Source: Vicinamibacteria bacterium (lineage in GTDB: Bacteria > Acidobacteriota > Vicinamibacteria > Fen-336 > JAGNNV01). Taken from it: a stretch of 30,616 nucleotides of DNA. The stretch spans positions 1 to 30,616 of the forward strand of contig JBDSLN010000240.1 of NCBI GenBank assembly GCA_039916365.1, in the 5' to 3' direction. The position numbers and the translations under genes were made by a program. A model generated the notes under the pieces. That model was not told the origin of the DNA. It made no database searches and worked only from the letters and a program-made list of their open reading frames with translations. Positions 1 to 30,616 of this stretch are shown here, one piece after another. Numbering within the stretch: position 1 is the first letter of the stretch; every line of letters starts with the position of its first letter.

Positions 1-394
1 CGCGATCGCCACGACTGCCCGCTTCGAGATCGAATTCCAGGTTGGTGTACGAAGCGGCGATCTCCGCGACGTGCGCGGCGATCTGGGGTGAAAGAGGTGC
101 CCGGCCGAGATTCGTGTGCACGACCACGCCGGTGGCGTTGATCACGCGGCGCAAGGAAAGCGCGGACGCCTGGTCGGCGCGAGCCACGATTCGTGACTCG
201 ATGGACTCTAGGGCGCGATCGAACGCAGCCGTGTCGGAATGGGTGGCAAGCGCGCGCAAGTCCGCGACTTCGGTTTGCATCACACGTTCCACCAACGCAC
301 GTCCGCGCTGTTCCGCGGCCGCTTTGACCGCGGGTCGATCCAGCAGGCGGGAGATCTGTGGAATGCGACGGCGAAGGTCTTCAGTGGGCTCCAT
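1..394 (-). CDS. selA: L-seryl-tRNA(Sec) selenium transferase, 5' part (runs off the left edge)
   Basis: Manual translation from ATG at 394: MEPTEDLRRRIPQISRLLDRP...SLRRVINATGVVVHTNLGRAPLSPQIAAHVAEIAASYTNLEFDLEAGSRGDR. The RRVINATGVVxHTNLGRAPL and YxNLEFDLxxGxRGxR segments are typical of the SelA N-terminus. Absent from the ORF track because the stop lies outside the window. Confidence 0.95.
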   Translation of the reverse strand, partial: MEPTEDLRRRIPQISRLLDRPAVKAAAEQRGRALVERVMQTEVADLRALATHSDTAAFDRALESIESRIVARADQASALSLRRVINATGVVVHTNLGRAPLSPQIAAHVAEIAASYTNLEFDLEAGSRGDR

Positions 395-450
395 GGGAAG
401 GCTTCGATCTTAGTGTCGGCTCGAAGACCGCCGTGAGTCGTGAGTCGAAC

Positions 451-2133
451 TCATCGTGCAACGAGTTCGTAGACGACATCGGTGTCGATGTCGCCCCGGC
501 CGCTGTTCACGAAGCGAATCACCTCTCGCACCTTATCCTTCGTCTCCGCGAGTCGCGCTTCCAGCCGCTCTCGCTGATTCGGTCCGTAGCCACGCAGATG
601 GACCACGATGAATCGGGTCTTCGCTTCCCGCAAAACATCCAGGGCTTCGGCGTCGGGAAAGGACGGCGCGGTCGCGCGGAAGCGCTGAATGAGCGGCGTC
701 TCGGCTCCCGCGAATCCGTTGACCAGCGGCTGCCAATGCAGGGTCGACCAGACCATGTAGATGCTGTCGTGAAACGCAGGGCGGCTGTAGTCGGAAGCCA
801 GACGCGCTGGAAGTTCGGCGACGACACTTCCAGGCGGCTGGGTCTTGAGCCAGGGATAGACGGCAGGCGGCGGCTGGCGCGAATCGATCACGTTGGTCCA
901 GGGAGGAGCGGGGATCGGCGCGATTCTCGCTTCGATCAGGAACGCGCCAAGTCCCAGCACGGCCATCAAGCCCGGACGACGCATCGCGTTGAGCGCGTAG
1001 CCCGCGAGAACTGCCAGCGCGAAGGCGAAGAAGATGCCCGCGCGGCTCGTGGCCCGGATGTTCGAGAACACCGAGATGGAGTCGCGCAGCCACCCGAAAG
1101 GGCCAGGCATCAAAGCCTGGCCCTGGAGACGAATCTCCGGTCCAAGTGCGAGCAGCGCGGCCGAGACGCACAGCAACGCCAGCACACCCACGAAACGCCG
1201 CGACGTGTCCGACCGCGTCATCCACACGCCCATCATGGCCAGGATCAGGACAGTCAGCCCGGGAAACAGATTGCTCGGGTCGCCCCGAAAACTCTCCGTG
1301 AGGTCACCCCACACCTTGTTCCAACGGTTGGCGGCAACAAACGTCTCAATCGACGCGGCGTATTTAAGCGTGTCCGCGGTTGAGCGCTCAAAACTCAACG
1401 GCCCGAGCGCTTGCTTTGTAAGGGCATACAGCGGGTAGAGGAAGACCGATGCGGTCGCGACGACCAGCACTCCCTTGGAAAGAATCGCCTTCCACTGCGG
1501 CGTCAACAAAAAAGGGACCAACGAAATCGGGAGCAGCACCGCGAAGAACAAGCCGTGATAGCCACAGGCCAGGAACGAGAGGGCGAAAAAGAAACCGGTG
1601 CGCACCGCGTCCACCAGGGAAGGTTGAAGACAAAATCGCCGCGCGAAGAGATAGACGAGGGGAATCCACTGCGTCCCCAGCGTGGAGAGATGCGCCACCT
1701 GATCCACCCGGATCGGTGAGAACGCAAAAAACGCGCCCGTCACGAGCGCCGCGCTGTTCTGAAACTCCAGGTCCCGCGCCAGGCGCCACGTGAACAGTCC
1801 GGTGAGAATCCAGGTCAGCAGCCGCGCGACGTTCAGGAGAAGGATCGCGTCATCGGTGAACCACGAGAGAGGAAGGACAAGCAGGCCGGTGCCGAGAATC
1901 GGCTCGTCCATGAAGAAGGTGAAGCGGCCGGGCGCGTAGAAGTTCCCGTGGGGGAGCGACCCAGGGTCCGTCTTCAATGCGTGGATCTGCCAGCCGACCG
2001 CCCAGGTGAAATACGCGGAGTCGCCCGCGTCCATCACACGCAGGCGAAAGGCGAACGGCCACGTCATGGCCACGGTCAGCAGGGTGAAGAGGGCCAGTGC
2101 CGCTCCCCACTCTTTAGCGCTCGGCCGGATCAC
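451..2133 (-). CDS. Polytopic membrane protein, putative GT-C-fold glycosyltransferase (YfhO-like)
   Basis: 560 aa, many hydrophobic segments. An acidic motif in the first external loop (DAGDSAYFTW...MDEP) and a C-terminal soluble domain (YMVWSTLHWQPLVNGFAG) give the GT-C architecture. Confidence 0.7.
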   Translation of the reverse strand: MIRPSAKEWGAALALFTLLTVAMTWPFAFRLRVMDAGDSAYFTWAVGWQIHALKTDPGSLPHGNFYAPGRFTFFMDEPILGTGLLVLPLSWFTDDAILLLNVARLLTWILTGLFTWRLARDLEFQNSAALVTGAFFAFSPIRVDQVAHLSTLGTQWIPLVYLFARRFCLQPSLVDAVRTGFFFALSFLACGYHGLFFAVLLPISLVPFLLTPQWKAILSKGVLVVATASVFLYPLYALTKQALGPLSFERSTADTLKYAASIETFVAANRWNKVWGDLTESFRGDPSNLFPGLTVLILAMMGVWMTRSDTSRRFVGVLALLCVSAALLALGPEIRLQGQALMPGPFGWLRDSISVFSNIRATSRAGIFFAFALAVLAGYALNAMRRPGLMAVLGLGAFLIEARIAPIPAPPWTNVIDSRQPPPAVYPWLKTQPPGSVVAELPARLASDYSRPAFHDSIYMVWSTLHWQPLVNGFAGAETPLIQRFRATAPSFPDAEALDVLREAKTRFIVVHLRGYGPNQRERLEARLAETKDKVREVIRFVNSGRGDIDTDVVYELVAR

Positions 2134-2142
2134 GCGCGCTTC

Positions 2143-2454
2143 TTAGGATGAGATCTTGAGCTTGTCGCTGCCGCGCAGCCTCTCGTAGGCACGCACGAGA
2201 AAGAACACGACCACCGCGATGATCAAGAAGTCGAACGAGGTCTGGATGAAGTTGCCGTACTTGAAGGTGGACTCACCGACCTTGAGAACCAGATCCTTGA
2301 AGCTGACCCCTCCCAGGATCACGCCGACAAGCGGCATCACCATGTCGTCCACCAGCGAGGTGACGATCTTGCCGAAGGCCCCCCCGATGACGACCGCGAC
2401 CGCCAGCTCGACCACGTTTCCACGTTGCAGAAACGCTTTGAAATCTTCGACCAT
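2143..2454 (-). CDS. mscL: Large-conductance mechanosensitive channel (short, 103 aa)
   Basis: FKAFLQRGNVVELAVAVVIGGAFGKIVTSLVDDMVMP and YGNFIQTSFDFLIIAVVVFFLV match the MscL TM1/TM2 signatures. GAGGAGG Shine-Dalgarno upstream. Confidence 0.95.
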   Translation of the reverse strand: MVEDFKAFLQRGNVVELAVAVVIGGAFGKIVTSLVDDMVMPLVGVILGGVSFKDLVLKVGESTFKYGNFIQTSFDFLIIAVVVFFLVRAYERLRGSDKLKISS

Positions 2455-2527
2455 GTCCTTCGCCCTCCTCGGCTCAGACCAGCCTAGGTCTGCGTCTTAT
2501 CGCGCGTCAAATCTGTAGACTCGTCAT

Positions 2528-3601
2528 GTGACCGAAACCTTGCCGACCGCTCTCGTCACGGGGTTTCCCGGCTTCATCGGCGAACGCCTGCTGCCAAGGC
2601 TCCTGGAGTTGCATCCACGAACGGAGTTCTTCTGCCTCGTGCAGGCACGCTTTAAGGATCAGGCGCTGAAGGCGCTGCAGCGCCTTGGCCTCCCCCCAGG
2701 CCGCGCGCGCCTCGTCGAAGGCGACATCACGCTCGACGCTCTCGGCATCACGCCCGCCGAACGGGAAACCATCCTGGGTCGGCTCGATGCGGTCTTCCAC
2801 CTCGCTGCGGTCTACGACCTCGCGGTGAAGCCGGAGTTCGCGCATCGCGTGAACGTGATCGGCACGCGGAACATGATCGCGTTCGCGAAAGCTGCGCCAG
2901 GCTTCAAGCGATTCCATCACGTTTCCACCGCTTACGTCTCGGGGACGTTCGAGGGCACGTTCCGCGAGACCGACCTCAACCGCGGCCAGAGCTTCAAGAA
3001 TCACTACGAGCACACGAAGTTCGAATCCGAGCACGATGTGGTGTCGAGCGGCCTGCCCTACACGGTCTACCGTCCCGGCGTCGTGTGGGGCGATTCCAAG
3101 ACCGGCGAGACCGCGAAGTTTGATGGACCGTACGGCGTCATGGTTGCGATGGAGAGACTCCCGTTCGTCTTTCTTGACGGACCGAGTGGCGCCACCATGA
3201 ACGTGGTGCCGGTCGACTACGTCATTGAAGGACTAGCGCTCCTTTCTGCTTCGCCGATCAGTCTTGGCAAGACCTACAACCTGACAGATCCGCAAGGTAA
3301 GGACGTCCGAACCCTCACCCGGCTGATCGCGAAGGCGCTAGGACGTTCGTACGTGTACGTCCCGGTGCCGCTTGTGCTGGTTCGCCAGGCCGTTTCGATC
3401 CCCGGCATCGGGTCAACCCTTGGGCTGATTCCGGAATCGATCGTTTATTTCGGGCATCGCTGCCACTACGACGCCACCCAGGCGAAGACCGATCTCGCGT
3501 CCCTGGGCCTCACCTGTCCGCCCGTCGAGGCCTATGTGGACGTCATCGTGAAGTTCTGGCGCGAAAACCGCGATCGGGTGCGCAAGACGGCCATGGTGTG
3601 A
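2528..3601 (+). CDS. Extended SDR oxidoreductase (NAD-dependent epimerase / thioester-reductase-like)
   Basis: Rossmann motif LVTGFPGFIG, HLAAVYD, VSTAYVSG, catalytic YEHTK (YxxxK), RPGVVWGDSKTG. Confidence 0.85.
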   Translation: MTETLPTALVTGFPGFIGERLLPRLLELHPRTEFFCLVQARFKDQALKALQRLGLPPGRARLVEGDITLDALGITPAERETILGRLDAVFHLAAVYDLAVKPEFAHRVNVIGTRNMIAFAKAAPGFKRFHHVSTAYVSGTFEGTFRETDLNRGQSFKNHYEHTKFESEHDVVSSGLPYTVYRPGVVWGDSKTGETAKFDGPYGVMVAMERLPFVFLDGPSGATMNVVPVDYVIEGLALLSASPISLGKTYNLTDPQGKDVRTLTRLIAKALGRSYVYVPVPLVLVRQAVSIPGIGSTLGLIPESIVYFGHRCHYDATQAKTDLASLGLTCPPVEAYVDVIVKFWRENRDRVRKTAMV

Positions 3602-3611
3602 GTCCGCGTTC

Positions 3612-5450
3612 TTGATAGCACTTCTCGTCCTTGCTTCGGTTTGCTTCGCCGGTTCGCTGCTCGCCTGTCGCCTTGATCGGAACGGAGCCCGGCTCGCGGA
3701 TGCGCTGGCCCTCGGCGCAACCCTGGGCCTGGCCCTCTTCGCGGCCACGGGCTTCGTGCTTGGCTGGATCGCCGGACTCACGCCGTTCACCGTTTTGTGC
3801 GCCGCCCTGATCGCGATCGGTGTTTGCGTCTTTGGCGGAGTGCCGTTCGCGGTTCTGAGGGGAAGGAACACCAAAGCGCCACCCTTGGCCGTCTGGATGT
3901 TGATGGCGGTCAGCTCGATCCTGATTGTCCGGCTCGCGGATCGAACCGTCTTCGAGACATCGACCGGCGCCATTGCCACAGCGGATCGTCATAACTTTGG
4001 CGACCTTCCGTTCCATATGAGCATCGCGGCCGGGTTCGCATACGGCGACAATTTCCCGCCCCAGCATCCCGAGCTTTCCGGGGTATCTCTCACCTATCCG
4101 TTCTTCGGCAACGTGATCGCGGGAATGATTCTGGTTCTCGGCGGAAGCTTCCGCGATGCGTTCTTCTGGCCCGCACTGATCCTCGGCCTGAGTGTCGTGG
4201 CGGCACTCGTCCGTTTTGGCGAAGCGGTCACGGGATCAAGGTCCGTCGGCCGCGCCGCCGCGGCCATGACGTTTTTCTCCGGCGGGCTTGGATTCTTGAA
4301 ACTCACGAGTCAGGCGGCGCTTCAGCAGTGGTGGACCAGCGGTCCCGATCTGACCATCGACGATGCGGGGACGCGCTACGCGAACTTCGTCACGACCATG
4401 TTCATTCCGCAAAGATCCATCCTTTTCGGATGGCCGCTTCTTTTCTTCGCCCTTGCCCTGGTGATCGAGAGTCGTCGGTTGGACGTCGCGGAGCCGGCCG
4501 AGCGGGTGCGCCTTTGGACTTGCGCTGGAATCATCGGTTCCCTGCTTCCTCTGGTCCACGCTCACTCGTTCGCGGTGCTGTCGTTCTGCGTGGTGATGCT
4601 TGGGGCCTACACCGATTGGAAACTGATCTTCCGTTTCGCGGCCGGCGTCTTGCCGCTCGCTCTGCCCGCAGTCATTTTCATGGCGACACGAAACTCTCTT
4701 TCGACCAGCAAGTTCTTCGGGTGGCAACCGGGCTTCGACGGGGGCCATGACCACATTCTTAATTACTGGATGATGAACGCCGGTCTCTTTCTTCCCCTCG
4801 TCATCATTGGCCTGGCACGCGCCCGCGACGCCTCAGTGAGTGCCCCGCTCGCCGCGCCTTTTGCGTCGCTTTTCATCCTGGCGAATCTGTTCCGGCTCTC
4901 TCCGTGGATCTGGGACAACATGAAGTTCCTTGCCCCCGCACACGCGGGCCTAGCGCCCTTCGCCGCCCTCGCGCTGGCCTTCCTCTGGCGTCATGGCAAC
5001 GCAGGCCGGGCCGCGGCCTCGGTGGTTTTCGCGGCGACGATCGCCTCCGGATTGCTGGATGTCTCGAAGGTGGCGCTCGCCGGCGGCGAATTCCAGATCT
5101 TCAGCAGCGACGATCTGGCCTTCGCGGAGAAGGTCCGCGCCGCGACTCCGGCTGACACCGTGATCCTCACCGCACCCACTCACAATCACCCGGTTCTCCT
5201 GTCGGGACGCCGCCTCTTCTACGGCTATGAAGGACATCTCTGGTCTCAAGGCCTCACCTACGTTGACCGAAGGGCGGCCGCAGAAAGCATGCTGCGCGGC
5301 CAACGTCCGATCACCGATGAAGTCCAGGGCATCCGGATTGGAGCGGTGGCGGTGACCTCGGCTGAAGGCCCGCAGGTTCTTGATCCACGGGCTATCGAGG
5401 GGCTTCCATCCCTGGTCGATTCCCCCTATCGTCTCTTGAAAGTTCGATGA
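3612..5450 (+). CDS. Polytopic membrane protein, putative GT-C glycosyltransferase
   Basis: 612 aa, many TM segments. External-loop motif NFGDLPFHMSIAAGFAYGDNFPPQHPELSGVSLTYPFF and a C-terminal soluble domain (LLSGRRLFYGYEGHLWSQG). TTG start uncertain. Confidence 0.65.
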   Translation: MIALLVLASVCFAGSLLACRLDRNGARLADALALGATLGLALFAATGFVLGWIAGLTPFTVLCAALIAIGVCVFGGVPFAVLRGRNTKAPPLAVWMLMAVSSILIVRLADRTVFETSTGAIATADRHNFGDLPFHMSIAAGFAYGDNFPPQHPELSGVSLTYPFFGNVIAGMILVLGGSFRDAFFWPALILGLSVVAALVRFGEAVTGSRSVGRAAAAMTFFSGGLGFLKLTSQAALQQWWTSGPDLTIDDAGTRYANFVTTMFIPQRSILFGWPLLFFALALVIESRRLDVAEPAERVRLWTCAGIIGSLLPLVHAHSFAVLSFCVVMLGAYTDWKLIFRFAAGVLPLALPAVIFMATRNSLSTSKFFGWQPGFDGGHDHILNYWMMNAGLFLPLVIIGLARARDASVSAPLAAPFASLFILANLFRLSPWIWDNMKFLAPAHAGLAPFAALALAFLWRHGNAGRAAASVVFAATIASGLLDVSKVALAGGEFQIFSSDDLAFAEKVRAATPADTVILTAPTHNHPVLLSGRRLFYGYEGHLWSQGLTYVDRRAAAESMLRGQRPITDEVQGIRIGAVAVTSAEGPQVLDPRAIEGLPSLVDSPYRLLKVR

Positions 5451-6925
5451 AGCGCTTTTCGAAGTCCGACGCGATCGCCCTCACGATCCTTGCCGTTGCC
5501 ATCGCCTTTCGTTTCCAGGACCTCAGCCTGCGCCCTTTCCACCATGACGAGGGCGTGAACGGATTCTTCCTGACGCGACTGTGGCGCGAAGGCGCCTACA
5601 AGTACGACCCCGGCAACTATCACGGCCCGTCGCTCTACTACCTCACCCTGCCCCTCGTCGCCATTCTGGGGCTGTCGGATGCGGCTCTTCGCGGCACGAC
5701 GGCAGTGTTCGGCACGTTCACCCTGATCGTACTCTGGCGATTTCTCTCGCCCGCCGGGTCGCTTTTTGCTGTGGGAGCAATAGCGTTGATGGCGACGTCG
5801 CCCAGTGCTGTCTTCTACTCGCGCTACTTCATCCACGAGACTCTCTTCGTCGCCTTCACTCTGTGTGCGATCGCGGCGGCGCCTTTGGGCGAGGGCCGCC
5901 ACCAACGATGGCGGTTCATAGCCACGGGGCTCGCCCTCGGCCTGCTCTTCGCCACCAAAGAGACGGCGTTTGTTTCCGCGGGCGCCGTCGTCGCGGGCGC
6001 GGTCATGTCAGCCTGGCTCGTTCAGGGCCGTTCCCCGCTGGCCGTTGCACGCCGGGTGGGACCGCATTGTCGGGAGCACGCCGAGAACATCCTCCATGGG
6101 TCCTTGACCTTCGTCACCACCGCCTCGCTCCTTTACTCCTCGTTCTTCCGCAATCCGGTCGGCGTGATGGACGCCTTCCGCACCTTTGCCTTCTGGACGA
6201 AGACGGCGGTGCGCGACCATGAGAATCCGTGGAACCAGCATTTCCTCTGGCTGAAGGAAGCAGATCCTGCACTTTTCTATGTCGGCTTCGCGGGAGTGGT
6301 CCTCGCGCTGATTCTGCGCCGTTCCTTTGTGGGCGTGATGACTTCGGTGTGGACCATCCTGCTTTTCTTCGCTTACACCGTGGTGAAGTACAAGACCCCC
6401 TGGCTCGGGCTCAACATGCTCTTGCCGCTTTCGATCGCGAGTGGCTACTTGTTCGAGGAACTCGGACGCATCAACTTCCTGTCCGGACGCCTCTCGATGA
6501 AGCCCGTCGCCGCCCTTCTCATCGCCACGGCGGTGGGCCTGTCCGCGACCAAGAGCCACGAACTCGAAGCGGTGAAGTACGACGACGAGACGCATCCCTA
6601 CATCTACGCGCACACGCAGCGTTCCTTCTTTGAGTTGCTGAAGCAGGTCGATACCCACGCCAACGCCATCGGGAAGGGCAAGACGGCGGGCATCGCGATC
6701 TTCGCGCCGGAAAACTGGCCTCTTGCGTGGTACCTGCGGGAATACCCAAACGCGGGCTACTGGGGCGAGTTCAAGGACGAAGTGAATGTGGACATGTACA
6801 TCACAAACGTCGCCCAGGAGCCGCAGATGAAGGCGAAACTTGGTGACGCCTATGACCGCGTCGGTCCTTACAACATGCGGGGCGTGGTCGACCTGGTGCT
6901 CTACTCGAAGAAGGTCGCGCAGTGA
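5447..6925 (+). CDS. TIGR03663 / Agl23-like PMT-type GT-C membrane protein
   Basis: LSLRPFHHDEG, YKYDPGNYHGPSLYY, FYSRYFIHE, LFATKETAF and KYKTPW are characteristic of this family. ATGA overlap with the upstream gene. Confidence 0.8.
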   Translation: MKRFSKSDAIALTILAVAIAFRFQDLSLRPFHHDEGVNGFFLTRLWREGAYKYDPGNYHGPSLYYLTLPLVAILGLSDAALRGTTAVFGTFTLIVLWRFLSPAGSLFAVGAIALMATSPSAVFYSRYFIHETLFVAFTLCAIAAAPLGEGRHQRWRFIATGLALGLLFATKETAFVSAGAVVAGAVMSAWLVQGRSPLAVARRVGPHCREHAENILHGSLTFVTTASLLYSSFFRNPVGVMDAFRTFAFWTKTAVRDHENPWNQHFLWLKEADPALFYVGFAGVVLALILRRSFVGVMTSVWTILLFFAYTVVKYKTPWLGLNMLLPLSIASGYLFEELGRINFLSGRLSMKPVAALLIATAVGLSATKSHELEAVKYDDETHPYIYAHTQRSFFELLKQVDTHANAIGKGKTAGIAIFAPENWPLAWYLREYPNAGYWGEFKDEVNVDMYITNVAQEPQMKAKLGDAYDRVGPYNMRGVVDLVLYSKKVAQ

Positions 6926-6933
6926 GATTCTTG

Positions 6934-8397
6934 CTAGGGCTTTGATCCACCCGCGGAGGGCGCCGTCGCGGAAACAGGAGCGGTGATGTCCCGGCGGAAT
7001 CGCGCGATGGGCGCAGTGTTGTCGAAGAGAATGCGATCACCTTTGTCGGCCTTGACGCCAAGGGAAGCCCAGATGGCTCCGAGATCGGGCGTCACGGCGC
7101 GCGTGGACCATTCGTCGTAGGTGTCGCGGAGGACGGTGGTGCCGGTCGCCGACTCTGCCATAGAGCCGAGCCGAGCCAGATCCCATCGAACGGCGACGTT
7201 GCCCCCGTTGTTCATGACCGCGCGAAGGACATCGTCGAGAGAACGCCGGCCATCGGTGCGGCGGCGAATGTCAAGGTCGACCTGAAACCAGAAGAGCGCT
7301 CCACCCCAGTAGGTGCGCCCCCAGCTGGCGGTTCGATCGAGACCGGCGTCGCCTTCCTTGGGCAAACCTTGCGGCATGGCGCGCAGGAACTCGCCCCACA
7401 TCTGAGTGGCGTCGTAGCGGCCGCGGCGGGCGCGCAGGAGCGGCTCCAGATAGGTCGACAACCCTTCCTCCATCCAGCGCTGCCGGAAGCCAAGGTTGGG
7501 AAGGGCCACATGCAGCATCTCGTGCGTCATCACCCAGTCACGCAGGAGATCCGCTTTGCGTGTCCGCTCCCCCACCACCACGAAGATCGAGGCCCCGCCC
7601 ATCCCCATGGTGACCGCGGAACCGATGGCGTAAGGGCCGCCCTGGCCCACGATGATCTGGAGGCGGGGGAGCGGCAGGCGGCCGAGTAACGAGGTGACAT
7701 CGAGCGCGCCTTCGCGCACCCAGGCCACGATGTCGTCCTCCGTCACGCCGTGCGGACCCGGGCCGATCGCGACGTCGATTCGGCCACCGGGCAGTTCGAT
7801 TGTGCGGTGAGCGAAATCTCCGAGAACGACGTGGGGTCCATCGATCATCATCAGGTCCGTCTCGATGTGGTTGATGCGACCGTCGGTAACGCCCGAGACG
7901 AGCTCGAAGCCCTTGCCTCCATCAAAGTCGATGCGCAGACGACCCCGCGCGCGACGGTCCTCGGGACGCACCAGCCAGCGAACGAGGGGGGCCATCACGA
8001 TCCGTTGCCGTTCTTCGAATCCCCAATCGCCCCTCTTGTCGGAAGCGATTCCCTCTCCAAAGTCAACCACGTAAGTCAGGCGGCACCCATCGTGCGCGCA
8101 CATGGCGGCCCACTCTGGGTTCTCGGCAATGAGACCAGGGGACGTCGCATCCATACCCAGCTTCGCGATCGTTCGCGCGGAAATGATCGAGGCTTCATCG
8201 CGCGGGAAGCGTGGCCGTAACCCGGAGGGCCAGGCCACGTCCACTTTGAAGGTCCGTTTGACCTTATCCGCGGTCGCCTTGACCTCGATCAGAGGCTCAA
8301 GGCCGACCGCCGCGGGAGCCGGCGGCGCGGACGGGGCAGAGAGTCCCGACTCGAGCGCAAGTAGCCCGAACGCAGACGCGAAACGCGCAAGTCTCAT
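6934..8397 (-). CDS. Secreted gluzincin metallopeptidase (M61 / M1-like)
   Basis: THEMLH (HExxH) followed by WMEEGLSTY, and RTYWGGALFW. Signal-peptide-like N-terminus from ATG 8397 (MRLARFASAFGLLAL); alternative ATG at 8427. Confidence 0.75.
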   Translation of the reverse strand: MRLARFASAFGLLALESGLSAPSAPPAPAAVGLEPLIEVKATADKVKRTFKVDVAWPSGLRPRFPRDEASIISARTIAKLGMDATSPGLIAENPEWAAMCAHDGCRLTYVVDFGEGIASDKRGDWGFEERQRIVMAPLVRWLVRPEDRRARGRLRIDFDGGKGFELVSGVTDGRINHIETDLMMIDGPHVVLGDFAHRTIELPGGRIDVAIGPGPHGVTEDDIVAWVREGALDVTSLLGRLPLPRLQIIVGQGGPYAIGSAVTMGMGGASIFVVVGERTRKADLLRDWVMTHEMLHVALPNLGFRQRWMEEGLSTYLEPLLRARRGRYDATQMWGEFLRAMPQGLPKEGDAGLDRTASWGRTYWGGALFWFQVDLDIRRRTDGRRSLDDVLRAVMNNGGNVAVRWDLARLGSMAESATGTTVLRDTYDEWSTRAVTPDLGAIWASLGVKADKGDRILFDNTAPIARFRRDITAPVSATAPSAGGSKP

Positions 8398-8538
8398 CGC
8401 ACCGGTGACGGTACCACGCGGTTCCATTGCGGCGCGGCGAACCGTCTTTCGACAAAGGCAAATCTACAAAAGTGTGATTGGGCGCTTTTTCCGTGGCATT
8501 TCACTGTGGTTTGGGACGGAATCGTCGCAGATTGGACG

Positions 8539-8554
8539 CGGCACACCTCTTGCT
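8539..8554 (+). promoter_or_regulatory. Putative sigma54 (-24/-12) promoter
   Basis: CGGCACACCTCTTGCT: GG at 8540-8541, exactly 10 nt, GC at 8552-8553, close to the consensus TGGCAC-N5-TTGC. Lies 47 nt upstream of ATG 8601. Confidence 0.6.
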
Positions 8555-8600
8555 CAGTCACGCTCTGGAGAACTACATCGGTTCAATCGAAAGAGAAAAT

Positions 8601-9752
8601 ATGAAAAACACACTACTCGCCGCAGGGCTGCTTGTCGGCCTCACCCCTCTCGCAACCGCGCCCGTCGCGGCTCAGACCACAACTACCACCAAGTACATCA
8701 CCGTTGACGGTGAAGTCCTCCGCTATGAAGCTGGCAGGACCATCGTCATTCGCGGCGCTGACAACAAGGAGATGGTGTACACCCTCACGCCCTCCTTCGT
8801 GATGCCCATGGACGTGAAGGTGGGACGTCGGGTGACTCTGTACACCGAACCGGGCATAAACGGAGGAACGCAGGTTGTCACGCGCGTGACCACCACCAGC
8901 GTCACCCCGGAAGGCAACCTGAAGCGCGTCACGGAAGACACACGCACTTTGCCCTCGGGTGCTACCACCACCAAATACGTCACCGTCGATGGTGAAGTGC
9001 TCCGCTACGAAGCGGGCAAGACCATCGTCATCCGCGGCTCAGACAATAAGGAAATGATGTACACCCTTACGCCCTCCTTCGTGATGCCCATGGACGTGAA
9101 GGTGGGACGTCGAGTGACTCTGTACACCGAACCGGGCATGAACGGAGGAACGCAGGTTGTCACGCGCGTAACCACCACCAGCGTCACCCCCGAAGGCAAC
9201 GTTAAGCGCGTCACGGAAGACACCCGTACCTTGCCCTCGGGTGCGACCACCACCAAGTACGTCACCGTCGATGGTGAAGTCCTCCGCTACGAAGCGGGCA
9301 AGACCATCGTCATTCGCGGAGCCGACAATAAGGAGATGATGTACACCCTTACGCCCTCCTTCGTGATGCCCACGGACGTGAAGGTGGGACGTCACGTGAC
9401 GCTTTACACCGAACCGGCGGCGATGGGCGGCACCCAGGTCGTCTCCCGCGTAACCACAACCAGCGTCACCCCCGAAGGCAACGTGAAGAGCGTCACGGAA
9501 GACACCCGTACCTTGCCCTCGGGTGCTACCACCACGACCACGACCACTCGCATCTCGGGCAGGGTCGACGCGTATGAGCCGGGCAAGACTCTGACCATCA
9601 CGCGCGCTGACGGCACGCAGGCGACGTACATCATCAACGGAACGTCAAGCATCCCGACCGACCTCATGATCGGAAAGACCATTTCCATCGTTCCCTCCGC
9701 CTCGGGCGACATGGTCGTTCAAACCATCACGTACGTGCCGATCAAGAAGTAG
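8601..9752 (+). CDS. Secreted Thr-rich hypothetical protein with three 94-aa repeats and a diverged C-terminal fourth module
   Basis: ATG 8601 after a purine-rich stretch gives a signal peptide (MKNTLLAAGLLVGLTPLATAPVAA-Q). Repeats run TTTKY(I/V)TVDGEVLRYEAG...RTLPSGA. Beta-rich, possibly OB-fold-like. Confidence 0.85.
   Translation: MKNTLLAAGLLVGLTPLATAPVAAQTTTTTKYITVDGEVLRYEAGRTIVIRGADNKEMVYTLTPSFVMPMDVKVGRRVTLYTEPGINGGTQVVTRVTTTSVTPEGNLKRVTEDTRTLPSGATTTKYVTVDGEVLRYEAGKTIVIRGSDNKEMMYTLTPSFVMPMDVKVGRRVTLYTEPGMNGGTQVVTRVTTTSVTPEGNVKRVTEDTRTLPSGATTTKYVTVDGEVLRYEAGKTIVIRGADNKEMMYTLTPSFVMPTDVKVGRHVTLYTEPAAMGGTQVVSRVTTTSVTPEGNVKSVTEDTRTLPSGATTTTTTTRISGRVDAYEPGKTLTITRADGTQATYIINGTSSIPTDLMIGKTISIVPSASGDMVVQTITYVPIKK
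8682..9527 (+). repeat. Three intragenic 282-bp tandem repeats
   Basis: The Lys codon of TTKY recurs at 8691, 8973 and 9255 (period 282). Differences between units are mostly synonymous. Confidence 0.97.
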
Positions 9753-9775
9753 CTCAGAAGTTCTCAAACGGTCGC

Positions 9776-9804
9776 AAAAAAGCCCCGGGAAACCGGGGCT
9801 TTTT
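9776..9804. terminator. Bidirectional rho-independent terminator
   Basis: AAAAAA-GCCCCGG-GAAA-CCGGGGC-TTTTT between the convergent repeat-protein gene and pckG. Confidence 0.92.
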
Positions 9805-9823
9805 CACGTCAGGAGAACGCCTT

Positions 9824-11557
9824 CTAGCCGAGTCGCTTTTCCAACGCGTCGAGTTCTGCGACGAGAGCCTGCGGCACCTTGCCGTCAAACTTCGCGAAGA
9901 ACTCACGAATGCCCGGCGTCTCCGCCTTCCAGTCGGCGGTGTCCACCGAGAGGACGGCGTCGAGATCGGCATCCGAGAGGTTGAGACCTTCGAGGTTCAA
10001 GGAGTCCTTCGTCGGGACCGCCCCGATCGGCGTCTCAACCGCCTTGCCCTTGCCCTTCACGCGATCGATCATCCAAAGAAGAGGACGCAGGTTCTCTCCG
10101 AAACCGGGCCAGAGATACTTTCCGTCTTCGTTCTGGCGGAACCAGTTCACGTGGAAGATCTTCGGCGGGTTCTTCAGGAGCGTGCCCATCTTCAGCCAAT
10201 GACCAAAGTAGTCGCCCATGTTGTAGCCGCAGAAGGGCAGCATCGCCATGGGATCGCGGCGCACCACGCCGACCGCTCCCGTCGCCGCCGCCGTCGTTTC
10301 AGAACCCATGGTCGCGGCGGCGAAGACGCCGTGCGCCCAGTCGCGGGTTTCAAAAACGAGCGGAGCGAGTCGCGAGCGACGTCCACCAAAAATGACGGCG
10401 GAGATGGGAACGCCCATCGGGTCCTCCATTTTCGGGCTGATGCTGGGGCACTGCGACGCGGCCACGGTGAAGCGCGCGTTGGGATGCGCGGCTTTTCCCG
10501 CCTTATCCCACGGCTTGCCCTGCCAGTCGATCAGGCCCTCGGGCGGATTCTTGTCCTTGCCTTCCCACCAGGGAACGCCGTTTCCATCCACCGCGACATT
10601 GGTGAAGATGGTGTCGTGGGTGATGGTGTCCATCGCGTTGGGATTGGTTTCGTAGCTGGTTCCCGGAACCACGCCGAAGAAACCCGCCTCCGGATTCACC
10701 GCCCAAAGACGACCATCCGGGCCGGGACGGAGCCACGCGATGTCGTCGCCGATGGTGCGAACTTTGTAGCCCTGCTTCTCGAGCGGAGACACCAGCATGG
10801 CGAGATTGGTCTTTCCGCACGCCGACGGGAAGGCTGCCGTGATGTAGTGAATTTCGCCCGACGGCAGCGTCAGCTCGAGGATGAGCATGTGCTCAGCCAT
10901 CCAGTTCTGATCGCGGGCCATGGTCGATGCGATGCGAAGCGCGAAGCACTTCTTGCCGAGGAGCGCGTTGCCGCCGTAGCCGGAGCCGATCGACCAGATG
11001 GTCTTGGTCTCGGGGAAATGCATGATGGCGCGGCGGTCCGGCGAAAGATCGCCGGTCGAGTGAACACCGGGGACGAAGTCAGAGGAATCGCCAAGCTGAT
11101 CGAGCGCCGCCTTGCCCATGCGGGTCATGATGCGCATGTTGGCGACGACGTACTTAGAGTCGGTGACTTCGATGCCCACCTTGGAGAAGGGCGAACCAAG
11201 CGGCCCCATCACGTAAGGGACCACGTACATCGTGCGGCCCTTCATCACCCCCCGAAACAGCGGCTCGGCCTTTTCCTTCGCTTCCTTGGGAGAAAGCCAG
11301 TTGTTGGTCGGACCGGCGTCTTCCTTCCTCTCGGAGCAGATGTAGGTCAGGTGCTCGGTGCGGGCGACATCGGAGGGGCTGGATCGATGCAGGAATGAGT
11401 TCGGAACGAGCCGGTCGTTGAGGCGGATCAGCGTCCCCTCGGCCAGCATCTCGGCCTTGAAGCGGGCGTCCTCTTCCTCCGAACCATCGCACCAATGAAT
11501 CCGATCCGGCATGAGCCACTTCGCCGTTTCGTCGACAAACCGTTCTGCTTCGTTCAT
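9824..11557 (-). CDS. pckG: Phosphoenolpyruvate carboxykinase (GTP)
   Basis: GSGYGGNALLGKKCFALR, WMAEHML, AFPSACGKTNLAM, IGDDIAW, NPEAGFFGV, DPMAMLPFCGYNMGDYF. ATG 11557 preferred over TTG 11569. Confidence 0.97.
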   Translation of the reverse strand: MNEAERFVDETAKWLMPDRIHWCDGSEEEDARFKAEMLAEGTLIRLNDRLVPNSFLHRSSPSDVARTEHLTYICSERKEDAGPTNNWLSPKEAKEKAEPLFRGVMKGRTMYVVPYVMGPLGSPFSKVGIEVTDSKYVVANMRIMTRMGKAALDQLGDSSDFVPGVHSTGDLSPDRRAIMHFPETKTIWSIGSGYGGNALLGKKCFALRIASTMARDQNWMAEHMLILELTLPSGEIHYITAAFPSACGKTNLAMLVSPLEKQGYKVRTIGDDIAWLRPGPDGRLWAVNPEAGFFGVVPGTSYETNPNAMDTITHDTIFTNVAVDGNGVPWWEGKDKNPPEGLIDWQGKPWDKAGKAAHPNARFTVAASQCPSISPKMEDPMGVPISAVIFGGRRSRLAPLVFETRDWAHGVFAAATMGSETTAAATGAVGVVRRDPMAMLPFCGYNMGDYFGHWLKMGTLLKNPPKIFHVNWFRQNEDGKYLWPGFGENLRPLLWMIDRVKGKGKAVETPIGAVPTKDSLNLEGLNLSDADLDAVLSVDTADWKAETPGIREFFAKFDGKVPQALVAELDALEKRLG

Positions 11558-11949
11558 GAGCCTTCTCAAATCCTCGATTGTGATGGGCCGCCGTCCGTCT
11601 CTCGTGTTCCAACCAAGCCTGAAGATCTGCCGGGATCCCGAGGCCTGTCAAAAACGCATGAAGGTCATTCGGCGAACTTCTAGACGCCTGATTCTACGAA
11701 AGCGCGGCCGACAATACTTCCGGGCGCGCTTTCGGCCGACCGGTCGAATTGCGAACGCTCGCGTCGAGCCGTCGGGCGGAGTATGCAGGCGACCCCCGTT
11801 CTGACGAAATCGCGAAAAATGTCGGGCGCGCCATTGCGGCGGCCCGACATGGCGGCGCGCACCCGAACAGGGTACATTCCACGCTCGGAATGGGGCGGCT
11901 CCTGCGAGAGCCAGGCCAGAGGCAATTCTTTGGACAACGGAGAGACACG

Positions 11950-13590
11950 ATGAAGGTGGGTTTGGGGGTGAGCCTGGCGCTCGCAGTCTTTGCGATGGGA
12001 ATGATGCAGGGTCCGGCGACGGACCGAGCACCCCACATCACCGCCGTCGCGGCCACGAGCCGCTCAGCCGTCGGCGAATGGGACCAGAGGATCGGCGCGA
12101 TGGCAGCCCGCGGCGACCTCCGCGTGTTCATGACGCGGGAGGACACCCTGCTCCCCGGCCGGACGAATGTCCGGTTTGAACAGCTCTACGAGGGCGTTCC
12201 GGTGTGGGGCGGGGAGCTGGTGCGCCAGGAGGACGCCGCAGGCGCCCTCAGCGTGTTCGGCAATGTTCTCGAAGGTATCGACCTCAACCCCCGGCCCGGA
12301 TTGAACGAGACCGCGGCTCGCTCGCTGATGCTGAAGCGCGGCGGCGCCGGCAGTTCCTTCTTCCCCGACGAAGTGACCCTGACCGTGATGCCTACCGACG
12401 ACGGCCGTTACGCCCTAGCCTGGCGCGGCCGCGTCTTCACCGGGGTGGACGTGATGATGACCTTCGTAGACGCCAACAGCGGAGCGGTGATCCGCGAATA
12501 TTCCGACCGACAGACCCAGGCCACGGTGGGCAAGGCCGTCGGGGTCTTCGGCGACACCAAGAAGATCGCGGTCACCGGATCCGGCACTTCGTATACCGCG
12601 CAGGACGGGCTTCGTCCTCCTTCGATCGTCACCCTTGACATGAAGGGCGATCCCACACGAATTGACGCCATCTTCGCAACCTTCCCACAGGGCATCCGCA
12701 CCACCGACATCGCCACGGATACCGACAACGACTGGACGGACGGTGCATCAGTCGATGCGCATGTCTACGGTGGATTCACCTATGACTACTTCTTCAAACG
12801 CTTCGGACGCAGGGGGCTCGACAACGCCAACATCACGATGCGGAACTTCGTGCATCCGATCAAGCGCGAACTGGTGGCGACTCTGGGTGCGCGGTACATC
12901 AACTTCTATTGCAACGCTGGCTACTTCGGACTCGGCGTGATGGTCTACGGCGAAGGGCTTCCGCCCGGATGGACCTGCGGGGGCCAGAGCTTCAACTACT
13001 TCTCTGCCGCCCTGGACGTGGTCGCGCACGAGCTGACTCACGGAGTCACCGGATATTCCTCGCGCCTCATCTACAGCGGAGAGAGCGGTGCTTTGAATGA
13101 GGCCTTCTCCGACATGATGGGCACGAGTGTCGAGTTCTACTACCAGCCCGCGGGCAGCGGATTGCAGAAAGCCGACTATCTGCTCGGCGAAGATATCGCG
13201 ACCGGAACCGTCGCGTTCCCCTTGAATGGTTTCCGTTCGATGCAGAACCCCCTGGCGTACGACGATCCGGATCACTACAGCATCCGCTACGCGGGCCCAC
13301 TCGACAACGGAGGTGTCCACACGAACTCTGGCATCGCCAATCAAGCCTTCTATCTCGCGATCGAAGGAGGCACGCATCGCCTCGGTGGCCGCGTGACCGG
13401 CGTGGGTGCGGCCAATCGCGAGCAGATCGAAAAAGTCTTCTACCTGGCCTTCACTTCGTTCCTCGTGCCTTCCAGCAACTTCGCGGCGGCACGCGGCGCG
13501 ACCATTCAAGCTGCGCGTCAGTTGTATCCGGCCAATGCTGCGGTCGAGGCCGCGGTCACGCAAGCGTGGACCGCCGTGGGGGTGAACTGA
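11950..13590 (+). CDS. M4-family (thermolysin-like) zinc metalloprotease preproenzyme
   Basis: Signal peptide from ATG 11950, FTP-like propeptide (RFEQLYEGVPVWGGE), PepSY-like region, VVAHELTHGV, GALNEAFSD, NGGVHTNSGIAN. Confidence 0.95.
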   Translation: MKVGLGVSLALAVFAMGMMQGPATDRAPHITAVAATSRSAVGEWDQRIGAMAARGDLRVFMTREDTLLPGRTNVRFEQLYEGVPVWGGELVRQEDAAGALSVFGNVLEGIDLNPRPGLNETAARSLMLKRGGAGSSFFPDEVTLTVMPTDDGRYALAWRGRVFTGVDVMMTFVDANSGAVIREYSDRQTQATVGKAVGVFGDTKKIAVTGSGTSYTAQDGLRPPSIVTLDMKGDPTRIDAIFATFPQGIRTTDIATDTDNDWTDGASVDAHVYGGFTYDYFFKRFGRRGLDNANITMRNFVHPIKRELVATLGARYINFYCNAGYFGLGVMVYGEGLPPGWTCGGQSFNYFSAALDVVAHELTHGVTGYSSRLIYSGESGALNEAFSDMMGTSVEFYYQPAGSGLQKADYLLGEDIATGTVAFPLNGFRSMQNPLAYDDPDHYSIRYAGPLDNGGVHTNSGIANQAFYLAIEGGTHRLGGRVTGVGAANREQIEKVFYLAFTSFLVPSSNFAAARGATIQAARQLYPANAAVEAAVTQAWTAVGVN

Positions 13591-14399
13591 TGAAGAACCA
13601 CAACACTTCTCTCCACACAGTCCTGACCGCTGGGCTTCTCATAACGCTCACCACCGTCGTCGGAGCGCAGGATCAACAACGCGTCTCGGACCTGACGGGC
13701 GGTGCGCCCAAAGGACCGAGCCGTATCGAGATCGGCGCGGCCTTCGCGCAGACCCTAGGCGCCTCGTCGTTCAGTTCCACGCAGACGGTGCGCGAATACG
13801 CCGAAGATGGCACGCTGACCAGTTCCTACAAGGTCGGCAAGGCGCCCGGCGCCGGATTCCACGTTCAATACAACCTGAACAAGAAATTCGGGATTCGCGT
13901 GGGTGGCCAGACGTTCTCACGCAAGTCGGACGGGACGTTCAGCGGCAAGTCGCCGCATCCGTTCTTCTTCAACCAGCAGCGCAGCTACAGCGGCACTCAG
14001 AACGGTCTCGGTTTCAACGAGTCCGCCTTCACGCTGACGGCGGTGCTTCGTGGAGCCTCCGGCAAGTGGAACTTCGCTCTTGACGGAGGCCCGGCGTATT
14101 TCAACGTCAATGCCACCATCGCTGAGCGCGCGACTTACACCGACACCTATCCCTATGACTCGGTCGTGTTCAGCTCAGTGGCGACGTCCAAGCACAAGGT
14201 CAACCCAATCGGATTGGCGATGGGAGTGGAGCTTGGACGCGAGCTGTCGGACGCGGTGAGCGTCGTGGTGCAGGGTCGCTACACCGGTGCCAAGGGCTCC
14301 GTGGAGATCAACGGCCAGAGGGTTGATGTGAAGGCGGGCGGGGTGCAGGCCCGCATCGGCCTTCGCCTGATCGCGGCGCGCGCGCGCGTGAAGTCCTAA
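13590..14399 (+). CDS. Putative outer-membrane beta-barrel protein
   Basis: ATG overlaps the M4 stop (TGATG). Signal peptide (MKNHNTSLHTVLTAGLLITLTTVVGA) followed by amphipathic Gly/aromatic-rich strands (GFHVQYNL, FGIRVGG, FALDGGPAYF, VVVQGRYT, GGVQARIGLR). Confidence 0.65.
   Translation: MKNHNTSLHTVLTAGLLITLTTVVGAQDQQRVSDLTGGAPKGPSRIEIGAAFAQTLGASSFSSTQTVREYAEDGTLTSSYKVGKAPGAGFHVQYNLNKKFGIRVGGQTFSRKSDGTFSGKSPHPFFFNQQRSYSGTQNGLGFNESAFTLTAVLRGASGKWNFALDGGPAYFNVNATIAERATYTDTYPYDSVVFSSVATSKHKVNPIGLAMGVELGRELSDAVSVVVQGRYTGAKGSVEINGQRVDVKAGGVQARIGLRLIAARARVKS
14376..14388. repeat. (GC)6G dinucleotide tract at the 3' end of the barrel gene
   Basis: GCGCGCGCGCGCG read directly from the sequence. 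Confidence 0.9.
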
Positions 14400-14415
14400 C
14401 CGTCCGTGGTGAAAG

Positions 14416-15309
14416 TCAGCCGGAAATTGCTTTGAGATAGCGGCTGGGCAGCGCATGGCCCAGTCGCTTTCCCACTTCTATCGAGGCGGCGGAGACCTTG
14501 GCAAGGTCGATTCCGGTCTCGATGCCCATGCCGTGCAGCATGTAGAGCAGATCTTCGGTGGCGAGATTTCCTGAGGCGCCAGGCGCATACGGACAACCGC
14601 CCAGGCCGCCCGAGGACGCGTCCACGATGGAAATGCCCATCTCGAGAGAGCGCAGGACATTCGCAAGCGCGGTCCCGCGCGTGTCATGGAAATGAACGGC
14701 GAGCTGATCGATCGCCACGTGCTTCGCGACCGCGCCGATGACCTCATCCACCTGGCTCGGCACACCCACGCCAATCGTGTCGCCGAGAGAGATCTCGTCG
14801 CAACCGAGTTCGATCAGGCGACGAGCGACATCGGCGACTTTCGCGGGAGCCACGGGTCCTTCGTAAGGACAGCCGAAGCAGGTCGAGATATAGCCGCGCA
14901 CCCAGACACCGCTTTCTTTCGCCTCGCCCACGAACTCCTTGAACCGTTCCATCGATTCGTCGATGGAGGCGTTGGTGTTCTTGCGATTGAAGGCGTCGGA
15001 TGCCGCAGTAAAGATCGCGATGGCGGTGACCCCGGCCGACCTCGCACGCTCGTAGCCCTGCCGGTTGGGCACCAGCATCGGCAAGCGCGCGCGATCCTTG
15101 GGAAGCGCCTTGAAGACCTCGTCGCTCCCCGACATCTGCGGAACCCACTTCGGCGACACGAAAGCGCCGGGCTCCATCACCGGAACACCGGCATCGATCA
15201 GGGCAAGGCAGAAGGCGATCCGATCTTCGACCGAGAGCGCAACCGATTCGTTCTGCAGTCCGTCACGCGGCCCAACCTCGACCACCTTGACGCGCGCAGG
15301 AACCTTCAT
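14416..15309 (-). CDS. hmgL: Hydroxymethylglutaryl-CoA lyase
   Basis: VEVGPRDGLQNE, ISLGDTIGVG, AVHFHDTRGTALAN, GGLGGCPYAPGASGNLATED. Confidence 0.96.
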   Translation of the reverse strand: MKVPARVKVVEVGPRDGLQNESVALSVEDRIAFCLALIDAGVPVMEPGAFVSPKWVPQMSGSDEVFKALPKDRARLPMLVPNRQGYERARSAGVTAIAIFTAASDAFNRKNTNASIDESMERFKEFVGEAKESGVWVRGYISTCFGCPYEGPVAPAKVADVARRLIELGCDEISLGDTIGVGVPSQVDEVIGAVAKHVAIDQLAVHFHDTRGTALANVLRSLEMGISIVDASSGGLGGCPYAPGASGNLATEDLLYMLHGMGIETGIDLAKVSAASIEVGKRLGHALPSRYLKAISG

Positions 15310-15788
15310 TTCGCTGGCTCAATCTCAATAACGATGAGCTCCGGGCCCGGTGTCACCATGTCGCCCACCTTGACGCTCAGACTCTTGACCGTGCCGTCGG
15401 TCGGAGCAACTAGCGCGTTTTCCATCTTCATGGCTTCAACGACAATCAGTTCCTGACCGCGCTTGACCGTGTCACCCACCGCGACCGCGACGCGCGTGAC
15501 CCGGCCCGGCATGGGTGCTTCCAATCCACCTTGGGCCGCCGCCACTGAGGACCCAGCACCCGCACGATTGACGACGGTCAAGGCATAGGACCGCGCTCCC
15601 ACCTGCGCGAAGACCTGATCCCCCGCGCGCATCACAAAGATCTCGACCGCGCGATCGCCGTTGCGTCCATCGAATCGTCCGTCGCCGGAGCGCGCAACCG
15701 TCGCCTGCACCGACACGCCGTCCACATCGAACACGCCTTCCGACTTGCGGACGACGTTGTGGGTCTGGCTTCCGTGCTTGAACTTCAT
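15306..15788 (-). CDS. Biotin carboxyl carrier subunit of an acyl-CoA (probably methylcrotonyl-CoA) carboxylase
   Basis: EAPMPGRV and the EAMKM biotinylation motif. ATG 15788 forms an ATGA overlap with the BC stop; its own stop overlaps the hmgL start. Confidence 0.9.
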   Translation of the reverse strand: MKFKHGSQTHNVVRKSEGVFDVDGVSVQATVARSGDGRFDGRNGDRAVEIFVMRAGDQVFAQVGARSYALTVVNRAGAGSSVAAAQGGLEAPMPGRVTRVAVAVGDTVKRGQELIVVEAMKMENALVAPTDGTVKSLSVKVGDMVTPGPELIVIEIEPAK

Positions 15789-17296
15789 GACAGCCTCCAC
15801 GCGGAGGTGGACGCCCACGGATCGAAGGCGGTAGCCGACTTCCCGGGCACCGCAGACGTTGCGGCTGGAGTCGTCGCTTCAAGAGCCGCCAGAATAAGCG
15901 CGAGATCCTCGGCGGGAGGAGGAACTTCCCCAGGCAGCGGCCCGATCTCATCGAGCACACCCGTATGAATCCCGCCAGAGCTGAACTGTTCGCTCTCCAG
16001 AATCTGAATGAGCTTCTCCCGATTCGTGGCGATGCCGAGCACGACGGTCTCTCGGATAGCGGCGATCAACGCGGCGCGCGCGGCATCGCGGTTCGGACCG
16101 CTGACGATGATTTTCGCGATCATCGGATCGTAGAACTCGGGAACCACGCTGCCCGACGCGACACCGGAATCGCAGCGCACGAACGGCCCGCGGGGCGCCT
16201 CAAAGTGAAGCACGGAGCCTGGGGAAGGCGCGTCCCCGCGACGCGGATCCTCGGCGTTCAGGCGCGCTTCAATCGCATGCCCGCGCGGGATCAAGTCTTC
16301 CTGTTTGAAGGGCAGGACTCTGCCCTCCGCCACCTCGATCTGCAGGCGAACAAGGTCGAGACCCAGGGTCATCTCGGTGACCGGATGCTCGACTTGAAGG
16401 CGCGTATTCATCTCAAGGAAGTAGAAATCGCCGACGGGATCAAGCAGGAATTCAACCGTGCCCGCGTTGGTGTAGTTCGAGGCCGCCGCGGCAGAGACTC
16501 CGGCGGCGCACAGCTTCTGACGAAGGCCCGGGTCGAGAGCGACCGAAGGCGTTTCCTCGAGAACCTTCTGATGCCGGCGCTGCACCGAGCATTCACGCTC
16601 GAAGAGATGAACGCCGTGGCCGTGCGCGTCGAAGAGCACCTGGACTTCGATGTGACGCGGCTTCTGCACAAAGCGCTCAAGCACCAGGATGTCGCTGCCG
16701 AAACTCGACTGCGACTCACGACGCGCGCGTGGAAGGATGGCTTCGAACTCGGCCGAGCTATTGGTGACGTGCATCCCTTTGCCACCACCTCCGCGCGAAG
16801 GCTTGATCATCAAGGGGAACCCGATGCGGCTGGCTTCCGCGCTGAGGCGCGCGTCCTGCTGATCGTCTCCGTCGTATCCGGGAACCACCGGAACATTGAA
16901 ACGCTGGACCTGCTGACGCGCCGCCTTCTTGTCGCCCATCAGTCGATGAACATCGCCCTTCGGACCGATGAAGACGACGCCCGCCGCTTCACACGCGTCC
17001 GCGAAGTCTCCGTTCTGAGACAGAAATCCGTATCCCGGATGGATCGCCTGAGCGCCAGTCTGCCGGGCGGCGGCCAGGATGCGGTCGATGCTCAGATACG
17101 ACTCGGACGACGGCGCTTGGCCGATCAACACCGAGCGATCGGCTTCGCGGACGTGAAGCGCCGACGCATCAGCCTCCGAGTACACCGCGATGGTCTCGAT
17201 CCCCATGGCCCGGCAGGTCTTGATGATGCGAACGGCAATCTCACCGCGATTGGCAATGAGGACGGACTTGATAGGGCGAAGAGTCAGCTCGGTCAT
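15785..17296 (-). CDS. Biotin carboxylase subunit of an acyl-CoA carboxylase (MCC-alpha-like, stand-alone)
   Basis: VLIANRGEIA, AIHPGYGFLSQN, GGGGKGM, RECSVQRRHQK, FLEMNTRLQVEHPVTE, FYDPMIAK. ATG 17296 preferred. Confidence 0.93.
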   Translation of the reverse strand: MTELTLRPIKSVLIANRGEIAVRIIKTCRAMGIETIAVYSEADASALHVREADRSVLIGQAPSSESYLSIDRILAAARQTGAQAIHPGYGFLSQNGDFADACEAAGVVFIGPKGDVHRLMGDKKAARQQVQRFNVPVVPGYDGDDQQDARLSAEASRIGFPLMIKPSRGGGGKGMHVTNSSAEFEAILPRARRESQSSFGSDILVLERFVQKPRHIEVQVLFDAHGHGVHLFERECSVQRRHQKVLEETPSVALDPGLRQKLCAAGVSAAAASNYTNAGTVEFLLDPVGDFYFLEMNTRLQVEHPVTEMTLGLDLVRLQIEVAEGRVLPFKQEDLIPRGHAIEARLNAEDPRRGDAPSPGSVLHFEAPRGPFVRCDSGVASGSVVPEFYDPMIAKIIVSGPNRDAARAALIAAIRETVVLGIATNREKLIQILESEQFSSGGIHTGVLDEIGPLPGEVPPPAEDLALILAALEATTPAATSAVPGKSATAFDPWASTSAWRLS

Positions 17297-17406
17297 GAGA
17301 AGGGCGGCCAAGGTTATCTCGCGATCATGTCGTTAGTTATCTCACGGAAGACCGCGATCACGAGGCGCGTTGGAATCGTGCCGCGCGAGGCGATAATCGC
17401 GGAGCC

Positions 17407-18018
17407 ATGTTTCCCGATTCGATCCTCCAGAGCTTTCTCACGCTCTTCGTCGTGGTCGATCCCATCGGCGTCGCCGTCATCTTCCTGGGCCTTGCCGGAA
17501 CGCGTTCTCGAGAGGAGCGTCGGGTGATCGCGCGCAAGGCCGTGCTGGTAGCGGCCTGCGTGCTGTTCTCCTTCGCGCTCTTCGGTTCAGCCATCCTGAG
17601 TCATCTCGGCATCACCCTCAACGCCTTCCGGGTCGCGGGCGGCTTACTGCTTCTGAAGATCGCGAGCGACATGGTGTTCGCGCAGCTGGAACGGGAGACG
17701 GAGGAAGAAGCGGCCGAAGCGCGCGTTCGGCCCGACATCAGCGTCTTTCCGCTAGCGATCCCTCTTCTTGCCGGACCGGGTGCCCTTGCGGGAGTGATGA
17801 TTCTCGCGGGCAATCACGATCCGGCAGCACAAGGTGCGGTGTACGGCAGCATCGCGCTCGTTTCGGTCATTGCGTACATTTCGCTCAGCCTCGCCGAATG
17901 GCTATTCAAGCTGCTCGGCCACACCGGCGTCAACGTCGTCACCCGCATCCTCGGCGTGCTGCTCGCGGCTCTCGCGGTGCAGTACATCGCGGACGGCGCG
18001 AAAGGACTTTGGATTTGA
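17407..18018 (+). CDS. marC: MarC-family membrane protein
   Basis: LFVVVDPIG, AFRVAGGLLL, DISVFPLAIPLLAGPGA, NVVTRILGVLLAALAVQYIADG. Confidence 0.93.
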   Translation: MFPDSILQSFLTLFVVVDPIGVAVIFLGLAGTRSREERRVIARKAVLVAACVLFSFALFGSAILSHLGITLNAFRVAGGLLLLKIASDMVFAQLERETEEEAAEARVRPDISVFPLAIPLLAGPGALAGVMILAGNHDPAAQGAVYGSIALVSVIAYISLSLAEWLFKLLGHTGVNVVTRILGVLLAALAVQYIADGAKGLWI

Positions 18019-19190
18019 TCTCACGCTTCTTCCGCCGTGTTTCTTCTCTGTCCATGGCGGCTTGGCTGGCCCTCGATGCCGGCAGCGCGCTCGCCCAGTC
18101 GGACAACGTCTTTCGACCGGCGTCCTTCCAGACACTGACGAGGGCAAAGACGCGCGCATTCGCTGCCGACTTCTACGTGGATGATCGCGACCGCGATCCT
18201 CAGGGAATCGACATCTTCGATGTGGGATTCCGCTTCCGATTCCAGCTCGGGGAGAAGACCGAAGTCTTCACCGACATCGTGGCGGATCGCGTCGTAGCAC
18301 TTCCCGAATCGCCTGCCATTCCTTCTTCTCCACGCGACCTGATCTTCATCAGCTCCATCCAGCGGATTCCAAACGCGTTCAACGGCCAGCATCCTTACTT
18401 GGACAAACGCGGCAGGGCTTCCTTCGATGCGTTCATCCCCGGCACAACCACCGTGGGAGCAACCCGCACGCTCCGGACAGAAGGCATCGCTCTCGGCGTA
18501 TCGGGCGCCATCGTCATCCCCATGGCACGAAGCATCAACGCACTGAGGTCTGGAAGCAGTTCAGGCAGCCTCGACTTTCTGGTGGCGGGCCTTGCTTCGC
18601 GTGAGGTTCTGGGTGGAACGGCTCACGGGCGCGTCGGCTTCACGCTGGCCGGCAACGGCTCTCTGCCTGATCGGTCGTTCAGTATCTCCGGCAGCACGGT
18701 GACGACGGTCGAGACCAAACTTCCCATCGGCAATCGTCTCGACGTTGGACTCGCGTATCTGAGGCCGCTGACGGAAAGCCTGGCGCTGGCGGCGGAAGCA
18801 CGCATGACCAAGGAGTTCGTCGGCGACCAGCGCATCGATGCGGTCTCGCCTCTCGACCTGATGGTCGGAGTGCACAAACACTTTGGCCGTTTCGAGCTCT
18901 CCGCTTCATTGCTGGACCACCTTCGTCCTCTTCCGTCGGGTGAGCTGCGTGCAAATCCGCTCGCTGGACAAATCGATCTCAGCAGTGTCACCGTGGCCGA
19001 CCGCAACGCATTCCTGACCCGTATCGGACTCGGAGCCGTGATCGGTCAACTCCGCGACGATTCGCACACCGTGGTCATCGGATCATCCGTTGCCAGCCTT
19101 CCCACCGGTGCTTTTCGGATCGCCCCGACCTATCGGATCCGCTCTGAACACAATCTCGGCTACATCTTCACCCTGACGTTTAGGCCGTAG
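18015..19190 (+). CDS. Hypothetical exported protein, possibly an outer-membrane beta-barrel
   Basis: TTG 18015 overlaps the marC stop (alternative ATG 18054). Signal-like segment ending ALA-Q, amphipathic strands, C-terminal LGYIFTLTFRP. The ORF-track start at 17898 lies inside marC. Confidence 0.6.
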   Translation: MISRFFRRVSSLSMAAWLALDAGSALAQSDNVFRPASFQTLTRAKTRAFAADFYVDDRDRDPQGIDIFDVGFRFRFQLGEKTEVFTDIVADRVVALPESPAIPSSPRDLIFISSIQRIPNAFNGQHPYLDKRGRASFDAFIPGTTTVGATRTLRTEGIALGVSGAIVIPMARSINALRSGSSSGSLDFLVAGLASREVLGGTAHGRVGFTLAGNGSLPDRSFSISGSTVTTVETKLPIGNRLDVGLAYLRPLTESLALAAEARMTKEFVGDQRIDAVSPLDLMVGVHKHFGRFELSASLLDHLRPLPSGELRANPLAGQIDLSSVTVADRNAFLTRIGLGAVIGQLRDDSHTVVIGSSVASLPTGAFRIAPTYRIRSEHNLGYIFTLTFRP

Positions 19191-19192
19191 CA

Positions 19193-21049
19193 ATGAGGCG
19201 CGCGGGACTGCTGCTGATCGGACTGCTGCTTGCGACAAACGCTGCCGCCGAGGACGAGCTTCGCTGGAGTCGGCTCAATGTGGTCACGCACCTGGGCAAC
19301 GACGGCAGCGTCGAGGTTTCGGAGACGCATGAGTTCACGGTCGGCGGGTCCTACGACTACATCCTGCGCAGCATGAACTTCGGGCCCGACCAAGCCGCCT
19401 CGGTGCACGGCGTCTTCCGTTTGGCCGCCGACGGTTCGCGAATTCCACTCAAGGACACCACGGACAAGTGCGCCGATTGTTATAGCACCTACTTCTGGGG
19501 CCTTCAGATCTACCTGCGCGGCGAAAGCGATCCGCCTTTCCCGGATCGAACTCCGCGGAAACTAGTCATCGAATACCAGCTCGTGAGTGGCCTGACGCCT
19601 GCTTGGGATCTGGCCGGAGGCCCCCGTCCTCTCGAGTCGGAGACGATGTTTCGAAACCCCTTGACCCGCGCGAGCGAAGTGATCGCGGCGTGGAAGGATG
19701 CGTCGCCCGGGCTTGCGCGCAACTATCGGCTCGATCACGACGTGGTCTTTCCCTCGATCGGCACCGCTGGTCCGATCGGCGAACTGAACTACCGCCTCGA
19801 ATACGACGATTCCTGGGTGCTTCTCGACAAGGAACGGCCAACGGGTGTCGCGACACCCGAGGTTGACTATCGCGTGACTCACGTTCTGCAATATCTCCCG
19901 GCCGGGCGCCCGGCAGCCGTGAACGTCCAGAACGCGCTTTTGAGGGTGGGGGCGGTGATCGCGCCTCTCCTCCTTGGACTCGGGCTTCTCCTCTTCTTCG
20001 TCCTCTCCAACCGCGTGTTCGTGCGCGGGCCCCATCCAGACCGCGCGCTGTTCGAGCGACGGATCGCAAGCGTACCGAGCGAGCTGGTGGCCGCGGAATC
20101 CGGATGGTCGTCGGGAGCGCCGCCTCTGGCCGATTTCCTCGGTCGCATGGCCGCGGAGAAGAAACTGTCGATCACCGTCGATCAGGCGGAGACCGACGAT
20201 GACAACGCGAAGATGAGCATGCGCCTGACCACCACGCGCGACAAGCTGCGTCCCATCGAACGCGAACTCATCGCGAAGATCTTCGGGTCATCGGACACGA
20301 TCTCGAGTGAAACGATTCAGGACCGCTACCGTGGCAAGTCGTTCAATCCGCAGGCGACTTTGGACGAAGCTTTTCAAGAAGCGATGCCGGCGCGGGTGGC
20401 GAAGAGGCGGCCGCTGTGGGCGGCGCTTCATCTGGCCATGATGGCGGCGGGCATCGCGGCCATGGTGAAGAGCCTGACGGAGCAGACGCTTTCCGACCCC
20501 TTTCCCCTCTTCGCGAGCCTCCTGCCCGGCTACCTCATCCTTCAGGTTTGGCCCATGGGTTCGTCAACTCATCGGCGCGGGACGTGGGCCCTACTGCTTC
20601 CCGTCGTGGTGCTTGGCGTGCTCGGCGCGGCCATTGCTCTCTCCCCCAACAAACCTCTGAGCGGCTTCGCGTCGCTCGGACTTGCGTTGTTGGGAGCCGG
20701 CCACTGCGCTGGGCTTCTCGCTCGCGTGCCCCGATCGACCGAAGCGGATCTCGAGTTCGGCGCCGCGAGACAATTCGTCCTCTCAGAGTTGCGAAAGCCC
20801 CGACCGGACTTGCGCGACGCGTGGGTGGAATCCATCGACGCCATGGGCGAGAGCCGCGCGGTGAAACGTTGGAAGGCGCGCTATGCAGGCCAGTTCACGG
20901 GCGCACCCGATCTCTCAGAAATGAGCACCGGCCCAACGCCCTCAGGCCCGCCGTTCACCGGCGAACCATTGGCTCGCCCCAAGCTTCCGCCCGATTGGGC
21001 AGAAGGTTTCAGCGTTTACTCAGACGACGAGGACGAGGACGAGGACTAG
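19193..21049 (+). CDS. DUF2207-like exported/membrane protein with acidic tail
   Basis: Signal peptide, then ELRWSRLNVVTHLGNDGSVEVSETHEF resembling the DUF2207 N-terminus; several TM helices; ends SDDEDEDED. Confidence 0.6.
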   Translation: MRRAGLLLIGLLLATNAAAEDELRWSRLNVVTHLGNDGSVEVSETHEFTVGGSYDYILRSMNFGPDQAASVHGVFRLAADGSRIPLKDTTDKCADCYSTYFWGLQIYLRGESDPPFPDRTPRKLVIEYQLVSGLTPAWDLAGGPRPLESETMFRNPLTRASEVIAAWKDASPGLARNYRLDHDVVFPSIGTAGPIGELNYRLEYDDSWVLLDKERPTGVATPEVDYRVTHVLQYLPAGRPAAVNVQNALLRVGAVIAPLLLGLGLLLFFVLSNRVFVRGPHPDRALFERRIASVPSELVAAESGWSSGAPPLADFLGRMAAEKKLSITVDQAETDDDNAKMSMRLTTTRDKLRPIERELIAKIFGSSDTISSETIQDRYRGKSFNPQATLDEAFQEAMPARVAKRRPLWAALHLAMMAAGIAAMVKSLTEQTLSDPFPLFASLLPGYLILQVWPMGSSTHRRGTWALLLPVVVLGVLGAAIALSPNKPLSGFASLGLALLGAGHCAGLLARVPRSTEADLEFGAARQFVLSELRKPRPDLRDAWVESIDAMGESRAVKRWKARYAGQFTGAPDLSEMSTGPTPSGPPFTGEPLARPKLPPDWAEGFSVYSDDEDEDED

Positions 21050-21055
21050 CACAAA

Positions 21056-22099
21056 TCAGAGCTTCTTCGGTTCCTGCTGGGTCGCGCAGTGAACCGTGCC
21101 AAGTCCCCACACGAAGTCGACGGCGTGGAAACCCACGACCTCCCGATCCGGGAAGCAGTCGGCAAGGATGCCAAGTGCTATGCGATCCATCGGGTCGTTG
21201 AAGGTCGGCACGATCACGACGCCGTTGGCGATGTAGAAGTTCGCGTAACTCGCAGGCAGACGCTGCCTATCGAAGAAGACCGCGGCAGGCATCGGCAGCG
21301 GAATGACTTCGACCTTCTCAGTCTTGAGTCGTTCGAGGTTGTCGCGGAGCAGGGCGTAGTTCTCGTCGCTTTCATTTTTTTCCTGACAGAGAAGGACACG
21401 GCCGGGTGCGACAAAGCGGGCGAGATCGTCGATGTGGCCATGCGTGTCGTCGCCCACGATGCCGCGATCGAGCCAGATCACGCGCTTGACGCCGAGCGTA
21501 TCCGCAAGAACCTTCTCCGTTCCCGCGCGGCCAAGGCCCGGATTCCGCGCCTGCACATTCGAGAGAAGACACTCTTCCGTGGCCATCAGAAGACCCGCTC
21601 CGTCGACTTCGATCGCGCCACCTTCAAGGACGATCTCCCGCTCGCCCACGAGAACACGGTGCTCCTCCGTCTTCAGCGCCTTTGCGATCTTCGCTGCAAC
21701 AGCATCGTCGCGCTTGTGATTCGGATACTTCGCCCAGCCGTTGAACTTCCAATGCGTCGCGATCCGCTCGCCGCGCTTGTTCGTCACGAAGATCGCGCCC
21801 GAATCGCGCGTCCACACGCGATCGGTGGGAACCCGGTAAAAGTCGATCTTCGCGAGATCCACACCCACCTTGGTGAGAACCGCGTGCGCTTTCTTTTCGA
21901 GCGCCACGTCTCCGACAAGGATGCGAACGCGCTCGTTGCGCGACAGCAGACGAACCAACTCTCCGTAGGCCCAGGGAATGGGCGCGAAGCGGCCGGGCCA
22001 GTCTTTCGTTTCGTGGGGCCAGGCGATCCAGGTCGCTTCATGCGACGTCCACTCGGCGGGCATGGAGTACCCGCGGCGAGCAAGAGTGGAGGCGCTCAC
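21056..22099 (-). CDS. aguA: Agmatine deiminase
   Basis: MPAEWTSHEATWIAWP, VWTRDSG, LEGGAIEVDG, DDTHGHIDD, ASYANFYIAN, GLGTVHCATQQEP. Confidence 0.95.
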   Translation of the reverse strand: MSASTLARRGYSMPAEWTSHEATWIAWPHETKDWPGRFAPIPWAYGELVRLLSRNERVRILVGDVALEKKAHAVLTKVGVDLAKIDFYRVPTDRVWTRDSGAIFVTNKRGERIATHWKFNGWAKYPNHKRDDAVAAKIAKALKTEEHRVLVGEREIVLEGGAIEVDGAGLLMATEECLLSNVQARNPGLGRAGTEKVLADTLGVKRVIWLDRGIVGDDTHGHIDDLARFVAPGRVLLCQEKNESDENYALLRDNLERLKTEKVEVIPLPMPAAVFFDRQRLPASYANFYIANGVVIVPTFNDPMDRIALGILADCFPDREVVGFHAVDFVWGLGTVHCATQQEPKKL

Positions 22100-22974
22100 G
22101 GCTTTTCGAGATGGCGCTGAGTGAGTCCGCCATACGCATCAATGCGGCGATCGCGGAAGAACGGCCAGTGCTGACGCGCGGTCTCCACCTTCTTGGTGTC
22201 GATCTCCGCCACCACGACTTCGGGCTGGTCGTGCGAGGCCATGGCGAGCTGACGGCCGTAGGGATCGAAGATGAACGACGACCCGAAGAACTCGATGCCC
22301 GCCTTCTTGTCGCCCTCGTGACCGACGCGGTTCACGCCCACCACATACACGCCGTTCGCGATGGCGTGAGATCGCTGCATAGTCTGCCAGGCGGTGACCT
22401 GCGCCTCGCCCCATTCCTTCTTCTCGCTCGGATGCCAGCCGATCGCCGTCGGGTAGAAAAGAATCGGAGCGCCCAGAAGGGCGGTCATGCGGGCGGCCTC
22501 GGGGTACCACTGATCCCAGCAAATCAAGGTACCGACTTTGCCGTACCTCGTGTCGATCGCTTTGAAGCCAAGGTCGCCGGGCGTGAAGTAGAACTTCTCG
22601 TAATAGAGAGGATCGTCGGGGATGTGCATCTTGCGGTACATGCCCGCGAGCTTGCCGTCCGTGTCCATGACCACGGACGTGTTGTGATACAGGCCGGCGG
22701 CGCGGCGTTCGAAGAGCGAGCCGAGGATCACGATGTTCAGCGACTTCGCGAGAGCGCCGAGCTTCTTCGTCGAGGGGCCGGGAATCGCCTCGGCGCGCGC
22801 GAACTGCGAGTGATCCTCGGTCTGGCAGAAATAATGGCCTAGATAAAGCTCGGGAAGGCACACGATGCGAGCACCCTTTTTCGCCGCCTCGCGGATACCT
22901 TTCTCGGCGGCGGCCTGATTCTTGGCTGCGTCATCGGTACAGCGCATCTGCACCAAACCCACGATGGTCTTCAT
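22096..22974 (-). CDS. aguB: N-carbamoylputrescine amidase (carbon-nitrogen hydrolase)
   Basis: Nitrilase triad in CLPELY, YRKMHIPDDPLYYEKFYFTPGD and ICWDQWYPE; ends FFRDRRIDAYG. 4-nt overlap with aguA. Confidence 0.93.
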   Translation of the reverse strand: MKTIVGLVQMRCTDDAAKNQAAAEKGIREAAKKGARIVCLPELYLGHYFCQTEDHSQFARAEAIPGPSTKKLGALAKSLNIVILGSLFERRAAGLYHNTSVVMDTDGKLAGMYRKMHIPDDPLYYEKFYFTPGDLGFKAIDTRYGKVGTLICWDQWYPEAARMTALLGAPILFYPTAIGWHPSEKKEWGEAQVTAWQTMQRSHAIANGVYVVGVNRVGHEGDKKAGIEFFGSSFIFDPYGRQLAMASHDQPEVVVAEIDTKKVETARQHWPFFRDRRIDAYGGLTQRHLEKP

Positions 22975-22987
22975 GAACTGATGATCT

Positions 22988-22999
22988 CAGAAAAGTGCT
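22988..22999. repeat. 12-bp direct repeat CAGAAAAGTGCT, left copy
   Basis: Exact match to 24818-24829; lies in the aguB-top6B intergenic region. Confidence 0.9.
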
Positions 23000-23045
23000 G
23001 ATCCGGCCGTCTCTCGAAGCCTTCCCGCATACCCGGATGCGCTGG

Positions 23046-24794
23046 CTACACCATGTTCTCGCGGCTGCGTTCCAACACGGTGCGCAGGTTCGCGACGACT
23101 CGGTCCTGCTCCGTGTCCTTGAGGCCAAGGATCTCCTTGAGGGCGATGCCGATGTGCGGAATGAACTTGTCGATGTAGCCGCGCTTCTTCGCTTCAGCCT
23201 GTTCGCGCTTGCCGCGGCGGATGTGGATGCCAAGACGGCGGCCCACTTCCATCAGTCCCAGACGAAGTTCTTTGACGATCTCAGTGTAGTGCGCAATCGC
23301 TTCCTTCGATTCGGACGTGAACGGAACCCACACCGACGCGATGTGGACCATCAGGACCATCGGACCCGAGGGCAAGGCGCCCTTCGACATCTGCATGCCG
23401 TAGCTGCGCCAGTCGATGCTCAAGGCCGCTTTGGTGATCGCGCAGGCCGACGCCTGATACTGGAGAGGCACGCGATTCGCGAAACGGAACAGCTCGATCA
23501 ATTCGTCGCTCGGCAAGCCGCCGCCGTGCGCCAGCGCCACTTCGACCTGGAACGGATTGCCGCGGTACACCGCGGGCGGACGCGTGACCGCATCGTAGAA
23601 GTCGGCTTTGAGTCGCGCGCGCAAACCCTTGAGCAACGCCTCTTCGCCGACCGGCGAAAGGCAGTTGGTCGGCGGCGCCATGATCTTCACTTTTCCGAAC
23701 GCCTTGTGGATGCGCTCGATGGCTGGTGTTTCCAGATCGCGCGGACGCGCTTTTTCGGAGACACCCGCGATCTTCAAGATCTCGCTGACCACACTTGGCG
23801 TCATGCGCGAGAAGTCGGTCTTGAGCGCAGTCGAGATGTGCTTCTCCTGAGAGTCCTGGAACATGCGCATGAGGCGGCCAAGTTCGACACCGTACGGATG
23901 AGGCTTGATCTCCTTCGCCTCTTCCGGAAGCTCGTGAACCGCGCGCTCGTAGGTGATGGTCTCGCAACCGGGTGCCGTGTAGATGACCTGGCAATGAGGG
24001 TTGGAGAGCGCCGTCTGCTCGACGTAGTCATCAACGCTGCGACGACCCTTCTTGTAGCTCGCTTCCAGCTCGATCTGCACCCGCGTGCCGTGCTGCTTGT
24101 CCCACTCGGTCTTCTCTTCCTTGAGGACGAGCGGCTGGTTCTTCCGCGTATCGACGGTGACCTCAAAAAGATGAGGCGGCGTCTGCGGCGAGGTACGGGA
24201 CACGATCACCACTGGCTTGCCGGTGGTGAGCTGGCCGTACATGCCGGCCGCGGACACGCCGATCCCCTGCTGGCCGCGCTGTTGCTTCAGGCGATGGAAC
24301 TTCGAACCGTAGAGGAGCTTGCCGAAGACCTTGGGGATCTGCGCCTTGACGATACCGGGGCCGTTGTCTTCCACCGCGATCCGGTACCGATCTTCCGCCA
24401 GTTCGAGGATTTCAATCCGGAGGTCGGGAAGGATGCCCGCTTCTTCGCAGGCGTCGAGCGAGTTGTCGACGCACTCGCGCACCGCGGTGAGCAACGACTT
24501 CTGCTTGTTGTCGAAGCCAAGGAGATGGCGGTTTTTGACGAAGAACTCAGAGACGGAGATCTCGCGCTGCTTCTCGGCCAGACTTTCGGCGGTGGCGCGA
24601 CGGGCGGGCGCCTTGCGAACGGGCACAGGCTCCACCTCGATCGCCGAGTCGTCTTCGTCTGCAAGGACGGGGGGAGGTTCTGGCGCTTCCGTCTCAGCCG
24701 GGGCGATCTCGACCGCCCCTGTTTCTACTTCGTCTGCGTTCGCGTCAAAGAGGGAAGGCTGTGCGGCCTTCGCGCGAACGTTCTTTTTTGACAT
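23046..24794 (-). CDS. top6B: DNA topoisomerase VI subunit B
   Basis: [24 protein letters not shown] motifs [36 protein letters not shown] and [35 protein letters not shown]. Confidence 0.96.
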
Positions 24795-24817
24795 AGCCAA
24801 GATGGACCAACGACCTC

Positions 24818-24829
24818 CAGAAAAGTGCT
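24818..24829. repeat. 12-bp direct repeat CAGAAAAGTGCT, right copy
   Basis: Exact match to 22988-22999; lies in the top6B-EamA intergenic region. Confidence 0.9.
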
Positions 24830-24882
24830 TGAGACTCGGAAGTCTAAAGGGTCCATGCGGGTGACTGGAATAAAGTCCGGGG

Positions 24883-25839
24883 TTGCTTGTGAGCCCAACC
24901 TCCTCCGCGTCGCGCGAACGAACCCTCGCCTACATCGGCCTCGGTGTCGTCTACATCGTCTGGGGCGCCACGTATGTCGGCATCCGTGCGGTGGTGGCTC
25001 ATATGCCTCCCTTCGTCGCCGCAGCGATGCGCTACCTGATCGCCGGAGGTTCGCTTCTGGCGTACCTCGCCCTCCGTGGCCAGTGGAAGAAGCCGACCCG
25101 TGAGCAGTGGATCAACGCGGCGATCGTGGGAATTCTTCTGATGGGCATCGGCAACGGACTCATCATGTGGGCGCAGCGCAGCATCCCCAGTGGCACCACC
25201 GCGCTGCTGGTCGCAACCTTTCCTTTGTGGCTGACGCTGGCGGAGGCGTTCTCGAGTCGGGGCTCGTCGTTAAGGATGCCGGTGGTGATGGGCGTGGTGG
25301 TCGGGCTCATCGGCGTCTTCCTGATCGCGTCCGCGAAAGGCGACGTTTCATTTAGCGGAACCGGTACCCCTCTGGCTGCCCTGCTCGCCGTTCAGGCTGC
25401 GTCCATCTGCTGGACGATTGGTTTCCTGAAGGCAAAGACTCTGAAAGACCGGCTACCCGTCGTGATGGCTTCGGGCCTGGAGATGACCTCGGGCGGGCTG
25501 TTCCTCCTGCTTCAATCGATCCTCTACCGCGAGGACTGGGGCCGCGTCAGCCGGGCTCCGCTCAGCGCATGGGCCGGCGTGATGTTCCTTGCCGTGTTCG
25601 GGTCGATCATCGGTTTCACCGCATTCGCTTACACACGCAACATCCTGCCGTCGCACATCGTGGGCACGTACGCGTACGTCAATCCGCTGGTGGCCGTGAT
25701 CTTCGGCCATCTCCTCTACGCGGAGACACTGTCCAGCCAGACCCTGATGGGTGGTGCTTTGATCCTGACCGCGGTCGTGGTCAGCACGATCCCGGGCTCA
25801 AAGCCTCCAGCCGAAGCCTGTCAGGTCGAGGACCGGTAG
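24883..25839 (+). CDS. EamA / DMT-family transporter
   Basis: [42 protein letters not shown]; about ten TM helices. Start may be GTG 24889. Confidence 0.92.
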
Positions 25840-25864
25840 CAGGACCTTCCAGCGCAGGCTGAGC

Positions 25865-25882
25865 GTTCGGCATCGAACAGAC
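25865..25882. repeat. 18-bp repeat GTTCGGCATCGAACAGAC (core GTTCG-N4-CGAAC), left copy
   Basis: 17/18 identical to 29111-29128. Confidence 0.88.
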
Positions 25883-25911
25883 GTCTGGGGACGCTTTGGT
25901 GGAGCCTGTGC

Positions 25912-26358
25912 CCAGGATGCAGGCACCATGAGCGACTCACTGTGCTCGGAACGTTCCTCCGCGAAGTGATGAGCCACAATCTCGACACTCAGAACTTCCG
26001 TCTCTTCGGTCCAAATGAAACGGCGTCGAATCGGCTGGATGCGGTGTAAGACGTGTCCGGCAAGGAGTGGATGGCGGCGTTGGACGACGTCGATACCCAT
26101 CTGAGTTCCCGGGGTCGCGTCATGGAATTGCTGAGCGAGCATCTCTGCCAGGGCTGGCTCGAAGGCTATCTGCTCACCGGTCGCGACGGGCTTTTTTCCT
26201 GCTACGAAGCATCCATTCACATCGTCGACTCGATGGTGAATCAGCACGCGAAGTGGAAAGCGACGGCGAGTTACTGGAGCACGATGGAACGCCACCGCCT
26301 TCACGTGGGCGCGCACGGAGAAGATCGTCCGGAAGTCCGCGACTGGCTCACGCCGTGA
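25912..26358 (+). pseudogene. xfp: Phosphoketolase remnant (5' half missing, nonsense codon, in-frame internal deletion)
   Basis: One frame reads [10 protein letters not shown]...[17 protein letters not shown](TAA 26047-26049)DVSGKEW...[47 protein letters not shown], then directly the C-terminal-type [21 protein letters not shown]. Left boundary approximate. Confidence 0.92.
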
Positions 26359-28898
26359 ACGGGACGAGCCTGCGCGGTCTCAGCGAGACGGATGCTCAGG
26401 CGCGTCTGCTGTCCGAGGGCTTCAACGAACTTCCGCAATCCGATCACCGAACGCCGTTCAGGATCATTGGCGAGGTTGTGCGGGAGCCCATGCTGGCCCT
26501 GCTCCTCGGCGCGGGCGCGGTGTACCTCGTCCTTGGAGACAGGACAGAAGCGCTGATCCTGCTCGCTTTCGCGACGCTGTCGGTCGGAATTACGGTCATC
26601 CAGGAGATCCGGACGGAGAAGGTCCTCTCCGCGCTCAAAGACCTCTCCAGTCCGCGGGCTCTGGTGATCCGTGATGGCGAGCGCAAGCGCATCGCGGGAC
26701 GCGAGGTCGTGCGTGGCGATTTCATCGCCCTCGTCGAAGGCGATCGTGTCCCCGCCGACGCGCGCCTCGTGGAGAGCCACGATCTCCAGACGGACGAATC
26801 GCTTTTGACCGGCGAGTCGGTGGCCGTGCGCAAGGTCGCGACCACGGCCGGTGAATCCATCTTCGCCGTTCGTCCTGGCGGCGATGATCTGCCGTTCGTA
26901 TTCTCGGGCTCGCTGGTCGTGCGCGGCCTGGGTGTCGCGGAAGTTTCCGAGGTCGGATCCGCAACCGAGATCGGCAGAATCGGTCAGAGCCTGAGCTCGC
27001 TCGTCAGTGAGACCCCGCGGCTTCAGACCGAGACCCGCGCCCTCGTCCGGATGTTCGGGGCAGTCGGAGGCACCGTCAGCCTTCTGGCGGTCGTGCTCTA
27101 CGGAACGATGCGCGGCGGCTGGCTCGACGCGGTGCTCGCGGGCATAGCGCTGGGCATGTCGATGCTGCCCGAGGAACTGCCCCTCGTCCTGACCGTTTTC
27201 ATGGCGATGGGCGCCTGGCGCATCTCTCAAGCACGCGTGCTCGCCAGACGCGCCACGGCCATAGAGACATTGGGATCCGCGACCGTTCTCTGTACCGACA
27301 AGACGGGAACGCTCACGCAGAACCGGATGATCATCGCCGAGCTCCGCCTTCCGGGCGGAGACGCTTTCAGACCCGCGAGCGACAAGGGCGCACCGTCCGC
27401 GGATTTTCAAACCGTGCTGGAGTTCGGCATATTGAGCAGCGCGCTGCATCCGACCGATCCCATGGAGCTTGCGTTTCAATCGCTTCAAAAGGAGCGCCTT
27501 CCGGAGGCCATTCTGCCGGGAGCGACGTCGACGTTGCTACGCGAATACGGACTTCGACCCGAACTACTCGCGATGACCCACGTCTGGAAGCCCGCGGCCG
27601 GAGCGGCCCTGACTGTCGCCGCCAAAGGCGCGCCGGAAGCCATCGCCCGCCTGTGTCGACTCGCTCCTGAAGCGCGGACGGCGCTCGATGCTGGGGTGAA
27701 CAACCTGGCCGGGCAGGGAATGCGCGTTCTCGCGGTGGCGCGCGGGTCCTTCGACGGATTGACCCTCCCGGAATCGCAGACCGACTTCGTCTTCTCGCTC
27801 GTCGGCCTCGTCGGACTGGCCGACCCGCTTCGCCCGGGCGTGCCCGACGCGGTCAATGCATGCCGCTCGGCGGGCGTACGAGTTGTGATGATCACGGGCG
27901 ACTACCCCACCACCGCTCAGGTGATCGCGCGCCAGGCGGGATTCTTCGCCGATGAAGTGCTCACGGGCGAGGCGATGGCGAAGATGAGCGATGAGGAACT
28001 GGCTCTGAAGGTCCGCACGGCCACGGTGTTCGCGCGTGTGCTGCCGGAGCAAAAACTGCGCATCGTCCGGGCGCTCAAGGCGAACCACGAGGTCGTCGCC
28101 ATGACCGGCGATGGAGTCAACGACGCGCCTTCATTGAAAGCGGCGCACATCGGCATCGCCATGGGCGGTCGCGGCACCGACGTGGCTCGCGAGGCTTCGT
28201 CGATGGTCCTTCTCGACGATGACTTCGGTTCGATCGTGAAGGCGATCCGTTTGGGTCGCAGGATCTTCGACAATCTTCAGAAGGCCATGGGATTCATCTT
28301 CGCGGTGCATGTTCCGATCGCGGGACTGGCGCTTCTCCCACTTCCCTTCGGCCTCCCCATCCTCTTCGGCCCGGTGCACATCGCCCTGCTGGAGATGGTC
28401 ATCGATCCCGTCTGCTCGCTCGTCTTCGAAGCAGAAACCGAAGAGAAGGACATCATGGGCCGCCCGCCCCGCGATCCGGCGACGCCGCTGTTCGGCCGTT
28501 CGATGATTCTGTGGAGCGTCGTTCAGGGCGCGGTTGCGTTCGCGATCGTGGCAGGGATCTTCGTCACGGCTCTCAACCGCGGTATGCCCGCGGATGAAGT
28601 GCGCGCTTTGACCTTCTTCGCGCTGGTTCTGAACATCGTGGCACTCATCTTCGCGAATCGATCTTTCAGCGGCTCGCTGATCATCGCCGTGACGCAACCA
28701 AACCAGGCGCTCGTCCGCGTGTTGCCTGCGGTGTTCCTGATGATGTCCCTGTCCCTTCTCTGGCCGCGGGCGAGGGTCCTCCTCCATTTTCAGACGCCGC
28801 GCGCCGGCCCGCTGGCGATCGCGCTGGCCTCGAGCATGCTCCTGCTCCTCCTTCTCGAGGCCGCGAAAACCGGATGGCAGAGACGAAGCCGCTCGTGA
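26355..28898 (+). CDS. Cation-translocating P-type ATPase (P2-like)
   Basis: [19 protein letters not shown] (phosphorylated Asp), [27 protein letters not shown]. The true start is GTG 26355, overlapping the xfp stop (GTGA). Confidence 0.95.
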
Positions 28899-29090
28899 TG
28901 GAGGAAGGGGGCGCCAAACACGTTCTCGCACTGAACTCCGGCTCGTCGTCGCTGAAGTTCGGGCTCTACCGCGTGACGACGTAGCGATCGAATTCACTCG
29001 GCCGCGTCTCACTGCGCGGTCCAGGTCCTGCCTCCACAGGAAGACGAACAGATCGCGCTTCACCTCGCCGCTCCGACGCAGCCTCACTGA
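28898..29090 (+). pseudogene. ackA: Acetate kinase remnant: N- and C-termini joined by an out-of-frame deletion
   Basis: ATG 28898 (TGATG overlap with the ATPase) gives [28 protein letters not shown] (TAG 28982-28984), the AckA N-terminal motif. Another frame gives SDRIHSAASHCAVQVLPPQEDEQIALH...* (TGA 29088-29090), resembling the AckA C-terminus. Confidence 0.85.
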
Positions 29091-29110
29091 ATCCGGCACG
29101 TTCGGGAGAT

Positions 29111-29128
29111 GTTCGCCATCGAACAGAC
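29111..29128. repeat. 18-bp repeat GTTCGCCATCGAACAGAC, right copy
   Basis: 17/18 identical to 25865-25882. With the flanking T it forms the palindrome TGTTCG-CCAT-CGAACA (29110-29125). Confidence 0.88.
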
Positions 29129-29161
29129 CTGACGACGTGGGCGGCGCAAGCTGAAGATCGA

Positions 29162-29551
29162 ATGACTAAACAAGCAGGCGTTTGGATCGATCATCGTGAA
29201 GCGATTCTGATTTTCCTCGGCGACGAAGGCGAGCGCACGGAGCGTATGGAATCCGGAGTCGAGCGACATGAACGCGTCGCTGGTCTGTCGTCGGAGGATG
29301 CGTCTCCTGACGACCAGCATGACCGCAAGATCGCGGGGCACCTCGACAAGTACTACGACGAAGTGATCCAACGCCTGGGAGCAAGCGAATCGATCCTGCT
29401 CTTCGGTCCGGGTGAAGCGAAAGGCGAGTTCCAGAAGCGTATCGAGAGCAAGGGCCACGCGGAACGCATCGTCGCCGTGGAGACGGCGGACAAGATGACG
29501 GATCCGCAGATCGCCGCGAAGGTTCGCAACTACTTCGGCGCCAAGAAATGA
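29162..29551 (+). CDS. Small eRF1-domain-2-like / host-attachment-family protein
   Basis: GVWIDHREA and ILLFGPGEAKGEF...IVAVETADKMTDPQIAAKVRNYF match the pattern I recall for this family. Confidence 0.6.
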   Translation: MTKQAGVWIDHREAILIFLGDEGERTERMESGVERHERVAGLSSEDASPDDQHDRKIAGHLDKYYDEVIQRLGASESILLFGPGEAKGEFQKRIESKGHAERIVAVETADKMTDPQIAAKVRNYFGAKK

Positions 29552-30489
29552 GCACCGCCAGGATCGACCACATCCTCTGCCCGACAGACTTCTCTCCTTT
29601 CTCCGGTCAGGCGCTCCGACACGCGATCGCGCTGACGCAGTCGTTCCACGCGCACCTCAAGGTCATTCATGTCATCCCGGAAGTCTTCCTCCGGGGAGAA
29701 TCCGTTTACGCATCGGATTCGTGGATCCTGACGCCGGACGTTCGGCAGGCGGTTGAAGCAGAGATGCAGCGCTTTCTTCAGCCGGCGCGAGACGCCGGCA
29801 TTGATCACGAGACCGAAATCCGCAGCGGCACTCCCTGGACGGAGATCCTGGTCGCGGCGAAAGAGAAGCCCTCGGACCTAGTCGTTCTCGGAAGCCACGG
29901 ACATGGAGGTTTGCATCGTCTTGTTCTCGGATCCGTGGCCGAAAAGCTGATTCGTTCTCTCCCTTGCGCCGTCATGAGCGTGAGGCACGAAGGAGGGCCG
30001 ACGTCGCTGACACCAGGACGGATCGCTCACATCCTGTGTGCCACCGATTTCTCGGAGACTTCGAATCAAACCTTTGAGACGGCGATTGCCATCGCTTCAA
30101 GAAACGGGGCCAAGGTGACGTTGCTGCATGTGATCGAGCGATTCCCCGACGTCAAAGCCGTTGAGTACGGGGCGCTCGGCGCCGATCCATCAAATCCGGG
30201 ACTGGAGCGCCATGCGGTTGAGCGCCTTCAACAGCTCATCGCAAGCGTGGATGCCAGGGGCGTTGAGATAGAGCCGAAGGCAAAGGTCGGCCGGGCCTAC
30301 AAAGAGATACTCACGATGGCAGCAACCGAGCCAACCGACCTCATCATGATCGGCGCCCAGGGGCACGGCGTCATCGAACACCTGCTCTTCGGATCCAATG
30401 CACATCACGTCGTCCGGGCGGCCACCTGTCCGGTTCTGACTGTGCGGATGCGGTCGAAGGACGACGACGGCGCGCGGACCGAGGCCTAG
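29548..30489 (+). CDS. Tandem-domain universal stress protein
   Basis: Two USP domains: ILCPTDFS...DLVVLGSHGHGGLHRLVLGSVAEKLIR and ILCATDFS...DLIMIGAQGHGVIEHLLFGSNAHHVVR. ATGA overlap with the upstream gene. Confidence 0.95.
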   Translation: MSTARIDHILCPTDFSPFSGQALRHAIALTQSFHAHLKVIHVIPEVFLRGESVYASDSWILTPDVRQAVEAEMQRFLQPARDAGIDHETEIRSGTPWTEILVAAKEKPSDLVVLGSHGHGGLHRLVLGSVAEKLIRSLPCAVMSVRHEGGPTSLTPGRIAHILCATDFSETSNQTFETAIAIASRNGAKVTLLHVIERFPDVKAVEYGALGADPSNPGLERHAVERLQQLIASVDARGVEIEPKAKVGRAYKEILTMAATEPTDLIMIGAQGHGVIEHLLFGSNAHHVVRAATCPVLTVRMRSKDDDGARTEA

Positions 30490-30616
30490 ATTTGAGTCGG
30501 GATTCCGCGCTTTGATCCTGCTCGCCTCGGCCACGGCGATGATCGCGGTCGCTCTGCTCGTATTCTTTTACGGCCCGACGCGGGCTCGCGGCCGATCCAA
30601 CGACCTGCGCTCGCGG

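Follow-up and report, generated by a model that had tools for sequence, protein, structure and literature searches.

Proteins that dock on the bacterial sliding clamp (DnaN, the beta clamp) do so through a short peptide, as exemplified by Pol II, Pol IV, MutS, and Hda. In these clamp clients, the motif occupies a disordered terminus and is kept while its flanks vary, with Gln at position 1, Leu at position 4, and Phe at position 5; in Hda it is found at the N-terminus. For beta-clamp partners, QL(S/D)LF has been published as the consensus, with its variability acknowledged (PMC9690074), and the table of bacterial clamp partners in a 2022 review lists no topoisomerase. An archaeal-type DNA enzyme that is found in bacteria with a terminal x-x-x-L-F clamp peptide is the mismatch endonuclease NucS/EndoMS; the actinobacterial NucS binds the beta clamp via a terminal [E/K]-[L/Y]-[T/R]-L-F, and the archaeal NucS docks on PCNA by a PIP motif (PMC8228993).

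How decatenases find intertwined sister duplexes has been answered for a narrow set of bacteria, by the contacts of E. coli ParC with MukB and with SeqA. As in the contact of the eukaryotic Topo II-alpha with PCNA, the decatenase is thereby placed on replicated DNA by a protein interaction. The recruitment of E. coli Topo IV uses other partners and interfaces than those of the clamp clients, and does not involve a short N-terminal clamp motif. In a survey by Allen and Maxwell (2024), bacterial Topo VI was found to coexist with gyrase, mostly in the absence of Topo IV, which was explained by the need for a specialized decatenase (PMC11302465). This survey uses the word “clamp” for the GHKL ATP gate alone, and neither a sliding-clamp motif, nor an N-terminal extension, nor Acidobacteria are described in it (PMC11302465).

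The window (the whole stretch of 30,616 nucleotides that was analyzed) belongs to a MAG of 538 contigs that is 70% complete, and related loci place its source, a soil bacterium, in Vicinamibacteria, phylum Acidobacteriota. By its sequence, the protein under study is DNA topoisomerase VI subunit B (Top6B), the ATPase subunit, and ATP-dependent strand passage (relaxation and decatenation) is predicted for the enzyme. It matches Pfam HATPase_c at 1.5e-10, as well as HATPase_c_3, and Topo-VIb_trans (PF09239) at 1.3e-57 over model positions 1-159 of 159. The NCBIfam Top6B equivalog NF003218 gives it 686 bits vs a cut-off of 274, TIGR01052 gives 545 bits vs a cut-off of 381, and M. mazei Top6B (2Q2E) matches residues 68-569 with E = 4e-150. 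The GHKL/Bergerat ATPase residues E107, N111, D143, G145, and G147 are invariant in an alignment of 58 sequences. The Top6A partner is encoded in the same genome by an intact 368-aa ORF on contig C359 with TP6A_N and Toprim domains, and top6A and top6B are not adjacent; by Pfam, the neighbors of top6B are an N-carbamoylputrescine-amidase-like CN hydrolase, an agmatine deiminase, and a divergent EamA transporter. The features discussed below are:

23046..24794, minus strand: top6B coding sequence, 582 aa from the ATG at 24794 (ORF list and translation)
24597..24794, minus strand: N-terminal extension, residues 1-66 (upstream of the first residue matched by family models and solved structures)
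24762..24794, minus strand: basic head, residues 1-11 (translation)
24747..24761, minus strand: QPSLF, a pentapeptide of the beta-clamp-binding type, residues 12-16, followed by Asp17
24618..24746, minus strand: acidic, Pro/Ala/Glu-rich flexible linker, residues 17-59 (translation)
24814..24818, minus strand: GGAGG, a possible Shine-Dalgarno sequence, 13 nt upstream of a TTG at 24800 and 19 nt upstream of the ATG at 24794

The core has the same Bergerat ATPase, H2TH, and transducer architecture as the archaeal Top6B proteins of M. mazei (2Q2E) and Saccharolobus shibatae (2ZBK, 1MX0), but those structures lack both the N-terminal tail and Q..LF. Residues 3-5 of the solved archaeal chains pair with residues 68-73 of the window protein, and the alignment with the NCBIfam equivalog begins at residue 67. 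As family models and solved structures thus align only from residue 67-73, the preceding stretch of about 66 aa is an addition. The original prediction, made from the letters of the DNA, had proposed an extension of about 65 aa before the core, with a basic start, QPSLF, and an acidic Pro/Ala/Glu linker. Its length agrees with the models and structures, the order of its parts is confirmed by translation, and the coordinates given for QPSLF were exact (Q12-F16, encoded by 24761-24747). Four basic residues are found within residues 1-11, whereas residues 17-59 contain 14 Asp/Glu, many Pro/Ala, and no basic residue at all. In an AlphaFold2 model built on the 58-sequence alignment, the core has a pLDDT above 90, while residues 1-60 have a mean pLDDT of 43-55 per 10-residue block and no secondary structure. 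The N-terminal tail, including the motif (pLDDT around 50), is therefore predicted to be disordered. Within this tail, residues 11-17 form a small local bump in pLDDT (at least 50) that is flanked by segments below 50.

The position of the start codon matters for whether the motif is part of the protein. An in-frame TTG at 24800 would lengthen Top6B by two residues, and the equivalent TTG seems to serve as the start in relatives without the ATG; both candidate starts are upstream of QPSLF. The GGAGG stretch is kept in close relatives, where it is seen as “GGR” in the in-frame upstream translation, but its assignment as a Shine-Dalgarno sequence is weak because the spacing to the starts is long. 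Near the N-terminus of 92 out of 120 database homologues (67-100% identity) there is a motif of the Q..L.F type, and in most of the remaining homologues the gene call starts within the motif or past it (MGLFEE, LDLFGE, MELFA, MSLFEA), with P0042-P0054 among the calls that start downstream of it. Since gene calls are unreliable here, frames were read straight from genomic DNA at 80 loci, anchored by tblastn.

In this set, Q-x-x-L-F is present at 52 of the 58 acidobacterial-clade loci with intact 5' ends, loci that come from related genomes and are hence not independent, vs 0.11 expected from composition-preserving shuffles of each extension. Close relatives of the window have QPSLF, other Vicinamibacteria Top6B have QLDLF, QLGLF, QLALF, QLELF, QMDLF, or QMELF, and other classes have QASLF, QGSLF, QTSLF, QSSLF, QPGLF, QPALF, QQGLF, QAALF, QPDLF, or QARLF. 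Among the 51 distinct motif contexts that have Q..LF, in which Q, L, and F are invariant by construction, Arg/Lys occurs at position -5 in 44 and Asp/Glu at position +1 in 32, and nearly all orthologues have a run of basic residues ahead of the motif. The linker that follows cannot be aligned, and motif and core lie between 28 and 79 residues apart. The original prediction had named conservation of QxxLF inside a variable linker as the pattern to look for, and it is this pattern that the loci display.

The codons of this stretch address the idea that the motif arose by chance, or is untranslated upstream sequence in a frame over-extended in high-GC DNA. Gene callers often start downstream, and GGAGG is a long 13-19 nt away from the candidate starts, which would be consistent with this idea. 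Among 17 close relatives, however, nucleotide differences in the QPSLFD codons are confined to third positions, except for one Gln-to-Glu change, indicating that the QPSLFD peptide is translated and under purifying selection. Furthermore, a start codon and a basic stretch are found ahead of the motif in every case, and the motif survives the complete turnover of the linker. Together with the shuffling control, the codon positions rule out a chance origin and, despite the many downstream database calls, also the downstream translation start against which the original prediction had been hedged; this alternative can be considered effectively refuted.

In a maximum-likelihood tree of 72 Top6B core sequences, all 48 motif-bearing proteins fall into one well-supported acidobacterial clade of 56. 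Eight members do not have the motif; three of them are truncated at contig ends and five appear to be losses, consisting of a subclade with Lys-rich tails (L044, L045, L054), L055, and L070. The motif is thus not indispensable, as some acidobacterial Top6B have lost it. It is absent from the sampled outgroups, which are Woesearchaeota and Nanoarchaeota (DPANN), Planctomycetota, and one myxobacterial MAG. The Woesearchaeota/Nanoarchaeota proteins are the nearest archaeal relatives in the tree, and have pre-core N-termini of about 23-48 residues. Across Top6B diversity, Q..[LM]F was found before the core in none of 110 assessable representatives at 50% identity, two of which have variant forms (QLSLL in P0128, QPSLGF in P0248). 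This result and the absence from planctomycetes and the myxobacterium show that the motif is not shared by Top6B in general, nor by bacterial Top6B as a whole. The N-termini of Top6A encoded beside top6B at 30 loci, and of the window organism's own Top6A, have no such motif.

A PIP-box (Qxx[ILM]xx[FY][FY]) was considered as well and rejected, as positions 7-8 of QPSLFDAN are not aromatic and the host has DnaN. Archaeal relatives are without any such tail, which was also counted against a PIP-box. To our knowledge, archaeal Top6B has no PCNA motif that could have been swapped.

The host DnaN has 370 aa, is encoded next to dnaA on contig C119 (locus L001, 748-1860, minus strand), and can be aligned over its full length to the clamps of P. 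aeruginosa and E. coli. The segments that form the cleft are kept (RYYL, TDGHRL, N..YL, and the C-terminal VLMPMRL). Q-x-[STDGA]-L-F at most 45 residues from an end is found in 11 out of 3365 host ORFs of at least 200 aa. These include MutS (QLSLF), a family-B polymerase (QMSLF), and Top6B (QPSLF), as well as the exonuclease VII large subunit XseA (N-terminal QTTLF) and a SRAP protein (C-terminal QGSLF). The remaining six are RNase PH, in which the motif sits within the C-terminal domain region, three hits with hydrophobic, membrane-like surroundings, and two ORFs without an assigned identity. In addition, host DinB has QKSLLF close to its C-terminus. As MutS, PolB, and DinB use it, Top6B shares its motif style with recognized clamp clients of the same host. 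In more distant orthologues the motif takes the canonical form of clamp partners (QLDLF, QLGLF, QMDLF, and the like), and Top6B resembles known clients in its Gln/Leu/Phe positions, its disordered terminus, and its variable flanks. Unlike in these clients, the carrier is a type IIB topoisomerase, and the window copy has a Pro rather than a Leu at position 2. The likeness to NucS also has its limits, as the NucS motif is C-terminal and its clamp interaction is supported by experiment, while clamp binding by Top6B is predicted.

To place Topo VI among the topoisomerases of its class, 121 genomes were searched, all at least 90% complete except for the window's own MAG. Top6B, in four families, was found in 45 of these. 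A single gene of the GyrA/ParC family (PF00521) is present in 41 of the 45 genomes with Top6B, and two or more are present in 71 of the 76 without it, a complementarity that amounts to few independent evolutionary events because related genomes share the pattern by descent. In one Top6B-negative genome, one paralogue scores above the GyrA equivalog cut-off and the other fails it, scoring as the ParC-type subfamily. The presence of Top6B thus complements that of a second GyrA/ParC gene, and Topo VI stands in for Topo IV, in agreement with the survey of Allen and Maxwell (PMC11302465).

These sequence comparisons suggest that the Top6B tail is probably a clamp-binding tether that recruits a decatenase to newly replicated DNA, with DnaN as the putative partner. 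Of the outcomes that would have refuted the original prediction, none that can be checked in silico was observed. Topo VI would have taken over the role of Topo IV as the dedicated decatenase in this lineage of Vicinamibacteria, and would have gained a disordered tail of about 66 residues, with a basic patch and Q-x-[S/D/G]-L-F at its tip. The pentapeptide is predicted to bind the DnaN cleft, and a flexible linker of about 45 residues would give the A2B2 enzyme, whose expected two tails are attached beside the ATP gate, the reach to scan DNA near a loaded clamp. Clamps stay behind the fork on newly made DNA, so that docking would enrich the decatenase at intertwined sister duplexes and would thereby couple chromosome unlinking to replication.

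A parallel to Top6B is found in the Top6B-negative lineages. Their ParC-like protein starts with MAKRK(S/P)EPSLFD, followed by a Pro/Gly-rich disordered linker of 35-60 residues before the core. An N-terminal x-x-[ST]-L-[FLW]-D is present in the ParC-like protein of 17 out of 20 sampled genomes, and x-P-S-L-[FL]-D occurs within the first 30 residues of 97 out of 120 ParC-like database homologues; 18 more of these homologues are gene calls that start just before the core. GyrA of the same genome as the tagged ParC-like protein has no such tag. The ParC-like tag has Glu/Asp where clamp motifs usually have Gln, and the element common to Top6B and ParC is therefore x-P-S-L-F-D and not the strict clamp motif, so that it could address a partner other than DnaN.

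By analogy to the ParC-MukB and ParC-SeqA contacts of E. coli, such a partner could be the SMC/ScpAB condensin, FtsK, a nucleoid protein, or a small adaptor, for which the tail would be a conserved docking peptide. This would fit with the xPSLFD shared by Top6B of the window genus and ParC of the sister lineages, and with Topo IV in model bacteria being recruited via MukB/SeqA, for which reviews list no clamp contact. Nevertheless, most Vicinamibacteria Top6B have the exact clamp consensus QL[D/G/A]LF, MutS, PolB, and DinB of the same genome share the motif style, and the E/K at position 1 in actinobacterial NucS shows that a residue other than Gln is compatible with clamp binding (PMC8228993). 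On balance, a partner other than DnaN appears unlikely, though it is the likeliest alternative to clamp docking. We know of no x-x-S-L-F-D motif described for partners of the SMC, FtsK, or SeqA type.

The occurrence of the same head, Leu-Phe motif, and linker on unrelated folds points to a common external partner, and against a role of the tail within the enzyme itself. In such an internal role, the tail could fold back over the GHKL ATP gate as an autoinhibitory arm, bind DNA through its basic residues, or signal degradation from the N-terminus, making the resemblance to clamp motifs incidental. GHKL ATPases do use N-terminal straps in dimerization, the head of the Top6B tail is basic and its linker acidic, and the Lys-rich tails that replace the motif in some relatives are histone-H1-like and probably bind DNA. 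However, AlphaFold2 docks the tail nowhere on the core, with low confidence throughout, and ParC has the tag on a fold that is unrelated to the Top6B ATPase. Conservation is furthermore limited to the five residues of the motif and the basic ones before it, as is typical for a short linear docking motif. A role within the enzyme or in its regulation is a very improbable explanation for the conservation of the tail.

Whether the ParC parallel extends to the clamp itself is an evenly balanced question: clamp docking could be a general property of the dedicated decatenase in Acidobacteriota, with Top6B and ParC each having acquired an N-terminal basic-x-x-S-L-F-D tether. If so, unlinking of the chromosome would be physically tied to the clamps that remain on newly replicated DNA, a way of recruiting type II topoisomerases that is undescribed in any bacterium. 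For Top6B, docking on DnaN would mean that an archaeal import was wired into the bacterial replisome by the gain of about 15 residues. A clamp peptide on a topoisomerase would be a simple and widely portable answer to the question of how decatenases find their substrate, as the enzyme would ride the clamps that mark new DNA. The similar tag on ParC in sister lineages makes the tail more than a curiosity of a single protein. A literature search on Topo VI, Top6B, or ParC with a clamp-binding motif, the beta clamp, or DnaN found no description of such a link. New here are the clade-wide conservation of the motif in Acidobacteriota, the exchange of Topo IV and Topo VI within a class, the motif lexicon of the host, and the ParC parallel. 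Annotation pipelines hide the feature, because gene callers often cut the tails off. In a phylum-wide search with the ParC N-terminus, most other Acidobacteriota were found to have only one GyrA/ParC-type match.

In the same class, genomes without Top6B encode a ParC-like second GyrA/ParC paralogue, the N-terminus of which reads MAKRK(S/P)EPSLFD and continues into a disordered linker rich in proline and glycine. This N-terminal tag is found in 17 of 20 sampled Top6B-negative genomes and in 97/120 database homologues, and is absent from GyrA. Such a clamp-motif-like tag at the N-terminus of a Topo IV subunit appears to be undescribed.

L090 (a relative's locus) 2255-2554, minus strand: ParC-like paralogue with the N-terminal tag (loci L092-L110: further Top6B-negative genomes of the class)

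Automatic gene calls of both top6B and the ParC-like genes often begin at a downstream methionine or valine, or within the motif itself, and, as a consequence, the tail is deleted from protein databases. The observation concerns the following genes and proteins:

Window 23046-24800: top6B
P0042-P0054: database proteins
P0274, P0330: ParC-like database proteins

The loci L069, L070, L071, and L083 belong to another acidobacterial lineage of Topo VI, the second one, which is very divergent. Its Top6B, which sits on a long branch in the tree, is approximately 50% identical to that of the window, and the Top6A encoded next to it shares only about 35% identity with Top6A of the window's genome. Three of these four members retain QLGLF, QLDLF or QLALF, and this motif could have been acquired separately. 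In some bacterial Top6B proteins (L044, L045 from Acidobacteria bacterium Mor1, and L054; P0122, P0125, P0200), the Leu-Phe motif is replaced by Lys-rich N-terminal tails of the AKKxxAKK type, which points to binding DNA directly as another strategy.

Two further proteins with similar motifs are candidate clamp clients of the window's organism:

Contig C320 12684-14276 (L112): exonuclease VII large subunit, QTTLF within an N-terminal extension
Contig C510 532-1212 (L113): SRAP (SOS-response-associated peptidase) protein, C-terminal end QGSLF

In this genome, top6A is not linked to top6B and lies on another contig (C359, locus L086); in about 30 of 80 related loci, top6A is found less than 3 kb from top6B.

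Window 21056-22974, minus strand: CN-hydrolase (aguB-like) and agmatine deiminase genes, after top6B
C359 1799-2905, plus strand: top6A
C359 3026-4045, plus strand: gene of a 339-aa protein, just 3' of top6A

An NCBIfam search with the 339-aa protein returned zero matches. Its N-terminal half is histone-H1-like and rich in lysine, alanine and proline, and the protein may be a nucleoid protein or an accessory factor of Topo VI.

Follow-up and report, generated by a model that had tools for sequence, protein, structure and literature searches.

CRP of E. coli recognizes TGTGA-N6-TCACA and FNR recognizes TTGAT-N4-ATCAA, and in class II promoters both sites are centred at -41.5. NtcA of cyanobacteria, a 2-oxoglutarate sensor, is another class II activator and binds GTA-N8-TAC sites; from such positions CRP, FNR and NtcA contact RNA polymerase. 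Operators of GntR regulators also have a GT...AC frame. The DosR (DevR) regulon of M. tuberculosis includes several universal stress proteins (USPs), the CBS protein Hrp1, the P2-type ATPase CtpF and the eRF1-like protein Rv2629. Rv2629, also named Balon, is reported to be induced by hypoxia (PMC10901736). The Vicinamibacteria are abundant soil Acidobacteria, nearly all of them uncultured, and we found no transcription-factor regulon described for the class. Likewise, the literature yielded no description of the motif analyzed here or of an acidobacterial Crp regulon. The analysis of one Vicinamibacteria locus presented below provides this group with a proposed operator and promoter architecture, together with a candidate regulator and a set of genes.

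The window, i.e. the whole stretch of 30,616 nucleotides that was analyzed, contains two copies of an 18-mer on the plus strand, GTTCGGCATCGAACAGAC at 25865-25882 (copy 1) and GTTCGCCATCGAACAGAC at 29111-29128 (copy 2). They are identical at 17/18 positions, are spaced 3246 bp from start to start, are both non-coding and share the core GTTCG-N4-CGAAC. Each is composed of a palindrome, GTTCGGCATCGAAC (25865-25878) in copy 1 and GTTCGCCATCGAAC (29111-29124) in copy 2, and the tail AGAC. Copy 1 is separated by 26 nt from the stop codon of an EamA gene (25839), and copy 2 lies between a 28-codon ackA stub and an eRF1-like gene; the next ATG is found 34 nt past the first 18-mer (25917) and 33 nt past the second (29162). 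An earlier note on this DNA had reported the two 18-mers with their identity, spacing, intergenic position, core and following ATGs, and all of these are exact in the window sequence. A bare 17/18 repeat within 30 kb is not rare, as we estimate that about 1-2 such pairs are expected. Scored with a position weight matrix, copy 2 (29.3 bits) and copy 1 (26.3 bits) are the best and second best sites of the 3.2-Mb assembly. A genome-wide search with the strict 18-mer found the two copies plus one match inside a coding frame, and no others. This sole other near-copy (C175:4263, 1 mismatch) sits within a dihydroorotase-like frame and was dismissed as a chance match. A duplicated segment as the source of the two copies was also discarded, since the similarity stops at the 18-mer and none extends around it. 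An artefact of the metagenome-assembled genome was excluded: independent contigs from four soil-metagenome runs of four studies bridge both junctions (EamA-copy 1-xfp remnant and ATPase-ackA stub-copy 2-eRF1-like gene) with 0 to 3 differences from the window and zero in the motifs. End-overlap joining of contig C240 with the other contigs of the window's genome (G000) gave no overlap.

The segment between the copies is made up of an xfp fragment, an intact P2-type ATPase gene and the ackA stub, all on the plus strand. The phosphoketolase (xfp) remnant (about 25931-26358) begins near residue 390, carries an internal TAA and an internal deletion and is 77% identical in nucleotides to an intact xfp on contig C261 of the same genome; its stop overlaps the GTG start of the ATPase gene. 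The latter (26355-28898) encodes a Ca/Mg-like cation P-type ATPase with matches to Pfam E1-E2_ATPase, Cation_ATPase_N/C and Hydrolase and to NCBIfam, and is probably the only working gene remaining in the copy 1 transcription unit. Because its product shows 71-73% identity to the ATPases of all genus members, sister species included, it is a paralogue or xenologue and not an ortholog. The ATG of the N-terminal acetate kinase (ackA) stub (28 codons, 28898-28984) overlaps the ATPase stop, and the stub is 85% identical in nucleotides to the beginning of ackA on C261. For the 126 nt between the stub and copy 2, a search for their origin gave no match anywhere. Copy 1 was also considered as a native xfp promoter brought to its present state by an internal deletion, an idea that gained no support: the sequences ahead of intact xfp genes vary within the genus and show no such layout.

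Downstream of copy 2, the first gene of the unit (29162-29551, plus strand) encodes a protein of 129 aa with a predicted eRF1/Pelota/Balon-like central-domain fold. The protein had zero matches in Pfam and NCBIfam. Its AlphaFold2 model (mean pLDDT 80.7) retrieved aRF1, eRF1, Pelota and Balon (Rv2629) in Foldseek, with E about 1e-5 and TMq up to 0.69; it has one eRF1-like domain whereas Balon is a three-domain protein. The following gene (29548-30489, plus strand) encodes a tandem-domain USP (Pfam Usp, two domains, E = 1.7e-60), and because of the overlap between its start codon and the preceding stop codon, it belongs to the same unit as the eRF1-like gene.

No canonical sigma-70 promoter was detected at either copy, as expected for activator-dependent promoters. 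Both copies run into a -35-like hexamer on the plus strand: CAGACG at 25878-25883, which overlaps the final palindrome base of copy 1, and CAGACC at 29124-29129 in copy 2. The predicted -10 hexamer of copy 1 is GAGCCT (25902-25907, plus strand, with A at position 2 and T at position 6), located 19 nt past the 18-mer, which would set the palindrome centre at about -42.5. That of copy 2 is CAAGCT (29147-29152, plus strand), 18 nt past the 18-mer, with a predicted centre at -41.5. Only nine nt lie between the predicted -10 of copy 2 and the ATG, so the mRNA would be nearly leaderless. Leaderless starts are normal in this genus, judging from its lexA promoters, in which TTGAAT-N17-TATACT is followed by 8 nt and the GTG start. 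Among 62 sites, counting from the end of the 18-mer, a hexamer with A at position 2 and T at position 6 has its start at offset 18 in 25 sites and at 19 in 28, against 0 to 5 sites for each of the other offsets from 5 to 44; one site may count at both 18 and 19, hence up to 53/62 sites, many of which are orthologous and not independent. If transcription starts 7 nt past the -10, this phasing would put the palindrome centre at -41.5 or -42.5, that is, in the geometry of class II Crp/Fnr activators. The same 62 sites show an inverted repeat of two 5-bp arms, GTKCG-N4-CGMAC, with a 14-bp core that extends to 22 bp and in which 8 core positions are invariant. The sites were selected for the AGAC tail, and the conservation of the tail is thus partly by construction. 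On the left flank, T is found at -1 in 53% and at -3 in 47% of the sites, mirroring the right-hand AnA.

In 8 further genomes of the genus, the orthologous eRF1-like gene is likewise preceded by copy 2, in an unchanged position. All nine orthologous promoters retain GTTCG-N4-CGAACAGACC and a cAAGCT box (conserved in 6/9 and near-conserved in the remainder), while their surroundings are unalignable. Upstream of eRF1-like homologues in other phyla the motif is absent, and ordinary Shine-Dalgarno leaders are found there. With up to 1 mismatch, the pattern has about 113 matches in 18 genomes of the genus (about 6 per genome) versus about 11 for the reversed control in the same genomes, a control that gives roughly 0.5 matches per genome across the order sample. 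Sister families have about 1.4 matches per genome (43 genomes), and exact matches number about 15 within the genus and 1 outside. As far as sequence comparison can tell, the repeat is a real cis-regulatory element. The genes downstream of the sites encode USPs, the eRF1-like protein, P-type ATPases, a CBS protein, a truncated globin, multihaem cytochromes, a Zn-dependent alcohol dehydrogenase (ADH), an aldehyde dehydrogenase, an OYE reductase, DJ-1/PfpI proteins and members of a Crp-family subfamily. The motif scan that the earlier note had suggested, for matches before USP or hypoxia genes, thus returned sites upstream of USP, CBS, globin, ADH and Crp-family genes. The first of its two readings, an unknown operator heading both stress transcription units, gains support from the genus-wide palindrome, the -10 phasing and the regulon genes. 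The element appears to head a genus-wide regulon of the stress or low-oxygen type in uncultured soil Vicinamibacteria, with hypoxia as the presumed signal. This gene set resembles a dormancy or low-oxygen programme and parallels the DosR regulon in the kinds of gene that it contains, but would be wired to a Crp-type candidate, whereas DosR is a response regulator of the NarL/LuxR type with a different 20-bp motif.

We looked for the regulator among the Crp-family proteins of the genus. Crp-A, Crp-B and Crp-C are our names for paralogues of one distinct subfamily. Crp-A lies at L066:3128-4009, with a GTG some 90 nt further in as its probable true start, and Crp-C at L066:4959-5666. The palindrome is found directly upstream of Crp-A in 2 genomes, where the sites show the same -35/-10 layout, and of Crp-C in 6 (7 genomes overall), as well as directly upstream of the homologue in another genus; in G000, two Crp-family genes share a contig with the ADH site. 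Since the palindrome precedes its own genes, this subfamily is likely the regulator of the sites, and such an arrangement suggests autoregulation. The subfamily was detected in 12/18 genomes of the genus, where it co-occurs with the regulon, and four genomes without it also lack the eRF1-like gene and convincing sites. Good sites with no detectable Crp-A/B/C gene were found in G012 (97% complete) and G017 (78%); the Crp-family genes that these two genomes do have are of a FixK-like group, and there is no regulator in the vicinity of the G012 locus. In a scan of 300 Acidobacteriota, the palindrome was mostly absent upstream of distant Crp-A homologues. The recognition helices of Crp-A (RREGVT) and Crp-C (MRSAVT) are of the NtcA-like form R-x-x-V-T, and no N-terminal Fe-S cysteine cluster is present in the subfamily. 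Among named and solved proteins, Crp-A is closest to NtcA (TIGR03697, E = 3e-7; PDB 8h3v, E = 7e-6), but with 30.4 bits against a cut-off of 244.95 bits for TIGR03697 its identification as NtcA itself was rejected. The FNR/FixK box was also discarded as an identity for the sites: the half-site is GTKCG, the helices of Crp-A and Crp-C differ from E--SR, and the genus has a separate group of FixK-like proteins, with an ETSIR helix.

We propose, with a probability of about 0.7, that each 18-mer is the predicted binding site of a dimeric Crp/Fnr-family protein and also the upstream part of the promoter that it controls. The proposal is based on conservation, enrichment, -10 phasing, regulon content and linkage to regulator genes. 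The protein would bind the palindrome (T)GTKCG-N4-CGMAC(A), which extends weakly to about 20 bp and whose final base would open the poor -35 hexamer (CAGACC or CAGACG), with an nAnnnT -10 element 17 to 18 nt further. The palindrome would then be centred at the predicted -41.5 or -42.5, the point from which class II activators contact RNA polymerase, and we infer that its effect is activation rather than repression. Each copy would head one of two successive transcription units, both nearly leaderless: copy 2 that of the eRF1-like gene and the tandem USP, and copy 1 that of a mini-ORF followed by the present-day xfp remnant and the intact P2-type ATPase.

Several features of this arrangement are those of class II CRP and FNR promoters: a two-fold symmetric site with a 14-bp core and GT and AC ends, a predicted centre at -41.5/-42.5 over a weak -35, and regulator genes of the same family that are linked to the sites and carry them. 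However, the half-sites of CRP and FNR are GTGAn and TTGAT, whereas here it is GTKCG, with T or G (rarely A) at position 3 and C and G at positions 4 and 5. Moreover, the candidate proteins lack the FNR cysteine cluster and, by eye, the Glu of the Gly-Glu pair with which CRP binds cAMP. NtcA and Crp-A have the R-x-x-V-T recognition helix in common, and the sites found here have the GT-N10-AC frame of NtcA sites, but the half-sites differ at positions 3 to 5, and the regulon here comprises stress and redox genes instead of the nitrogen genes of NtcA. The earlier note was right that the repeat fits no FNR, CRP, Rex or SOS consensus, yet its 14-bp GT-N10-AC frame is common to CRP and NtcA sites. 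GTKCG would add a new half-site specificity to the Crp/Fnr family. The mechanism of a class II Crp-type site is textbook, and what is gained here concerns annotation and ecology, not concepts.

The same element could instead be the operator of a repressor, in which a dimeric regulator, Crp-like or for example of the GntR type, sits on the -35 and blocks RNA polymerase until a stress signal arrives. A site that overlaps the -35 hexamer would suit a repressor equally well, the two site-bearing genomes without the Crp subfamily leave room for another regulator, and the GT-N10-AC frame is also known outside the Crp family. However, the -35 hexamers are poor (3/6 matches to TTGACA) and the lack of a detected canonical promoter fits activator dependence. 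Most of the 62 sites keep the predicted centre at -41.5/-42.5, a constraint that is typical of class II activation and unneeded for repression. As to GntR, it is Crp genes and not GntR genes that are linked to the sites and carry them. We consider repression unlikely, though a reading to be kept in mind. It is improbable that the element, instead of binding a transcription factor, serves an alternative (ECF-type) sigma factor as the -35 box (..GAAC..) of its promoters. ECF -35 boxes contain GGAAC, which CGAAC resembles, but conservation is equally strong in the left arm (GTKCG) and the right one, which points to a dimeric protein on a two-fold symmetric site; GAAC and the -10-like element are about 22 to 23 nt apart, a distance that exceeds the 16 to 17 nt of an ECF spacer, and the -10 has the housekeeping form nAnnnT.

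The other reading of the earlier note took the copies as att-like ends of an integrated segment; they would then be direct repeats that the site-specific integration of xfp-ATPase-ackA had left behind. They do flank a segment with genes truncated at both ends and an ATPase that is not the genus ortholog. Against integration, 8 genomes that lack the segment have copy 2 conserved together with the eRF1-like gene, an identical copy 1 heads another ATPase in the sister species G008, where both sites surround other cargo, and the element is present at many unlinked loci. In addition, the segment has no integrase or transposase gene and no composition shift, its truncation points are not at the repeats but 48 nt inward of copy 1 and 126 nt ahead of copy 2, and an empty-site allele, in which EamA would be directly followed by the eRF1-like gene as the note had envisaged, is absent in 11 relatives. 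This reading is highly improbable. We give next to no credence to a variant of the LexA (SOS) box. The half-sites TGTTC and GAACA do resemble LexA motifs, being like those of Gram-positive and other LexA boxes; yet SOS boxes such as CGAAC-N4-GTTCG have similar 5-bp arms in the opposite order, no such palindrome is contained in the highly conserved lexA promoters of five genus genomes, and the genes that follow the sites have stress and redox functions, with zero DNA-repair genes among them. The same holds for a chance match or a functionless local duplication, even if a single repeat of this kind is expected once or twice in 30 kb by our own estimate. The pattern GTTCGNNNNCGAACAGAC (14 specified bases) has exactly 2 matches in the window and 0 in 100 dinucleotide-preserving shuffles of it, none of the 100 reaching two matches, and chance would not account for the cross-species conservation, the genome-wide enrichment and the phasing with -10 elements.

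The DNA that follows EamA is a lineage-specific island with either regulated genes or regulator genes. Copy 1 is identical (20/20, including the two preceding bases) to the G008 site that heads a P1B-type ATPase. That genome has the same two sites (18/18 and 17/18 identical to those of the window) around this different P-type ATPase, in an arrangement that spans two contigs overlapping by 55 nt in frame. The cargo of the two sister species is unrelated: a P1B-type ATPase in one, and in the other an xfp'-P2-ATPase-'ackA fragment of foreign or paralogous origin. A match of 11 nt between G000 and G008 (CGAAGTGATGA), downstream of site 1, was rejected as a recombination junction because the xfp homology begins upstream of it. 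That the operator copies have a role beyond regulation and delimit exchangeable promoter-to-promoter cassettes is a speculative and rather doubtful idea. If short identical operator-promoter modules anchor recombination, the regulon could recruit or swap genes already wired to the regulator.

Concerning the start of the copy 1 unit, a mini-ORF of four codons (MQAP and stop; 25917-25931, plus strand) begins about 3 nt past the predicted transcription start. The TGA that closes it forms an ATGA overlap with the next ATG (25928), and the ORF from this ATG ends after 13 codons, within the xfp remnant. A mini-ORF of 6 codons is found at the same distance (34 nt) in G008, with its stop overlapping the ATG of the ATPase gene as TGATG. 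Such a conserved leaderless mini-ORF of 4 or 6 codons, the stop of which overlaps the next start, might load ribosomes onto downstream genes devoid of a Shine-Dalgarno sequence.

The two 18-mers were reread in the window and stand, with the sequences and the 17/18 identity that the earlier note had recorded, at 25865-25882 (copy 1) and 29111-29128 (copy 2), both on the forward strand. Copy 1 lies 26 nt past the stop codon of an EamA transporter gene, and copy 2 lies 33 nt ahead of the ATG of a 129-aa gene (29162-29551, the eRF1-like gene), with a tandem-domain USP gene downstream of it. Between them are found a phosphoketolase (xfp) fragment that begins near residue 390 and has both a deletion and a stop codon within it, an intact gene for a P2-type cation ATPase (26355-28898, +) whose GTG overlaps the xfp stop, and a 28-codon acetate kinase (ackA) stub (28898-28984, +) that begins with an ATG overlapping the ATPase stop. 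The copies show no similarity outside the 18-mer, and a 17/18 repeat alone would not stand out in 30 kb; the pattern GTTCGNNNNCGAACAGAC matches twice in the window versus none in 100 shuffles. The window is a complete contig of a 3.2-Mb, 70%-complete MAG (G000). Since independently assembled contigs from soil metagenomes (four runs in four studies) span the two junction regions, showing 0 to 3 differences and unchanged motifs, the arrangement is real. Elsewhere in the window, three tandem 282-nt repeats (8682-9527, 87-100% identical) lie within a 424-aa ORF, and a topoisomerase VI B-subunit-like gene (23046-24800, -; Pfam Topo-VIb_trans and HATPase_c) has no adjacent A subunit gene.

The case for the palindrome as a cis-element is strong. 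Orthologues of the 129-aa gene occur in eight further genomes of the genus, and all eight carry GTTCG-N4-CGAACAGACC upstream at an equal distance from the ATG, with small variants such as GTACG...CGCAC. A cAAGCT box lies 8 to 10 nt ahead of the orthologues' ATG; the remaining upstream DNA is unalignable. Allowing at most one mismatch, the pattern has about 113 matches in 18 genus genomes versus about 11 for the reversed control, and about 6.3 matches per genome in the genus versus 1.4 in 43 genomes of the order's sister families; about 15 exact matches fall in the genus, and 1 falls outside it. Homologues of the 129-aa gene in other phyla show no motif and have ordinary AGGAG leaders instead, which marks the element as lineage-specific. 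A position-weight-matrix scan of G000 returned the two window copies as the two best sites of the assembly, and no published description of the motif was found in the literature.

When 62 sites from 14 genomes and at least 20 gene families were aligned on the 18-mer, a hexamer with A2 and T6 began 18 nt past it in 25 sites and 19 nt past it in 28 (one site may be counted at both offsets), with counts of 0 to 5 at all other offsets from 5 to 44. Taking the palindrome's last C as the first base of a -35 hexamer (CAGACC) gives a spacer of 17 to 18 nt and puts the palindrome centre 34.5 to 35.5 nt ahead of the T at -7, hence at -41.5 or -42.5. On the left flank, T occupies position -1 in 53% and -3 in 47% of the sites, mirroring the right-hand A-n-A; the site therefore reaches weakly to about 20 bp. 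Arm position 3 varies (T, G, at times A) and many sites are hybrids, which argues for a single specificity class, GTKCG-N4-CGMAC. The predicted -10 boxes are GAGCCT (25902-25907) for copy 1 and CAAGCT (29147-29152) for copy 2; each is followed by an ATG after 9 nt, so the mRNAs would be nearly leaderless. Such starts are normal in the genus, as judged from the highly conserved lexA promoters of five genomes (loci L208-L212), where TTGAAT-N17-TATACT is followed after 8 nt by a GTG start; the lexA mRNA appears to be leaderless. The lexA promoters are near-identical across species; the spacer reads ATTCGCTTTTWTTTCGC, and its repeated TTCGC may be the LexA box of the lineage. A generic sigma-70 scan of 25700-29300 found no canonical promoter, which fits a -35 that is too weak without an activator. 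Activation by a regulator is plausible.

Sites head the eRF1-like and USP genes in nine genomes, DJ-1/PfpI proteins in three, and multihaem cytochromes c and a 77-aa CxxC protein in two each. They also precede a Zn-alcohol dehydrogenase (followed in one genome by an aldehyde dehydrogenase), an OYE flavin reductase, a CBS-domain protein, a truncated globin, TonB-dependent receptors, an outer-membrane efflux protein, P-type ATPases and, on G000 contig C421, a tandem USP gene with two sites ahead and a LOG-like gene divergent. From gene content only, the whole set resembles a dormancy or low-oxygen programme. The variant GTACGCTGMCGCACGGAC occurs in three copies, at 1051-1068 and 1281-1298 of locus L067 (G000:C421), 230 bp apart upstream of the tandem USP gene, and at 4718-4735 of L068 (G000:C492); a ggcgcac(c/g)gtgg-like box lies about 20-30 nt past each. 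The Zn-alcohol dehydrogenase gene, intact in genus genome G003 (L074:5166-6218), is in three reading frames in G000 (L066, G000:C267, 1906-3031; approximately 1831-2112, 2109-2498 and 2672-3031), and may be a second decayed regulon gene of this MAG or the product of assembly errors.

The G000 contig bearing the alcohol dehydrogenase site also encodes two Crp/Fnr-family proteins, Crp-A (P0001; cNMP_binding and HTH_Crp_2 domains) and Crp-C (P0002; HTH_Crp_2 domain). Crp-B, a third paralogue type, adjoins Crp-A in divergent orientation in other genomes. This subfamily is likely the regulator at the sites. The palindrome lies directly upstream of Crp-C in six genomes and likewise of the one homologue detected in a different genus of the order. 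In G000 and in the sister species (G008), Crp-A is preceded by GTGCGGTAYCGCAC and CGGATG and then, after a spacer of 17 nt, by TATTCT or TATGCT. Of the 18 genus genomes, 12 yielded the subfamily; it did not turn up in four that are also without the eRF1-like gene and convincing sites, nor in the assemblies of G012 (97% complete) and G017, although both have good sites. The Crp-family genes of these two belong to a FixK-like group whose helix reads ETSIR, and the G012 locus has no regulator nearby. Across the phylum, the palindrome is mostly missing upstream of distant Crp-A homologues, and three of the seven closest have TGTGCG...GCACA-like palindromes. By eye, the proteins of the subfamily have neither an N-terminal cysteine cluster nor the Glu of the cAMP-binding Gly-Glu pair of CRP.

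The earlier note had left two readings of the bracketed module, an operator heading both stress units or att-like ends of an integrated segment. In nine other genus genomes a conserved convergent gene follows EamA, and only G000 and G008 (EamA 93% identical) have other DNA there: Crp-A and Crp-C with their palindromes in G008 (L189/L197, G008:C415, 1334-4083), and two operator-headed units in G000. With regulators in one and regulated units in the other, this DNA is a variable island tied to the regulon. Two G008 contigs sharing an exact, in-frame 55-nt overlap give the order: 18-mer identical to copy 1, 6-codon mini-ORF, P1B-type ATPase, GTTCGCCAGCGAACAGAC, eRF1-like gene. Because G008 holds both sites, these were promoters of two adjacent units already in the common ancestor, and the two species carry different cargo in the first unit. 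A leaderless mini-ORF starts 34 nt past site 1 in both, MQAP-stop in G000 (25917-25931) and MSAPTK-stop in G008 (L076, G008:C222, approximately 7334-7355). Its stop overlaps the next ATG (ATGA and TGATG, respectively), which starts the P1B ATPase in G008 and a 13-codon dead end in G000; the mini-ORF may serve to load ribosomes onto genes that lack a Shine-Dalgarno sequence.

The window ATPase shares 71-73% amino-acid identity with those of all 11 genus genomes, the sister species included, and none of those compared adjoins xfp or ackA or has the motif; the window gene seems to be either a paralogue or an acquisition. Given this divergence, these neighbourhoods and an intact xfp-ackA pair elsewhere in G000, the xfp'-ATPase-'ackA segment appears to be a piece of an operon, paralogous or foreign, that took the place of earlier cargo. 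Neither end of the segment coincides with a repeat, one being 48 nt inside copy 1 and the other 126 nt before copy 2, and neither a recombinase nor an empty site was found, which rules out the att reading. The operator reading is supported by conserved, enriched sites, phased to the -10, upstream of both units and of stress-type genes.

In its working the element probably resembles a class II CRP/FNR/NtcA site and is a member of the same family of systems, with a half-site and a regulator subfamily that are both new. The closest named and solved relative of the subfamily is NtcA, with a match far below the family cut-off; the two have in common an R-x-x-V-T recognition helix. The GT-N10-AC frame of the palindrome also occurs in NtcA and CRP sites. 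The element is none of the FNR box, NtcA site or SOS box. Its value lies in giving an uncultured soil lineage a first testable regulon; the mechanism itself is not new.

The 129-aa protein has no family assignment in Pfam or NCBIfam. Its AlphaFold2 model (mean pLDDT 80.7) matches the central domain of aRF1, eRF1, Pelota and the bacterial hibernation factor Balon, including Rv2629, and the protein may be a small ribosome-associated stress factor. Balon homologues have been reported to be hypoxia-induced in mycobacteria (PMC10901736). The family is unannotated and widespread, with 401 relatives in many phyla of the genome collection, a predicted fold of one eRF1/Pelota/Balon-like domain and an invariant GPGEA motif.
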